Positions 1-64,000 of a DNA stretch of 64,000 nucleotides are shown here, piece after piece. Source of the DNA: Candidatus Hydrogenedentota bacterium (lineage in GTDB: Bacteria; Hydrogenedentota; Hydrogenedentia; Hydrogenedentales; SLHB01); NCBI GenBank assembly GCA_963668025.2, contig CAXXTH010000023.1, positions 288,001-352,000 of the forward strand, given 5' to 3'. The position numbers and the translations under genes are program-made. Every line of letters begins with the position of its first letter. The stretch's first letter is position 1. The notes below the pieces were generated by a model, which saw only the letters and a list, made by a program, of their open reading frames with translations, was not told the origin of the DNA and ran no database searches.

Positions 1-1302
1 GCCTGCGCCTCCATGGCGTGGGGCAAATGGGGTGTCCCCTGTAATCAAGCGGGCAGCGCGGTTTCTGGTCAAGTAGCCCCATGCCCACTGGATGAAGACC
101 AGTATGCGATCTTCAAATTGGACAAGGCTCATCAAATGGACGAAGAGCCACATGAGCCACGCCAGCCGCCCCGACAGCTCCACTCCCGCGATATGCGCCA
201 CGGCCGCTGAGCGGCCGATAGTGGCCATCGAGCCTAAATTGATGTAATGAAAAGGCTTCACGGGCCTGCCGGATAGGCGCTTGGCGATGGTGCGGGCCAC
301 AAATTCGCCTTGCTGGATGGCCACGGGCGCGATGCCGGGTAAGTGGCTTCCATCACGAGCTTGGGCAATCGCAAGATCACCAATCACGAAAACCTCGGGA
401 TGGCCCTGGACGGTGAGTTCCGGCCCCACGGGAATGCGCCCGGCGCGATCCGTCTCGATGCCGATGTGTTCGGCGATGCGCTTCCCCAGCGGCGATGCCT
501 GGATGCCAGCGGCCCACACCACGGTGCGGGCGGGAATCACTTCCTCCTTACCCGTCTTTTCGTTCTTCAATGTGATGTTTTTATCGCTAATGTGCGTTAC
601 GGAAGTGTTATCCAGAACTGTTGCTCCTAAGGCAGCCAGTTGGGATTCGGCTTTTCTGGATAGTTTGGGCGAGTAAGGAGGCAAGATGCGTCCATCGCGT
701 TCAACAAGAATAATACGCGCTTCGGACGGATTGATATGGCGGAATTCGTGGAGCAGCGTATGGTGCGCGATTTCGCAGAGCGCCCCCGCCATTTCCACGC
801 CCGTAGGGCCGCCGCCGACAATGACAAAAGTCAGAAGGGCGCGGATGGCCTCGGGATTGGTTTCCCGTTCGGCTGCTTCGAAAGCCATAAGAATACGGCG
901 GCGTATGTCAGTGGCGTCTTCAATGGTTTTAAGGCCAGGTGCGAAGGCTTCCCATTCATCGTGCCCGAAGTATTGGTGGCTGGCGCCCGAAGCGACTATG
1001 AGCGTATCGTACGGCAACTCCCCGTCGGTGAGCAGCAGGCGCTGGTTATCGAGGTCTACATCCACTGCTTCGCCCATGATGGCTTCCGTGTTTCGCTGGC
1101 GTTTGAGAATGCTGCGCAGCGGTGCTGCGATATTAGCGGGTGAGAGCCCTCCTGTCGCCACTTGGTACAAGAGCGGCTGGAACAGGTGGTAATTGCGCCG
1201 ATCGACGACGGTTACCTGGACAGGCGCATGCTTCAGGTGCTGCGCGGCGTGTAGGCCGCCAAAGCCGCCTCCCACAATGATGACTTTGTGCTGCTTTTCC
1301 AC
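1..1302 (-). CDS. ndh: Type II NADH dehydrogenase / NAD(P)/FAD-dependent oxidoreductase (stop codon just outside the window; absent from the ORF track)
   Basis: Manual minus-strand translation from GTG at 1302 (RBS AAGGA) gives VEKQHKVIIVGGGFGGLHAAQHLKHAPVQVTVVDRRNYHLFQPLLYQVATGGLSP. The same frame at the window edge reads RAARLITGD, typical of the NDH-2 C-terminus. The middle of the frame was not checked codon by codon. Confidence 0.9.
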   Translation of the reverse strand, partial: MEKQHKVIIVGGGFGGLHAAQHLKHAPVQVTVVDRRNYHLFQPLLYQVATGGLSPANIAAPLRSILKRQRNTEAIMGEAVDVDLDNQRLLLTDGELPYDTLIVASGASHQYFGHDEWEAFAPGLKTIEDATDIRRRILMAFEAAERETNPEAIRALLTFVIVGGGPTGVEMAGALCEIAHHTLLHEFRHINPSEARIILVERDGRILPPYSPKLSRKAESQLAALGATVLDNTSVTHISDKNITLKNEKTGKEEVIPARTVVWAAGIQASPLGKRIAEHIGIETDRAGRIPVGPELTVQGHPEVFVIGDLAIAQARDGSHLPGIAPVAIQQGEFVARTIAKRLSGRPVKPFHYINLGSMATIGRSAAVAHIAGVELSGRLAWLMWLFVHLMSLVQFEDRILVFIQWAWGYLTRNRAARLITGDTPFAPRHGGAG

Positions 1303-1326
1303 CGATTTGTTCCTTATCTCCAGGTG

Positions 1327-2451
1327 TTACAAGCCGGGCAGTATCTTCTCGATGCCTTCGCCCGCCACATACGCTACGAAGGCGACGCCGAGGCCGACGA
1401 TGAACATGTCGATGCCGCTGCGGAGGATGCCGCGTCCCGTGAAGACACTGCGCGCCGCGCCCACGCCGAAATGGGCCAGCATGGAGATGATGAATGAAAT
1501 GATGGCCGCCGTGCGTGTGCTGAAGAAAAAGAAAGGCATTACAGGAATGAACGCCCCAATAGCCGTCGAGATGCCCGTGACCATGGCCTCGCGCATGGGC
1601 GAACTATAGTCCGCGCCGATCTTGAGTTCTTCACGCACCATTTCTTCGAGGGCGCGCTCGGGATCGCCCATGATGCCTTTGGCGAGGGCGCGCGCCTGTT
1701 CCGGCTCCATGCCCTTGGCCTCGTAGAGCAGCGCAAGCTCTTCCTCTTCGAGTTCGGGCATGAGGCGGATTTCCTCGCGCTCGGTGGCGATCTCGTGTTC
1801 GAAGACTTCGCGCTCGCTCTTGGCTGCGAGGTAGCCGGAAGAACCCATGGACAAGGAATCGGCGATGACGCCCGCCGCGCCTGAGAGGATGATGTGGGCC
1901 ACGGTGAAATTCGCACCCACGATGCCGGCCACGAGTCCGAAGTTGGCCGTCAGGCCGTCGTTGAATCCATAGACTACGTTACGCAGAAAACCGCCCGAGG
2001 CCATGCTATGCCACGATTCCTCGCCGGATGCGCCCTCGATTTCTTGCAGCACGCGCGCGTGCTCGGCGGATTCCCGGGCGAGTTTGAGGGCGGTGGTTTT
2101 CGTGCCCTCTCCGGAACTATGCCGGTGCAGCGCCATATAGCCTTTCACTTCGCGGCCCTCGCCCTTCGTCAACTCGCGGAGCAGGATGCCGGGGCCGAAC
2201 CGCCTGGCCAGCCACACCATGAGCCGGGCGCGCGCCGTGGGAGGCGGGACGGAGGCGTCGGAGCCGTTGGCGCGCAGCATGTCCCGCCATATGGCAATAT
2301 GGCGTTTCTCGACTTCCGCCAGGCGCTCGAAGGCCTTGGCGCGTTTGGGCTCAGCGTCGAGGGCCGCCAGCTCATGATATAAGTACGCCGCATCCACTTC
2401 CTCGCGCAGATGCCGCCGCCAGGTTTCGAGCGTTTTAGGGGCAATACTCAT
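1327..2451 (-). CDS. VIT1/CCC1 family Fe/Mn transporter with N-terminal ferritin/rubrerythrin-like domain
   Basis: LRNVVYGFNDGLTANFGLVAG and SLSMGSSGYLAAKSE are VIT1 motifs; N-terminal E..H pairs (EVEKRH, ESAEH). Start taken at MSIAPK. Confidence 0.9.
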   Translation of the reverse strand: MSIAPKTLETWRRHLREEVDAAYLYHELAALDAEPKRAKAFERLAEVEKRHIAIWRDMLRANGSDASVPPPTARARLMVWLARRFGPGILLRELTKGEGREVKGYMALHRHSSGEGTKTTALKLARESAEHARVLQEIEGASGEESWHSMASGGFLRNVVYGFNDGLTANFGLVAGIVGANFTVAHIILSGAAGVIADSLSMGSSGYLAAKSEREVFEHEIATEREEIRLMPELEEEELALLYEAKGMEPEQARALAKGIMGDPERALEEMVREELKIGADYSSPMREAMVTGISTAIGAFIPVMPFFFFSTRTAAIISFIISMLAHFGVGAARSVFTGRGILRSGIDMFIVGLGVAFVAYVAGEGIEKILPGL

Positions 2452-2724
2452 CAGACACACTCCATGGGGCCTTGAAAGGAACCCCACTATTTTTGAAAGA
2501 ATTCCTCTCTCTGATTTATATGGAATATCTTACGCTGGAAAGTGCTATGCAATCGAATCTGTTTGGGCGGCGAGAAGATTGCCGTACAGGCGTATTCTCC
2601 GAAAAAGACGAGGCCGTTCTTCCTCTTACTGGATTTTAGTACAGTTCTTTTTTGTTACAAAGATCGCCATACTTTAGCTTCCGTGGAATTAGGGCTTTGC
2701 CAACATGAATGGGGAGGGGCACAC

Positions 2725-3846
2725 ATGTGTGTTTTAAAGGGAATATTGTTCGCTGCAAGCATACTTGCATCCGCTGCCGCCAGCGCTCAGGGTGTATCGT
2801 GGTATGCGTGTTTCTATTCCACCGCAGTATCGGGAACGGACTCCATCGGTTTTGAAGAGCCTGCGTATGTGGCGGGAGGGACTCTGCCATCGCCCTGGAT
2901 CGTCGCGCATGACGGACATTGGGAGGTTTCCACGCAACAGCCCGCCAGCGGACTGCAATGCTTGGCGCTTGGTTGCTATCAGGATGAATACTCGATCTCG
3001 GTGGTAGAAACTCGATACCCGCTGGACATCTCGTCCGCCACGAAGAGCTTGGATGTAGATATCGCACTCTTGCCGACGGCATATGCACCGGGCACCTATG
3101 ATCCTGGCTTCTTGTCAAATGGCGCAATCACGGTGTATACGGGCGGCACTTATGTGATTGGCGTGGAATTCGAGACGGTAAAGCCCGCTTCCACACCTTT
3201 TGAAGCCAGCCATCGCAAATTAACCGCATCTTTTGATTCCCTTTCTACAAATATCCAACGTGAGATGGTATGGGTTGCCGGATATTATGGAATCCACGTA
3301 CATTTTGATTACACCAACATGACCGCCACATTGCGTATCGAGCCGCCTGCGGGAGATGCCTATGAAGAGACCGTTTCCGATATAGAGCTTCCAGGTGGAA
3401 GCAACAATTTTGTGCGGCTCTTTGGTTCAACCGCATCATTGGATTATATCAGCGCCCGGGCGAATTTTGACGATCTGACGATATCTATTGATACCGGCGT
3501 ATTGGTCGTGAATATTGAACCAGCCGAAGCCCGGGAGGACGGTGTCATGTGGTGCGTGGATGGCGGAGCGTGGCAATACAGCGGGGCCTCCGTGAGCGGC
3601 CTTTCCGAGGGCGAGCATACCGTTACATTCAAACCAGTTGGAGAGTGGGAATTGGAGCCGATGCAGATTACGATCCAAGCGGGCAAAACTACTACGGAAA
3701 CTGCTGGGCCGTTGCTTCTCCCCATTTCCATGGGAGCTTTGGCGGTGGTTGTCATGGTGCTGGCCATAGCTGGATGGCGCATGGGAAACGCGCACACGTA
3801 TAACCACAAAACGGTTAGTGTGTGTCATCGGCGGGGAACCGCTTAA
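2725..3846 (+). CDS. Secreted/surface protein with PEGA-like beta module and C-terminal TM anchor
   Basis: RBS GGGGAGGGG before ATG 2725; signal peptide ending ASAAASA; module VNIEP...W.VDGG.W..SG....GL..G.HTVTF shared with the 59120-61747 protein; C-terminal LP + hydrophobic stretch + basic tail. Confidence 0.65.
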   Translation: MCVLKGILFAASILASAAASAQGVSWYACFYSTAVSGTDSIGFEEPAYVAGGTLPSPWIVAHDGHWEVSTQQPASGLQCLALGCYQDEYSISVVETRYPLDISSATKSLDVDIALLPTAYAPGTYDPGFLSNGAITVYTGGTYVIGVEFETVKPASTPFEASHRKLTASFDSLSTNIQREMVWVAGYYGIHVHFDYTNMTATLRIEPPAGDAYEETVSDIELPGGSNNFVRLFGSTASLDYISARANFDDLTISIDTGVLVVNIEPAEAREDGVMWCVDGGAWQYSGASVSGLSEGEHTVTFKPVGEWELEPMQITIQAGKTTTETAGPLLLPISMGALAVVVMVLAIAGWRMGNAHTYNHKTVSVCHRRGTA

Positions 3847-4663
3847 GCTCGCTCCACTGGAAGGTCCATTCGGGTATGTACAACGGTGTGCTGGGATCCA
3901 GTTTATACCAGGCTCCAAAGCTTGGCGATTGCAGATTGCGCAAGACATGGGCCTCTTGCGCGGGCATGAATCCCTGCACCAGGAGAAACACGCCCGCCCC
4001 GGTATCCGGCGCGGTGGCCATGTCGGCGACGAGGACGGCGTGACCCGGCGAGCCGGGTGCGACGAAAAAGTCTCCGATGGCGAGTTGCGAAGGCTGCGAC
4101 ACGGATTCGGCTTCTTTATCGAGGGAGCGGGTGCTCGCGTAAGTGAACACGAAATCGAGGTATTGGCGCAAGGTTTGATGCGTATGTGAAGGTGGGGCAT
4201 CTTTGCGCCATTCAATAAAATTGCCTTGAACATGGGGGCGTGCGCCGTCCGCCCATCGCTCGAAGGGGGCGTCCGTGCCGTTGCTCAATAAAAAATGGAT
4301 ACGGTCGAATGCGCTTAGGCTAAATAGGTATTCACCCCGCAGCCGCATGATGGTGTCGGCGCATTGCTGGAGATCCTTCTTACCCACGTCCATTGCCACG
4401 ACCGCCGCATGCGCGTCTTGCCGTTGTTTGGGCTGGCCGGTATGCAACAAGACCTCAGGAGCGCCTGGCCGCAATGGAAGCCCTCGCAGCCATTCCGCAA
4501 AGGAGCCAGGCGCCACAACGGTGCGAGTATAACCTTTAGGCGGAGTGAAGCGCTGGCCGATGGTGTCTCCGGGATTCGCTTCGTTTATCCATGGATATGC
4601 CGGGCGAGCCTCTGTTTGTGAAAAGGCTATCCAGCAGCAAAAGAACAGCGCATATGAGCCCAT
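3815..4663 (-). CDS. DUF4846 domain-containing exported protein
   Basis: PPKGYTR, SFAEWLRGLPL, DLQQCAD..MRLRGEYL, GSPGHAVLV.D and QGFMPAQ..H motifs characteristic of DUF4846. Confidence 0.8.
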   Translation of the reverse strand: MGSYALFFCCWIAFSQTEARPAYPWINEANPGDTIGQRFTPPKGYTRTVVAPGSFAEWLRGLPLRPGAPEVLLHTGQPKQRQDAHAAVVAMDVGKKDLQQCADTIMRLRGEYLFSLSAFDRIHFLLSNGTDAPFERWADGARPHVQGNFIEWRKDAPPSHTHQTLRQYLDFVFTYASTRSLDKEAESVSQPSQLAIGDFFVAPGSPGHAVLVADMATAPDTGAGVFLLVQGFMPAQEAHVLRNLQSPSFGAWYKLDPSTPLYIPEWTFQWSELKRFPADDTH

Positions 4664-4950
4664 GCCTTTTCCCTTTCTCTTGTAGCAATATACCGAGCCG
4701 CACGGCTTTTTTTGTGCCAGGTTCCGTGAAACTGTTCAAACAAGCTCAACGAAGGCTGCCGGGCGGTTGCCCTGCCGTCGAGCCTGCCTATATAGTGTAA
4801 GGGAAATAGATGACAAATTGTACATATAATGAAGAATTAATCCTTATATATGGTATTTTAGTTGCATGGCCTGTGTCTAGCGGGCGGTTGTGAAGACCAA
4901 ATGATGTGGCGGAACTACGCAAGAGAAAGTACGAAAAACGCATTTATCTC

Positions 4951-4980
4951 TTGACAATACATCATCTTGTGGGTAATAAT
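4951..4980 (+). promoter_or_regulatory. Putative sigma70 promoter of the EPS operon
   Basis: Perfect TTGACA at 4951-4956, followed 17-18 nt later by TAATAAT, in an AT-rich intergenic region. Confidence 0.5.
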
Positions 4981-5093
4981 GCTCTTGGTACAGGATAAAG
5001 TGTTTTTCGTGATTGCGTTCGATGGGTAACGCTAGACTCCATGCGTATCGAGCGCATAAGGGGGCTATTCATGAGCGACCAGGCGCTGGCCAC

Positions 5094-6200
5094 ATGAGGA
5101 TCGCTATTTTGGGCACGCGTGGTATTCCCGCCAATTATGGCGGCTTCGAGACCTTCGCGGAAGAATTGAGCGTCCGTCTTGCCGCGCGGGGCCATGATGT
5201 GGCCGTATACTGCCGTAAAGCCAACCAGAAAGAGCCGTTGACGCAGTATAATGGCGTCAAACTGGTCGTGCTGCCGAGCATTCACACGAAATACCTGGAT
5301 ACCCTTTCCCATACGTTTTTTTCGACGATTCATCTGCTGTTTCACCGGGTGGATGTGGCGTATTACTGTAATTCCGCCAATAGCTGTTTTTTGCCGCTGC
5401 CTCGCTTGGCGGGCATCAAGACCATATTAAATACGGATGGGCTCGAATGGGAACGGGCCAAATGGAATTGGATGGGGAAGACGTTTTACCGGCTGTCGGA
5501 ATATCTGGCGGCTTGGTTTGCGCAAATGCTGGTGTCCGACTCTTGCGTTATCCAGCGCTATTATAAGGAGAAGTTTCTGCGGGAGAGTGAATTTGTCGCG
5601 TATGGGGCCGATATAGTGGAACGAGGGTTTGGCCGGGAATTATTGAAGAACTTAGGCGTCGAACCGGAAGATTATTTTCTGTTCGTGAGCCGCCTCGAGC
5701 CGGAGAATAATGCCCATATTGTCGTCGAGGCGTTTGAGCGGGTACAAACCGGCAAGAAGCTCCTTATCGTCGGCAGCGCCCCCTTCGCGGGTGAGTATAT
5801 CGCTAAGCTGCATTCGACAACGGACGCGCGTATTATATTTACGGGCGGCTTGTATGGAGATATGTATAAAGCCCTTCGGGCCAACGCCTATGTGTATGTA
5901 AACGCGATGGAAGTGGGGGGAACGCATCCGGCGATTCTCGAAGCGATGGGTGCGGGAAATTGTGTTCTGGTGAGTGATATTGCGTACAATGCAGAGGCGG
6001 TCGCCGACGCGGGGGCTACGTTCCGAAACAAGGATGCGGAAGATCTGCGCGAGAAGATGCAGTGGCTCGTGGAGCATCCCGAGGAAGTCGAACAGTATAG
6101 GCATGGCGCTGTCGAGCGGGTGCGTTCCACGTACTCCTGGACACGTGTCGTGGACGAGTATGAGCGCCTGTTCGGCCAATTGGTATCGGGCAGCAACTGA
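5094..6200 (+). CDS. Glycosyltransferase family 4 (DUF1972 N-terminal type)
   Basis: MRIAILGTRGIPANYGGFETFAEEL N-terminus, SRLEPENN and EVGGTHPAILEAMG motifs. Confidence 0.9.
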   Translation: MRIAILGTRGIPANYGGFETFAEELSVRLAARGHDVAVYCRKANQKEPLTQYNGVKLVVLPSIHTKYLDTLSHTFFSTIHLLFHRVDVAYYCNSANSCFLPLPRLAGIKTILNTDGLEWERAKWNWMGKTFYRLSEYLAAWFAQMLVSDSCVIQRYYKEKFLRESEFVAYGADIVERGFGRELLKNLGVEPEDYFLFVSRLEPENNAHIVVEAFERVQTGKKLLIVGSAPFAGEYIAKLHSTTDARIIFTGGLYGDMYKALRANAYVYVNAMEVGGTHPAILEAMGAGNCVLVSDIAYNAEAVADAGATFRNKDAEDLREKMQWLVEHPEEVEQYRHGAVERVRSTYSWTRVVDEYERLFGQLVSGSN

Positions 6201-7220
6201 GTGCGCAAGGAAGAGAGGCATGTGAAGATGCAAGGGGCATTCGACTGGAAAGAGCGCAAGGTTTTAGTGACAGGCGCTGGCGGATTCATCGGAAGCCATC
6301 TCACGGAGCGCCTGCTAACAATGGGCGCACATGTGCGCGGCATGGTGCATGGCAACATGCGCGGCAGCATCGGCCATTTGGCGGCGGTGCCCAAGCATCT
6401 TACGGAGAACCTCGAAATATATGACGGCAGTATGCGGGACGGGGCCTTCGTGCGCGAAGCCACGATCGGCGTTGATACGGTGTTTCATCTAGCAGCGGTC
6501 ACGAGCGTGCGCTATTCCTACTCGAATCCAGATGAAACCGTGGTCACTAACGTCATGGGCACGCTGAATGTCTGTAATGCATGCCGACACGAGCATGTGC
6601 GGCGGCTGGTCCATACGTCATCGGCGGGCGTATATGGCTCCTCGGAAAATAACGAGCCCATTCGCGAGACGCATCCGACCCGGGCGTATAATCCCTATAC
6701 CGCGTCCAAATTGGCGGCGGACAACGTAGTGGAGAGTTTTCATTTATCTTATGATGTGGCGGTGTCCATCTGCCGCATTTTTAATGTATATGGCCCCCGA
6801 GTGGGCCGCTTTCTGGTGATCCCAACGATCGTGCAGCAGCTCATGCGCGGCACCGAACTGCGGCTGGGCGACCTTACGCCTACGCGGAATTATACCTACG
6901 TGGATGATATCGCGGCGGCCTTTATGCGCATGGCGGAAGAAGATAGTGTGGTGGGCGAGGTGGTGAATTTTGGTTCGCCTAATGCGATCACGATCGGAGA
7001 ACTGGCGCGGCTTATTGCAAAGCTGATGAATAAAGAGGTGGATATCCAGCTCGATCCAAGCCGGCTGCGGCCCGCGAAAAGTGAGATTTACCGGGTGGTG
7101 GCTGACGCATCGAAGGCGCAGAAGCTACTTGGCTGGGAACCGCTGACGAATCTCGAGACCGGCCTGAAGCGGACCATCGAGTGGATAATGAATGTGGGAT
7201 ACGAAGATGTGCGCGTCTAG
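6201..7220 (+). CDS. NAD-dependent sugar epimerase/dehydratase (extended SDR)
   Basis: VLVTGAGGFIGSHL Rossmann motif, YTASK catalytic motif, RIFNVYGP. Confidence 0.9.
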   Translation: MRKEERHVKMQGAFDWKERKVLVTGAGGFIGSHLTERLLTMGAHVRGMVHGNMRGSIGHLAAVPKHLTENLEIYDGSMRDGAFVREATIGVDTVFHLAAVTSVRYSYSNPDETVVTNVMGTLNVCNACRHEHVRRLVHTSSAGVYGSSENNEPIRETHPTRAYNPYTASKLAADNVVESFHLSYDVAVSICRIFNVYGPRVGRFLVIPTIVQQLMRGTELRLGDLTPTRNYTYVDDIAAAFMRMAEEDSVVGEVVNFGSPNAITIGELARLIAKLMNKEVDIQLDPSRLRPAKSEIYRVVADASKAQKLLGWEPLTNLETGLKRTIEWIMNVGYEDVRV

Positions 7221-7379
7221 CCCGCATATTCGAGTAAAATGCGCGAACCGCTCCGGGGTGGAATGCTCTCCCATCCTTGTACGACGCGCTGTAATCTGTA
7301 TAATACGGCCATGGTGGGACAGCGCCACAACGCCTGTACAAGGCTGCAATGTGGCAAAATGGGATTATTGAACGTGGCG

Positions 7380-8258
7380 ATGCCGTGGAAACAAATCGTG
7401 GCGATGGGCATAGGCTGTGCGGCCTTATGCCTGCTCGGGTTTTCCGCTGCTTCCGAAGGCGTTCGCTATCACGGCATTCAACTGGATGATCAGCACCATC
7501 TGGTGATTGAGCAGCGGGAAGGCGGATTCATGCGCATTGGCGTGCGCGCCCGCACCCGCACGGAAGGCGGCCTCGAACCCGAAAACGTGCAGCTTGAAGA
7601 AGGCAAGCCCGAAACTGGCCGTCTCGAACAGGTGGAATTTATAGTGGAGGTCCGGTCCCAGATTATGAAACCGGCCGCCCCCAATTATTTTCAAAGCCAT
7701 GGGCAGACCTATCTCATTACGGTTGAGAGCTTGATGAAAGAGGTTCCATATTATTCCGCCCATGTCGTATCCGCGCGGGATGCGCGGACCGAATTGGCCG
7801 TTGAATTGCAGATACTCCGGGCGAATACGGACGGAATCCGGCAATTGGCCTTGTTCTGGGCCACGCCGATCGTATTGGCGGAATATAAGAATGTGGGTTT
7901 GATGCCTGCGCCGGTCTTCAAGACCGTGGAAGCCAGTACGGGCGGCAGCCTCCGAACCAAGCCGGACTCTCTCGAACGGCGTTCGCTGCCAGGAGGCCGC
8001 CAAATAGGGCCTACGGCAGGTTTTACGAACCGCCAGCCGCTTACAGGCATGGCGCGGGCGAAGGCCATGGCAACGGAACGGCGCGCGGGCGGGCCGACGG
8101 AACGCGCGGGCGCGGGTTCGTACCGGCCTGATGTGGTGCGTTCTGGCAACATTAAACCGGATTACCGCCCCGGCGGCATGCGCGTTGAAGAACCGGTTTC
8201 CGGCAAGGAACGGACAGGCGGGCATACTGCTTTTGCTTCGGGGGGAAACCCAGAATGA
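7380..8258 (+). CDS. Hypothetical exported protein in the EPS cluster (start uncertain)
   Basis: Fills the gap between epimerase and wza on the same strand; signal-peptide-like N-terminus; low-complexity C-terminus; no family recognised. Confidence 0.5.
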   Translation: MPWKQIVAMGIGCAALCLLGFSAASEGVRYHGIQLDDQHHLVIEQREGGFMRIGVRARTRTEGGLEPENVQLEEGKPETGRLEQVEFIVEVRSQIMKPAAPNYFQSHGQTYLITVESLMKEVPYYSAHVVSARDARTELAVELQILRANTDGIRQLALFWATPIVLAEYKNVGLMPAPVFKTVEASTGGSLRTKPDSLERRSLPGGRQIGPTAGFTNRQPLTGMARAKAMATERRAGGPTERAGAGSYRPDVVRSGNIKPDYRPGGMRVEEPVSGKERTGGHTAFASGGNPE

Positions 8259-8367
8259 ATACACGAAAAAGCTGGCGGGAAGCCAGTTTTTACCTATAAA
8301 ACAGCGGCCGGAATGAAACGATTGGTTTAAACGCCACGTGCGACATGGATTCGGGAGGCTAGGCCAG

Positions 8368-9723
8368 ATGAAACCGTATGGCAACAAGAGGATGGCATGG
8401 TATGGTGTCTGCCTGTTGGCATTCGCGCTTGCAGGCTGCCATGCTACAAACAGCACCATCCTGCTCGACCCGCAAGGGGAAGATATTACGGTGACGCCGG
8501 AGGAGATCCGCGAGTATAGCGGCCCAGACGCGCCTTACCTGCTGACCGTGGGCGACGAGGCGAATATCACATTCCGCGCGAAGGATTACCAATCCGACAA
8601 GCCGTCATGGGATTACCGCATCGAAGTCGGCGACAGCATGGAAGTCCGCCTGAGCGAAGAGATCGGCAGCCGTGCGGATTACAAGATTGACGCAGGCGAT
8701 CTTGTCGGCATCTCGTTCCTGAACAACTGGTCGCTCAATGTGACGCGCACGGTGCGCCCCGATGGGTATGTGACTTTCGAGAACATCGGCGATGTCATGG
8801 CGGGCGGTAAAACGGCCAAGGAACTCGAGGCGGAAGTCACCGAGTTATATAAACAAACGGGCCTCATCGAGGGTGATCCGAATATCTCGATCACCATCGA
8901 GTTCACCAATCCCGACCGGCTCGAGAATATGAGCCGCGACTTGGTGGTGCGTCCCGATGGTAAAATCCGCATCCCGGGCGTAAAAAATGATATCCAAGTA
9001 GCGGGCCTTACCGTGGATGAGGCGTGCAAAGCCGTGCAACAAGAATCCTCGACCATGCTGCGCAATGCCCCCGTGGTGAGCATGGTCATTTTCCCCTTCA
9101 TCAATAACGCCCTTGCGGCCATGAACGGCGTATATAAAGTGCGGCCTGACGGCAAAATCTCGATCCCCCGCATTGGCGATGTCCAGGTGGCGGGATATAG
9201 CACCGATGAAGTGCGCGAGGCGCTAGTGGACGCCTGCACGGGGCTGCTGCACAATCCGGTCGAGCCGGGAGTAACCGTCGTGACGGCCACCGGTGCCCGC
9301 ATCTATATAGGCGGCGAGGTGGACCGGCCAGGCGTGTATCCGCTCGAGGCGACGCCTACCGCCTTGCAAGCCATTATTATGGCGCAAGGCCCGAATGACC
9401 GTTCGAGGCTCAATAGCGTGCTTGTCATCCGGCGCAATCCCAATGGCAAGCCGTATGTCTTCAAGACCAACCTGCACCTGGCCTTCGAAGGCCATACGGA
9501 AAACGACATTGAGCTGCGCTCGTATGATGTCGTTTATGTGCCCAAGAAGCTGATATCGCGCGCGAACCTGTTCGTGAAGCAGTACATCGACGATATCGTG
9601 CCCTTCGACAATACGCTGGGCGTGACGGGCAGCTACTATATGAATGAGCAGCGCACGCGCTCGAAGGCCAGGACGTTCAATTATACGACGGGCGTTAATG
9701 TGATACCGGGCTTTAATCAATAA
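8368..9723 (+). CDS. wza: Polysaccharide export (OPX/Wza-like) lipoprotein with three Poly_export units and SLBB domain
   Basis: Lipobox LAGC; three VRPDG motifs; IYIGGEVDRPGVY; L...DVVYVPK. Confidence 0.85.
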   Translation: MKPYGNKRMAWYGVCLLAFALAGCHATNSTILLDPQGEDITVTPEEIREYSGPDAPYLLTVGDEANITFRAKDYQSDKPSWDYRIEVGDSMEVRLSEEIGSRADYKIDAGDLVGISFLNNWSLNVTRTVRPDGYVTFENIGDVMAGGKTAKELEAEVTELYKQTGLIEGDPNISITIEFTNPDRLENMSRDLVVRPDGKIRIPGVKNDIQVAGLTVDEACKAVQQESSTMLRNAPVVSMVIFPFINNALAAMNGVYKVRPDGKISIPRIGDVQVAGYSTDEVREALVDACTGLLHNPVEPGVTVVTATGARIYIGGEVDRPGVYPLEATPTALQAIIMAQGPNDRSRLNSVLVIRRNPNGKPYVFKTNLHLAFEGHTENDIELRSYDVVYVPKKLISRANLFVKQYIDDIVPFDNTLGVTGSYYMNEQRTRSKARTFNYTTGVNVIPGFNQ

Positions 9724-9795
9724 TGAAGCGCGCACGCGGGACGAGAGGCAACAGGCGGCCGTGCACGCGGACGGCGGCGATAGAGGGATAGGCAA

Positions 9796-11785
9796 ATGGA
9801 TCAGCGGCAGATTTTCTTGCGAGACATCCTGACCACACTGTTCAAACGGAAACTGTTTATTATCCTATTCGTCGTGGCGGTTTTCGCGCTGGTGTTCGTG
9901 GGCAACTATATATGGCCGCCCACGTACGAGTCCATGGCGAAGGTCCAAGTGACCCGAGGCCGGGGAAACGACGACCGTCGATGTGAGCGTGCTTGGGCAA
10001 AAAAATATGATGCCCACGCCGCAACTCTCGACATATGACGTAAACACTGTCATTGACCTCGTATATAGCAGCGATGTGCTGCGCAAAGGTCGTCCAAGAT
10101 ACCGGCCTTGCCGAGGGCATGACGGGTGGGATCATGCAGATGGTCCGGCGCAGCATTCGCGACTTGCAATATGTCTTGCGGTTCAAGACGCCTCCCGACG
10201 CGGTGTCGGAGGCCGCCGAAGAACTGCGTGACGCCATTTTTGTCGAGCCGGTAAAAGATTCGTATGCCTTGGATATTCGCGTACACATGGTCCGGGCTGA
10301 ACTTGCCAAAAAGTGCTCGAATCGCTTATTAAGCAATTCGAGTCCAAGCATAAAGAAGTCTACAGCACCAAAAAAGTCGGCGATTATTTTGATGAGCAGA
10401 TCATTCGCACAAAAGAACAGCTCGAAGCCTCGCAAAAGGCCCTCGAAGAGTTCCGCATCAAGAATTCCGTAGTTTCGCTCGATGCCGAGCGGGATCTGCT
10501 CGTGGATGAATACACCAAGGCCAAGAGGCTCCTCGATCAATTGACCCGCCTCGAGGCGACCGCCCAGGCTCTAGAGGGCGACGCCGCTGATCAAGCCATC
10601 ATGGAAGCGCTGTCACAGAAGACCGAGCACACCGTGGTGACGGAAATCCAGTTGCGCCTATTCGATAAAGTGGTCGAGCGCAACCAAATGGTGAAATCAC
10701 TGGGGCCGAAGCATCCCCGGGTCATTGGCATTAAGCAGGAGATTAGCGAATTAAACGTCCAATCTGCGCAACGCCATCACTAATGTGCGCAACGAGACCC
10801 AAGCGAAGATGGTGGATATTGACGCGCGCATGGTTGAAATCAACAAGCTGATAGGCGAGCTCGATAATCTCGTTCGGGAAGAGAAGCTGGCGGCGGACGC
10901 CTACGAGCTGTATAGCCAGCGCCGCGAGGAAGCCCGCGTCTATGACGCCATGAGCGAGCAAGGCATTTCCAGCATTCAGATCACCTCATCGCCCCACCTT
11001 GCCCGACAATCCAATCAGCCCCCGCCGCCTCTTCAATCTGTTCATGGCGCTCATTGGAGGATTTATCGGGGGATTGGCCATCGCGTTCTTTATCGATTAC
11101 CTGGATCATGGGCTCAAGACCCCGGAAGATGTCGAATACTACCTGAAAGTCCCACCCCTGGCGTCGTTCTGGCGTTCCTCCTATGACCAGCTCGATCCTA
11201 GCCAGACCCAGCGTTTGAGCGCCTTGTTCGAGCATGGAGAGGGCGTGGCCATGACCGTGGTGGCGAGTTCAATAAAAGGAGAAGGCTCTCTTCGCGTGGC
11301 GCGCGCGCTGGCGGAATCGCAGTCGGACGATCCGGACGCGCGTACGCTGCTGGTGGACTTCATGGGCGGACGGCCAAGATGAACGCCCTGGCGGGCGCGG
11401 CATTCTCGAAGTGCTCGAGGGTGAATGCAGTTTGCGGGACGTTATGGCGGAAAGCGGCAATCTATTGGTGGTCGGCCGGGGCAGCCGGGCGGAATGCCCC
11501 GCATACTTGTGGAAATCAGACCGCATGAAAGCCATGTTTGAAGGCCTGCGGGGTGATTTTGACCGGATCATCGTGCATGTGCCGCCCATTCTGGCGTCGC
11601 ACGACGCGTTGAACATGGCCCGGTATGCGGACAATATGTTATTGGTGATCAAAGCCGATAGCACCCGCCGGGAAGTGGTGCAGCGCGCCATGGACACCCT
11701 TGGCAATACGAGAAGTAAAGTGGTTGGGGCGGTGCTGATGGACCGCAAACAGGTGATCCCGCGGTTTGTGTATCGCTGGATCTGA
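9796..11785 (+). pseudogene. wzc: Wzc/GumC-like polysaccharide co-polymerase with BY-kinase-like C-terminus, split by about 5 or more frameshifts (sequencing error or decay)
   Basis: Consecutive fragments in different frames: Wzz N-terminus (LRDILTTLFKRK...PTYES), coiled coil with GPKHPRV, second TM (YLDHGLKTPEDVE), and kinase-like tail (VASSIKGEG, FDRIIVHVPP, VVGAVL). Confidence 0.8.
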
Positions 11786-11950
11786 TAATGGCCGCTAACA
11801 GGTGTTTTTGGGGGGATCCGCCGAAGGTGGATTCCCCCAAGATGTTTATACGGGGAATGAAGGTTCGAGGCGGTCCTGGCACGCGTTTTTGTTTATAGCC
11901 TAGCCATTCCGGCGTTTGTTTCGTTATACTGGCCTTGCGGTTTGTTGTGC

Positions 11951-11976
11951 GGAAATGGCTGCCCTATCCAGGCGTT
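11951..11976 (+). promoter_or_regulatory. Possible ECF-type autoregulatory promoter
   Basis: GGAAAT-N16-CGTT about 145 nt upstream of the ECF sigma gene. Confidence 0.3.
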
Positions 11977-12120
11977 TTCCCATGAAATAGCCTGCACAAG
12001 AAGCAATCAGGAGCATGTTTTTGTGATGTTTTGCCTATTTGCTTGTAGATTACATCAAGTGGACTGGATATGCGCAAGAGGGCCGCGCCGAAATGTCTGT
12101 ACGCCCAGCGGAGGCAGCAA

Positions 12121-12710
12121 GTGACTCTCCCTGTACGAACAGACGAAGAGCTTATGTCTCAATTGCGGGATGGCGACTCCGCGGCGCTGGCTGAGCTGGT
12201 GCGCATATATCAGAACGATATTTTCCGGTTTTGTGTGCATTATGTAAAAGATGTGGAGCTGGCTCGCGAGATGGCGCAGGAAACATTCATACGGGTGTAT
12301 GTGGCCCGGGGGCGCTTTGATAGCGCCCGGAAGTTCCGCCCATGGCTCCTTGTGCATCGCGCGTAATTTGTGCTTGAATGAGATCAAGCGGCGAAAAACG
12401 GTTCCCATGGAATCGTTCGAGGAATATGTGGCCGCCGCTCATACGAATAGGGAAGAGCCGCTGGGTATGGCCAGCAGCGCTCCGGACACGGAACTCATGG
12501 CGCAGGAGCGCGAGGGAAATGCTCGCCGCCGCCATCGAAAGCCTGGATGCGGAGTCACGTGAAATCGTGGTGTTGCGCTTTTTTGAACAGCTTTCGGCGC
12601 GTGAGATTGCCGATATAGTGGGGGGGACGGAAGGGGCCGTGCGCACACGGCTTCACCGGATTTTGAAAGGGCTTCGCGACCGGTACGCCGGGGCGAAGCA
12701 GAATTTGTGA
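12121..12710 (+). CDS. ECF sigma-70 factor (two apparent frameshifts)
   Basis: RBS GGAGG then GTG; region 2 (DEELM...GDSAALAELV, AQETFIRVY, FRPWL, IARNLCLN) and region 4 (REIVVLRFFEQLSAREIA...GAVRTRLHR) are spread over three frames. Confidence 0.85.
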
Positions 12711-14450
12711 TGAATACGACTGGGGACAATTATTTCGAGGAACTCGCCGCGCATCTCATGGGCGCGCTTTGAAGGTGGGCAATGCCGCGCCTTCGAGGAG
12801 AAACTGCGCCAATCAGAAGAGATGCAGGCGGATTATGCCTGGTTAAAGCAGCTTTTTGAAGATGCCCGCGTGTTAAAAGACGCTTATGAACGCGATCTTC
12901 CCGAAATGAACCTCGCTGATAACGTAGTGGCGATGGCCGCTTTGCGCGAGGAGACGGAATTTGGCGTGGACTATTCCCGTTTGGCGGATATAGCTTTAGG
13001 CCAGGCCTCGCCTTGGGATGAACAAGACGCCCTTGAAACGAGCCCGCATGCTTCGGCCTTGGACGCGGAAAAAGCTTGGGTGGAAGAGGTGGCGAACGGC
13101 TTAACCGGGCTTGCCTGTTCTTATAAGCAGACACTGCCGAAAATCGATATAACCGATTCTGTAATGCGCGCGATTGCAGGGGAAGCACATGCGGAGCCTC
13201 GAGTTTCTTTTCGCGCCCGCTTAATCTCGCGCCGTGCGAGAATCCTCTCCTGGGCCAGCCTGGCGGCGGCGGCTTCTATTCTCATGGCGGCTGGATTCAT
13301 TGCAAGCCTGATGCCGGATGGAGAGCTAGGCGCGCCAAAAGAGATGGCAAGCAATGTACATGGCAGCCATAATCCTCAAGACGTGCTGGCGGGCCTCTCA
13401 GAAGCATATGAAAACCTGCACAGGCCGTATTTGTCTGAGCCGAACACTATATTGGAAGAGGTTCCTGAGCCCGATATGAGCGCCTTGACGTTCACGCAAG
13501 TGGCTGATGCGGCGCGCAAATGGGGTTCTGATCCCGTTTCGCGGCGTCAAATACAGCAGTGGGCGGCTCTGACGGCGAATGAGGCCCGGTCCCTTATAGA
13601 TGGGGGGCAAGCGCCTGCCGGGGCGGTCATCGCGGCGGCGGCGTCATTGCCTTCTTCTGAGCAGGCAGCGGCGATGTATGCCGTTATCGGCTACCTCAAA
13701 GACCAGCCCGCCGCCCAATTCGCCCTGGCCCGCGCCCAACAGGAATCAAAACAAGCGCCGGAAGTCACGCAGAAAAGCTTGGAAACCTTGAGCGCGCTGG
13801 ACCCGGATAATGCGTTATCGTATTACTTGCAGGCGCGCATGCTGTTGGAAGCTGGAGACGTACAAGGGGCGCTTGAATTACTCGCCCAGGCCCGCCAGCT
13901 CGATTCCGCGACGGCGTACGGGCTCGACTCCGCGCGCTACACCGTGGAAGCGCTTCTCGCCAGCGGATTGGACATTGATACGGCGCGGATGCTGGCTGCT
14001 TTGACTGCGGGGGGTAAACAGTATGAATTTCTTTGCCAATTAGGATATAATCTGTTACAATATGGCCAATCTTTTGAGTCGGCAGGCGATTCAAGCACTG
14101 CGGAAGAGCTCTATCAGTCTGTCCAACGGCTTGGCGAGCAGTTGAATAATGGGGAAACGCTTGTACCGGAACGCCTTGCAGGGCTGGATATGGAACAAGC
14201 AGCCATCACGCTGATGTCTCAAGTATATACCTTGCTTGGGTCAATGGATGGATTGCAGACTCTGGCCACTGAGGCAGTGGAGCTTGTCAGCAGTTTGGAA
14301 TCGCTCAATGCGTTTGTGGAAAGCGTGGATGCGTTTTATGCGTCTGTAACCGATCTAAGCCTGTTCAACTCGTATGCGGATCAAGTGTTAGAGAATGGGC
14401 ATCGGTCCATGCTAGAGGCGTTCCGATCCGGCGCAAGTTCCGTAAGCTAG
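12710..14450 (+). CDS. Putative anti-sigma factor: N-terminal cytoplasmic domain(s), one TM helix, large helical/TPR-like extracytoplasmic domain (frameshift near the N-terminus)
   Basis: ATG overlaps the sigma stop (TGATG); MNTTGDNYFEELAAHL joins the 12822 ORF after a frameshift; TM ILSWASLAAAASILMAAGFIASLM; TPR-like LDPDNALSYYLQARMLLEAGDVQGALELL. Confidence 0.65.
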
Positions 14451-14536
14451 ATAATCCAGGCGCAGTCCAATGAACAATAAGAATAGAAACACCGGCGCGG
14501 CCTGGCGGCCTGCGAGGCAAATGGATAATCTGTTAC

Positions 14537-14565
14537 TTGCGTCAACAATAGAAATAGTTCACAAT
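14537..14565 (+). promoter_or_regulatory. Putative sigma70 promoter of the peptide operon
   Basis: TTGCGT-N17-CACAAT about 100 nt upstream of peptide 1. Confidence 0.45.
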
Positions 14566-14664
14566 AGAGTCCATTCGGTTGTAGCTTGCGGCAACGCAAG
14601 AGGCAATAGCGGTTCGGAGAGCTAAGTCAACACAAGTCGGAAGGAGAAGGGAGGTGAACGTAGA

Positions 14665-14817
14665 ATGAAGCACATCCACATGATGTCGGCGGTGAAGCCT
14701 GCCAAGGCGGAAGAGGTCGCATGGGTTCAACTGAAAGACCTCATCGGCTTTACAGCGATTACCAATCAGCAGAGCGAATGGCTTTCGTTGCAGTTGGACA
14801 ATTATCTTCAGAAGTAA
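14665..14817 (+). CDS. Small peptide 1 (50 aa), MKH...PAKA leader family
   Basis: RBS GGAGGTGA; MKHIHMMSAVKPAKA-EEVAWVQLKDLIGFTAITNQQSEWLSLQLDNYLQK; below the ORF-track cutoff. Confidence 0.85.
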   Translation: MKHIHMMSAVKPAKAEEVAWVQLKDLIGFTAITNQQSEWLSLQLDNYLQK

Positions 14818-14973
14818 ACACGGAATCAGCTGAGTAGGCTGAGCCGTAGTGCGGAAGAAGAGACTAGGGGTAAACGCATCGCTGGCCATCCCTGGGCTCT
14901 CCTTGAATAGAGCACAACCAATTGAAGTGGGAAAAGCTGGCCAAGTACAGTATTCCGCGAAAGGAATCGGCAG

Positions 14974-15120
14974 ATGAAACACATCAAACCGGTAAACGAG
15001 AAGGCCATTCCGGCCCGCGCTAACATTTTTACTCTTGCGTTGGAAGCAATCGACAAGAGTGATTATCTCAGCGACCTTTGGAACCACGACGGCTCTTTGG
15101 ATCCTGAGGATATTTACTAG
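14974..15120 (+). CDS. Small peptide 2 (48 aa), MKH...PARA leader family
   Basis: RBS AAGGA; MKHIKPVNEKAIPARA-NIFTLALEAIDKSDYLSDLWNHDGSLDPEDIY. Confidence 0.85.
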   Translation: MKHIKPVNEKAIPARANIFTLALEAIDKSDYLSDLWNHDGSLDPEDIY

Positions 15121-15203
15121 TCACAGCGTGCGCGGGGCGGCCCTGGGCCGTCCCGTACGACATTGAGAAACCATAAGTTATCTGTGCAAGGAGGTGAAGA
15201 CCA

Positions 15204-15416
15204 ATGAAGCACATTACACATGTGACCAAGAAGTCCTCGGTTCCTGCGAAGGCGCAGGTTCTGAATAAAGGCAGTTGGGGTCAAGTTGGCAATTCGTGGG
15301 GCGGGCCGTTCATGGGCACGCTTGGTGCGAATACGCTCGGCGATATCGCTATCGGAATCGCCTCGGTGGCGGAAAAAGCGGGCCTGGTTACCGTGTTTCC
15401 GGACGAGATTCGCTAG
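15204..15416 (+). CDS. Small peptide 3 (70 aa), MKH...PAKA leader family
   Basis: RBS AAGGAGGTGA; MKHITHVTKKSSVPAKA-QVLNKGSWGQVGNSWGGPFMGTLGANTLGDIAIGIASVAEKAGLVTVFPDEIR. Confidence 0.88.
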   Translation: MKHITHVTKKSSVPAKAQVLNKGSWGQVGNSWGGPFMGTLGANTLGDIAIGIASVAEKAGLVTVFPDEIR

Positions 15417-15467
15417 AACGTGGGTGGATGCAATGGGCGTCCGCTTTACATAAGGAGGCCGCAAACA

Positions 15468-15602
15468 ATGAAGCATGTAGTGGCAATTGCAAAAATGGTG
15501 CCTGCGAAGGCGGCATGCGATACCAGCCAATACAAAGCCCCTATCGGTTTACCGACCGTGGGTTACAACAGCCCGAAATCGGATTTTCGCGACGATTCCT
15601 GA
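15468..15602 (+). CDS. Small peptide 4 (44 aa as read; possibly 66 aa), MKH...PAKA leader family
   Basis: RBS TAAGGAGG; MKHVVAIAKMVPAKA-ACDTSQYKAPIGLPTVGYNSPKSDFRDDS. Confidence 0.85.
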   Translation: MKHVVAIAKMVPAKAACDTSQYKAPIGLPTVGYNSPKSDFRDDS

Positions 15603-15674
15603 TGACTAGCAGGATGGGTTGCATTATCCGCTACAGCAATTGCCTATTGGCAAAATGCTGGCAATGAATCGTAT

Positions 15675-15713
15675 GAGCCGTAGTGGAAGGAGAATCGCTG
15701 CGGCTCTCTTTTT
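15675..15713 (+). terminator. Intrinsic terminator closing the peptide operon
   Basis: GAGCCGTAGTG / CGCTGCGGCTC 11-bp stem (2 G-U pairs), 10-nt loop, then TCTTTTT. Confidence 0.7.
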
Positions 15714-15743
15714 GTCTCTCGAACGAATCGAAATTGGCAGGCC

Positions 15744-16466
15744 ATGCGCAGATCCCGACGCATAGAATTTGAACCTGAATTATCCGCTCTTCTCGGTGGG
15801 CGCACCCGGCGTTTTAAGAAGAACGCGGTATTTCCTCGCTGGATGCTGGGTTTAGTCTTTTTGGCGGCTATAGCCGCCGGATATCTATTATGGGGGCATG
15901 TCTCCTGGCCTTCATTTTTGAGTTTTGATCCTGAAAAAAGGGAATTACTCGAAACAAATCGTGAATTGTGGAAAGCGCTGCAATCGAATAACCTTCCTGT
16001 CGCTGCGAATCTTTTCTTTGATGATGTTTCACCTGCTTCAAACGGCTCCGAGCCGCCTGCGTTATCCCCGGATACGCGTGAGATGCATTTGAGGATGCTC
16101 CAGACCGTGCGGGAGGATTTAACGAACGCGGGTATTGATTGGGCTTCTGCGTTGCCGGTGGCGTTTGCGGGTGTACGTGCGCGTGCGCTTGAACCAGGTA
16201 CGGAAGGCCAGGATGTATCGGTAGCCTTGGGCGAGCTATATATCCGCAGTCTGGATTCGCTTTTCGTTATCGAGCTCAGCACACGCTACAGCGGGAGTGC
16301 GTGCCAGATTGTCGAATTATGGCACTGGGGAAAATCTGATCAGGATCCAGCCGCGCTGCGTGAGTTGCCCGAATCGAAAAAACGTGAGTTTTTATCGGAG
16401 AATTTAGAACCGTCAACCGAGCAAATTCGCTTTGCGGATGTGCGTTCATTATTCGTTTCGTTTTAG
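15744..16466 (+). CDS. Hypothetical single-pass membrane protein
   Basis: 240-aa ORF; basic N-terminus followed by TM (WMLGLVFLAAIAAGYLLW). Confidence 0.6.
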   Translation: MRRSRRIEFEPELSALLGGRTRRFKKNAVFPRWMLGLVFLAAIAAGYLLWGHVSWPSFLSFDPEKRELLETNRELWKALQSNNLPVAANLFFDDVSPASNGSEPPALSPDTREMHLRMLQTVREDLTNAGIDWASALPVAFAGVRARALEPGTEGQDVSVALGELYIRSLDSLFVIELSTRYSGSACQIVELWHWGKSDQDPAALRELPESKKREFLSENLEPSTEQIRFADVRSLFVSF

Positions 16467-16675
16467 CAAGATCCGCCGAGTTCACCATATCGCCTTGTAT
16501 TCCTTTTATGCGGATGGTTTCTCATTTCCGAATGCTAATGAAATTTCTTTTTGCCTTCTGATTTGGAGTAATATGGCCTGGATTCGGTGGCCGTTAAAAA
16601 GGACAGGCGATAAGGCCGGATAGAAGGGTTTGCCGCCTAATTGTCCTGGGATTCTGCAAGAAGGGGCCTGCACGC

Positions 16676-17158
16676 ATGATGAAAGTGGAATATATAAATC
16701 CATTCATCGAGTCGGTATATGAATTGTTCTCGACGATGCTCGGAGCTAAAGTATCCCGGGGAAAAGCGGCTATCGCGGAAGGAGAAGGCGAACCGAGCCA
16801 GGTGACCGCGCTCATTGGCTGGAGTGGGCCAGCCCGGGGAACCGTTGCGCTTACGCTTCCAGAGAGCACGGCGCTTGCTTTGGCGGGGCGCTTGCTGTCC
16901 ACTTCCATGGCCCAGGTGGATGAAGAGGTGTTGGACGCCATATCAGAGATCGTGAATATTATCGCAGGCGGGGCCAAGGCGAAATTCTCGGCCAGCCAAG
17001 GTATTGGAACTATCGATCTGAGCTTGCCCACGGTGATCACGGGCGCCCATTATGGAGTTGAGCATCCGTCGCATTCGACCGAAATCGAGGTGCCTTTCAT
17101 CTCGGAAGTAGGCCCGTTCAGCTTGCGCATTACTTTCGAGATGGTTCGCACAAGCTGA
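16676..17158 (+). CDS. cheX: CheX-family chemotaxis phosphatase
   Basis: MKVEYINPFIES N-terminus, DAISEIVNIIAG (ExxN) motif, LSLPTVITG. Confidence 0.9.
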   Translation: MMKVEYINPFIESVYELFSTMLGAKVSRGKAAIAEGEGEPSQVTALIGWSGPARGTVALTLPESTALALAGRLLSTSMAQVDEEVLDAISEIVNIIAGGAKAKFSASQGIGTIDLSLPTVITGAHYGVEHPSHSTEIEVPFISEVGPFSLRITFEMVRTS

Positions 17159-17182
17159 GCCGCTTTTGCTTTCGATGCAGTA

Positions 17183-17992
17183 TCACGCGAATCCTTGCAC
17201 CAATTGGCCGATGATGAGATGCCACCCATCCGCCAGGACGAACACGATAATCTTGAACGGGAGTGACACGAATATGGGGGGAAGCATCATCATGCCCATG
17301 GCCATTAGCGTGCTGGCGACCACCATGTCAATTACCAGGAATGGAATGTAAATGCGGAATCCGATCCAAAACGCCTTACTGAGTTCGCTCACCATGAAAG
17401 CGGGCATGAGCACGGTGGTGGGAATGTCTTCAAACGCATAATCGTCCGTCACATCAATTTTAGCGATGTTAATGAACAAGGCGAGGTCTTTTTCGCGTAC
17501 TTGCCGGAACATGAAATCCCGTATGGGCTCAAGCCCTGCCCGCACCGCATCTTGATAGCCAATCTCTTTATTCATGTATGGCGTGACCGCATTATCATAC
17601 ACTTGCTGGTAGGTGGGGCCCATGATAAAAAACGTCAGAAAAAGCGCAAGCCCCACGAGCACTTGGTTCGGCGGAGATTGCTGGGTGCCCATGGCCTGGC
17701 GTAAAAATCCCAGCACCACGATGATGCGCGTGAATGACGTGGTCATTATGAGTATGGCGGGAGCCAGGGATAAGACTGTCAGGATCAGAAAAACGAGCAG
17801 CGTCCCCTCGATTCGATCCGGCTGCGTCGCGTCCTGCAATCCCGTAAGGGCGCCACGAATCGCATCCGCGCCAGGAGGCGCAGGGGGCTGGCCTTCCGCT
17901 TGGGCGTAGGCGGATGCGCTGGCCAGGAAGAAAAGCGCCACTAGAAGCGCCAGCAATAGGGCGGATAGGGCGCTACGAGTTTGAATCACCAC
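17183..17992 (-). CDS. fliP: Flagellar export gate protein FliP
   Basis: LSLAPAILIMTTSFTRIIVVL, QQSPPNQVL, MGMMMLPP..VSLPFK, DGW; probable GTG start at 17992. Confidence 0.95.
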   Translation of the reverse strand: MVIQTRSALSALLLALLVALFFLASASAYAQAEGQPPAPPGADAIRGALTGLQDATQPDRIEGTLLVFLILTVLSLAPAILIMTTSFTRIIVVLGFLRQAMGTQQSPPNQVLVGLALFLTFFIMGPTYQQVYDNAVTPYMNKEIGYQDAVRAGLEPIRDFMFRQVREKDLALFINIAKIDVTDDYAFEDIPTTVLMPAFMVSELSKAFWIGFRIYIPFLVIDMVVASTLMAMGMMMLPPIFVSLPFKIIVFVLADGWHLIIGQLVQGFA

Positions 17993-18827
17993 CAGATGTG
18001 TCCTTGAGGTATTGTTGAAGGCGCTTAATATCGCCGCGAAGCGCCGTGATGTCCGCATCATCGAGGGAACGGGGCGCTGGTTGCGGCGTGTCGTGGGCCT
18101 TTACGCGGCCAAGTAAAAATGACAGGAAACTCGGAGCGCCCGGTGTGGAAGGGGCGGGGCTTTCCGAACGGTTTTCTGTTGGCGGCACGGCTTCAGAGAT
18201 GTTCGTAGGCGCTGGCTCATTCAACGATTCTGCTTCATAGGAGGACGCTTCGAATTCAGAGACGAGCGATATATGGGATTGGGTGACGCCAATCACGAGC
18301 ACCCGTCCGCCGGTTCGGACAAAGTGGAGGCTGGCGCGCGGTTCAAGGTAAATCCGTCCGATCACTTGGCCTAAGCGCATACCGCCCAGCAGGGCTGAAC
18401 GCCCGCCCATAAGGCGGGGCGCGAAACGGCTGGCCAGGCGTATGCCGTAACCGGATAAGACGATCATCGCCAGTACAATCAAAAATGCGCCTAGCCATTG
18501 TAGAAAACCCCGCGTGGAACTTTGCGGCGCGTTCTGCTCGGTGGCGGCGGCGTTCCCGCCTCGGTTCTGGCCGTTGCGTATTTCCTCGCGCACCGCATTC
18601 ATTTTGGCGGCTTCGCGTTCCATGGTGTCTTTGAGGCTCTTCCCGTCTATATCGGGGACAGGCGGCGTCTCGGTTTGTTCCAGTTCGGATGAAGAGCCGA
18701 CGGCTTCTTGTGGAGAAGCAGGCGGGAGAGGCGCAGGCGTTTCCTCTTGAGCCATAACGCCTTGGGCGAATGCAGCAATAAAAACTAGCCAGGCTAACGC
18801 CGCGATGCTAATAATCCTCGTCCTCAT
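17973..18827 (-). CDS. fliO: FliO/FliZ-like flagellar biosynthesis protein
   Basis: Position between fliN and fliP; TM followed by LEPRASLHFVRTGGRVLVIGVT FliO domain. Confidence 0.75.
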   Translation of the reverse strand: MRTRIISIAALAWLVFIAAFAQGVMAQEETPAPLPPASPQEAVGSSSELEQTETPPVPDIDGKSLKDTMEREAAKMNAVREEIRNGQNRGGNAAATEQNAPQSSTRGFLQWLGAFLIVLAMIVLSGYGIRLASRFAPRLMGGRSALLGGMRLGQVIGRIYLEPRASLHFVRTGGRVLVIGVTQSHISLVSEFEASSYEAESLNEPAPTNISEAVPPTENRSESPAPSTPGAPSFLSFLLGRVKAHDTPQPAPRSLDDADITALRGDIKRLQQYLKDTSGGDSNS

Positions 18828-19197
18828 CCTCTTCTTCTTCCGTTTCTTCTGCCTTGTCTTCGGTGCCAATGATTTCCCCGATACGCACGTGCAGCGTATC
18901 GCCGATGACAACCACTTCCCCTCTGGCGAGGGGAAGCCCATTGATATAAATGTCGCTCATCTCTCCGGCCAGTTTATCGAGCTGTATAATGGAACCTCGT
19001 TTGAGCTCCAGTATGTCGCGTACAAACATGAGGGATTGGCCGAGATCCGCGGCAATCTGGAGGCACACTTGCCCCAAATCCTCGATATTCAAATGCTGTT
19101 GCGGCGGGCCGGCAACGAGCGTGTTATCGAGGTCTGGCATGGCTTGAGAGCCGCTGATGGTCTGACTGCTTTTTTTATCAGGATTTATCTCTCTCAC
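18808..19197 (-). CDS. fliN: Flagellar motor switch protein FliN (SpoA domain)
   Basis: DILELKRGSIIQLDKLAGE..DIYING...ARGEVVVIGD...VRI. Confidence 0.9.
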   Translation of the reverse strand: MREINPDKKSSQTISGSQAMPDLDNTLVAGPPQQHLNIEDLGQVCLQIAADLGQSLMFVRDILELKRGSIIQLDKLAGEMSDIYINGLPLARGEVVVIGDTLHVRIGEIIGTEDKAEETEEEEDEDEDY

Positions 19198-19217
19198 GTC
19201 GTTGTTTCCATTGCTCT

Positions 19218-19742
19218 CTATTGATCAACCGCCAGGAATTCTTTGTGTGTGACTTTTAGGATGCGGTTTTCGGGATTTTTGCCGCCCTGGATTTGATCCA
19301 GTATTTCGCTACAGCGTAATAATGCTTGCTTTTGGATGTTTTTAAGCAGCATCGGATCATCAAGCTGTTCGCGGGTATGGTGGCTGTGGAGTTCGCGAAG
19401 CTCATCCACAAACCAAGCTTTATTGTTGGTGATAAGATCAGCGGTTGCTTGGTTGGAGCAGTAAAACGAAACGGCGTACATGACCAACGAGGCGGGCAGA
19501 TTGCTGCCTGGCGGCATAACCGCCGTGGTGCTGGCCGAATCAAAGTCTATCCACACGGCGGTAGGTGGAAACTCCGACAGCGCAGGATCAGGTTCTTTTG
19601 GTTTATCTGATAGCATGGGCGCCAGCACCATTTTGTACAATAGCAGCGCTACAATAGCCGCCGCGAGCCCTGCGGATCCAATCATGATGAGCAGGCGAAC
19701 AAGCGAAGAGGATTTCTTTTTGGATGCTGGTTCTTCTGACAT
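19218..19742 (-). CDS. fliL: Flagellar basal body-associated protein FliL
   Basis: N-terminal TM, size, position after motB, C-terminal ILKV...EF..Q. Confidence 0.7.
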   Translation of the reverse strand: MSEEPASKKKSSSLVRLLIMIGSAGLAAAIVALLLYKMVLAPMLSDKPKEPDPALSEFPPTAVWIDFDSASTTAVMPPGSNLPASLVMYAVSFYCSNQATADLITNNKAWFVDELRELHSHHTREQLDDPMLLKNIQKQALLRCSEILDQIQGGKNPENRILKVTHKEFLAVDQ

Positions 19743-19748
19743 GCTGTC

Positions 19749-20573
19749 CTACCTTATTTCGTTGGCGTTGGTTCCAATATCGATATCAATGGGCGGGGGG
19801 CCTTTAGGGGCCTCGCCGCCGCCCAATTGGTTGACGCTATCTTCTATCTGTTTTTTCATCTCACCCGGAAATTCACCCCGAATGAACAAATCGACGCGCC
19901 GGTTTTTTTGCCGCCCTTCCTCGGTCTCGTTCGTGGCGATAGGCTGCGAGTCGCCACAGGCGATGGTCTCAAACGCATCTTGTTTGAGTTTTTCCGAACT
20001 GGCCAAAAATGACATCACTGCTTTTGCCCGATTATAGCTCAAATCTAAATTATCGTTGAATTGAGGGGCATTTCGCAATGGGCGATTGTCGGTATGCCCC
20101 CGCACCTCAATAAAGGCCCCAGGGGCTGGTGATAATACCGATGCAACTTGGTTGAGGATACTGCTGGCTTCCGGGAGCAACACGGCGCTGCTGGTATCAA
20201 AAAGGACATTGCTGGGAAGGCTAATCAGCACACCGCCTTGCTCATTATCCATGCCGACCTTAATTTCGCCTGCTAACGCCTTTACGTCAAGCATTTTCTG
20301 GAGGTCGCGGGCCATGCGCTGCATATCTTCCTTAGTGATACGCGATTGCTTGGCGCTAGGCGGCGAGGTGAGAAGCCCGAGCCCTCCTGGGAGCACGCCC
20401 AGTGCGCCGCGCAGAGAAGAAAGGGCCTCTTGAAACTCTTTCTCGTTTATGGAGGAGAAGGAGAGCAGTAAGATGAAGAAGGTGAGCAAAAGGCCCATCA
20501 TATCGCCATAGGTCACCATCCACCCTGGCGCGCCTTCAGGCTGGGCTTGTTCCTTTTTTTTCCGCTCCCCCAT
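19749..20573 (-). CDS. motB: Stator protein MotB
   Basis: WMVTYGDMMGLLLTFFILL plug motif; OmpA-like GHTD...N..LS..RA and NRRV. Confidence 0.95.
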   Translation of the reverse strand: MGERKKKEQAQPEGAPGWMVTYGDMMGLLLTFFILLLSFSSINEKEFQEALSSLRGALGVLPGGLGLLTSPPSAKQSRITKEDMQRMARDLQKMLDVKALAGEIKVGMDNEQGGVLISLPSNVLFDTSSAVLLPEASSILNQVASVLSPAPGAFIEVRGHTDNRPLRNAPQFNDNLDLSYNRAKAVMSFLASSEKLKQDAFETIACGDSQPIATNETEEGRQKNRRVDLFIRGEFPGEMKKQIEDSVNQLGGGEAPKGPPPIDIDIGTNANEIR

Positions 20574-20583
20574 ACTCAGCGCC

Positions 20584-21354
20584 TCACTTGCCGATGTGAA
20601 TGCGCGCCCGAATTGATGGCGCCACGAAGGCTTTCAGTTTTTGCTCGACCACCCGGGGATTATCTCCGGATTGAATGGATAATATACCTTCGATGATGAC
20701 TTCTTTAAGAAGCAATTCATTGCTTGTTCGGATTTTGAGTTTGCCAGCGGCGGGCAAACAGAACACATTTGCAATGAGGGAGCCGTATAAGGTGGTGATC
20801 ATGGCGGTGGCCATGCCTGCGCCGATGGAAGAAGGGTCATTCAGTGAGACAAGCATTTGAATAAGACCGATCAGCGTGCCGATCATGCCGAATGCGGGCG
20901 CATAAGTGCCCATGGCGATAAGGATGGATTGCCCCATGGCGTGCCGATCCTCCATGAAGGCGAGTTCCGTGGTTAATATGTCCTTGATCAGCTCGGGGGC
21001 GGTGCCATCAATGGCGAGCTGGATGCTATTTTCGAGAAAGGGATCTCCCGCATTGCTTGCGTGGCTTTCTAGGGCAAGTATGCCTTCTCGCCGGGCGATT
21101 GTGGCGAATTGAACCAGTTTCTCAATGACTTGTTGAGGAGCCAGCTCCCTCTGGAGGAATGCATTTTTAACGGAAGCTAACACATTGAGCAAATCGGATA
21201 AGGGATAGTTTATGAGCGTTACGGCAAGGGTGCCTCCACAGGTAATCAGAATAGAAGGAACATCAAAGAAAATTAACGGCGAACCGCCCATTATAATGGC
21301 TGATACGATTAAGCCCACCCCTGCGACTAAACCGATAAGTGTTGCGATATCCAT
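20584..21354 (-). CDS. motA: Stator protein MotA
   Basis: ARREGILALE, APAFGMIGTLIGL, TTLYG, IQSGDNPR. Confidence 0.95.
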   Translation of the reverse strand: MDIATLIGLVAGVGLIVSAIIMGGSPLIFFDVPSILITCGGTLAVTLINYPLSDLLNVLASVKNAFLQRELAPQQVIEKLVQFATIARREGILALESHASNAGDPFLENSIQLAIDGTAPELIKDILTTELAFMEDRHAMGQSILIAMGTYAPAFGMIGTLIGLIQMLVSLNDPSSIGAGMATAMITTLYGSLIANVFCLPAAGKLKIRTSNELLLKEVIIEGILSIQSGDNPRVVEQKLKAFVAPSIRARIHIGK

Positions 21355-21467
21355 GTGTGCTATAACCTCGTATCAGAACTGGAGCTTCATCCCCTGCCAT
21401 CATGTTGGCCATTCTAACATCTCGCTTCCGCCGCCACAACGTTCCGAATGACTGTAGGTTAACGTTT

Positions 21468-21504
21468 AAAATAAAAAAGCCGGGAGGCGGCTGCCTCCCG
21501 GCTT
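21468..21504 (-). terminator. Intrinsic terminator after flgE
   Basis: Perfect 12-bp stem AAGCCGGGAGGC / GCCTCCCGGCTT with a U-tract on the minus strand. Confidence 0.85.
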
Positions 21505-21526
21505 GAAAGCCGAATCTGTATGTGAA

Positions 21527-23140
21527 TTACCGGACCAAATTGACGGCTTCTTGCAGCAGCGTATCGGCGGTTGTGATGGTGCGGGCGTTTGCCTGATAGC
21601 CGCGCTGGGTGAGGATAAGGTTGCTAAACTCCGTGGCCAGGTCCACATTCGAGCTTTCGAGCGTGCCGCCAGCGATGGAGCCGCGCCCACCCGTGCTGGG
21701 CAGGCCGATTTGGGCTAGGCCTGAGGCGCTTGTTTCCGCGAATTGGTTGTCGCCCGTTCGGACCAGCCCGCCATTATTCGAGAAGGTGGCCGTGGCGACT
21801 TGCCCGACTACGCGGGTAAGGCCGTTCGAGTAAACAGCGTTGATGGTGCCGTCACTCGCGAAATCATAGCTCTCCAAAACGCCGCGAGGATAGCCGTTTT
21901 GGGAGAACACGTCGGCGTCGCTTGTGCCCGAAAGCTGTGTCAAATCACCAAAGTCGAAGGTGAATAGCAGCGGATCTGTGGGAACAGAGGCGCTAGTATC
22001 CACGAAATCAACCGAAACATTGCCCGTGCCGCCCGAGAGGATTTGGCCGTCCGTGCCAAAACGCAAGGTGCCGCCAGCCACTATCGAGCTAATATCCGTA
22101 TCCGAAACGGCGGGCGGGTCATAGGCGGTAAGATTGGTGTCGGACGCCACTTGTGTCATGAGCGAGAAATCCATGTCCATGTTTAATGTGGAACCATCCG
22201 TGAACGTGATATCCACCGTGCCAGTCGTTGTGCCCGAGATGCGGCCATTCGAAGGCGATGTGGAATCAAAGGTCACTGTCCCGCTGCCGGTAATGCTGGA
22301 GGTGGAATCAGCGCTCGATGTGGCATAACTCCAAGTATCCGCGGCGGTCTTTGTGAAGGTGAGGATCACGGAGCGTGTGGTGCCTTCGGAGTCGGTCACT
22401 TCGACGGAGCGTTCGACGGTGTCGCCCACGGCGGCGTCCGCATCCAGGTTGCCCACAAAGTCCGCTTGGTCGCCACTGGCGGCTTTCCAGGTCCATTCAT
22501 TGGTTTCAGGCGCCTTTACGAGCATCAACGTGACTTCCCGTTCCGTACCGAGTGAGTCATATACTTGGACTGTCCGTTCGACGACCGTGCCGACATCCGC
22601 ATCTGAATCCAAGTTTCCAGTGAAGTCTACATTGGAGGTGGCTTCGACAATAGCTGCGCCGCCAACGGGAATCTTGATGTTGGTGATGCCCGATGCGGTG
22701 TCGATCACCCCGTTTTCGTCGGCCAGATAGCCCTGGACATACTGCCCCGTGGAAGGCTCAATGAGATAGCCTTGTGAATTCACTTCGAATGAACCATCGC
22801 GGGTGTAAGTGAGCGAGCCGCCGTCGCTAAGCACGAAAAAGCCATTGCCTTCAATAGCGAGGTCGGTGCTGGTGCCGGTGGTGTTGTAGGAGCCGTTATT
22901 GAAATCGGTGCTGATCGAGCCAGTTTTTACGCCGAGGCCCACTTGTATGGCATTGGTGCCGCCATTGGTCCCGGACGCGCCGCTGGCTCCTTGAAGGGTC
23001 TGGTAGAACACGTCTTCGAATTGGACACTCGAGCTGCGATAGCCGGTCGTGTTGACATTGGCGATGTTATTCGCGATGACATCAAGGCTTTGTTGATGGG
23101 CTTGCAAGCCCGATAAGCCCGTAAATAATGCTGTTCCCAT
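21527..23140 (-). CDS. flgE: Flagellar hook protein FlgE
   Basis: GLSGL...LDVIANNIANVNTTGY, TDLAIEGNGFF, YTRDGSF, LESSNVDLATEF...QRGYQANA. Confidence 0.95.
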   Translation of the reverse strand: MGTALFTGLSGLQAHQQSLDVIANNIANVNTTGYRSSSVQFEDVFYQTLQGASGASGTNGGTNAIQVGLGVKTGSISTDFNNGSYNTTGTSTDLAIEGNGFFVLSDGGSLTYTRDGSFEVNSQGYLIEPSTGQYVQGYLADENGVIDTASGITNIKIPVGGAAIVEATSNVDFTGNLDSDADVGTVVERTVQVYDSLGTEREVTLMLVKAPETNEWTWKAASGDQADFVGNLDADAAVGDTVERSVEVTDSEGTTRSVILTFTKTAADTWSYATSSADSTSSITGSGTVTFDSTSPSNGRISGTTTGTVDITFTDGSTLNMDMDFSLMTQVASDTNLTAYDPPAVSDTDISSIVAGGTLRFGTDGQILSGGTGNVSVDFVDTSASVPTDPLLFTFDFGDLTQLSGTSDADVFSQNGYPRGVLESYDFASDGTINAVYSNGLTRVVGQVATATFSNNGGLVRTGDNQFAETSASGLAQIGLPSTGGRGSIAGGTLESSNVDLATEFSNLILTQRGYQANARTITTADTLLQEAVNLVR

Positions 23141-23210
23141 TCTGATTTCCTCCATGCGCCGCATCGGTCATTCAGCGGTGCTTAAGCCTCCCCCGTGGGG
23201 GTCCGGCGGT

Positions 23211-23648
23211 TCATTCCATTGTTTCTGTTGCCGTGGACGCTTTTGCGACCACGACGGCGCTGTCGATGTTCGTGAAGACCGTATCCGCGGTTTCACCGCG
23301 TGGCACGGCCGTTATGATGGTTCTGTTGGGCACGCTGGCCACCAGCGACAAGCCGTCCATGATGAGCAGCGATTCTTTCGAGCCTTTGGCCGCGGCTTCA
23401 TCCAGCGCCCTTGCAATGTCGGCATGGTCGCTGGCGTCGAGGGCGATGCTGCGCTGCACCATGCGCGCGGCGGCATGGGCGGAGAAACGGATGCTCTCCC
23501 TGTTATTCGTATCTGGAGTATCCGAGGGCATAGCCTCGCCGAGGACGCTCGAGAACGAAACGCCTTTGGGCGCAGACCGGTTTCCTGTTGGAGTCCGGGA
23601 GGCGTTATCCCGGATGTTCTTGGATTCGAGTTGTATTTGAGCGACCAT
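23211..23648 (-). CDS. Flagellar operon protein (TIGR02530 family)
   Basis: FSAHAAARM.QR.I, KGSKESL, NRTIITA, VFTNIDSAV; typical position between flgD and flgE. Confidence 0.9.
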   Translation of the reverse strand: MVAQIQLESKNIRDNASRTPTGNRSAPKGVSFSSVLGEAMPSDTPDTNNRESIRFSAHAAARMVQRSIALDASDHADIARALDEAAAKGSKESLLIMDGLSLVASVPNRTIITAVPRGETADTVFTNIDSAVVVAKASTATETME

Positions 23649-23652
23649 AGGC

Positions 23653-24285
23653 TTACTCGATCAGTTGAATATCGTCCACGGCGATGGCTTGTTCGCCTAC
23701 GCAGGCGTACGCCACACCATCAGATAAATAAATGCTCTCCACTTCGCCGTTGACGGTTTCTCCCTCCGTATCCGTTCCATAAATGTTTTTTCCAATCAGA
23801 TTACTGGCGCTTACTAGATTTTGCTGGGTCATCGTGGCGGACAACTCTTCAAAGCTCTCATTGAGGTTGGTCATTTGTTCGAGCGCGGAGAATTGGGCCA
23901 GATTGGCGATCATATCCTCATTACTCACCGGATCTAGCGGATCTTGGTATTGCATCTGCGTCACGAGAAGCTGGAGGAATTCATCTTTCCCTAGTTCTGT
24001 GTTTGTGCTTGTTGTTGATGTGGTGTCCGTGTCGGAATCCGTACTTTTTGTCTCGGATGTACTTTTTGTTCCGGATGTACTTGATGAAGAGGAACTATTT
24101 GTCCTGGAGAGGCTCTTTTTTGCTTCTTCAGAAAGGACTTCCTCGGTTTCAGGCTTTTTGCCCTGCAAGCCTCGCAATGTGGCGTTCATGTTTGCCAAGA
24201 GCTTCTGTTGGACTTCTTGCCGCTCTCGTGAAGTGGGGCTTAGCGTGCCGGCCACATTGGAGCGGAATTGCACTAGTGCATTCAT
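23653..24285 (-). CDS. flgD: Hook capping protein FlgD
   Basis: LGKDEFLQLLVTQMQYQDPLDP...LAQFSALEQMTNLN. Confidence 0.95.
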   Translation of the reverse strand: MNALVQFRSNVAGTLSPTSRERQEVQQKLLANMNATLRGLQGKKPETEEVLSEEAKKSLSRTNSSSSSSTSGTKSTSETKSTDSDTDTTSTTSTNTELGKDEFLQLLVTQMQYQDPLDPVSNEDMIANLAQFSALEQMTNLNESFEELSATMTQQNLVSASNLIGKNIYGTDTEGETVNGEVESIYLSDGVAYACVGEQAIAVDDIQLIE

Positions 24286-24343
24286 GGCATGTTCCTTTCC
24301 TTTCCAGAGACGCCGGATTTCTGATGAAATCTGAGGCGTCTAG

Positions 24344-27214
24344 TTATACGAAGACATTGAGCGCGCCTTCATGGCGGCTGCCGCGCGCCGTGCGCGGTGA
24401 GGAATTGGTTTGCGCTTCTGAATAAAAGGGGCGCGTGTGTGCAGGCATGGATTGGGGCGTTGCGGGAGAGCCTTGGCGGCCCATCGAGCCTGATGTGTCT
24501 TGCCCGGAACTCATCTGGGCGGACACCGAGACGTTTGTCTTATCGATGCCATCCAGCGCCAGATTCTGGCGAAGGTGAGGGGCCTGCGCTTCGAGGAGCT
24601 CTCGAACGCCCGCATTCGAGGAAGCTAGGCGGATGTTCATGGAGTCCTGCGAGTGCGTCACTTCGATGCGGACTTCTCCCAGAGAAGCGGGCGACAGCCG
24701 CACCGTGATGGTTTGTTCGCCGTCCGGAGCCGTGAGGCGTATGCTGCGAATGGCCGTATCGCCCAGTGTTTCCAGTGTGGCGTGTTCGATAATGGGAGCA
24801 GCCGCAGGGACGCTGGTTTGAATAGTAGAGGTGCGCACCTCTATTTGCGAAGGCGGCGCTTGTTGCATTGCGGCAGTTGATGCAGACGCTTCCGGGCTTG
24901 CGGAGGCGTCCATGGATTGGCCTGCAACCGCTCCTGCTTGGGTAATAGGCGCGGTCTGCTTGCTTGGCTCAGTCGATTCTAGTTCGTATTGAGCCCGGCT
25001 TTTTGGCAAGATGCGCACGCTGCTCTCATTTGCCTCTTCTGGGACGGCGTTATCAAGCGTTTCGGAAGAGTCTGTTGTATTGCTTGATGGCGCGGCTTCC
25101 TCTGTAAGTGATGAGCCCGTATCTGAACTCTTGGATTGGGCATTTGCCGTGGCGGTTTCCCCTGTTACTTCAAAGGTTACATTTTCGGTTTCTGCCGCCA
25201 TGTCGTTTTCGACAATATAACTAGCGTTGCTGGCCAGTGGTTTCTGAGATTCCGCAGGCATTTTTACTGCCACCGCCGTCTCCACCGTCTCCGGCTGCGC
25301 CAGATCATCCGCCATTTGCACAATCGTGGATTGAGCTGTGCTGCGGGCGGGCGGCGGTGTTTGCTCGCTGGAGAGTGTTGGGAGAACGGTTTTTTCAGCA
25401 CCGCTAGGGGTTGATGAAGCCGCATCAGGCTCCTTAGCAGCGGAAGGCGTGTCCGCCACCTTGGGCGTAGCGCCGGTGGCCTCGATTTTGGTTTCAACGG
25501 TTTGGTGCGCTGATTTTACCTCTTCAAGAGCTTTTGGAACAGCCTCGCCAGTATTCTGCCCCTGTGCCGCAGGTTGCGTGCTATTTGGTGCGGAACTGGC
25601 AGGGATGGCTTCTTTTTGTGCTGTAGGCTCCGGCGCAGTTGCATTCACGATTTCAACCGTGGAGGAGTCTTGCTGGATATAGACTGCTTCTTCAGCGGGA
25701 GTGGATTCCTTCACTGTTGCTCTTGTTGCTGCTACAGTTGCTTCAGTTGCTATTTTGGGGAGCGCTACGGCGGATTCAACGCTATTTTGTTCCGCAACCA
25801 TTGAAGCTTCTGTATCTGCCACGGGAGTTGCCGCGTTTGCAGCAGGCGTTGTTACTGCATATTTCACTGTGGATTCAGTCTTTTGCACGGGCGTGCTGGC
25901 TGTTGCATCTGTGTCTGCTGCGGGAGTTGCCGCGTTTGCAGCAGGCGTTGTTACTGCATATTTCACTGTGGATTCAGCCTTTTGCACGGGCGTGCTGGCA
26001 GTTGCATCTGTATTTGCTGCGGGAGTTGCCGCGTTTACGGAAGGCGTTGCTACCGTATATTTTACTGTGGATTCAGCCTTTTGCACGGGCGTGCTGGCTG
26101 TTGCATCTGTATTTGCTACGGGAGTTGCCGCATTTACGGAAGGCGTTGCTACCGTATATTTTACTGTGGATTCAGCCTTTTGCACTGGCGTGTTTGCAGT
26201 TGCATCTGTATTTGCTACGGGAGTTGCCGCGTTTGCGGAAGGCGTTGTTACCGCATATTTCACTGTGGATTCAGTCTTTTGCACGGGCGTGTTTGCAGTT
26301 GCATCTGTATTTGCTACGGGAGTTGCCGCGTTTGCGGAAGGCGTTGCCACCGTATATTTTACTGTGGATTCAGCCTTTTGCACGGGCGCGCTTGCAGTTG
26401 CATCCGTTTTCACCGGTATGCTTGCTGGCGTGCCTGTTTCAACCGGCGTTTGCTGAAATGCTGCAATTACCGTTTCCGTGTTGGAGGCTTTTGTTGGATA
26501 TACCGGGGAATATTTTGCGGACGTATTCACCGCGCTTGTTTCTGTTGCTATAGGTGATGGCAGCCGATTGACACCGTCCGGGCTTGATGAGCTGGACGGC
26601 AATACTGCCGCCAACTGAGCCAACTGCCGTGAAGTGCCGCCGGTTTCCGCCAGCCCGGAATCCTCCATTGCGCTGGCATTCTGAAGTGATTCCGCCGCCG
26701 GCATGACTGGCAGGGCGGATGCGGTTTGAACCACTTGTGCGAGAAGCGCTTCGAACTGCTCCCGGCCCATCGGTTCTTTTGACTCGGTGGAACTGGCTGC
26801 TTCTTGTTGTTCCGCCTCGGGACTGGATGGCTGAGAACTTGATAATGCTTTGGCTAGTGCTGAAACCAACGCCGAGGCGCTTGTTTCTTCCGCGCCGCAT
26901 GATTCGATGCCCGCGGCATCAAGCAGTTGCTCCCATAATGCGGCGGCCTGCTCTTCCGGCATGCCTTCCGGGTTCGCTGCGGCTTCCGCCACAATAGCCT
27001 CTAGCGCATGGTTCACTTCTTGTGAAAAACCGGCCAATTCCAGGGATGTGGTGGAATTGGCTAAAGCGGTTGCCGGTTGTGTTTGCTCTGGTCCAAGCAA
27101 GGCCATCAACTCGGAGAGGAATTGCCCTGCTTTTCCTGTGGTGTCTAGCGAGTTCTTGGTTGAACCGCCAGACGCCGCAGCAATTCCAGGCATTAGTAAT
27201 GACGTGATTTGCAC
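24344..27214 (-). CDS. fliK: Hook-length control protein FliK (~956 aa)
   Basis: RBS AGGAGGTGA before GTG 27214; A/T/S/P-rich disordered body; C-terminal VRLSPASLGEVRIEV...LRQNL Flg_hook domain; upstream of flgD. Confidence 0.9.
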   Translation of the reverse strand: MQITSLLMPGIAAASGGSTKNSLDTTGKAGQFLSELMALLGPEQTQPATALANSTTSLELAGFSQEVNHALEAIVAEAAANPEGMPEEQAAALWEQLLDAAGIESCGAEETSASALVSALAKALSSSQPSSPEAEQQEAASSTESKEPMGREQFEALLAQVVQTASALPVMPAAESLQNASAMEDSGLAETGGTSRQLAQLAAVLPSSSSSPDGVNRLPSPIATETSAVNTSAKYSPVYPTKASNTETVIAAFQQTPVETGTPASIPVKTDATASAPVQKAESTVKYTVATPSANAATPVANTDATANTPVQKTESTVKYAVTTPSANAATPVANTDATANTPVQKAESTVKYTVATPSVNAATPVANTDATASTPVQKAESTVKYTVATPSVNAATPAANTDATASTPVQKAESTVKYAVTTPAANAATPAADTDATASTPVQKTESTVKYAVTTPAANAATPVADTEASMVAEQNSVESAVALPKIATEATVAATRATVKESTPAEEAVYIQQDSSTVEIVNATAPEPTAQKEAIPASSAPNSTQPAAQGQNTGEAVPKALEEVKSAHQTVETKIEATGATPKVADTPSAAKEPDAASSTPSGAEKTVLPTLSSEQTPPPARSTAQSTIVQMADDLAQPETVETAVAVKMPAESQKPLASNASYIVENDMAAETENVTFEVTGETATANAQSKSSDTGSSLTEEAAPSSNTTDSSETLDNAVPEEANESSVRILPKSRAQYELESTEPSKQTAPITQAGAVAGQSMDASASPEASASTAAMQQAPPSQIEVRTSTIQTSVPAAAPIIEHATLETLGDTAIRSIRLTAPDGEQTITVRLSPASLGEVRIEVTHSQDSMNIRLASSNAGVRELLEAQAPHLRQNLALDGIDKTNVSVSAQMSSGQDTSGSMGRQGSPATPQSMPAHTRPFYSEAQTNSSPRTARGSRHEGALNVFV
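25814..26407 (-). repeat. Six tandem 99-bp (33-aa) repeats inside fliK
   Basis: Unit TDATA(S/N)(A/T)PVQK(A/T)ESTVKY(T/A)V(A/T)TP(S/A)(A/V)NAATP(V/A)A(N/D); GGGAGTTGCC recurs at 25823, 25922, 26021 and onward. Confidence 0.95.
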
Positions 27215-27363
27215 TTGTTTCACCTCCTTTCCAGGTAGATGGTGAGAACGGTTTCGATGCGCACTCCGTTCATGCGCGGATGGGGTGTGATGGAAATACA
27301 ACGATGGATTGGTCTGAGTATTCTTGGCATGGCTGGGGCGGCCATGTTACGACGAGGGAGGGA

Positions 27364-27936
27364 TTATTGTTCGAGATTTTTCAGTTCTTCGAGGAGCGTT
27401 GCTTGCAGCTTCGGCTCATCAATCTTGCTGAGAATGCGCGCCCGTTTTTTTTCGTCTGGGAGTGAATTGAGCAGCTTGGCCGCCTCCCGCGCCCGGTCGG
27501 GCAGATAGGTCTGCAAAATAGCCGCCGCTTTGCTGTCGTCCATGGCGACGAGGGTGTCCGCCATTCGTTTGAGGCCCGCGATTTCATTTTCTTTGGTTTT
27601 TTGATCCACAGGAGGTGGCTGGGATGCGGCATTGGCCGCTTCAAATTTGCCTAATAGGCGTTCGATGTCGGTCTGTACAGTCACCAGGCGTTGTTCGCGT
27701 TCTTGCACCTGTTTTTGTTTTTCTTCGAGCACGCGTTTTTGCTCTTTCATTTCGCGCGAATACACACTGAGGTCATCTTCTTTTGGCTCTTCCGCGGCCA
27801 CTGTTTCGGGTTTCTGGCCTGGGAGCAATTTCTGAAAGGTTTCTTTATTCAGTTGGCCCGTGGCGGATAAAACACCCACGATAGTGCCCACAAAGGCCAG
27901 CAAGAAAATAAGGCCTATTAGGAGGGTGAACTTCAC
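27364..27936 (-). CDS. MotE/YlxF/FlbB-like flagellar protein (MgtE_N-like)
   Basis: N-terminal TM, coiled coil, MD..KAAAIL...A.ILSKI motif; lies between fliJ and fliK. Confidence 0.7.
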   Translation of the reverse strand: MKFTLLIGLIFLLAFVGTIVGVLSATGQLNKETFQKLLPGQKPETVAAEEPKEDDLSVYSREMKEQKRVLEEKQKQVQEREQRLVTVQTDIERLLGKFEAANAASQPPPVDQKTKENEIAGLKRMADTLVAMDDSKAAAILQTYLPDRAREAAKLLNSLPDEKKRARILSKIDEPKLQATLLEELKNLEQ

Positions 27937-28397
27937 GATTCCCGGCTCCTTTCCCGAGCCGCCGCCGAGCGGTTCACGGCGACTTCATCGGATGCTTTCT
28001 GTTCTTCCCCCGCGATAAACGCTTGCAGTTCGTTGATATGGCGTTCTTTCAGGCGTTCTACAATGTGCTTGGCGCGGCTGGCTTTTTCGAGAGTGCGGCG
28101 GCGTTGTTCTTCTTGTTTTCGGAGTACTGCGATCTCCGAGTCTTTCTCGACTGCCCGCCGGGCGAGATGCCGTTCATATAGGTAATAGCGCCCCACGTGG
28201 CTGGCGTCGAATTGCTCGCTCGTGGCGGCGGAGGCTTCAACGAGCGTATGGAATTGTTCGGCTTCGATGTTTTGACGCTCTTCCGCCGCGCGCTGAAGGG
28301 CCAGGCGTGTTTGGGCAAGCTCCTGGGCCTTTTGGTTTTCTTGAAGCTCCCGCACCCGAAGCAAGGTGGCATATCGAAATTGTTTTCGGACCGGCAT
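27933..28397 (-). CDS. fliJ: Flagellar export chaperone FliJ
   Basis: FRYATLLRVRE.QE, coiled coil, EQK..DE; follows fliI. Confidence 0.85.
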   Translation of the reverse strand: MPVRKQFRYATLLRVRELQENQKAQELAQTRLALQRAAEERQNIEAEQFHTLVEASAATSEQFDASHVGRYYLYERHLARRAVEKDSEIAVLRKQEEQRRRTLEKASRAKHIVERLKERHINELQAFIAGEEQKASDEVAVNRSAAARERSRES

Positions 28398-28403
28398 CGG
28401 TTT

Positions 28404-29738
28404 TTACCCCTGCAACGCCCGCGTCATTTGGTTCAAAAGCTGTTCAAACGGCGCCCGATCTTTCAGGCCTTGCTTGAGAAAAGCCCGAATTCCCGGCATG
28501 ATGCGCAGCGCCTTGTCAATCTCCTTGTTGCTGCCGTGGGCGTACGCTCCTATATTCACCAAATCCTCCGCGTCGCGGTAGGTAGCCAGTATGCTGCGTA
28601 TTTCGCCCGCGAGGCGGCGGTGTTCATCCACGGTGACATCCACCATGCACCGGCTGATGCTCTGCAAGACATCCACGGCGGGGTAATGGTTGCGTGAAGC
28701 GAGATCGCGCGACAGCACGATATGGCCATCCAGAATACTGCGTACGGCGTCGCCGATGGGGTCGTTCATGTCGTCGGATTCGACGAGCACGGTGTATATG
28801 CCCGTGATGGTTCCAACGGCGGAAGATCCTGCCCGTTCGAGGAGTTTCGGAAGCAGCGCATACACCGATGGCGGATAGCCGCGCGTGGTGGGCGGTTCGC
28901 CCACGGCCAGCCCTACTTCACGCTGGGCCATGGCGAACCGGGTCACGGAGTCCATCATGAGCATGACATCCGCGCCTTGCTCGCGGAACCATTCCGAGAT
29001 GGCGGTGGCTACATACGCGCCTCGGATGCGCAACAGCGCAGGCTCGTCCGAGGTGGCTACAATGACTATCGAACGCGCCAGGCCTTCAGTGCCTAGATCG
29101 CCCTCGATAAACTCGCGCACTTCGCGCCCACGCTCGCCGATGAGAGCGATGACATTAATATCCGCGTTGGTGTTGCGCGCCATCATTCCGAGGGTTTTGC
29201 TCTTGCCTACGCCGCTGCCGGCCATGATGCCGAGACGCTGGCCTTTGCCGCAAGTGATGCAGGCGTCGATGGACCGGATGCCGGTGGCGATAGGCTCGGT
29301 GATGCGTTTTCGGGAAAGGGCTGGGGGCGCTTGGGCGCGCAGCGGCATTTCCGCTGAGCCGCGAATGAGAGGGCCATTATCGAGCGGGTCACCCATGCTG
29401 CCCAGCACGCGGCCGAGAAGGTCCACGCCCACGCGCACGGTTTGGGGGCGCTTCGTGGGGATAAGGGGGCTTCCGGGCCGTACGCCTTCGATATTGCCGA
29501 GCGCCATCAGCAGCAAATGGCCACTACGAAAACCCACGACTTCGAGAGGCACGCGGCTTGAACCGCCGGAATCGTTTGGCGTCTCGACATAACATAAATC
29601 GCCGATGCGCAAGGGCGGGCCGGTGGCCTCGATGGTGAGGCCCACCACCTGCGTCACCTTGCCATGCACGGCAATGGTGTGGGCGTCCTTGACGCGTTCC
29701 ACGGCGCTGCCGAGGTTATTCAGATTGAGGGGGTTCAA
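28404..29738 (-). CDS. fliI: Flagellar export ATPase FliI
   Basis: Walker A AGSGVGKS, IGERGREV, DSVTRFAMAQREVGL, GEPPTTRGYPPS. Confidence 0.97.
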   Translation of the reverse strand: MNPLNLNNLGSAVERVKDAHTIAVHGKVTQVVGLTIEATGPPLRIGDLCYVETPNDSGGSSRVPLEVVGFRSGHLLLMALGNIEGVRPGSPLIPTKRPQTVRVGVDLLGRVLGSMGDPLDNGPLIRGSAEMPLRAQAPPALSRKRITEPIATGIRSIDACITCGKGQRLGIMAGSGVGKSKTLGMMARNTNADINVIALIGERGREVREFIEGDLGTEGLARSIVIVATSDEPALLRIRGAYVATAISEWFREQGADVMLMMDSVTRFAMAQREVGLAVGEPPTTRGYPPSVYALLPKLLERAGSSAVGTITGIYTVLVESDDMNDPIGDAVRSILDGHIVLSRDLASRNHYPAVDVLQSISRCMVDVTVDEHRRLAGEIRSILATYRDAEDLVNIGAYAHGSNKEIDKALRIMPGIRAFLKQGLKDRAPFEQLLNQMTRALQG

Positions 29739-30441
29739 CGGCGATTTCCGATATGCTTTCCAAAATATGGGTTAATTGGGCGTCAAGCTGGGCGTCTACA
29801 AACATGGTGGCGGTCTCCACCGTGCATCCACCCGGAGCGATAGCTTCGTCTGCAATGATCTCTTTGTGATGGACGCCGTCGAAACTATCCAGGAAACCTA
29901 CGGCCTCTTGGTTCAGCATCTCGACATCCCGTGGATTCATATGGATGGTGAGGCGTTCTTTATCCGATAAGTGTTCGAGGATTTCTTGCAGCACGCGCCG
30001 AATAGACTGGGGATCCGCCCAGGCCTCCCGCTTAAGCACCCGGCTCACCACGGCCTTGATGAGGGCCGTGATGTTATCTTGCATTTTCTGGGCGATTTCT
30101 TCCTTGGCCGTTTTCATTTTTTCGGCTGTATCTTGCAAGGCTTGCTGCAACGTGGCGACCGAATCTAGAAATTGTGATTTGCCGGCTTCGATGCCGCGGC
30201 GCATGCCCTCATCGTAGGCTTGGCGCACTTGTAGTTCCGCATCGGCGCGCAACTGGGATATGGTTTCGGCGTTATCGGCCTCGAGGCGTGCGCGGATTTC
30301 TTCAATGGCTTGCTCGTGGCCTGGATCATCGCTGGCGTCATGCTGCGTTGAGGGTGCAGGCATATACACCTCGAGCGCCGCGCGTTCATAGCGCGTGCAG
30401 TTCGAGGGGGCAGCTTGTCCAATTTTTATGATCTTCGCCAT
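29716..30441 (-). CDS. fliH: Flagellar assembly protein FliH
   Basis: AxxxG repeats, I.MNP.D, GGC.VET; lies between fliG and fliI. Confidence 0.85.
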   Translation of the reverse strand: MAKIIKIGQAAPSNCTRYERAALEVYMPAPSTQHDASDDPGHEQAIEEIRARLEADNAETISQLRADAELQVRQAYDEGMRRGIEAGKSQFLDSVATLQQALQDTAEKMKTAKEEIAQKMQDNITALIKAVVSRVLKREAWADPQSIRRVLQEILEHLSDKERLTIHMNPRDVEMLNQEAVGFLDSFDGVHHKEIIADEAIAPGGCTVETATMFVDAQLDAQLTHILESISEIAVEPPQSE

Positions 30442-30474
30442 ACCAGCACTTTGAGTGTAGATGCCCAGGGTTGC

Positions 30475-31527
30475 TTATACGATAATCTCGTCTTCCGAAC
30501 CGCCGCCACGGCCTTGGATGACGATCTCGCCAGCGTCGCCGAGGCGCCGGATGACTTGTACGATTTTCTGTTGGGCTTCTTCGACGTTGCGCAGGCGGAC
30601 GGGCCCCATGAATTCCATCTCTTCCTTGATAAGCTCGCGGGCGCGTTCCGACATATTGCGCATAATTTTTGCGGTGACTTCTTCGTTGGCCACTTTGAGG
30701 GCGAGCGCCAGGTCTTTTTGCTCGAATTCGCGCATGGCCTTCTGGAAGCCGCTATCGTCTACGTAGATCAAGTCGTCGAAGGTGAACATGCGCCGGGAGA
30801 TTTCGTCGGCCAGTTCGGGGTCGCGCTCTTCGATATCGGCCATGATGGATTTTTCGGTGCCGCGTTCGACGCGGTTGAGGATTTCGGCGACTTCCTGGAC
30901 GCCGCCCGCGAAGGTGAAGCCTTGGCTGAACACGCTGGCCATTTTGCGCTCGAGCACGCGCTCGACCTCGCGGACAATTTCGGGCGGCGTGCGGTCCATA
31001 TTCGCGATGCGCATGATGACTTCGGAACGCACATCCTGGGATAACGCGCTGATGACTACGCCAGCGATTTGCGGTTCGAGATGGGCCATGATAAGGGCGA
31101 TGGTCTGGGGATGCTCATCTTGAATGAAACTCACAATCTGGCCGGGGTCGGCGCGCTTCAGGAATTCGAAGGGCACTTCCTGGAGGCTGCTTTGCAGCCG
31201 GGTGAGGACTTCGAGCGCCCGTTCGGGGCCAAGGGCCGTTTCGAGGATGCTCCGCGCGAACTCGATGCCGCCTTGGGTGACATAGCGGTTGGCGAGCATC
31301 ATTTCGTGGAATTCTTCCATGACGCCTTCGCGCACTTCGGGCTCGATAGCGCCCAGGCTGGCGAGGTCGAGGGTGAGCTGTTCGATTTCTTCCTCGTTCA
31401 TCGCCTGAAGGACGCGGCTGGCTGGGGCGGGCCCCAAGCATGCTAACAATACGGCGGCCTTCGTGCGGCCGTCCAGCTTGGCCAGTTTGTCCGGTTTATT
31501 TGGTTTTCCGTTAGTCTTCACTTTCAC
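30475..31527 (-). CDS. fliG: Motor switch protein FliG
   Basis: EHPQTIALI, MFTFDDL, LALALK, NMSERA, GPVRL..VEEAQ. Confidence 0.97.
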   Translation of the reverse strand: MKVKTNGKPNKPDKLAKLDGRTKAAVLLACLGPAPASRVLQAMNEEEIEQLTLDLASLGAIEPEVREGVMEEFHEMMLANRYVTQGGIEFARSILETALGPERALEVLTRLQSSLQEVPFEFLKRADPGQIVSFIQDEHPQTIALIMAHLEPQIAGVVISALSQDVRSEVIMRIANMDRTPPEIVREVERVLERKMASVFSQGFTFAGGVQEVAEILNRVERGTEKSIMADIEERDPELADEISRRMFTFDDLIYVDDSGFQKAMREFEQKDLALALKVANEEVTAKIMRNMSERARELIKEEMEFMGPVRLRNVEEAQQKIVQVIRRLGDAGEIVIQGRGGGSEDEIIV

Positions 31528-33085
31528 TCATCCAGGCGCGCAATAGCGACGCCACAATCTCAGGCTGCTGTTGTGAGAGGTTTTCCACTTCTTCGGCAAT
31601 GGCGCGTTTGCGCATTTCCTCTTGTGATGGGCCAGAAATCTCGATAGGTTTTTCTTCCTCGACCTCGACCACGGGCGGCGTAATCAGTTTGAAGAGCAGT
31701 CTGCGGATATAAAGGAATAATCCAGCCACCAGGAGCACTTTCAGCGCGGTCAGGCCATATTTGCCATACTGGTTCCAGCGCTGCTGTTTGGCGAAGGTCT
31801 CGGTGGTGGCCAGCGCTTCTTGCAGTTGATCAATCTGGAAGGCCTGGCTCATGACGAAGACATCTTCCGGCTTCGCTTCCGTGCCTACGGCGTTGGCGAT
31901 CATGAGCTGGTAATCGCTGATTTCTTTTTCATTTAACGGGATGTATTTTTTTTCACCCGTTGGATTTCCACTTTCATCGAGAGCCGCTTCGTAGTTGCCA
32001 TCGATGATCGCGGAAACTTTATATCCGGTGATGTCGCCCGGCTCGGTTGTCGTCTCGATTTTAGTACGGCTCGGGTCATTGTTGGTGATGGTTTCATTGG
32101 TTTTTTCGACGGTTTTTGTCGATGTAGGGCCCGGCGAGCCTTCCGGGGCATTGGCGTATACGCCCGGAGGCCCCTGGGGCAAGGATTCTTCCGTGCTCAG
32201 ATTCGAGGTGGTTTCCGCGGCGCTGATAGGAGCGCCTTCCTCGACGCGTTCTTCCTGGGTTTTTTTTATGCTAAAATCGAGCTTCGCGCTCACGGTCACC
32301 GTGGCTTTTTTGCCGATCTTCTGAAAAACCTCGTCAATTTTTTTCTCGCGCTCTCTTTCCCATTTGCTGATTTGGTCTTGTTTATTCGAGGCCAAGCGGG
32401 CCACTTCGTCTTTCGGGCCATTGAGATGTATGCCGTCGCTGGTGACCAGCGTAATATGATTGCGGTCGAGATTAGCCCCGCCGAAGGCCGATATGATGCC
32501 GAGCATGGCATCCTTTTCCTGTTCGGTGGGAGGCCGGTTTGTCGTGATGGTGACGGCGGCTTCCGAGGGGGCCTGGTTTTTTTTAATCAGCGACTCTTTT
32601 GCGAAATTGATGAAGACGACGGATTGTTCGATAAAGTCCAATTCATTAAGCTGCCGCTGGAGCTCGCCTTGGATGGCCCGTTTGCGGTTGTCTTCCCGTT
32701 GATCGGGGCTGGTGAACATGTTGGTTTCGTCCAGGAGCTCCCATCCCTTACTGAGGCCGTATCGAGTGGGCAGTTTTTGGGCGCTGAGGACCATGCGGGC
32801 GCGCGATGCGTCGGTATCACGCACGCGGATGGTCGTCTCCATATCGGCCATTTTGTACAAGATGCCCTCTTCTTTAAGGAGCGCCTGCATTTTGCCAACT
32901 TCTTCGGCGTTTTCAAGCCCGCTGTAGAGGTTGACATATTGGGGCTGGGCTCCTGAGATGACCAGGGCGGCGATGATGGAGAGGGTGGCTAAAACCGCCA
33001 GGCCTATATTGATGCGAGCGCTGACAGTCAGGCGGGTCCACGCCTGCTTGGCGCCGAGCCATAATTGGCGCACGAATTCCAGCAC
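31511..33085 (-). CDS. fliF: MS-ring protein FliF
   Basis: Two TMs, GWELLD, RAIQGELQR.L, C-terminal PEIVASLLRAWM. Confidence 0.9.
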   Translation of the reverse strand: MLEFVRQLWLGAKQAWTRLTVSARINIGLAVLATLSIIAALVISGAQPQYVNLYSGLENAEEVGKMQALLKEEGILYKMADMETTIRVRDTDASRARMVLSAQKLPTRYGLSKGWELLDETNMFTSPDQREDNRKRAIQGELQRQLNELDFIEQSVVFINFAKESLIKKNQAPSEAAVTITTNRPPTEQEKDAMLGIISAFGGANLDRNHITLVTSDGIHLNGPKDEVARLASNKQDQISKWEREREKKIDEVFQKIGKKATVTVSAKLDFSIKKTQEERVEEGAPISAAETTSNLSTEESLPQGPPGVYANAPEGSPGPTSTKTVEKTNETITNNDPSRTKIETTTEPGDITGYKVSAIIDGNYEAALDESGNPTGEKKYIPLNEKEISDYQLMIANAVGTEAKPEDVFVMSQAFQIDQLQEALATTETFAKQQRWNQYGKYGLTALKVLLVAGLFLYIRRLLFKLITPPVVEVEEEKPIEISGPSQEEMRKRAIAEEVENLSQQQPEIVASLLRAWMSESED

Positions 33086-33523
33086 GGATTATCCCTCGCT
33101 TGTTCCGGCATGGAAGCCGGTGTGTTGCCGCGCTATGCCGCACGCCCAATCAGAAATAGAGCGTGCCCGAGCCCATGTCGAATCCCACGGCAGGGCGTGA
33201 GCGTTTTTGGGAGATTCAACTATCCGCTCCGCGCGGGAAACGGCTGGCGCCCCATGGGTCCGCCCACCGTCCCATCGAGTCCGAGAGACGTGCTGCTGCG
33301 CCGGCCTGCCTGGGATGAGAACATGCGCCGGACTACGCCACAAACGGCTATCGAGCGGGCTTTTGCCCGCTTGCTTTCCGCGCTGGCGCGCCGGACGCGG
33401 CTCCCACCACCTCGCTGGGCCGGCTGCGAGTTGACGGAGAACGCTCACAGTCGATCCTGCATCCTTACGCGAAAGTGGCGGGGCTTGCGCCCCACACATC
33501 CGGCCACAAGGCCGAATGCGCTC

Positions 33524-33850
33524 CTAAACTTGCATCCGCATGATTTCTTCGTATGCGGCCACCATTTTATTCCGAACGGCCATCATGGTTTGGAACGACA
33601 TATCGGCTTTTTCGACGGCGACTACCGCATCGGATACGTCTTTGATCTCGCCAGACACTACTTGTTTGATGCTGGTATCTGCTTCGTTTTGAAGCCGCTG
33701 CACCTCGCCGATGGATTCCGTAAGGAGCTCTTTGAAACTTTTCGCACCCGATGCCGTTTCCGTGCGGGCAATGCGAGGCTGCAGCGGATCCACTTCACTG
33801 GAAGACATACGAGCGCTGCCGATGCTTGATATGTACGGCGCGTCTGCCAT
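33524..33850 (-). CDS. fliE: FliE
   Basis: SFKELL...V..LQ..AD, VRNKMVAAYEEIMRMQV. Confidence 0.95.
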   Translation of the reverse strand: MADAPYISSIGSARMSSSEVDPLQPRIARTETASGAKSFKELLTESIGEVQRLQNEADTSIKQVVSGEIKDVSDAVVAVEKADMSFQTMMAVRNKMVAAYEEIMRMQV

Positions 33851-33878
33851 TCCGCTTGCCTCCTACCTCTTCGACACG

Positions 33879-34310
33879 TTATGTACTCGACAACAGATCC
33901 AACGTTTTCGCCGTCATGGTCCTATCCGTTTGCATGACGGCGATATTGGCGTCATACGCCCGCTGCGCCACCACCATATCCACCATTTCCATGGCGATAT
34001 CCACGTTGGGGTACGCCACCATGCCTTCTGCATTGGCGTCGGGGTGGCTGGGGTTATACACCATCCGCAAGGATGATGGATCTTGTGCAATACGCTTAAC
34101 CTTCACCCCATACTTGGATGGATCAATCGTGGGCTCAAGGGCTTCGCCACGTACAATCGCCACTTGCCGCCGAAACGCACCACCGCCATCGGGCGTGCGG
34201 GTCGTTTGCGCATTCGCAATATTGTTTGCGATGACATTCATGCATATCCGCTGGGTTTTAAGCCCGCTCGCCGCGATGTCTCGCGCGGAAATTGCATCTA
34301 ACAGGGCCAT
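33879..34310 (-). CDS. flgC: Rod protein FlgC
   Basis: IAASGL..QR..MNVIANNIANA.TTR, Y.PSHPDA..EG.V.YPNV. Confidence 0.95.
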   Translation of the reverse strand: MALLDAISARDIAASGLKTQRICMNVIANNIANAQTTRTPDGGGAFRRQVAIVRGEALEPTIDPSKYGVKVKRIAQDPSSLRMVYNPSHPDANAEGMVAYPNVDIAMEMVDMVVAQRAYDANIAVMQTDRTMTAKTLDLLSST

Positions 34311-34379
34311 GGCGCACCTTTCGCGTTGTGCTCACCTTTGCCTCAATTACACTATATATTGTTGCATAAGGGCTGTCAA

Positions 34380-34775
34380 CTACCGTATATTGGTTAGCAT
34401 CGAGCGGTACTGGCCAAATCTGCTTTGCAACAACGAACTATATAGTGTGTAGCGCCCCGCGTTTTCCGCTAGACCGGTTATCTCTTCCTCCAGATCGACC
34501 TTATTATAGTCGTTCTTGGAACGGTCGGCAAGACGTTCAAAATCCACCAAGTTACGCGTAGAGTCGAGATGGCGTGGATCCGTTCTGCGGAGCGAGAACC
34601 GGTCCCGCCCCTCGAGTACGGCGCGCAAGGTTTCTTGAAAGTCCATATGCACGGGGTTGAAATTAGGCGTGTTCACGTTGGCGATGTTGTTGGCAATCAA
34701 GCGATGGTTCATCTGAGCCGTACGCATGCCTGCCTGCAGCAAATCAATCGTGTCCACTCCTGAGAACGCCGGCAC
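34380..34775 (-). CDS. flgB: Rod protein FlgB
   Basis: LIANNIANVNTPNF.P..MDF, D.N.VDLE.E; RBS AAAGGAG. Confidence 0.92.
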   Translation of the reverse strand: MPAFSGVDTIDLLQAGMRTAQMNHRLIANNIANVNTPNFNPVHMDFQETLRAVLEGRDRFSLRRTDPRHLDSTRNLVDFERLADRSKNDYNKVDLEEEITGLAENAGRYTLYSSLLQSRFGQYRSMLTNIR

Positions 34776-34927
34776 GTCTTGCTCCTTTCTTTAGGTAGCC
34801 CGCGGCTCGGTCCGCGGTTTTCGGCGAGAGGGCCCGGCGCAGGCCCTGCGTCGCCTTGAGCGCTCCGGCGCACCTTTCGCTCCTTCGAGCGGCGCGCCGG
34901 AGCTTAGTTCTCCGTCAGCGTTATAGA

Positions 34928-34943
34928 AGCAACCGGTATGCCA
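34928..34943 (-). promoter_or_regulatory. Sigma54 (-24/-12) promoter of the flagellar operon
   Basis: Minus strand reads TGGCATACCGGTTGCT, matching TGGCA(C/T)N5TTGC(A/T), about 150 nt upstream of flgB. Confidence 0.85.
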
Positions 34944-35316
34944 AGGAAGGGGATGGTCTTAAGTGGTTGTATTTAAACAAGATACGTGTATTGGGAAAAT
35001 GACATGCAGGCTAAGTCGGCATATTTTACCTAAAGGACGCGTCTTCTTTTCCGGGTAAGGGTGGATTTTCCCGCAAGACTCTGTATGCATATACTCAATA
35101 TCTACGCGCTGGGATACGCTGTAAACTCTTGGTGTCTTCGAGTCTTTGTGGTGAAAGATCCGGAAAGATTCACCACAAAGCCACAAGGGCACAAAGAGGC
35201 TCTCAAGAATTTATTGGATTTGCTATAGTACAGGAAAAGAATGCTTGATGGAATATGAATCGATACGTTATAGTAAACTGTAGAAACGTAGTATCCACAT
35301 TCCGGAAGGAGGCCCC

Positions 35317-36612
35317 ATGATGATGACGAGAAATGATGGGCGGCTGGCCTGGATAGTCTTGATTGCAGTGTTGCCGCTTGCTTTTGCATTCTGCGAAACC
35401 GCGCTGGCGACAAGTCTCTCGGACTTACCCATCGGCCATCTTAAGGTGACGGTTGGAGACGGCGGCCTAATCAATGTCGAAGCCCGATGTGTGCCCACCA
35501 AAGATATCATCAATGAAATCGCTCAAAAAACAGGCAAGACAGTGGTATATGACTGTGACGTGAAGACCTATGGGTCCGTCTACCAGTCCGTTGAGCAGTG
35601 GAAGGCTCCTAAGTGGTGGGTGTCCAAAGAAAACACTGCTCCGGGTGTTAGTATCAGAGAGGATGGAAATGTCTGGCACGTCAAGGCTTCATACTCCCCG
35701 GAATCCCGGAAATACGACGCAGCTCTGACGGAGGCGCAGATCGTCGATTCATGCACGACTTCGATTCATCCGGTTCTATTGACGGAAGCGACAGAAGGCG
35801 CTTTGGATACGGGCATCCTCATCTACAATGGCCATTACGTTCCGGGTCCGTACAAAGTAGAGACCACTGCGGATAATTCCGGCCGAATGAACGTCCAGAT
35901 CAATGGTTTAGTTGTTGAGTCGCTTGACACGACTCCGCCAGAATCACCAGAACCACCATCCAGTCTACCAGACTCTGGACAATTTGACGACAGAGTCAAA
36001 TTGGGGATGTATCTGAGTTACGTTCTTTTGCCACAAATGGTGGATGAGTACGGGCCTGATGTTGCGCCGCAGAAAATACGTGATTTTCTCAAGACTCAGT
36101 CTATCGTGGGACGTATTCTTACTCCCGAGGAATCCTCCGATTACCCGTATCCGAATAATATATGGATTGAATTTGCGGATCATCCAGGAGCTCCAGTAAA
36201 TGCTATCATAGGCGGTATCGACATGCAGACAGGCAAACCATCTGAAGACAATGTACCCATGTCGTCGTTTACCGTCGACGAAAATGTACAGAGTATGCTG
36301 CGTGTGTATAATAAATATTTGGGAAGATCTGGGGTGCTGATCTGCGGTAAGAATCAAATCGTGATTGACATTGTAAATTTGGATAACCTTAAGCGATTTC
36401 CCGATGCAGTGGCGAGTGAGAATACGATGTCTATCCTGCAAACAGAGTGTCTTATCCATGAAATTGTTCCAGAGCGCCCCATCGCGCGTCTGATGGCGGT
36501 GAACCTGCGCGAGAACGCGGATGCGCTTGTTAATCGGCTGCAGAGGATGCTTTCGGATCGGGAGGAAGAGCGTATAAAGGCGAGAGCTATACCGGCGGCG
36601 TCACAGCAGTGA
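35317..36612 (+). CDS. Secreted hypothetical protein, copy 1 (N-terminal STN/secretin-N-like segment)
   Basis: RBS AAGGAGG; signal peptide; INVEARCVPTKDIINEIAQKTGKTVVYD. Confidence 0.85.
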   Translation: MMMTRNDGRLAWIVLIAVLPLAFAFCETALATSLSDLPIGHLKVTVGDGGLINVEARCVPTKDIINEIAQKTGKTVVYDCDVKTYGSVYQSVEQWKAPKWWVSKENTAPGVSIREDGNVWHVKASYSPESRKYDAALTEAQIVDSCTTSIHPVLLTEATEGALDTGILIYNGHYVPGPYKVETTADNSGRMNVQINGLVVESLDTTPPESPEPPSSLPDSGQFDDRVKLGMYLSYVLLPQMVDEYGPDVAPQKIRDFLKTQSIVGRILTPEESSDYPYPNNIWIEFADHPGAPVNAIIGGIDMQTGKPSEDNVPMSSFTVDENVQSMLRVYNKYLGRSGVLICGKNQIVIDIVNLDNLKRFPDAVASENTMSILQTECLIHEIVPERPIARLMAVNLRENADALVNRLQRMLSDREEERIKARAIPAASQQ

Positions 36613-36952
36613 GTCTCGATAGAAAAGACAAAGCAAAGCCAGGAATTACGATTATATATCCGTATATGCCAGTTTATTAATGCATGTTGAGCGGCCACTT
36701 TAGGGACAGTTCGGCCTTACATGCTTGCGCTCATGCGTTATGCGCTGAGATGCGCTGCGAACTCTTGGTGTCTTCGAGTCTTTGTGGTGAAAGATCCGGA
36801 AAGATTCACCACAAAGTCACAAAGACACCAAGAGGCTCTCAAGAATTCATTGGATTTGCTGTAGTACAGGAAAAGAATGCTTGATGGAATATGAATCGAT
36901 ACGTTATAGTAAACTGTAGAAACGTAGTATCCACATTCCGGAAGGAGGCCCC

Positions 36953-38248
36953 ATGATGATGGCGAGAAAAGATAGGCGGCTGGCCTGGATAGTCTTGATT
37001 GCAGTGTTGCCGCTTGCTTTTGCATTCTGCAAAACCGCGCTGGCGGCAAGTCTCTCGGACTTTCCCATCGGCCATCTTAAGGTGACGGTTGGAGACGACG
37101 GCTTAATCAACGTCGAGGCACGGTGCGTTCCCACCAAGGACATCATCAACGAAATCGCCAAGAAAACGGGCAAGACCGTCGTCTATGACTGTGACATCAA
37201 GACCTACGGGTCCGCCTACCGGCCCGTGGATCAATGGAGAGCTCCTGAGTGGTGGGCGTCCAATGAAAACACGGCTCCGGGCGTTAGTATCATAGAGGAT
37301 GGAAATGTCTGGCACGTCAAGGCTTCATACTCCACGGAATCCAAGGAATACAATGCGGCCCTGACGGAAGCGCAGATCGTCGAATCATGCACGACTTCGA
37401 TTCATTCGGTGAAATTAACGGAAGCGACAGAAGGCACTTTGGATACGGGCATCCTCATCTATAATGGCCATTATGTTCCGGGTCCGTACAAAGTAGAGAC
37501 CACTGCGGATAATTCCGGCAGAAAAAATATCAAGATCAATGGTTTGGTTGTAGCGTCGCTTGACACGACTCCGCCAGAATCATCAGGACCGCCTCCCAGC
37601 CTACCGGATTCTGGACAATTTGAAGACAATGGAAGCTTATTGAACTATTTGAGTGATGTGCTCTTGCCGCAAATAGTAGATGAGTATGGTGCTGACGCGG
37701 CACCGGACAAAATACGCGATTTTCTCAAAACCCAGCATATCGTGAGCCGCATTCTTACGCCCGAGGAGTCCTCCGATTACCCGTATCCGAATAATATATG
37801 GATTGAATTTGCGGATCATCCTGGAGCGCCATTAAATGCTATCGCGGGCGGAATCGACATGCAGACCGGTAGGCATATTGTGGACGATGTGCCCATGTCG
37901 TCTTCTACCGTCGACGAAAATATACAGAGTCTACTACGTGAATATAATATGCATATGAGCAAGTTTGGAGTGCTAATATACGGTGATAATCACGGCTATA
38001 TTGGCATTTCGGATTTGGATAACCTTAAACGATTTTCTGACGCGGTGGCGAGTGAAAACACAATGTCCATCCCGCAAACGGAGTGTCTTATTTCTGAAGT
38101 TATCGGTATTCGCTTTGTCGCGCGTAGTCTGGCGGTGAACTTACGCGAGAATGCGGATGCGCTTGTTAGCCGGTTGCAGAGGATGCTTTCGGAGCGGGAG
38201 GAAGAGCGTATAAAGGCGAGAGCTATACCGGCGGCGTCACAGCAGTGA
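36953..38248 (+). CDS. Secreted hypothetical protein, copy 2
   Basis: Paralog of 35317-36612, same length (431 aa). Confidence 0.85.
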   Translation: MMMARKDRRLAWIVLIAVLPLAFAFCKTALAASLSDFPIGHLKVTVGDDGLINVEARCVPTKDIINEIAKKTGKTVVYDCDIKTYGSAYRPVDQWRAPEWWASNENTAPGVSIIEDGNVWHVKASYSTESKEYNAALTEAQIVESCTTSIHSVKLTEATEGTLDTGILIYNGHYVPGPYKVETTADNSGRKNIKINGLVVASLDTTPPESSGPPPSLPDSGQFEDNGSLLNYLSDVLLPQIVDEYGADAAPDKIRDFLKTQHIVSRILTPEESSDYPYPNNIWIEFADHPGAPLNAIAGGIDMQTGRHIVDDVPMSSSTVDENIQSLLREYNMHMSKFGVLIYGDNHGYIGISDLDNLKRFSDAVASENTMSIPQTECLISEVIGIRFVARSLAVNLRENADALVSRLQRMLSEREEERIKARAIPAASQQ

Positions 38249-38599
38249 GTCTCGATAGAAAAGACAAAGCAAAGCCAGGAATTACGATTACGCATCCGTA
38301 CGTACCAGATTTCTATGGATACTTCCTTATATGTTGAGCGGCCACTTTCGGGACAGTTCGGCCTTACATGCTTGCGCTCATGCGTTATGCGCTGAGATAC
38401 GCTGTAAACTCTTAGTGTCTTCGAGTCTTTGTGGTGAAAGATCCGGAAAGATTCACCACAAAGCCACCAAGACACCAAGAGGCTCTCAAGAATCTATGGG
38501 ATTTGCTATAGTACAGGAAAAGAATGCTTGATGGAATATGAATCGATACGTTATAGTAAACTGTAGAAACGTAGTATCCACATTCCGGAAGGAGGCCCC

Positions 38600-39895
38600 A
38601 TGATGATGGCGAGAAAAGATGGGCGGCTGGCCTGGATAGTCTTGATTGCAGTGTTGCCGCTTGCTTTTGCATTCTGCAAAACCGCGCTGGCGGCAAGCCT
38701 CTCGGACTTTCCCATCGGCCATCTTATGGTGACGGTGAGGGACGACGGCCTGATGAACGTGGAGGCCCGCTGTGTTCCCACCAAGGACATCATCAACGAA
38801 ATCGCCAAGAAAACGGGCAAGACCGTCATCTATGACTGTGACGTCAAGACCTACGGGTCCGCCTACCGGCCCGTGGATCAATGGAGAGCTCCTGAGTGGT
38901 GGGCGTCCAATGAAAACACGGCTCCGGGCGTTAGTATCATAGAGGATGGAAATGTCTGGCACGTCAAGGCTTCATACTCCACGGAATCCAAGGAATACAA
39001 TGCGGCCCTGACGGAAGCGCAGATCGTCGAATCATGCACGACTTCGATTCATCCGGTGAAATTAACGGAAGCTACAGAAGGCACTTTGGATACGGGCATC
39101 CTCATCTATAATGGCCATTATGTTCCGGGTCCGTACAAAGTAGAGACCACTGCGGATGATTCCGGCCGGATGAACGTCGAGATCAATGGTTTGGTTGTGG
39201 CGTCGCTTGACACGACTCCGCCAGAATCACCAGGACCACCGCCCAGCCTACCGGATTCTGGACAATTTGAAGATAAGGGAAGTTTGTTGAACTATCTGAG
39301 TGATGTGCTCTTGCCGCAAATGGTGGATGAGTACGGGCCAGATGATGCGCGGCAGAAAATATGCGATTTCCTTGAAACCCAGTCTATCGTGGGACGTATT
39401 CTTACTCCCGAGGAGTCCTCCGATTACCCGTATCCGGATAATATATGGATTGAATTTGCGGATCATCCTGGAGCGCCATTAAATGCTATCGCGGGCGGAA
39501 TCGACATGCAGACCGGTAGGCATATTGTGGACGATGTGCCCATGTCGTCTTCTACCGTCGACGAAAATATACAGAGTCTACTACGTGAATATAATATGCA
39601 TATGAGCAAGTTTGGAGTGCTAATATACGGTGATAATCACGGCTATATTGGCATTTCGAATTTGGATAACCTTAAACGTTTTTCTGACGCGGTGGCGAGT
39701 GAAAACACAATGTCCATCCCGCAAACGGAGTGTCTTATTTCTGAAGTTATCGGTATTCGCTTTGTCGCGCGTAGTCTGGCGGTGAACCTACGCGAGAATG
39801 CGGATGCGCTTGTTAGCCGGTTGCAGAGGATGCTTTCGGAGCGGGAGGAAGAGCGTATAAAGGCGAGAGCCATACAGGCAGCGCCACAACAGTGA
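38600..39895 (+). CDS. Secreted hypothetical protein, copy 3
   Basis: Paralog, 431 aa. Confidence 0.85.
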   Translation: MMMARKDGRLAWIVLIAVLPLAFAFCKTALAASLSDFPIGHLMVTVRDDGLMNVEARCVPTKDIINEIAKKTGKTVIYDCDVKTYGSAYRPVDQWRAPEWWASNENTAPGVSIIEDGNVWHVKASYSTESKEYNAALTEAQIVESCTTSIHPVKLTEATEGTLDTGILIYNGHYVPGPYKVETTADDSGRMNVEINGLVVASLDTTPPESPGPPPSLPDSGQFEDKGSLLNYLSDVLLPQMVDEYGPDDARQKICDFLETQSIVGRILTPEESSDYPYPDNIWIEFADHPGAPLNAIAGGIDMQTGRHIVDDVPMSSSTVDENIQSLLREYNMHMSKFGVLIYGDNHGYIGISNLDNLKRFSDAVASENTMSIPQTECLISEVIGIRFVARSLAVNLRENADALVSRLQRMLSEREEERIKARAIQAAPQQ

Positions 39896-40162
39896 ATCTC
39901 GATAGAAAAGACAAAGCAAGGCCATGAATTACGATTATATATCCGTATATGCCAGTTTATTATGGATACATCCATGCATGTTTAGCGGCCACTTTAGGGA
40001 CGGTTCAGCCTTGCATGCTTGCGCTCATGCGTTATGCGCTGAGATACGCTGCAAACTCTTGGTGTCTTCGAGTCTTTGTGGTGAAAGCTCCGGAAAGATT
40101 CCCCACAAAGCCACAAAGGCACAAAGAGGCTCTCAAGAATTCCGACTGATGTACTAAATACA

Positions 40163-41689
40163 TCACTTGGATTCGGATGCAGTTTTCACTTGTAATTGTT
40201 GAAGCCGTACGGGCTGTTCGCCGACGGCTTCCAGCGAGAGGGCTCCATTGGTGTAGTCATAGGCGCGTCCCGTGAAACCAAAGGAGTCATTGATAATGCA
40301 TTCCACGCAGGTGCCCAACACAAACAATTTGATGTCTATTGGCTGTGCAAGGTCTGGCTGCCATGAGGTTTTCTTAAACTGATAGCCTTTGCACACGAGT
40401 CCGATCTGATGGCTGGGCAGATCGATGTCTATCGTATACCCGCTATCGGATTCTTCCTTGTTTTTGCGGAAATGTATTTTCAGATGTTGCTGGCTATTTT
40501 TCATGTCGGCCACACCGTGTAGGAAATAGTTTTTAGGGGTATCGAAGAACAGTTCCTGGCCTTTTCCAGCCTCGATGTTCTGCTGGTCGAGTTCCACATG
40601 GTCAAAGTAATCGAGGATTTCTTTAGGAAAACGTTCGAGCAATTGGCCATCCGAACCGAAGTGGATCTCGCGGGGCAGGGATAATATGCCAGGCCCGTTT
40701 ACCGGCGCGGCGTCGGTATAATCCAGTGTGGGGTTCTTTGGATCTTTGAGCGTATTTATCCAGGCATACAGTAAATAGCGTTTTCCGTCATACATCCCTT
40801 TGGGGACGGCGAAAAGGCCATGATCGTAAGCCTGCCGGGTAAATGGCCCTTCGATGGATTTCGACCGGGAATAGGACATATGCTGGATCAGATACCACTC
40901 GTTCTGATGGCGCATCATATAGGGACAATCACCCCCCACCAGGCCTGGAAGGGGAGGTTCTGCTTTCCATTGGCGCAGGTCTTCGGACGTATAATGTCCA
41001 AACACGCCATGCGGTTCTTGGGCTGTAAATGTATGCAAGAGCATCGAGTACTTGTTCAAGTCCGGATTCCAAAAGACTTCCGAGTCGCGGAATCCTTGGG
41101 GGCCATCCGGGGGGAGAGAGGCTGGCCAGGGGCCATTAATCGAGGTGTTGTAATAGATTTCCCCATCTGGATACAAGATGAACGTGGGGTCTTTTTCCCA
41201 GGTAATAAGGTCTTTGCTCGTGGCTAACATCACTTTTTGAGTGGATACCGGGTCCTCGACTCCATATCCGGTGTAGAAACAATAGAAGAGGCCGTCTTTT
41301 TCGATGATGCTTCCCGTCCAGCAACCGGAGCCATCGGGAGCTTTGGGATCGGGCGGGGGGAGCAAGGCGTCCGGCAGCTCTTTCCAATGGATGAGGTCCG
41401 TAGAGGATATATGCGCCCAAGCCAATTGTTTTACCGGGCCGCGCGGTGCTAGAAAGAAAATGTGGTATTCGCCTTTCCCATAAAAACAGATGGTGTCACC
41501 GAGGAATTTTTCCTGAGGCCAATAATGGAGCGCCGTGTATTCCTCAAACGAATTAAGATCTCTAGGCTGTTTCACTTCATTCATTTCAATTGACTCCGCT
41601 GCTACGCCGGGATGGCAGACAAGCAAGAATAGGATAAGCGTGCTAATGACTTGGATACGTATGGATTTGGGGCTGATAAACGCCATCAT
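40163..41689 (-). CDS. Glycoside hydrolase family 32-like (five-bladed beta-propeller), exported
   Basis: YHIFFL, WAHISSTDLIHW, GCWTGSI, FRDSEV, GDCP, LSLPRE, VECIIND; signal peptide. Confidence 0.8.
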   Translation of the reverse strand: MMAFISPKSIRIQVISTLILFLLVCHPGVAAESIEMNEVKQPRDLNSFEEYTALHYWPQEKFLGDTICFYGKGEYHIFFLAPRGPVKQLAWAHISSTDLIHWKELPDALLPPPDPKAPDGSGCWTGSIIEKDGLFYCFYTGYGVEDPVSTQKVMLATSKDLITWEKDPTFILYPDGEIYYNTSINGPWPASLPPDGPQGFRDSEVFWNPDLNKYSMLLHTFTAQEPHGVFGHYTSEDLRQWKAEPPLPGLVGGDCPYMMRHQNEWYLIQHMSYSRSKSIEGPFTRQAYDHGLFAVPKGMYDGKRYLLYAWINTLKDPKNPTLDYTDAAPVNGPGILSLPREIHFGSDGQLLERFPKEILDYFDHVELDQQNIEAGKGQELFFDTPKNYFLHGVADMKNSQQHLKIHFRKNKEESDSGYTIDIDLPSHQIGLVCKGYQFKKTSWQPDLAQPIDIKLFVLGTCVECIINDSFGFTGRAYDYTNGALSLEAVGEQPVRLQQLQVKTASESK

Positions 41690-41961
41690 ATATTCTCCTC
41701 GATATGGAACGCTGCGTTATCGGTCATGTTGACAAGCACTACGGAAGCACGAGTTCCCAGAAGAAACCCCCTTTTCTTGCTTATTGTATATATTATATAT
41801 ACATACCAAATCAAGCTCAGAGGCTATTGGCGTTCTGATTCCACCGGCTTATCCCCTCGAATGAATGGAAACACCCTTGCCTTGCCCAAATGGCATGGTA
41901 GGTTTATGCTGGTTTCGTGGAAGGCATCAACGGGAGCGGCAATGCCAGGAGGCCCAGTAAT

Positions 41962-42984
41962 ATGGACAGGCGGAAGTTTTTGAAAACGGCCACAGCCGTG
42001 GCGGTGGCTGGAGGCATCGAGATGGCTGCGAGTGAATCCAGTCCGGTGCGTAAAATCATGACGGTTCGTGGGGAGATCGATGCAACCGCACTAGGGGTGA
42101 TGTTACCGCATGAGCATCTGCTGGTGGATTTCATTGGAGCGGATAGAGTTTCCCGGGAGCGATATGAAGCGGATACGGTGTTCGAGGCCGTGCTTCCTTA
42201 TGTGCAACAAGCAAAAAAACTGGGGCTTGGCGCACTTGCGGAATGTACGCCGGATGGCATAGGCCGGGATGCCGCGTTGATGAAACGCATTTCCGTGGCT
42301 TCTGGCGTGCATATCCTAACCAATACCGGTTGCTACAATGCGTCGGATGGAAAATACCTGCCTGCATACGCCCGGGAGGAATCCGCCGATACACTAGCGG
42401 CCCGTTGGATTTTGGAATGGACGAAGGGCATCGAAGATACGGGCATCCGGCCCGGATTCATCAAAATCGGCGTGAATGGCGCACCACTGTCCGCTATGGA
42501 TCAGAAACTTGTCCGGGCCGCCGCCCAAACGCACCTGGCTACGGGTTTGGTTATTGCTTCCCATACTTCCTCCGGCTCTGCGGCATTGGAGGAACTCGCC
42601 ATTCTGCGGGAAGAGGGTGTCGATGGTTCCGCGTTTATATGGGTCCATGCCCAAGCGGAACCGGACACGAAATGCCACAGGCGTGTGGCGGAGCAACGGG
42701 CTTGGCTGGAATTTGATGGAATATCTTGCGAAACCATCGCCGCGCATGTTACGCTAGTGAAAGAAAACGTATACTATGGCTTTTTAGGGCGTATTCTCGT
42801 ATCTCATGATGCGGGGTGGTATGCCGTGGGAGAACCGGGCGGGGGAGCTTTCCGGCCCTTTGATGCCTTGTTCACCACATTTTTACCTTCGTTGAGGGAA
42901 GCAGGCTTTTCGGATTCCGATATTCAGCGAGTCACGAGGGACAATCCGCACGAGGCGTTCGCGATTCGGAAACGAACGGTGTAA
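41962..42984 (+). CDS. Phosphotriesterase-like lactonase family protein with Tat signal
   Basis: RBS AGGAGG; MDRRKFLK Tat motif; LPHEHL, GFIKIG, ASHT, WVHA and VSHDAGW metal-binding motifs. Confidence 0.9.
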   Translation: MDRRKFLKTATAVAVAGGIEMAASESSPVRKIMTVRGEIDATALGVMLPHEHLLVDFIGADRVSRERYEADTVFEAVLPYVQQAKKLGLGALAECTPDGIGRDAALMKRISVASGVHILTNTGCYNASDGKYLPAYAREESADTLAARWILEWTKGIEDTGIRPGFIKIGVNGAPLSAMDQKLVRAAAQTHLATGLVIASHTSSGSAALEELAILREEGVDGSAFIWVHAQAEPDTKCHRRVAEQRAWLEFDGISCETIAAHVTLVKENVYYGFLGRILVSHDAGWYAVGEPGGGAFRPFDALFTTFLPSLREAGFSDSDIQRVTRDNPHEAFAIRKRTV

Positions 42985-43020
42985 GCATTCGGTTGTACGA
43001 GCCGAAGACAGGAGGAGCGT

Positions 43021-44151
43021 ATGGAGAACACCCGGGAGCTGTTTCGGGGCATTTATGATTTTGAAATCCGGGATCGGTTCTGCCTGTACGAAGCGGGGTT
43101 TTGGGACGAGACCTACGCGCGCTGGCGCGCCGAAGGGCTGCCGGATGTGGAGCTGGCTCCCATATTCGGACTCGGCGAGAGCGCAAAGAATGTTAATACG
43201 GAGCTTAATGTCTTAGGCCCCTGCTATTTACCCATCAATTACCATCCCATTCCCAGTTACGAAGGCGTGGTCGAGGAAAACGAGGCGGAAGGTACGCGCA
43301 TTGTCCGCGACGCCTGGGGCACATTGCAGCGGTGTTCGACTAAAGGCGCTTCGCTGCCGCAATACCTGGACTGGCCGGTAAAGACTATCGCCGACTGGGA
43401 GGCATACAAGACGCGCTTTGATGGCCCCGCCGAGGAGCGCCTGCCCCAGCCTTGGCCGGATTATGCCCGGCGTATCCGTGAACAGCAATATGGCTTGGTC
43501 ATGCCGCATGTGATCGGCATGTTCGCTTTTCCGCGCGAGATCTTGGGCGTCGAGAATTTACTGATGCTGTTCTGCACGGACCCGGAACTCATCGAGCGCA
43601 TGCTGGACGACCGGCTCGAGTTCATCTTCCGGGTATACGAGCAGCCCATCCGAGACACGAATCCGGATTTGGCATTTATCTGGGAGGATATGTCGTTCAA
43701 GAATGGCCCGCTCATCTCGCCGGAAATGTGTGAGGCGTACCTGTTGCCGCGATACAAGAAGCTGGTGGGATTTTTCCACGACCTTGGCATCCGGCGCATC
43801 GTAGTGGACAGCGACGGCGATGTCAGCAGCCTGATCCCCATCTGGCATGAAGCCGGGATCAACGGCATGATGCCGTTCGAGGTGCGTGCAGGCAACGATG
43901 TCGGGCAACTGGCCAAGCAATGGCCCGATATGATCTTCTTTGGGGGTATCGACAAGCACGAGATCGCCAAAGGCGGCCCTGAAGCGGATGCGGAACTGGC
44001 AAGGCGGCTGGACAGTGTGTATGGCCGGGGCGGCTACATCGGCGGGCTGGACCACTGGGTTCCACCGGACATCTCATTGCATGATTATATGCACTACCGT
44101 GACCGGTTGCTGGCGTATCGCGGGCCTGGGAACGCTATAGGGCCTAGATAA
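43021..44151 (+). CDS. Uroporphyrinogen decarboxylase / MtaA-CmuA family protein
   Basis: WEDM.FKNGPLISP, DSDG, GGIDK, GGYI...DH.VPPD. Confidence 0.85.
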   Translation: MENTRELFRGIYDFEIRDRFCLYEAGFWDETYARWRAEGLPDVELAPIFGLGESAKNVNTELNVLGPCYLPINYHPIPSYEGVVEENEAEGTRIVRDAWGTLQRCSTKGASLPQYLDWPVKTIADWEAYKTRFDGPAEERLPQPWPDYARRIREQQYGLVMPHVIGMFAFPREILGVENLLMLFCTDPELIERMLDDRLEFIFRVYEQPIRDTNPDLAFIWEDMSFKNGPLISPEMCEAYLLPRYKKLVGFFHDLGIRRIVVDSDGDVSSLIPIWHEAGINGMMPFEVRAGNDVGQLAKQWPDMIFFGGIDKHEIAKGGPEADAELARRLDSVYGRGGYIGGLDHWVPPDISLHDYMHYRDRLLAYRGPGNAIGPR

Positions 44152-44159
44152 GAATTATT

Positions 44160-44238
44160 CTCACGCAAAGGCGCAAAGGGGGGGGGGAGCATGACGAGGT
44201 TTCTTTGCGCCTTTGCGCCTTTGCGTGCGCTAAAAAAA
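44160..44238. repeat. REP-like hairpin element (CACGCAAAGGCGCAAAG...CTTTGCGCCTTTGCGTG)
   Basis: The same element recurs at 46152, 46446 and 46740. Confidence 0.85.
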
Positions 44239-44323
44239 CCGGCCAATCCCTGTACATCATCAAGACGCCACCTTACTCTGGCAAACGGAATTTTAGTAAC
44301 ACGTTAGTCCAGTGGTGAAGAAT

Positions 44324-44392
44324 GACCGGCGAGGGCGCCGGTCCCACAATTTGGTTGCATTAAAAAGTGTGGGACCGACGCCCTCGTCGGTC
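44324..44392. repeat. Inverted pair of REP-type palindromes
   Basis: GACCGGCGAGGGCGCCGGTCCCACA ... TGTGGGACCGACGCCCTCGTCGGTC; each arm is itself a hairpin. Confidence 0.75.
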
Positions 44393-44510
44393 TTCAGATG
44401 CAAAATAATGTATCAATACCGGCGCGACTATAAACAAAGCTTCCAAATATAATATGCTACTTCAATCGGATAAAGTGTTACGAATTTTACCGGTACAGGA
44501 AGGGCAAGCC

Positions 44511-46143
44511 ATGCAATTACGCGTTGCATCCATGCTGGCGGCCGTGGCGGCGGCCGGGCTTTTGGTGTTCTTGGTCTGTAATCCGCTTGAAACCTTGCAA
44601 GCCGCGCAAGTTACGGCTTCGCCAGAGACGCACGAGGGAACCTGGATCACGGGCCAGGTGACGGATACATCGGGTAAAGTGCTCGAGGGAGTCTGGGTGG
44701 AACTCGCCAGTTCCGAGGGCGTGCAAGCCTCTATCCCTGTCCAGTGCGATCCTGAAGGCCGGTTCAGCATTCATGATGTCGCCCCTGGGAGATATCTGTT
44801 CTATGTGTCTTGCATGCAAGACACCACCTTGTACCGGCTGCCTGCCCAAAACCGTGCCTGTACGTTGCGGGAAAACGAGCCTATCGAGAACGTAAACGTG
44901 CGCATTCCCAATCCGGAAAAGAGCGTTATCGCAGGGAATGTGAAGGACTCTATATCCGACGCCCCCCATCGAAGGCGTCCAAGTGGCGCTCGTAGGCGGT
45001 TCCAACGGGATATTCGCGAAAACCACCACCAATGCCAAGGGCGATTTTCGGTTGATGGGTCTGCCGGAGGGCAAACTCGCGTTAAGCTTCACCCACGAGG
45101 AATACCAGGAGGGCCATCTCACGGGGTTACAGCCTAGCAACAAAAAGCTGCAAGTACATGTGATCAAACTGGGTAGTATCTCGGGGCAGGTGTGCAAAAG
45201 TTACTCCAAGAAACCTCTCGACGATTTTCATTCGTGCGTGCTGGAATCAACTCGAAACGATGGCGCGGATGGTTCAACGGGCATACCCAAATGTGACTTG
45301 GGGGAGGGGCGTTTTCAGATCACCCATCTAGAGCCCGGCGTGGCGAAGATATCCGTTGCGTCATTTGGTTATGAGGCCCAGGAACTGCCGGACATCCCGA
45401 TAACCTCCGGCGAAGACACCGACATAGGCACTATCTACCTGGATGGATTTGGACGCATCGAAGGTTATGTCACCATGAATGGAATTCCGCTCAAGGATGA
45501 TGCGGTAAAAGACGGAATACCTCAAGCGAAGCATGTGAAGGTCTCGATAAAGCAGCTTGATCCCGAAGGCGGCGAGCGAGATTCTAGTGCAACGCCTATA
45601 ACATTAGCCGATGGGTCTTTTCAGGTGGAGCATGTGCCTGCTGGATTATATGTGGTTTCAGCGGCATACAAGCACTCGACGTCTCTATTAAAAAACTATA
45701 TTTCTGTTAATGTTACGCCGGGAGAAACGGTTCGGGCGAACCTGGAACTCATGGGCTCATGTGGCATAAGGGGGGTCTTCACCAAAGCACATGAGTTTTC
45801 GTATATCGTCCGAGTCTATGAGGCGGGCAAAGCACCTTCTACTCTTATAGCTAATAGCGACGATGGTTGCCCAGATGCAGGACTCTTCGCTAGAGCTTGG
45901 TGTCCCTCCGGCGGAGACGAGTACGAGATCTTGAATCTGCAGCCAGGGGACTACGATGTACTCGGTTTTTGCAGTTCTGGGATTGGAGGTGTTTTGGATC
46001 CAGAACCGATTTGCCAGCGCGTGACTCTGCGGGCTGGACAAATTGCCGAATTGGATTTCGATTTTTCGTCTGCGGTACCTGCAATTCGAACCGAGGAGGA
46101 AACTGGAAGAGTAATATCAATTAATGGTATCCCGGTTAATTGA
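44511..46143 (+). CDS. Carboxypeptidase regulatory-like (CarboxypepD_reg) repeat protein; one frameshift in a C6 run at 44962-44967
   Basis: Repeated I.G.V.D..G.P..G..V and G.F.I..L.PG.Y units; removing one C fuses the 44454 and 44983 ORFs (SDAPIEGVQVALVGG). Confidence 0.75.
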
Positions 46144-46244
46144 TGCGAAAAGAATTTCTCACGCAAAGGCGCTAAGGCGCAAAGGGGGGAGCATGACGAG
46201 GTTTCTTTGCGCCTTAGCGCCTTTGCGTGAGCTAAAAAAGCCGC

Positions 46245-46469
46245 GAGGAAGGTTTCCGCGCCGACCTTATCGTCGAAGATACGCTCAACATTGAACTAAA
46301 GTCCGTGGAAAAGATCGCGCCGGTCCATGCCAAACAACTCCTCACCTATCTCCGTTTGACGGATAAACGGCTTGGACTGCTGGTGAATTTCGGGGCAGAG
46401 CTAATCAAGGATGGGATCAAGCGGGTGGTGAATGGATTGCAGGAGGAATTTCTCACGCAAAGGCGCTAA
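46245..46469 (+). pseudogene. C-terminal half of a GxxExxY (PD-(D/E)XK-like) protein, copy 1
   Basis: EEGFRADLIVEDTLNIELKSVEKIAPVHAKQLLTYLRLTDKRLGLLVNFG...; no start codon or N-terminal GxxExxY part. Confidence 0.85.
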
Positions 46470-46538
46470 GGCGCAAAGGGGGGAACATGACGAGGTTTCT
46501 TTGCGCCTTTGCGCCTTTGCGTGAGCTAAAAAAGCCGC

Positions 46539-46778
46539 GAGGAAGGTTTCCGCGCCGACCTCATCGTCGAAGATACGCTCATCATTGAACTGAAGTCCGT
46601 GGAAAAAATCGCGCCGGTCCATGCCAAACAACTCCTCACCTATCTCCGTTTGACGGATAAACGGCTTGGACTGCTGGTGAATTTCGGAGAAGAGCTTATC
46701 AAGGACGGGATACAGCGGGTGGTGAATGGATTGCAGGAGGAATTTCCCACGCAAAGGCGCGCGAAGAAGATAGCATGA
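46539..46778 (+). pseudogene. C-terminal half of a GxxExxY protein, copy 2
   Basis: Near-identical to copy 1 (FRADLIVEDTLIIELKSVE). Confidence 0.85.
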
Positions 46779-46872
46779 CGAGGTTTCTTTGCGGCTTGCG
46801 TGAGTCAATTCTAGTAATCGACATTACGTTCATTTGAGGTTATATTCCCTGGTTGAATGGAGAAAAGAATAC

Positions 46873-46901
46873 TTGTCAGAATAGAAAACGTTTGCTATTC
46901 T
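46873..46901 (+). promoter_or_regulatory. Putative sigma70 promoter
   Basis: TTGTCA-N17-TATTCT about 95 nt upstream of ATG 46995. Confidence 0.5.
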
Positions 46902-46994
46902 AGTTCCACCATCCACTTGAACGGGCATTCTCTTGGGGGGCGCTGTATCGCCATCCGAGGGCAGGCTAGATCGCACAAAGAAGGATGCTGCATC

Positions 46995-49900
46995 ATGCGT
47001 ATGAATGTATTCGCAAGCCAGGCGGCCTGTATGGCGTGCCTCCTGGCTCTCTCCACGGCGGCGCTGGGCGCGGAAAATCCAGTGGCGTTCATCCTCTCCG
47101 ATCCGAATATTGCCGCACTCAAGGAGGACGCCGCCGCGTCTTCACCGGAGCGCCTCGGCAAGATGCTTTCGGAAAAAGGCATACAAACCCGCCTGATCAG
47201 TGTTCAGGAAATGGCCGATACCAATATCATGAACCGCAAGAACTGCGATGTGCTCATTCTTCCGTATGGCCCTAATTTTCCGTCAGCGGCCAGCCAGAGT
47301 TTCCAGGCTTTCGTGCGTACGGGCGGAAAATTCATTTCGATGGGCGGCTATACGTTCGCCAATCAAATCGGGCCGGATTACCAGCACGACCCAGACGCCA
47401 TGCCGCTGAGTTCGCGCGAAGGCGAAGCGGGGGATCACCTCAAGCTCGAGGCTTGGCAGTTTCCGATATTTGATTGGAGCTATTCCTTGGCGTTTGCATC
47501 CAATGGAGCCGCCGCGCCTGGCCAGTTTGCTTTCACGGGCAAGGCGGATTTTCCGGATGAATTATCGGGCTGGGCCGCCTGCGGGCTTGTCGCCGACAAC
47601 AAAGCCCGGTGGCAGCCCCTCGTGAATGCCTATGACCGGCACGGCCAATTGCGCGGCGCCATCGGCGCGGTGACCCGTGTCTTCCCGGACAACCATCGCT
47701 CGCCTCTGTTCACGCGGCGCGGGATGCATAATCCGGAAGGGTACGAGATGTATGAAATGACGAGCGACACGCTCAATGATATGCTGCAATGTTACAGCGG
47801 TTCGAGCTTCGCCTATTTTGGCGTGACCAACCGCGACCTGTTTGATGGCAGCATGCCTTTTATGGACGAAGGCCTGGCGAATCTGGTGCGGACGCTCGCG
47901 ACGGACACCTATCTCAAAGTACTGAAAACAGGCTTCACTTCGTATCACCAAGGCGAAGCGGCGGAACTGATCACCGCCGTCTGCAACGGCGGCAAGGCCC
48001 CTGCTAAGGGAACTGTCCTCTTTGAGATTCCATCCGTGGGATTCAAACAAGAATTGCCCTTTGAAGCCGCGCCTGGAAAAGCAGCCGAGGTAAAAGCTTC
48101 ATGGAAACCAGAACACTTCGACGCGGATTATTACGAATTTACCGCTACGTTGAAAAATGAAGCGGGCGAAACCATTGACCAGTTGAAGATGGCGTTCACG
48201 GTATGGAATCCCGATTACATCGCCACCGACGCGCCACTGGCATATGAGGAGAATTATTTCCAATTCAACGGGAAATCGGTCATGACCTTCGGCACCGATA
48301 TGGCCTGCCGCACTTTCTTGGGCGTCAACTACGAGAATCCGCTCCATTGGCGCACCGACGCGGAAAAACGGCGCGATTACGGTATCGAACTGTATGAAAT
48401 CCTCCAACAATCGGGCCGCAAGGAAGATCCGGAGAACCTGCGTCGCATCGAGTCGATCATTCAACTCTCGCGCAAATATGACCAAATCTACATGATGGGC
48501 CTGCTTATCGGGGCTAATTGCGCCGCCACAAAGGGCGAGCTGCAATACCAGGCCGATTGGATCCGGCGAGTAGCCGAGCGCTACACCTTCGCACCCAATG
48601 TGATCTATTACCTCAACGGGGATTTGCGGGTAGTCGTGACGGATGAAATGAAGCCCCAGTTCAATGAATTCCTCCAGGAACGCTACCACGGCGATATCGC
48701 CAAACTGCGCAAGGCCTGGGGGGCGCATGCGCCGAAAGAAGACTTCCCGAACATTCCTTCGGAAGACTATCCCGCTACGGGCGACAACACGTGGACGGAT
48801 GGCAAAGGCGCCGATATCAATCTGTTCCGCGCGTGGATGATCCGGCGGTGGACGCAAAACTTAATTGATGTGATACATGAAGTGGACAAGACAAAGCCCA
48901 TTATGTGCGAATTCTATGCGTGGCCGGCGGAATCGGTGGATATCCCGCTGGGCATGGGCAATCTCGATATCTCGAACTGTGGTTTCTTCGAGTCGTACCA
49001 GGATTTCACGAAATTCCTGTCCTATTCGGACCAGCGGTTTCGCAATAAATCGTTTGGCGTAGGTGAATTCGGCCGGCGCATCCATCCTGCCTTGTTGAAA
49101 ACCGATGGGGCATTTCACCGCGCCGTCGATAAACCCACCCAAACCAGCCATTACATGAATGTGTTCCATTATGCTTACGCCATGGGCATGAACCATATCA
49201 ACAATTGGTGCTGGAATGACTCTGACTGGATCTATTTTCCGTGGGGATACAACTTTCCGTCGGACTACGTGCCTCGTGATCTGCTCTATTGGAACCGTAA
49301 TTGCAGCCTCTTCTTCCGCCAGAGCGAGCCGAAATGGCGCGCGCCGGAAGTGGCCTTGCTGACTTGCGATAACAACCGCTTGTCCCCGGGCAAGTTTTTC
49401 GCCATGCACTATGGCGTGCTCCGAGGATTGGAAATTCTCTATGCAGCCCAACCTGGTGAAGTGTGTACGCTCAACGAGGTGGAGTTGTCCATCCCCGACG
49501 GCGTGAAACTCATCTACTACCCCATCCCTTATTTGCCTTCAGAAGACACATTGGACAAGCTGAGTGCGTTCGTGAAAAAGGGCGGCGCACTCTATATCTC
49601 CGGTGACATCTCGTATGATGAACTGACCCGCGACCGCATCCATACGAAACGGCTGGAAGACCTGTGTGGTGTGCGCTTCCTGAGCGAGAACTATCCAAAC
49701 GTGGCCATGGCCACTAACACCGTGGCGTATGTGTCCAAAGATGGCGTCAAACGCATGGGACGCCCGGGCATCCAAGTCGAGCCGCTTCCAAAAACAAACG
49801 TCCTCTATCAGACCGAAGATGGGAAGGCGGTCGTGGCCAGCTTCCCGCTGGGCAAAGGGAAGGTGGTCTTCTGTACGGACCCGCTCGAACTCCACGATGA

Positions 49901-50537
49901 CATGAGTGTGCCGGACAACGCGGCGTTTTATCGCGAAATCATGGCCCAAGCAGGCGTGAAGCCCATCGATGTGGCGCCATATAATCCCAAAGTCCACGCC
50001 ATGCGCCTACCCCTGGCCGATGGCGGCAGCTTCTATACATTCGTGAACCTGGACGACAAAGACATAACCCTCACGCTGAATGAAGGCCCCACGCCGGTCA
50101 CGCTGGCGGTCCAGAAACAGCGCCCCGCCGCCCTTTGGTTTGACGGCAAAGGACAGCTCCGGGGTGTCGAGGCGCAAGGCCAGGTGGCGGTGAACGGCGC
50201 GCCGCTGGTTGAAGATGGCGTGGGCGGCATCGTGTTCTCGGCAAACGAGAAGGGTGTGGGCGAGTCGGATGAATTGGTGCTGCTGCCCCTGCAAGCCGGA
50301 GAACTGGCGCTGCATACGAACGCGTTCGGCGATGCCATGCAAGCCGCCGCGGGCGAAGTGAAGGAGTCCAAATGGATGCATTATGAATCGCTTACGCCCG
50401 TGGCAGGTGAAGGCGCACAACGCATTGCCGTGGATGCCCTCAACGCGCAAAGTATTATTCTGATGTCGCGGCCAGACGGCATGAGTGCTTTGGAAGGGAA
50501 AGTGGCGAAGATGATGGCTGATCCATCATACCGGTAA
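46995..50537 (+). CDS. Large exported glycoside hydrolase-like protein (clan GH-A / GH42-like barrel with GATase-like domains)
   Basis: Signal peptide; FNEFLQERY.GDI.KL.KAWG (GH42-like), VGEFG nucleophile-like motif, WCWND, trimerisation-like L..FVKKGG.L and GKGKVV. Confidence 0.65.
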   Translation: MRMNVFASQAACMACLLALSTAALGAENPVAFILSDPNIAALKEDAAASSPERLGKMLSEKGIQTRLISVQEMADTNIMNRKNCDVLILPYGPNFPSAASQSFQAFVRTGGKFISMGGYTFANQIGPDYQHDPDAMPLSSREGEAGDHLKLEAWQFPIFDWSYSLAFASNGAAAPGQFAFTGKADFPDELSGWAACGLVADNKARWQPLVNAYDRHGQLRGAIGAVTRVFPDNHRSPLFTRRGMHNPEGYEMYEMTSDTLNDMLQCYSGSSFAYFGVTNRDLFDGSMPFMDEGLANLVRTLATDTYLKVLKTGFTSYHQGEAAELITAVCNGGKAPAKGTVLFEIPSVGFKQELPFEAAPGKAAEVKASWKPEHFDADYYEFTATLKNEAGETIDQLKMAFTVWNPDYIATDAPLAYEENYFQFNGKSVMTFGTDMACRTFLGVNYENPLHWRTDAEKRRDYGIELYEILQQSGRKEDPENLRRIESIIQLSRKYDQIYMMGLLIGANCAATKGELQYQADWIRRVAERYTFAPNVIYYLNGDLRVVVTDEMKPQFNEFLQERYHGDIAKLRKAWGAHAPKEDFPNIPSEDYPATGDNTWTDGKGADINLFRAWMIRRWTQNLIDVIHEVDKTKPIMCEFYAWPAESVDIPLGMGNLDISNCGFFESYQDFTKFLSYSDQRFRNKSFGVGEFGRRIHPALLKTDGAFHRAVDKPTQTSHYMNVFHYAYAMGMNHINNWCWNDSDWIYFPWGYNFPSDYVPRDLLYWNRNCSLFFRQSEPKWRAPEVALLTCDNNRLSPGKFFAMHYGVLRGLEILYAAQPGEVCTLNEVELSIPDGVKLIYYPIPYLPSEDTLDKLSAFVKKGGALYISGDISYDELTRDRIHTKRLEDLCGVRFLSENYPNVAMATNTVAYVSKDGVKRMGRPGIQVEPLPKTNVLYQTEDGKAVVASFPLGKGKVVFCTDPLELHDDMSVPDNAAFYREIMAQAGVKPIDVAPYNPKVHAMRLPLADGGSFYTFVNLDDKDITLTLNEGPTPVTLAVQKQRPAALWFDGKGQLRGVEAQGQVAVNGAPLVEDGVGGIVFSANEKGVGESDELVLLPLQAGELALHTNAFGDAMQAAAGEVKESKWMHYESLTPVAGEGAQRIAVDALNAQSIILMSRPDGMSALEGKVAKMMADPSYR

Positions 50538-50556
50538 GCCGCGGAAGTGTGATATT

Positions 50557-50587
50557 GGGGAGAAGGTTCGCCTTCTCCCCTTTTTTA
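50557..50587 (+). terminator. Intrinsic terminator
   Basis: GGGGAGAAGG-TTCG-CCTTCTCCCC followed by T7. Confidence 0.92.
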
Positions 50588-51216
50588 TGGTTGCTGCTAT
50601 TGGGAAAGAAGGCGCGCCATCCTTGTTCAAATATTTCACGCGAAGTCGCAAAGCCGCAAAGAATGCAACCGTTTAAAGCGCGACATACCTGCAATAAAAA
50701 ACCTTCTTGTTTTTTTGCAGAAGCTGGAGTAACACACGACGCGCTCTTCCCGCTTTCCGCGCCTGGCGAATACGGACGTGTGAGTAGAAAGCGCTTGAGC
50801 TTAATCGCCCGCTAAAGTATACTGAGTATACTTTTTGGGCTGGGCTTTGGGCATGCAGAAATTCGCAAGGATCGGGAGGCATTTGGCGCTTTTTGTTTCG
50901 TTTTAAGAAATAAGGAGGTTTGAATGGCATTGATTTGTTGGTATATATAATTTATATATAATGCTGTGCGGCGATGGTTTTTTATATTGCATCCGCGTAG
51001 TGCCAGCTCCAAGATCGAGCCCATAAAGAGCTCTCGTAAAACGTTCTTGATGATTTCTATAAGCCAAGTCTTCACACGATTATTTGATTGATCCTAACAA
51101 AGCGATTTTCAGAGGAAAAGAAATGGAGTCACGCCGGAACAAATAAAAGGCTGGAGTGCAAAAGAGGCGGCATACGCCCTGCATTTGGCGCAAATGCGAA
51201 CCCTGGAGGAAATGAT

Positions 51217-53556
51217 ATGAGGTTAAGAGACTATGCAGGCAATGTGCTTGGACAAAAAACACGTATTCTATTTTGTGGAGTCATGCTGATGTGCGCTGTA
51301 TCATTTCGTGCGGATGCCGAGGCTGGGAAGCCCGCGATGGACATCTATGCAAAATATCAATTGAAACCGCTCGATTATGATGCGGTGAAGCTGCATGGGG
51401 ATTTACAAAGGCAGTTTGCAGAGGTTTGCGAATTCTATTACAACCTATCGAATGACAACTTGCTCAAGCCTTTCCGGGAGCGGGCGGGGCTTCCGGCTCC
51501 GGGCAACGATATGGGCGGGGTGTATATCGAGCATGGGCCTTTTGGGCAATTTCTGTCCGGTTATGCGCGGATATACGCCGCCACCAAGGACGAAAAATAC
51601 AAAGAAAAGGCCGTCTATTTGATGGAGGAGTGGGCGAAAACCATCGATCCTAAAGATGGCTTCTTTTTCCCTTCGAGGACGAGCAAAGGCATCCTGTATC
51701 CCTATCAATACGAAAAAATTCTGGGCGGCCTCCTGGACATTTATTATTTCTGTGGAGAGCCGAATGCCCTCAAATACATCGAAAAGATCACGGCATGGGA
51801 AGACAAAAACATCGAGAAAAGCCGGGATCCCCGCGCCTTTATTGGTTTTCTTGGGGAGTGGTATACCCAGAGCGAAAATCTGTACCGGGCCTATCTGTAT
51901 ACCGGCAATGAGTTCTACAAAAAATTCGCCGAAGTATGGGAATACAGTGATTTCTGGGATGAGATCCAGGGTGGCGATTACGAAGCCATGTATAAAAAGG
52001 GCAATCATCATGCGTATAGCCATGTGAACTCGTTCAATGGGCTCGCGGGGGCCTATATGGCAAAAGGGGAAACAAAATACCTGGATACGTTGAAGAAAGC
52101 CTACGATTTCCTGCAACAGGAACAGTGTTATGCGACCGGCGGTTATGGCCCCATCGAAAATCTTCCGCCGCGCAAGGAGCTGGCGCGCTGCCTCGAAACG
52201 ACCGCCAACCATTTTGAGACGCAGTGCGGCTCCTGGGCGGGTTTCAAGATTACTAAATATCTAGTTGGATTCACTGGCGACGCCCGATATGCCGATTGGA
52301 CGGAAAAACTCATGCTCAATGGCATAGGCGCTTCCATTCCGATGACGAAGCAGGGAAATGTATTCTATTATTCGGCGTATGGAACGCATGGCGCGGTGAA
52401 GAAGAACATCGAAGGCACATGGCCCTGCTGTTCAGGCACCCGTGTGGAAGCCGTGCCGGATTACCATAATCTCCTCTATTTCTTTGATGATACGGGCATC
52501 TACATCACCCAGTATTTTGCGTCCGAGGGTGCATTCCAGATAGGCGGCAACGCGGTGCAACTCGTTCAAGAGACGCGGTTCCCGGAAGAAGACACGACGC
52601 GCCTGACGCTTAAGACCGGCAAGCCTTCTACATTTAATATCAAGTTTAGGATACCCAGTTGGCTGGCGTCTAAGGCCGTCGTGAAGGTGAACGGCAAAAA
52701 ATACGTGTATACAGAGAAGAATAACTGGGGTGTGGTCTCACGCGAATGGAAGGATGGGGATGTAATAACGCTCGAGCTGCCGATGGAGTTCTCCATTTCA
52801 AGTCTATATAAGGACAGCGAATATCCAGCGGCGATTATGTATGGGCCAGTGACTATGGCGGTGCAAGCGCTGGCGAATGGTGAAAACCCAGCGGACCTTA
52901 TTGACTTGAAACATATTTCCAAAGATTTTGTTCCTTCGGAGACTGGGCCATTGACTTGGAAGATGAAGGACAATGAATCTGTAGTGCTCAAGCCGTTCTA
53001 CACCTATAAAGAAGGGGAAAAGTATTTCCTCTATTTGGATAAAAACACCCGCCGCATCATCCCTGTCCCAGATGACGCCAAAGAGATCTCCGCTACGCTT
53101 ACTAATCCCCAGCAGGACGCGGGATTGTTGTTTTACGAATCCCACCGCGATTCCGAGAGTGATCCGGTGGTGAAAGAAGGACGCGAGGGCTGGATGGGCA
53201 CGCAGTTGTATGGCGAGAAGAGCAATGTGATGTACTTCCTGGTGGAATGCCCGGGATTCAAGAACGGCAATGCGCCGAATGTCACGTTCCATGTGGAGTA
53301 TTTTGATGAAGGCACAGGGTCTATACGGATTGTATATGATTCCAGTGATGAATCCGTGAAAGTGTCGGAGACCGAGCCTGGGGCGTGGAAAGAGGCGGGC
53401 GTCTTTCCCCTCGCCAATACGAAGACTTGGAAGGCCTATGAATGCGCCGTGCCGGATGCGAAGTTTTCCGCCCGGTGCAATGGCGGCGATTTCCGGTTTG
53501 AGATGAACAGTGAAAACGGCAAACCGGCCATCGGAATGGTGAAATTGACGCGATAG
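51217..53556 (+). CDS. GH127/GH146 beta-L-arabinofuranosidase-family protein
   Basis: RBS GGAGG; LL.PFR.RAGL, GQFLSG.A, HAYSH, YATGG, ETQC, WPCCSGT, RIPSW, YGP. Confidence 0.85.
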   Translation: MRLRDYAGNVLGQKTRILFCGVMLMCAVSFRADAEAGKPAMDIYAKYQLKPLDYDAVKLHGDLQRQFAEVCEFYYNLSNDNLLKPFRERAGLPAPGNDMGGVYIEHGPFGQFLSGYARIYAATKDEKYKEKAVYLMEEWAKTIDPKDGFFFPSRTSKGILYPYQYEKILGGLLDIYYFCGEPNALKYIEKITAWEDKNIEKSRDPRAFIGFLGEWYTQSENLYRAYLYTGNEFYKKFAEVWEYSDFWDEIQGGDYEAMYKKGNHHAYSHVNSFNGLAGAYMAKGETKYLDTLKKAYDFLQQEQCYATGGYGPIENLPPRKELARCLETTANHFETQCGSWAGFKITKYLVGFTGDARYADWTEKLMLNGIGASIPMTKQGNVFYYSAYGTHGAVKKNIEGTWPCCSGTRVEAVPDYHNLLYFFDDTGIYITQYFASEGAFQIGGNAVQLVQETRFPEEDTTRLTLKTGKPSTFNIKFRIPSWLASKAVVKVNGKKYVYTEKNNWGVVSREWKDGDVITLELPMEFSISSLYKDSEYPAAIMYGPVTMAVQALANGENPADLIDLKHISKDFVPSETGPLTWKMKDNESVVLKPFYTYKEGEKYFLYLDKNTRRIIPVPDDAKEISATLTNPQQDAGLLFYESHRDSESDPVVKEGREGWMGTQLYGEKSNVMYFLVECPGFKNGNAPNVTFHVEYFDEGTGSIRIVYDSSDESVKVSETEPGAWKEAGVFPLANTKTWKAYECAVPDAKFSARCNGGDFRFEMNSENGKPAIGMVKLTR

Positions 53557-53589
53557 CTGTTACATCAAGAAATGCTTGGTCGGTTGAAT

Positions 53590-53612
53590 GGCCCCTTTCG
53601 AGGGGCCTTTTT
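53590..53612 (+). terminator. Intrinsic terminator
   Basis: GGCCCCT-TTCG-AGGGGCC followed by T5. Confidence 0.85.
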
Positions 53613-53743
53613 GCACATGAGTCATTTCAGACTTCCTGATCCAGGCGGTATATTTGTCTGATTATGGGGAAATGGGGATGGCGCTTTTTTGATTATGGCC
53701 TGGGTGGCATGGCAGCCTTCTTGGAGTCGAACCGCCTTGAAGG

Positions 53744-53990
53744 ATGAATCCAGAGGACAGGGCCTGCATCGAAGACGTGGGCTATCTAGTGCGGTTCCAA
53801 TACCTGTTTCGCGAACTCGCCAAGGCGAAACCGGACGCACCCATACTTGACCGCGCTATCGAGACAACCGAGGGCATCAAAACACTCGTCCCGGACCTCG
53901 CCACATTTCCACGTAACCAAACTGCTCGAAGCTAAACGGGATGAGATCGCTAAGACGATTGTCGAGATGCGGAAAATCTTGGGAAAGTGA
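53744..53990 (+). pseudogene. Probable 3' remnant of a larger gene (frameshifted)
   Basis: Protein-like 63-aa ORF continuing in another frame (LLEAKRDEIAKTIVEMRKILGK*), followed by a hairpin at 54024-54053. Confidence 0.3.
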
Positions 53991-54110
53991 ATAAGAGTGG
54001 AATTCATCGTTCTTGTAAAGGATGTGGGGGAGAACTTTTCAGGTCTCCCCCACTCTTTATTCAACGTGGAGAACCGGGCGAACCATCCGGACTGCAGAAA
54101 TCATCCGGGA

Positions 54111-55322
54111 CTAATTTGTTGCCGTCGTAAAGAAAAAAATATAATTTGCACGACCACCATACAAATATTTTGGACCATCAAGAGTATCCACACAATTTCC
54201 CGAACTGGGTACAGTTACAATTACTGAAGTTCCCATAGGTGCGGAATAACCTAGTTTAATACCTGAATGGCTTCCGATAGTTGGGTTGTCCCAATGAGGA
54301 TTAGGCTGATCATAGGCCGAGAAATAATCCGCAGGCATGGTGGCGTTAGTGAGACTCACATGGCCAGACGCAGATGAATTTTGAACCGAATCATGCAAGG
54401 ACTCACTAAAAAGTATCGTCACCTCTCCTTTTACGGATGGCGGATTGGTACTATAATCGATCGCACCTTGTTGAGTGGCTTGATGTGCGGGAGCAGTATC
54501 CATCACGTAAGGGAACAACGAAACGCCAGGCATTATCTGGGTTGTTAACTGCACAATCGGACTTGTTTGATCATTATATACGGAATGAACCGTATGGGCA
54601 TAAAAATCCGGTAACGCACCACCTCCAGGATAAGATCCATAAACCAAACCCTGCATCAACGGACTAAAATCCTGTGTAACTTGCTGGAGATTTACCGTCG
54701 TGGTATAATAGAAACTTGCTGCACTCATAAAATTCTCAATACCACTTCCATTATCACTAGACGTGGCTACAAACGAAATGCTATGGTAAGTATCTACTTT
54801 TGGAGTATCCCACAAAAACGTATTTGACCAACGTCTCGCTAAAGGTTGCATGGCGACAATTTCATAGACATAGCCTTGCCTACTAGTTAGCTGTGTCGTT
54901 CTCGCATAAAGGCCGAAACACCATTGGCCATTAAGAAGATAATAATATTTCTTATTGTTCTGGCTTTGGTCCATGTAGAAAGCGAGTTTAGCATCTCGCT
55001 CCGCTTGGTAGGCAGAATCATAGACTTCGGCAACCACATCTCCGCCGGCATGTGCCGTATACGATACAACACCTGCTCCGTCTATAAGATCAGCTCGCAG
55101 GGTGGCAGCGGTGCAAAGTCCCGGATTCCCGTCCATAAACAGATTAATTCTTGGCACGGTAAAATATCCGCAAATACCTGGCAAATCCGAAGAAAATGCC
55201 CCTATATCAAAAGCGTGAGGCCCCCATATGAGATGATGGTTGGATTCAGGTACGACCGCACGTGCTGTCGTGGAAATCACCAACGAAAAAATAAGCGATG
55301 AAATGACTTTATACATTTTCAT
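54111..55322 (-). CDS. Secreted hypothetical protein (AT-richer codon usage)
   Basis: 403-aa ORF; signal peptide ending ARA; RBS AGAGGGG. Confidence 0.75.
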   Translation of the reverse strand: MKMYKVISSLIFSLVISTTARAVVPESNHHLIWGPHAFDIGAFSSDLPGICGYFTVPRINLFMDGNPGLCTAATLRADLIDGAGVVSYTAHAGGDVVAEVYDSAYQAERDAKLAFYMDQSQNNKKYYYLLNGQWCFGLYARTTQLTSRQGYVYEIVAMQPLARRWSNTFLWDTPKVDTYHSISFVATSSDNGSGIENFMSAASFYYTTTVNLQQVTQDFSPLMQGLVYGSYPGGGALPDFYAHTVHSVYNDQTSPIVQLTTQIMPGVSLFPYVMDTAPAHQATQQGAIDYSTNPPSVKGEVTILFSESLHDSVQNSSASGHVSLTNATMPADYFSAYDQPNPHWDNPTIGSHSGIKLGYSAPMGTSVIVTVPSSGNCVDTLDGPKYLYGGRANYIFFFTTATN

Positions 55323-55401
55323 TGCATTTCCCCTCTTTTTCTATTATATGAAATAGCCATCTAATCTTATTAACAACACCGGTTACATACAACGCAAATA
55401 A

Positions 55402-56658
55402 TCAATATGTTATAGGCATGGCATTCGTTACCTGGTTTTCCCGTTCCGTGATCAGCTCCCGTAACCTATCGAGAAAAGCGCTTGAACCTCCTTTTCGCAG
55501 GCTTAGGGCCATGTTACGAGCAGTAACACGACTCGAATCCCCCATAACTTCCGCTATAAGGCATTCCGTTTGAAGAAGAGACAACTGCTGTCCTTCAACA
55601 AGCACCTCGAGAAGCTCGTTCAGGGTATCAGAAGAACTAATACCACGATCATCATGCTTATCGAAAATCACCAATCCTGGCATTTCCAACAAGCTCTGAT
55701 GCATCTCCAGGTATTGCTGCGCGGTTTCCTCTATGGGGACAGAAGTCATCCCAGTCGTATGCTTACGTGTCTGCGGATCAAATCCAGTAATGATCACAGT
55801 CGTCTGCCAAGGAGCATTATCCCACTTGATGAAAAACTGGCCAGGAAACAGAGAACCTTCTTCTCTCTCTTCAATGATTGTGACCTTTTGTTGCGTGGCA
55901 AGAAAATCGCGAATTTTTCCCCGCGTCGCGTCGGGGCCATACTGGGCCACGAATTGTGGCACCAGTACAAAGGTCACATATTCCTGTAAGCTTTCACAAT
56001 CATCAAATTGACCGGATTCCGGCAAAACCGGTAACGGCTTTTGTTTCGTTATTACTTTGTTGCTGCCTGATGCCAGCAGCAATCCATTTACAAATAAACT
56101 TACCGTGTCATTTAGCACTTTAGTCTCAAATTTGTACGGCCCTGGGACATATTGGCCGTTGTAGACGAAAATGCCGGAATCAATCGTTCCCGGAGTTCCC
56201 TTGGCCGGCGTCACCGGCTGGATGGGGGTGTATGAATCCAGTATCTGCTGTTCCATCAGCGCCGGATTGTATTTACTTTGAGGATCCGCCTTGATCCGCC
56301 ATGTTCTGCCCTCGTCCTCGTCTATGATGGTAAGGGCGGGAAAAGCCAGAAGCTGAGAAGAAAGATCGTCGGCGTCTCTGAACGCACCGCGAGCGGTGAT
56401 GGACCCATACGCATGAACGTCGCAATCGTATACGACCGTTCGCCCGGTCTTTCTTGCGATTTCATCGATGATGTCCTTGATGGGAACGCATCGGGCTTCG
56501 ACGCTGAACGTTCCGTCTTCCCCCACGTCAACCTTCAGGTGGCCGATGGGGAAAGAGGGAACACTCGAGGCCAGGGCCGCTCCACAGGTCATTACGATGG
56601 AAAGGCATGCGAAGAACACAAACATTTTTTTCACTAGAAAACGATTATACCCTTTCAT
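55402..56658 (-). CDS. Secreted hypothetical protein, divergent fourth paralog of the 35-40 kb array
   Basis: Shares PIGHLKV.VG.DG, VEARCVP.KDII.EIA.KTG.TVVYDCD, YNG.YVPGPYK, LP.SGQF and QTECLI.EV; RBS GAGGAGGAGG. Confidence 0.85.
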   Translation of the reverse strand: MKGYNRFLVKKMFVFFACLSIVMTCGAALASSVPSFPIGHLKVDVGEDGTFSVEARCVPIKDIIDEIARKTGRTVVYDCDVHAYGSITARGAFRDADDLSSQLLAFPALTIIDEDEGRTWRIKADPQSKYNPALMEQQILDSYTPIQPVTPAKGTPGTIDSGIFVYNGQYVPGPYKFETKVLNDTVSLFVNGLLLASGSNKVITKQKPLPVLPESGQFDDCESLQEYVTFVLVPQFVAQYGPDATRGKIRDFLATQQKVTIIEEREEGSLFPGQFFIKWDNAPWQTTVIITGFDPQTRKHTTGMTSVPIEETAQQYLEMHQSLLEMPGLVIFDKHDDRGISSSDTLNELLEVLVEGQQLSLLQTECLIAEVMGDSSRVTARNMALSLRKGGSSAFLDRLRELITERENQVTNAMPITY

Positions 56659-57377
56659 GACGCCTCCTCCTCTCAGGATGTGAAACAACATATATGTATG
56701 TACCACAATGTTTGTGTTTTGTCAAATATGTCACCTAACATGGAATTTCGACACCCAGAAACAGATGCCCGGATGGTCTATACTCTCACGTAAACGCAAA
56801 ATAAAAAAGTGCCTTCCCCAGTTCCGCCGGGAGCAGGAACTCTGAACTTAACGCAGCGTAGCCGCAACCAAAGATCTAGATTTAACCACGAAATACACTA
56901 AATACACTAAAATCTATAGCGTTTGGTGAGGCGAGTATATCTTATAGATAGTTTTTACAGCTCCCTTGGCATGGGCGTCTCGCCCATGCGAGAAAGGAGA
57001 AAACGCATACAACTCGCCTATACAACGGCATATAAAAAAAGCATATCTCGGAACATTGGATATGATTTGAGTTCAATGCAGAATCTTCGCAAGAAAACAG
57101 TATTCTTCCCGATAGTAGTACGAAGATTTATCACAGATGGTGCGGATGATACCGATGAAAAATCAGACTGATTTCGTTTTTCTTCGTGCCCTTCGTAGGA
57201 GAATATGGTCTCTAACCAGTTGGTGTATAGTAATTTACACAAAAATCCATACAAGGAATCAAGATTTCAGCAAATAGTAGCATATAGGGCATTAACAGGC
57301 TCCATCATCCATGGTTGCACTGGATTGACTGGAATTGACGGGTTGATGAACCGGGTTGAAACATCTATGATGAAGGC

Positions 57378-57569
57378 ATGGACAAAAAGAAAATATCTGT
57401 ATTTCGAATGTCAGGCCTGCGCGACGATGGTTTTGTTCCAGGCACGTCGGCGGAGCGTATCGGTCTTGTCTGGCCGCTGACACGTGAAGCCGTCTCCTTA
57501 AGCGGGAAATATGATGCTGAACGCAGACTACAAAGACATGTTACGCGCCTTATCCGCCGAAAAGGTTGA
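57378..57569 (+). CDS. Small protein overlapping the nucleotidyltransferase gene (putative TA-like partner)
   Basis: 63 aa, ERI..VW.LT......G......RLQR pattern; overlaps the next gene. Confidence 0.55.
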   Translation: MDKKKISVFRMSGLRDDGFVPGTSAERIGLVWPLTREAVSLSGKYDAERRLQRHVTRLIRRKG

Positions 57570-57690
57570 TTTCCTTCTTGTCGGCGCATATGCAATGGCG
57601 GCTCATGGCTATCCGCGGACTACTATGGATATCGATATTTGGATTACGCCAACTCCCCGCAACGCGGAGGTTGTTCTTCGCGAATGGGAA
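57511..57690 (+). pseudogene. Truncated nucleotidyltransferase (DUF6036-like)
   Basis: LLVGAYAMAAHGYPRTTMDIDIWI motif; similarity is lost after about 55 codons where AT-rich unrelated sequence begins. Confidence 0.7.
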
Positions 57691-57959
57691 GGTGGCGATT
57701 CTATAATAGAATTAGGTGTCAATAAGAGTGATGTGTGCGGACTACGTCCTATTTGGATTTGGGCCATAGTGAAGTGCTTGATGACGACCAATTGCAGTGT
57801 TTGTTGCGTGATAAGTGGAAAGAGAATAGGAACTGCCAATGAGCTATCGCTTATCACTAATCAATATATATACTATTAGTCGATTTATTCTTTCCAATTC
57901 TGTAGAAAAGAGAGCTACTCCGGAATGATGTGATAGAGGAACGGACGGAGGCAGAGACC

Positions 57960-58169
57960 ATGCGATATGAGTTTAGCGTTGTCGTAGAACGGGATGAGGA
58001 TGGCTATTTTATAGCGTCGGTTCCAGCGCTCCGTGGCTGCCATACACAAGCCAAGTCGCTCGATATCTTGATGAAACGAGTCCAGGAGGCGATAGAGCTT
58101 TGCCTGGAAGCCGAGACTCCTGTTGCTAATGAATTCATTGGGATCCAGCGTGTGGCGGTAAACACATGA
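57960..58169 (+). CDS. hicB: HicB-like antitoxin
   Basis: VVERDEDGYFIASVPALRGCHTQA......RVQEAIELCLE. Confidence 0.9.
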   Translation: MRYEFSVVVERDEDGYFIASVPALRGCHTQAKSLDILMKRVQEAIELCLEAETPVANEFIGIQRVAVNT

Positions 58170-58384
58170 GCGATTTCCCTACAATCTCTGGAAGTCAGCT
58201 TATCAAGGTACTCCAGAAGCTGGGATTTGTCGTCGTCAGAGCCAAGGGAAGCCATCATTTCCTGAAGCATCCCGATGGACGTTGCACGGTTGTTCCTGTT
58301 CATCGGGGTGAAATGATTGGACGGGGTTTGCTCGCGCAAGTCTTGCGGGACTGTGAGGTTAGCCGAAAGGATCTCCCGATTTGA
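58166..58384 (+). CDS. hicA: HicA-family toxin
   Basis: LIKVLQKLGF...RAKGSHHFLKHPDGR.TVVPVH; ATGA overlap with hicB. Confidence 0.92.
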   Translation: MSDFPTISGSQLIKVLQKLGFVVVRAKGSHHFLKHPDGRCTVVPVHRGEMIGRGLLAQVLRDCEVSRKDLPI

Positions 58385-58555
58385 AGCGAGTTCCCGGCGT
58401 CGGAAAGAACAGGCAGGTTGAAGGCGTGTATAAAACGAAAATAACCGTGGAGCGCATTTGACGCCGAGGCCACGACTTGGCGCGGCCTTCCCCAGCCGCT
58501 CCGCCGAGTACACGCATCACTTTGAACGAAGCTATTGGGAAAAAGGTGGATTTTT

Positions 58556-58900
58556 ATGGACGGCACATTCTCGGAAGTGAAGCTGTTTCAGGTAAAACCA
58601 GATAAGCTCGCTGCATTTGAAAAACTAATCTCCCAAATTCAATCGGAACAGAAATCCCAGCCCGGGTGTCTCTATATTCGCTACATGAAGCGCTTCTATG
58701 TTTTGGATGAACTCAAACCCAGGCCACTAACACGAATCGTCAAATGCGTCAAATATTTCTCTTATTGGGAGTTTGACAGCGAGGAAAACTATGCTTCTGC
58801 GATCCGCTGGTTTTTCGATGTCCACGCCAAAGCGCTCTTCAAACTGCTGATTATGCCCTTCGACATTTATTGCGGCAATGCCATCAAAGACGACGCATGA
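58556..58900 (+). CDS. ABM/dimeric alpha-beta barrel-like protein
   Basis: FQVKPDKLAAFEK...QPGC...YWEFDSEE pattern. Confidence 0.55.
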   Translation: MDGTFSEVKLFQVKPDKLAAFEKLISQIQSEQKSQPGCLYIRYMKRFYVLDELKPRPLTRIVKCVKYFSYWEFDSEENYASAIRWFFDVHAKALFKLLIMPFDIYCGNAIKDDA

Positions 58901-59119
58901 CAAGGCCCCCAACCATATACACCTTGTTTTTAGTGTGCATTTTCTCATATTCGTGGTGATAGTCCAGATCCACGATTGCGGTCGTGCCGCACCTGTTGAT
59001 GCCCTTGCTTTTCTTTCATTTCAGAGGTTGCTTTTTATTTACGAAAAGGGTATTCTGCCGCTTGATAGTAAACGTTTTCTGTGTGCGCCCGCGCGCATCG
59101 GCCAAGGGAGCCTGAGATT

Positions 59120-61747
59120 ATGTTTTCACATCGTATCACCCTGTTTTCCGTCTTAGTCACCCTCGTATTCGGCATCATGCCATTCGCCCATGCGGGCGGG
59201 CAGGCCAACACGTTTTTCGCCATCAATGGGGCGAATCTCGATTGGGCGACGTTCCCGTTTGGCGAGATGAGGCCCTGGAACAGCGGCGGCAAAGAGGAGT
59301 TTCTATACTATCTCGATGAGAAATGTCCGGAACTAAATATAACGTCGATCCGCATTTTATTGTGGCCTGAAATTTTCAATAGGCAAACGAACAAACTGGG
59401 GCCGATGCTCGTCGAGTTTTGTGATCTCCTGGAATCGCGCCATATGACGTGCCTGTTCTGGATCTACACCACCGTACCCTCGCAAAGTGGTTTTACGGAT
59501 GCGAATGTAGGGCGCGAATCGAATCCGGCGTCGTTCGACGCCATCGTGGCGCGGGGTAAAACTCGTCTGGATGAAACCATCGGGTATCTGGCGGCCCATC
59601 GGTCGCAGAGCAAGGCTGTCCTGGGCTGGTCCATCGGCGACGGCGAGAACCCGTGGAGCGTGGCCAATATGGAGTACATCCGGGAACTCATCCCGTACGC
59701 TAAATCCATCGACCCCTACCATCCCGTGGGCAAGGAGTTTTACAACAGTATCGTGCGGGGCGTGCAGATTGTTGGGCTGCCGGACATGGCCGGCACGGAC
59801 ACGCTCCTGCAATTGCGGGATGTATATGACGAAGTGGATTATATCGGCTACGGCCTCTATCACCTGTGGGATGGAGCTTCGCCGCAACCGCTCAATTTCG
59901 AGCAATCCATCGCCCAGATCAACACCCAGAATCCCCAGAACAAACCCGTCATTATGGAAGAGTATGGCTTCACCATGGACAACCAGCCGAACGCCTCTTT
60001 TGATAACGCCCGCGTCAATCGCACATATGCTTCGACGGAAAATGTATTAGGCACGTATTTCTGGACATTGCATGCCAACTTCAACACCAATTCCGAAGAA
60101 TCTCCAAGCTGGGAAGACCCCAATTACGCCTCTTTTTTCTATGACAACGAGCAGACGTACCATATAGGCGCGACGAAGAATTGGGCAAAAATATATGGAC
60201 TAAAAACGCGCACCGGCGTGGCGGCGTCGTATACGTTCATGGACAAATATAGCGCCTTGGAAGCGTGGGACTACAGCGGCCATGGGCGTGAACTGAGCTT
60301 GTGCAATGGCGCATCTAAGGAGCCTGATGGCCGTACGGGATTCGGCCTGCAATTGGAAGCATCGAAGTCGCAATATGGCGCTCTGGACATTCCCACTTCA
60401 TCCCATGTGTTTTTCGAGGGCTGGGTGCGCCCTGCGGTATTGAAAGACGCCGGATTGTTCAGCGTGCCCGATGTGTTCCGCATTGCCTTGGACGCGGGCG
60501 GCCGGGTGCGCGTGTGGGCCAATGTGGGGGATGGATGGCAGGAACAATGCGCCAGCGCCATCGCGCTGGCTGCCGGGGCGTGGGCGAAAATCGCGGTGTC
60601 ATATGATGGCGCCTATTGGCGGCTCTGCATGAACAACATTGAAGACCAAACCGCGCCACACGTGGGTGCGCTGCCTATATCCAGTATGTCGAGGGCGTAT
60701 CTGGGCCGTTATGATGCAAGCAGCGGCTATTTCGACGGCGATCTAGATGAAGTGCTCATCGCTCCCGAACCGCCCCTGCTGGCGGGCTGGACGTTCGACC
60801 AAACGCTTACGCAGGATATGGCGTCTGCACCCGGCATGGACCTCGCTGTTTCCGGCATGACGCCGAGTGTGCAATACGCCAATGGCCCCCAGGCGCTTGT
60901 GGGCAAGGCGCTGCGCTTTGACGGCGTGGACGACAAGGCCGCCATTAGCAGCGCCCAATTGCAGCCAGACGGTATGGCCGTGGACTTCTATTTCGCTGCC
61001 TACCGCCCTCATAACACCACGGGGCAGACCCTCGTGAGCTGCGGTTATGGCGAATCGGGGAATTACGGTTCCGGCTGGAGCGTGTTCATCAAAAACCAGG
61101 CGCTCCACTTCGCAGTAAACCTGGACGAACAGGCGGGCGGCGCGGAGATCGATTTAGTCCATTCCACTGCCATCGATATTTCCACCGTTGGCGGCGAGAA
61201 ATGGCATCATGTGCGGGCGTCCTATGACGGCGAAACGGCGCGCCTTGCGCTGGATGGCGATGAAGCCACGAATGACACCGGCTCCGGGCCTATCCAATAT
61301 CTGGAGGATAGCTTGTTTACACTGGGCATGTTCTCGAGCCAGGGGAGCAGTGCGGACTATTTTGATGGCATGCTCGATGATATCGAGTTCTATTCGACCG
61401 GAATGACGCCGCCCGAGGCCCTACCCCGAACAGGTTCGTTGAGGGTGAATATCGAACCACGGGAGGCCCAGCAAGGCCAAGTGAAATGGAGCATCGATGG
61501 CGGGCAGACATGGCTCGACAATGGCGCAACCCTCACGGGCCTTGCCCCTTGCCGGTATGCCATCACGTTCTCGGCCCTCGTCGGCTGGACGCCTCCCGAG
61601 ACTCAGGAAGTGTTGGTCTATATTGGAGAAGAGACAAGTGTGACGGGTGCCTATGAGCGCAGCGGAGAGGTGCCCGTCATGGGAGCCATTGGAATAGCAA
61701 GTTTAGTAGGTGTTTCATTTGCCGTAAGCATGCGCAGGATTCGTTGA
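59120..61747 (+). CDS. Surface glycoside hydrolase (GH5-like barrel) + two LamG domains + PEGA-like module + C-terminal anchor
   Basis: Signal peptide; VLGWSIG, IDPYHPV, KPVIMEEYG, YFW; LamG motifs FDGDLDEV and FDGMLDDI; C-terminal VPVMG + TM + RRIR. Confidence 0.8.
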   Translation: MFSHRITLFSVLVTLVFGIMPFAHAGGQANTFFAINGANLDWATFPFGEMRPWNSGGKEEFLYYLDEKCPELNITSIRILLWPEIFNRQTNKLGPMLVEFCDLLESRHMTCLFWIYTTVPSQSGFTDANVGRESNPASFDAIVARGKTRLDETIGYLAAHRSQSKAVLGWSIGDGENPWSVANMEYIRELIPYAKSIDPYHPVGKEFYNSIVRGVQIVGLPDMAGTDTLLQLRDVYDEVDYIGYGLYHLWDGASPQPLNFEQSIAQINTQNPQNKPVIMEEYGFTMDNQPNASFDNARVNRTYASTENVLGTYFWTLHANFNTNSEESPSWEDPNYASFFYDNEQTYHIGATKNWAKIYGLKTRTGVAASYTFMDKYSALEAWDYSGHGRELSLCNGASKEPDGRTGFGLQLEASKSQYGALDIPTSSHVFFEGWVRPAVLKDAGLFSVPDVFRIALDAGGRVRVWANVGDGWQEQCASAIALAAGAWAKIAVSYDGAYWRLCMNNIEDQTAPHVGALPISSMSRAYLGRYDASSGYFDGDLDEVLIAPEPPLLAGWTFDQTLTQDMASAPGMDLAVSGMTPSVQYANGPQALVGKALRFDGVDDKAAISSAQLQPDGMAVDFYFAAYRPHNTTGQTLVSCGYGESGNYGSGWSVFIKNQALHFAVNLDEQAGGAEIDLVHSTAIDISTVGGEKWHHVRASYDGETARLALDGDEATNDTGSGPIQYLEDSLFTLGMFSSQGSSADYFDGMLDDIEFYSTGMTPPEALPRTGSLRVNIEPREAQQGQVKWSIDGGQTWLDNGATLTGLAPCRYAITFSALVGWTPPETQEVLVYIGEETSVTGAYERSGEVPVMGAIGIASLVGVSFAVSMRRIR

Positions 61748-61782
61748 GCAGTTTGTATGTCCTTTAGCTTCTGCTTTACGCC

Positions 61783-62397
61783 CTATCTTTGATATGTGGG
61801 TTCCGATTTCGTCAATCGTTCATTCATCTCCGAGAGTTGGATCTGCATCCGCAGAATATCCTCTTGCACTTTCAGTGTGGATTGCTCTACGACGTTCTTG
61901 AGCAGGAATGCCACGCCCATGACCAAAAACACCAACGAAGAAAGCAGCATGATGGTTCCGTGATACGGATGCTCCGCCATGTTCCCCGCAAGCATCATTG
62001 AGATCGTTGACTGAATCACCACGATCCCCCATGTAAGGCCCGTGTAGAGGTTGGGAAAGCGTTTGCGGTTATAATATCCCTTGATTACGATCCACAGACT
62101 GGCAACGGCAAACGCCAATCCAAACAATGACCCAGCAAGAAAACCGCCTCGCGCCAGCCAAGGCAATCCTATCGATTTTATTAGCCCCACGTAACCGAAC
62201 AAGACGAAAAATCCTATGCACATTAAGCCGGAGAGGGCAAATGAGATCCGCTGCACGGGTGACAGCACTTTCTTGTGCATCCCGGCCAATTCCTTCTCAA
62301 ACATGGCGTTCAATCTCCTTTCGTATTCCGATTTGATTTCGGGGCGTATTTGTTCTTGCGCCAACAATTCTTCGCGTATTTTTCTGGAGTTCGTCAT
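61783..62397 (-). CDS. Four-TM membrane protein, putative anti-sigma partner
   Basis: Overlaps the sigma gene stop (ATGA); four hydrophobic segments. Confidence 0.65.
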   Translation of the reverse strand: MTNSRKIREELLAQEQIRPEIKSEYERRLNAMFEKELAGMHKKVLSPVQRISFALSGLMCIGFFVLFGYVGLIKSIGLPWLARGGFLAGSLFGLAFAVASLWIVIKGYYNRKRFPNLYTGLTWGIVVIQSTISMMLAGNMAEHPYHGTIMLLSSLVFLVMGVAFLLKNVVEQSTLKVQEDILRMQIQLSEMNERLTKSEPTYQR

Positions 62398-62954
62398 TGG
62401 CCTTTCTCCCTTGTGAGGAGGACGCGCAGGTTTCCCCGTGCGCGGTGTAGGCGGCTTTTAATGGTTCCTACCGGTGCGCCCGCGATCTCCGCAATCTCCT
62501 GAATGGAGAATTCTTCCAGAAAGAACAACGTCAATACTTCACGTTCCGTGGGCGGCAGGTGGGCCAGACCCTCGTGAATCGCCGCAGCGGTGTCCAGATA
62601 TCCCCAATCCAGTTCTTTTGTGTCATCGATGAGTGCGCCTGGCCCATCATCCTCAGGCAAGGGCTCGCACCGGCGCTCGCGCCGTTGATGGTCGATCATC
62701 GTGTTGCGCGCGATCCGGTAAAGCCATGGCGTAAGCGTCCCGGCAGACTTGACGCTCGAAATGGAACGCATCACTTTGACCCAAACCTCCTGGAGCACAT
62801 CCCAAGCGTCTTCCTCACGCTCCATGAACCGGCGCAAGTAGTAAAAGAGCGGCCGTTCATACAATTCAATCAGCATGCGGAATCCTTCATTTTCCCGCTG
62901 GCCGCATTTCAGCAGGATGAAGCGATTTTTTAGCAGCCGCACTTCGTTGTTCAT
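62394..62954 (-). CDS. ECF sigma-70 factor
   Basis: DAWDVLQEVW, PWLYRIARN, REVLTLFF.EE.S.QEIAEI...PVGTIKSRLHRAR. Confidence 0.93.
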   Translation of the reverse strand: MNNEVRLLKNRFILLKCGQRENEGFRMLIELYERPLFYYLRRFMEREEDAWDVLQEVWVKVMRSISSVKSAGTLTPWLYRIARNTMIDHQRRERRCEPLPEDDGPGALIDDTKELDWGYLDTAAAIHEGLAHLPPTEREVLTLFFLEEFSIQEIAEIAGAPVGTIKSRLHRARGNLRVLLTREKGQ

Positions 62955-62984
62955 TCAGTCCTCTCATCGGGTTTCACTCATTAA

Positions 62985-63009
62985 GACGAGTCTATGCATG
63001 AAAAGGTTC
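62985..63009 (-). promoter_or_regulatory. ECF-type autoregulatory promoter
   Basis: Minus strand GAACC-N16-CGTC, 30 nt upstream of the ECF start. Confidence 0.6.
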
Positions 63010-63155
63010 GTTTAAAAGTATAACAATTTCTATGTGACCCGGTGTTTATGAACAGATCAAAAACGCGGCTTTTCCCACAGGATAATCATTGAGCGAGAGG
63101 AGGGTAAGGTTAGATATATGTGGTATATTCATGAATCATTTTTTGTAAACAATCA

Positions 63156-64000
63156 TCAATAAGCTGTTTGTGTAAAAAAAATGTTGAAGTCATTCATTAT
63201 TCCATCTTTAATCGTAATCTCGTAAGGTTCAAGTGTGGCTAACACTCTGGATAGATTTGGCGCATAATACTCGGCACACAGCAAGGCTACGCCTGGGCGT
63301 ACCCCATCGAGACGGATCTCGTTGCCGTATTCACAGAAGGTGTAGAATTTCTCTGTCTCTCCAGTTCCGAACCGGTACTCGAGTTCGACTTGTATGCTGC
63401 CGCCGTTGGAGGCTAAGTAATCGTTCCCCTCGACATTAAAAACTGCTGTAGCAGTTCCTTGGTATACTTCAATATTTGACACCTTTTCTTCAGAACCTTT
63501 GAACATCACAGGGGCTTCGATGACACGGCCTTGTGCGCCGAACATGGGATTCAGGCGCAACGTGAGTTCTCCTGTGGGAATGCCATGGAATGCATAGTTG
63601 CCCTCGTTGTCTGTTTTGCATTCCTGGTTATAGCCGGTTTCATGTTCACTAATCTGTTGGGAAAGCTCGATCCGTAGATTCTTAAGAAATTCGCCGTTTC
63701 GAGTCACGGTCCCGCGAAGCTGCGCCCCGCGCCGCAAATGGATTTCCACATGGAGTTCCTTGCCGGCGGAAATGGTTACGGGCATCTCCCCGGGAGCATA
63801 ATCGGAATGCCATGCCCTGAGCGGCCACGTTCCTGTGCGGGCGCCTTGTATGACGAATGCGCCTTCGGCGTTGGTTCGCGTGTTGCCGTCGATGAATCCG
63901 TCGTCAATTCCCACAGTCGCGTCTCGAACAGGTTCGCCCTGCGGATTCAACACCCGCCCGAAAATCATACTTGCCTTTTCGAGACGAATGACCACATGGT
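63156..64000 (-). CDS. Carboxypeptidase regulatory-like repeat protein (5' end outside the window)
   Basis: IFGRVLNPQGEPVRDATV, TNAEGAFVI, TDNEGNYAF repeats. Confidence 0.75.
   Translation of the reverse strand, partial: HVVIRLEKASMIFGRVLNPQGEPVRDATVGIDDGFIDGNTRTNAEGAFVIQGARTGTWPLRAWHSDYAPGEMPVTISAGKELHVEIHLRRGAQLRGTVTRNGEFLKNLRIELSQQISEHETGYNQECKTDNEGNYAFHGIPTGELTLRLNPMFGAQGRVIEAPVMFKGSEEKVSNIEVYQGTATAVFNVEGNDYLASNGGSIQVELEYRFGTGETEKFYTFCEYGNEIRLDGVRPGVALLCAEYYAPNLSRVLATLEPYEITIKDGIMNDFNIFFTQTAY

Follow-up and report, generated by a model that had tools for sequence, protein, structure and literature searches.

In prochlorosin biosynthesis, one maturation system (ProcM) serves many scattered precursor genes whose products share a leader and carry unrelated cores; the leader is of the Nif11 type, the enzyme is a LanM, and the chemistry is that of lanthionines. 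ABC-2 and CPBP genes are common in bacteriocin loci, where they are often immunity genes. For the ranthipeptide (SCIFF) maturase CteB, the account in PMC6231123 identifies the N-terminal domain as an RRE and describes leader binding by extension of its beta sheet. As presented in PMC8784127, selidamide GNAT maturases acylate lysine or ornithine side chains near core termini – with precursors that carry NHLP or Nif11 leaders ending in Gly-Gly and clusters that include lanthionine synthetases.

Here we describe a small-peptide operon from a 64,000-nucleotide stretch of a Hydrogenedentota genome (hereafter, the window). A first-pass annotation of this DNA had proposed that four peptides carry a new class of leader, of the kind found on RiPP, bacteriocin, or signaling precursors, with the machinery encoded elsewhere. 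This proposal held up: the leader is phylum-specific, it matches no curated family, and a candidate maturation cluster lies on another contig. Because the same tag is found on peptides encoded beside this conserved peptide-processing cluster, the leader-tagged peptides probably constitute a new ribosomal peptide precursor family. For the four window ORFs themselves, the sequence comparisons favor, with a probability of roughly 0.6, the reading that they are ‘orphan’ RiPP-type precursors processed in trans.

The window peptides and their neighbors

The four ORFs are co-oriented on the plus strand, and each has its own Shine-Dalgarno sequence of the GGAG/AGGA type 6–12 nt upstream; the lengths and the leader sequences of the first-pass annotation were all reproduced on translation. 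All four share an MKH[IV]..PA[KR]A N-terminus. Peptide 1 (50 aa; 14665–14817) joins a 15-aa MKH...PAKA leader to a tryptophan-containing core with a lysine at its end, assigned to core family C. Peptide 2 (48 aa; 14974–15120) has a 16-aa MKH...PARA leader and an acidic core, peptide 3 (70 aa; 15204–15416) a 17-aa MKH...PAKA leader and a glycine-rich core, and peptide 4 (44 aa; 15468–15602) a 15-aa MKH...PAKA leader with alanine at position 8 and a polar core with one cysteine. None of the four matched a Pfam or NCBIfam model at E-values up to 10, in agreement with the initial proposal of a candidate new family.

The operon had been placed between a promoter-like site and a terminator. The terminator stands: an intrinsic-terminator-like hairpin with a 12-bp stem (7 G-C pairs) and a T-rich tail lies on the plus strand at 15675–15706. 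The promoter-like site lacks consensus support, because a consensus scan returned no sigma-70 promoters in 14400–15800. Upstream of peptide 1, other genera share a conserved block with the window (about 14551–14567), and an RNA contig starts at 14596. Support for expression came at the RNA level. In two metatranscriptome runs from two studies, RNA contigs covered only 14596–15116 and 14638–15607 of the 4.3 kb compared – that is, the peptide operon. Peptide 1 lies within these contigs, peptide 2 within contigs from both runs, peptide 3 within an 814-nt contig (99.4% identity), and peptide 4 within a contig that ends at 15607.

Upstream of the peptides, an ECF sigma factor gene (12251–12710, plus strand) is read in three frames with two apparent frameshifts. 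Region 2, the middle part, and region 4 each fall in a separate frame, with a Pfam match to region 4 on 12378–12710; its relatives are intact proteins of 211–217 aa with Sigma70_r2, r4, and ECF matches. It is followed on the same strand by a putative anti-sigma factor of 542 aa (12822–14450), with one membrane span and then a TPR-like outer domain that gives weak TPR matches. A 1-nt indel at 12768 between the window and a DNA contig suggests that the true start of this ORF lies further upstream. Homologues of the putative anti-sigma factor lie directly 3' of the sigma gene in five related loci, and a homologue in genome G009 contains a zf-HC2 anti-sigma domain (E = 4.7e-8). Downstream of the peptides, a 240-aa protein of no assigned family (15744–16466, plus strand) has one N-terminal membrane span and no Pfam match; a 30% identical homologue is encoded 3' of a leader-bearing peptide in genome G001. 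Other genera encode relatives of the peptide 1 core 3' of their sigma/anti-sigma pairs. Near the other leader-bearing peptides of the window’s own genome, we found no paralogues of the sigma, anti-sigma, or 240-aa genes. Because the ECF sigma factor, the anti-sigma factor with its outer TPR domain, the peptides, and the membrane protein form a conserved cassette, the window peptides may be ligands or effectors of this sigma/anti-sigma module.

A leader family specific to Hydrogenedentota

Searching 41 genomes with a degenerate DNA pattern of the leader gave 22 matches, against 2 for a reversed control. The matches that were translated were all Shine-Dalgarno-led ORFs of 31–73 aa in relatives, and an unfiltered regular expression recovered leader-bearing ORFs of 44–70 aa in the window’s own genome; the leader thus occurs only on small ORFs. 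An alignment of 46 peptides (A1) is conserved only over the first ~15 residues, and the invariance of M1, K2, H3, and PAKA is partly a product of the search patterns and regular expressions used. The A1 profile supplied the further members sought in related genomes: it matched 102 of 135 Hydrogenedentota genomes, 51 of the 53 genomes of the window’s own family, and 12 places in the window’s own genome. When about 185,000 species were scanned, 113 stretches matched, of which 38 contain in-frame, Shine-Dalgarno-led ORFs of ≤75 aa, and all 38 of these credible stretches came from Hydrogenedentota genomes (23 carry Hydrogenedentota-type titles; the other 15 are DNA also returned by a phylum-restricted search). 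The leader-defined family is real and Hydrogenedentota-specific. The homologues that were retrieved are annotated as ‘hypothetical protein’ or unnamed only. Among the papers listed by literature searches, none concerned this system by its title or abstract opening, and a broader search listed general papers on RiPPs and bacteriocins only.

As had been noted, the leaders fall outside the Sec/Tat and PCAT classes, with no h-region and no GG/GA at the junction; they also have no RR motif. We also considered an ATCUN (N-terminal X-X-His) metal site and rejected it because precursors encoded in the candidate maturation cluster start MKRL.., MVHI.., MSTKHL.., or MKKHV..; among these precursors His3 is not invariant, and the histidine is not fixed at position 3.

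The cores are less variable than they had seemed. A conserved leader followed by a hypervariable core was the original description, of which the leader part stands and the core part does not: there are conserved core families with their own partner genes. Within a collection of 132 distinct leader-bearing peptides, the peptide 1 core has relatives in five other peptides (E = 6e-8 to 4e-4), the peptide 2 core has one weak relative (0.058), and the cores of peptides 3 and 4 have none. Nor does all similarity end after PA(K/R)A, because the cores share a C-proximal lysine. Lysine is present in 97 of 97 non-redundant cores, and the last lysine falls ≤8 residues from the C-terminus in 74 of the 97, against 44 ± 4.4 in shuffled sequences (the observed value was reached by 0 of 2000 shuffles). 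Cysteines number 0–2 in most cores. Leaders and cores are both under purifying selection: dN/dS in five families, below 1 for both, was 0.26–0.32 for leaders and 0.12–0.47 for cores, values that are rough because dS was saturated (above 1).

Tabulation of conserved neighbors, which had been recommended, covered 49 non-redundant loci. Each core family has partner genes for proteins of the envelope, among them porin O/P, an LRR lipoprotein, VWA lipoproteins, and the anti-sigma factor with its outer TPR domain. No common DNA or RNA motif was apparent by eye in 58 upstream regions, and a shared upstream block is limited to family-C operons. Control by sigma-54 was considered and rejected: activators are encoded within 8 kb of 7 of the 49 loci, and a loose -24/-12 match was present in only 1 of the 58 upstream regions.

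A conserved candidate maturation cluster on another contig

Candidate machinery lies on a separate contig from the window (G000 C17:581988–588594). Queried with the proteins of this cluster, the window gave no tblastn match at E ≤ 1e-3, which agrees, as far as this single search goes, with the first-pass statement that it encodes no maturase or ABC exporter. The cluster consists, in order, of one to six leader-bearing precursor genes, two GNAT genes, and genes for a CPBP intramembrane protease, an ABC ATPase, an ABC-2 permease, and a 642-aa protein. This order is identical in 22 of 22 loci from 22 genomes, and in every one the leader-bearing precursors lie 4–5 kb upstream of the 642-aa protein, a CteB homologue with an RRE. 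Of 99 Shine-Dalgarno-led ORFs (≥25 aa) in the precursor regions, 50 begin M[KRN]H; by reading, most other real-looking ORFs are variants of this start (MKRL.., MVHI.., MSTKHL..), and overlapping frames account for many of the remainder. The two stand-alone GNATs match PF13302 and PF13420, a third GNAT is fused to the 642-aa protein, and the cluster GNATs resemble RimJ/RimL and spermidine-acetyltransferase types. The Rce1-like CPBP protease keeps its EExxxR, FxxxH, and HxxR motifs in 90% or more of the 21 sequences compared, and the ABC ATPase, paired with the ABC-2 permease, is DrrA-like. There is no LanM-type gene among the cluster genes, and the ESM Atlas held no usable match for the conserved last precursor of the cluster.

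The 642-aa protein appears to be a CteB-like RRE/radical-SAM/SPASM enzyme whose radical-SAM iron-sulfur site has been lost and to which a C-terminal GNAT has been added. Positions 5–436 of its family profile (A3) align with positions 5–445 of CteB (PDB 5wgg_A; E = 2.4e-49), a homology that spans the leader-binding (RRE), radical-SAM, and SPASM domains, and positions 472–636 match GNAT structures. With 40 bits, the protein clears the cut-off (27) of the SPASM model TIGR04085. CxxxCxxC occurs in 0 of 22 sequences of the family, and pairwise alignment puts the CteB cysteine triad opposite a cysteine-free stretch. Only four SPASM cysteines are invariant, and an H/CxCxxC motif has been added in the RRE region. 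When the RRE region (A3 residues 1–110) was co-folded with peptide 1, without control runs, the scores were 0.12 and 0.02 (mark, 0.32), values that speak neither for nor against binding.

The gene for this protein is present in 124 of the 135 Hydrogenedentota genomes. By a tally of two tables, it occurs in 101 of the 102 A1-positive genomes, the exception being G102 (88% complete), and in 23 genomes with no A1 match; this association is not independent evidence, because the 11 genomes that lack the gene mostly represent one clade.

Since the window peptides are encoded on a different contig, only the motif and the phyletic pattern link them to the cluster. We built an independent leader model solely from 62 precursors encoded in the clusters of 21 other genomes and ranked 376,511 candidate N-termini with it. 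Peptides 1, 3, and 2 ranked 7th, 13th, and 22nd, with modest single-hit E-values (0.05–1.8), and peptide 4, which scores 35.8 bits in profile A1, ranked 574th. ORFs of ≤75 aa made up 23 of the top 25, compared with 50% of all candidates. At 44–70 aa, the window ORFs have the form of short, leader-conserved, core-variable RiPP precursors; association with an RRE-bearing maturase, which was found in 22 of 22 clusters, would apply to the window genes in trans only, with the leader model in support.

Competing explanations and comparison with known systems

The leader could be an export or sorting tag only, with the ABC-2 system and the CPBP protease cutting at AxA, cores that are chemically unmodified, and a CteB-like protein that is at most a leader-binding chaperone. 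The envelope proteins encoded by core-family partner genes fit this account, as do the loss of the radical-SAM site from 22 of 22 CteB homologues and the paired or multiple cysteines of several cores, a frequent trait of secreted peptides. So does a leader without a Sec h-region in a genome where ordinary Sec and lipoprotein signals are present. We nevertheless consider this explanation unlikely. It leaves unaccounted for the three GNAT domains kept in 22 of 22 clusters and the four invariant SPASM cysteines of the 642-aa family, and the position-biased lysine common to the cores suggests a common modification site. Moreover, ABC-2 transporters of the cluster type are not known to act as peptide-leader-dependent exporters.

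Two further explanations concern the orphans alone, and to each we give very little credence. The orphans may be duplicated cluster precursors that are now unprocessed membrane or regulatory micro-proteins, with an N-terminus kept for translation or stability. Their scatter over unrelated operons, well away from the cluster, would be expected in that case, as would the poor ranks of some in the cluster-derived model (574 for peptide 4, 47 and 64 for porin-linked copies). However, orphan leaders are constrained as strongly as their cores, they differ at synonymous sites – so the constraint acts on the peptide – and orphans from at least eight GTDB families preserve the two-block leader with its P-x-x-A junction. 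Alternatively, a separate system may handle the orphans, their likeness to cluster precursors being convergent or a matter of shared ancestry only. The link drawn here between cluster and orphans is indirect, the orphan at C17:873624 has an ABC ATPase homologue of its own downstream, and the sigma-54 activators near 7 of the 49 loci might also be read in this way, but a sigma-54 promoter is absent upstream of 57 of the 58 peptides checked and no enzyme, protease, or exporter recurs as a neighbor across core families in the 49 loci. Nor does the window’s own genome offer an obvious substitute: it has 0 matches to a PqqD-type RRE, its one C39 (PF03412) match is partial (27 bits, in a 126-aa frame) with no C39-ABC exporter, and by coordinate comparison none of its seven SPASM enzymes adjoins a leader peptide.

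If the orphans are instead RiPP-type precursors processed in trans, as we favor, the system would be ancestral to the phylum Hydrogenedentota. Its recognition sequence would be the N-terminal block M-K-H-hydrophobic-x-x-hydrophobic-S/T-K/R and its leader–core junction the P-x-x-A that follows, usually PAKA, both read in trans by the C17 cluster. We infer that the RRE domain of the 642-aa protein would bind the leader as a beta strand, that a GNAT would acylate or acetylate the core, most plausibly at the conserved C-proximal lysine, that the CPBP protease would cut off the leader at the AxA junction, and that the ABC system would carry the product either into the inner membrane or through it. 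The cell envelope would then be where the mature window peptides act. We identified no outer-membrane export step for the proposed system, and the dead radical-SAM site, the RimJ/RimL and spermidine-acetyltransferase matches of the GNATs, and the frequent immunity role of ABC-2 and CPBP genes in bacteriocin loci weigh against it. For an antibiotic RiPP, it is also unusual that a single-copy cluster should persist through almost the whole phylum, which we count against our reading; the near-universal, single-copy presence of the system in an uncultivated phylum points to envelope or signaling physiology rather than an accessory antibiotic.

A bolder version, which strikes us as improbable, would make the cluster a phylum-wide, trans-acting ‘peptide-tagging hub’. 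Here a catalytically dead CteB-type scaffold fused to a GNAT would acylate (possibly lipidate) the C-proximal lysine of MKH..PxxA peptides, CPBP and ABC components would release the product into the envelope, and lineages would scatter tagged genes into operons as ligands or subunits. If so, the products could serve in the window as ligands that the anti-sigma factor senses through its outer TPR domain (a RiPP-based ECF signaling loop), and elsewhere as partners of phosphate porins or of LRR/VWA lipoproteins.

If the favored reading is true, the leader represents a class of its own, the RiPP class is probably new as well, and the 642-aa protein is a radical-SAM/SPASM maturase with a GNAT and without radical chemistry – an enzyme turned recognition scaffold. 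Roughly 12–20 leader-bearing genes per genome lie near or below the usual gene-calling cut-offs. The ECF sigma/anti-sigma(TPR)/peptide cassette would provide a testable model of peptide-based surface signaling in diderm bacteria, and a promiscuous leader-guided acyltransferase, if true, would be useful for engineered lipopeptides (compare the work presented in PMC13647313).

Among known systems, CteB/SCIFF (PDB 5WGG) resembles the cluster in the homology of the 642-aa protein over the RRE, AdoMet-radical, and SPASM domains and in the adjoining short genes for precursors that share a conserved leader, to which the RRE–leader logic described in PMC6231123 would apply. It differs in that the 642-aa family has no CxxxCxxC (22 of 22), an added H/CxCxxC, and a fused C-terminal GNAT; NCBIfam scores of the 642-aa protein fall far under the equivalog cut-offs (71.5 versus 425), and the precursors are not six-cysteine SCIFF peptides and match no NCBIfam precursor model. 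Selidamide clusters share with it the GNATs of a RiPP-type cluster and lysines concentrated near the core terminus as possible acyl acceptors, but the leader here is 13–19 aa long and ends in AxA, and the cluster has no LanM-type gene.

Double-glycine bacteriocins and microcins with PCAT exporters are likewise small peptides whose leaders are about as long, whereas the junctions here are PAKA, PARA, RADA, and the like, without GG, GA, or GS, and no C39-ABC exporter is encoded in the genome. Sec signal peptides, the substrates of signal peptidase I, likewise have a basic N-terminus and A-x-A before the junction; the leaders here are 13–19 aa long, polar or basic, and lack the h-region of Sec and the RR of Tat signals, in a genome whose Sec and lipoprotein signals are conventional. 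The scattered, shared-leader precursors recall those of the prochlorosins, with the difference that the orphans described here sit inside conserved operons with envelope or regulatory partners.

The peptide operon and its flanking genes

The four peptide ORFs (50, 48, 70 and 44 aa) lie on the forward strand at 14665-15602 of the window – peptide 1 at 14665-14817, peptide 2 at 14974-15120, peptide 3 at 15204-15416, and peptide 4 at 15468-15602. Translation confirmed the shared leaders described in the first-pass annotation, which occupy the first 15-17 residues of all four ORFs (an MKH[IV]...PA[KR]A-type N-terminus), and each ORF does have its own Shine-Dalgarno (SD), a GGAG/AGGA-type ribosome-binding site. 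The operon had also been placed between a promoter-like site and a terminator. We identified a terminator-like hairpin downstream of the ORFs (15675-15706; 12-bp stem plus T tail); the promoter was not recovered, the same scan returning no sigma-70 consensus match. The proposal that the peptides belong to no recognised class held: Pfam and NCBIfam searches relaxed to E = 10 returned nothing for any of the four.

The peptides are preceded by the gene of an ECF sigma factor, whose region 4 lies at 12378-12710, and by that of a putative anti-sigma factor, 542 aa long, with a single membrane span and weak TPR matches. Downstream lies the gene for a 240-aa membrane protein without known family and, beyond it, CheX followed by FliP/FliO. 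Within 12251-12768, the sigma gene is split over three reading frames by two apparent frameshifts and is a single intact ORF in relatives; relative to the window, a short-read DNA contig has 1 nt deleted at 12768, past the sigma gene and ahead of the anti-sigma start as called. The frame breaks may be an assembly indel error rather than a sign of a pseudogene.

The public runs containing the stretch include two metatranscriptomes, each from a different study and each labelled activated sludge. When their contigs were compared with window positions 12200-16500, the only cover was at 14596-15116 (97.5% identical) and 14638-15607 (including an 814-nt piece at 99.4% identity). RNA cover is thus confined to the peptide operon, whereas DNA runs also extend over the sigma, anti-sigma and 240-aa genes; these flanks, bare of RNA contigs, provide an internal control for evidence that, as contigs, carries no level, strand or exact ends and may include DNA carry-over.

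A leader family specific to the phylum

The leader defines a phylum-specific family. Further members, which the first-pass annotation had proposed seeking, are present in the genome containing the window (6.1 Mb, 24 contigs, 55% G+C) and in its relatives by regular expression, DNA pattern and profile. With no length filter, the plain expression returned the four window ORFs and three others from this genome, all seven 44-70 aa; the profile brings its leader-bearing peptides to 12, and counting divergent leaders to ~20. A degenerate DNA pattern of two leader blocks gave 22 matches in 41 related genomes versus 2 for a reversed control and matched 40 of 135 genomes across the phylum, with all translated matches being SD-led ORFs of 31-73 aa. 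A profile built from 46 leader-bearing peptides matched 102 of the 135 phylum genomes and 51 of the 53 from the window's family, and neither of two genomes outside the main order.

A tighter DNA pattern, run on one genome per species for about 185,000 species, matched 113 stretches. Of these, 38 contain an SD-led ORF of ≤75 aa that is in frame with the match; 23 of the 38 are titled Hydrogenedentota/-es/-ales, and the other 15 are labelled otherwise, their matched DNA also being recovered by the phylum-restricted search. Thirteen of these 15 contigs are titled 'uncultured Nitrospirales/Nitrospiraceae bacterium', one 'FCB group' and one 'uncultured bacterium' – titles that conflict with the phylum placement used for the genomes. 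Five more in-frame matches, from other phyla, lack an SD or lie within long ORFs. The remaining 70 are out of frame, including a large Sphingomonadales group in which all matches span 42 nt, a length incompatible with the frame; this identical span recurs in ~40 genomes (e.g., L046, L048, L050) and presumably marks some conserved stretch of a gene that has nothing to do with the leader family. Among 5.8 billion proteins, a profile search gave 21 matches at E ≤ 0.01, the sole source names being 'hypothetical protein' entries from Candidatus Hydrogenedentes bacterium. Judging by titles and abstract openings, we found no description of the leader or of the cluster system described below in the literature.

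The cores are conserved families, each with its own partner genes. Tabulating neighbours, as the first-pass annotation had suggested, by clustering flanking genes from 49 non-redundant loci identified these family-specific partners and no enzyme or exporter common to all loci. A two-Cys core family is followed by LRR and VWA/BACON lipoproteins (7 loci), and a second family lies directly behind phosphate-selective porin O/P genes (4 loci, 2 in the window's genome). The peptide 1 family sits behind an ECF sigma/anti-sigma pair in five other loci from related genera, where more leader-bearing peptides follow the peptide 1 relative; the relatives' intact sigma genes encode 211-217 aa with Sigma70_r2, r4 and ECF matches, and one anti-sigma homologue has a zf-HC2 domain. 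In the collection of 132 peptides, there are clear core relatives for peptide 1, a single weak one for peptide 2, and none for peptides 3 and 4. The leader-versus-core dN/dS comparison, also suggested there, put leaders at 0.26-0.32 and cores at 0.12-0.47 across five families, rough values given saturated dS.

Individual loci showed additional features. The two porin copies in the window's genome, on contigs C18 and C10 (L002:6294-8922 and L004:8723-10383), are paralogous, each with a 50-aa leader-bearing peptide after the porin gene; PhoU is the next gene in one, and the pairing also occurs in two other genomes. In genome G019, the C-terminal end of a near-identical core is encoded just upstream of a two-Cys peptide (L011:1419-1700), which points to tandem duplication of precursor genes. 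Most members have helical hydrophobic cores, unlike the very short Lys/Pro/Val-rich ones with KPVK-type repeats at L078:3043-3138, L126:1743-1838 and related loci. Near one end of contig C3 of the window's genome (L001:1529-3619), an orphan peptide gene has a group II intron reverse transcriptase/maturase gene directly downstream.

A candidate maturation cluster elsewhere in the genome

In the small genomes of genus g37, from a distant family, the sole profile match sits inside a compact gene cluster whose counterpart in the window's genome is at C17:581988-588594. Gene order is identical in all 22 genomes fetched, which span the phylum – often gltD upstream, then 1-6 leader-bearing small ORFs, a highly conserved last precursor, two GNATs, a CPBP/Rce1-like intramembrane protease, a DrrA-like ABC ATPase, an ABC-2 permease, and a 642-aa protein. 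The CPBP motifs EExxxR, FxxxH and HxxR are retained in at least 90% of 21 sequences. In 13 of the 22 clusters (L164-L183), from several families, gltD (glutamate synthase small subunit) sits immediately ahead of the precursors. Elsewhere on C17 (872247-873624), a divergent orphan whose leader ends in PMRA has a co-oriented ABC ATPase gene behind it, the product sharing 32% identity with the ATPase of the cluster.

The 642-aa family alignment matched the SCIFF maturase CteB (PDB 5wgg_A) over positions 5-436 (E 2.4e-49) and GNAT structures over positions 472-636; the SPASM domain scores 40 bits against an NCBIfam domain cut-off of 27. Four SPASM cysteines are invariant, and the radical-SAM CxxxCxxC is absent from all 22 sequences. 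In the RRE-like N-terminal domain of the 642-aa protein (whole gene at L163:5989-7914; C17:581988-583913 in the window's genome), His8 is invariant and C24, C26 and C29 are near-invariant; this His8 and CxCxxC, neither of which is in CteB, could form an added metal site in the putative leader-binding domain. The gene is single-copy in the window's genome and occurs in 124 of 135 phylum genomes (83 of 86 high-quality ones), under no public names other than 'SPASM domain-containing protein', 'GNAT family N-acetyltransferase', 'radical SAM protein with 4Fe4S-binding SPASM domain', 'uncharacterized protein', and 'hypothetical protein'.

All but one of the 102 profile-positive genomes encode the 642-aa protein, the exception being 88% complete, and ten genomes, mostly from one clade, have neither gene nor match. 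Because the genomes are related, this co-occurrence represents consistency rather than proof. Another 23 genomes have the gene and no profile match; the one of them among the loci fetched (G057) does have leader-bearing precursors in its cluster, so the profile, biased towards PAKA, under-calls. At least 12 genomes have a profile match that is co-oriented with the 642-aa gene and 4-5 kb upstream of it.

Readings of the orphan peptides and known systems

An independent leader model, with 62 precursors encoded in the clusters of 21 other genomes as its sole input, was scored on all 376,511 candidate N-termini of the window's genome. That genome's own cluster precursor ranked first, peptide 1 7th, peptide 3 13th, peptide 2 22nd, and peptide 4 only 574th; ORFs of ≤75 aa make up 23 of the top 25, versus 50% of all candidates. 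The most economical reading, with a probability of roughly 0.6, takes the four ORFs to be orphan precursors, processed in trans, of a phylum-wide RiPP-type system. In this scheme a CteB-derived pseudo-enzyme, fused to a GNAT, would bind the leader through its RRE, and the CPBP protease would cleave the leader–core junction. The envelope would be where the product acts – in the window, probably together with the outer TPR domain of the anti-sigma factor.

Several considerations count against the RiPP-precursor reading: the ABC-2 and CPBP genes might confer immunity, the cluster GNATs might act on another substrate, an antibiotic RiPP is not usually conserved so nearly universally, and some of the leader invariance is imposed by the search patterns used. 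The leader could instead be a pure export tag, which we consider unlikely. We regard as less probable still that it is a vestigial tag, or that the orphans are handled by machinery other than the cluster.

Under the RiPP-precursor reading, the cores offer a candidate modification site. Lys occurs in all 97 non-redundant cores, and 74 of them have their last Lys within 8 residues of the C-terminus, versus 44 ± 4.4 in shuffled cores (0 of 2000 shuffles reached the observed count, a test overstated by the relatedness of the cores). Peptide 1 ends in Lys, and the last Lys is 7 residues from the C-terminus in peptide 4 and 12 in peptide 3; peptide 2, at 20, is the exception. Given this C-proximal Lys and the three GNAT domains of the cluster, Lys N-acylation or acetylation is the most plausible predicted modification.

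Two described systems resemble parts of this arrangement. The N-terminal domain of CteB is an RRE to which the CteA leader binds by beta-sheet extension, according to PMC6231123; the 642-aa protein is alike across the RRE/radical-SAM/SPASM region, but lacks CxxxCxxC and has a C-terminal GNAT. In selidamides, as described in PMC8784127, Lys or Orn side chains are acylated by GNAT maturases and the acceptors cluster at core termini – a likeness to the GNAT genes beside precursors and the Lys near the core terminus seen here.
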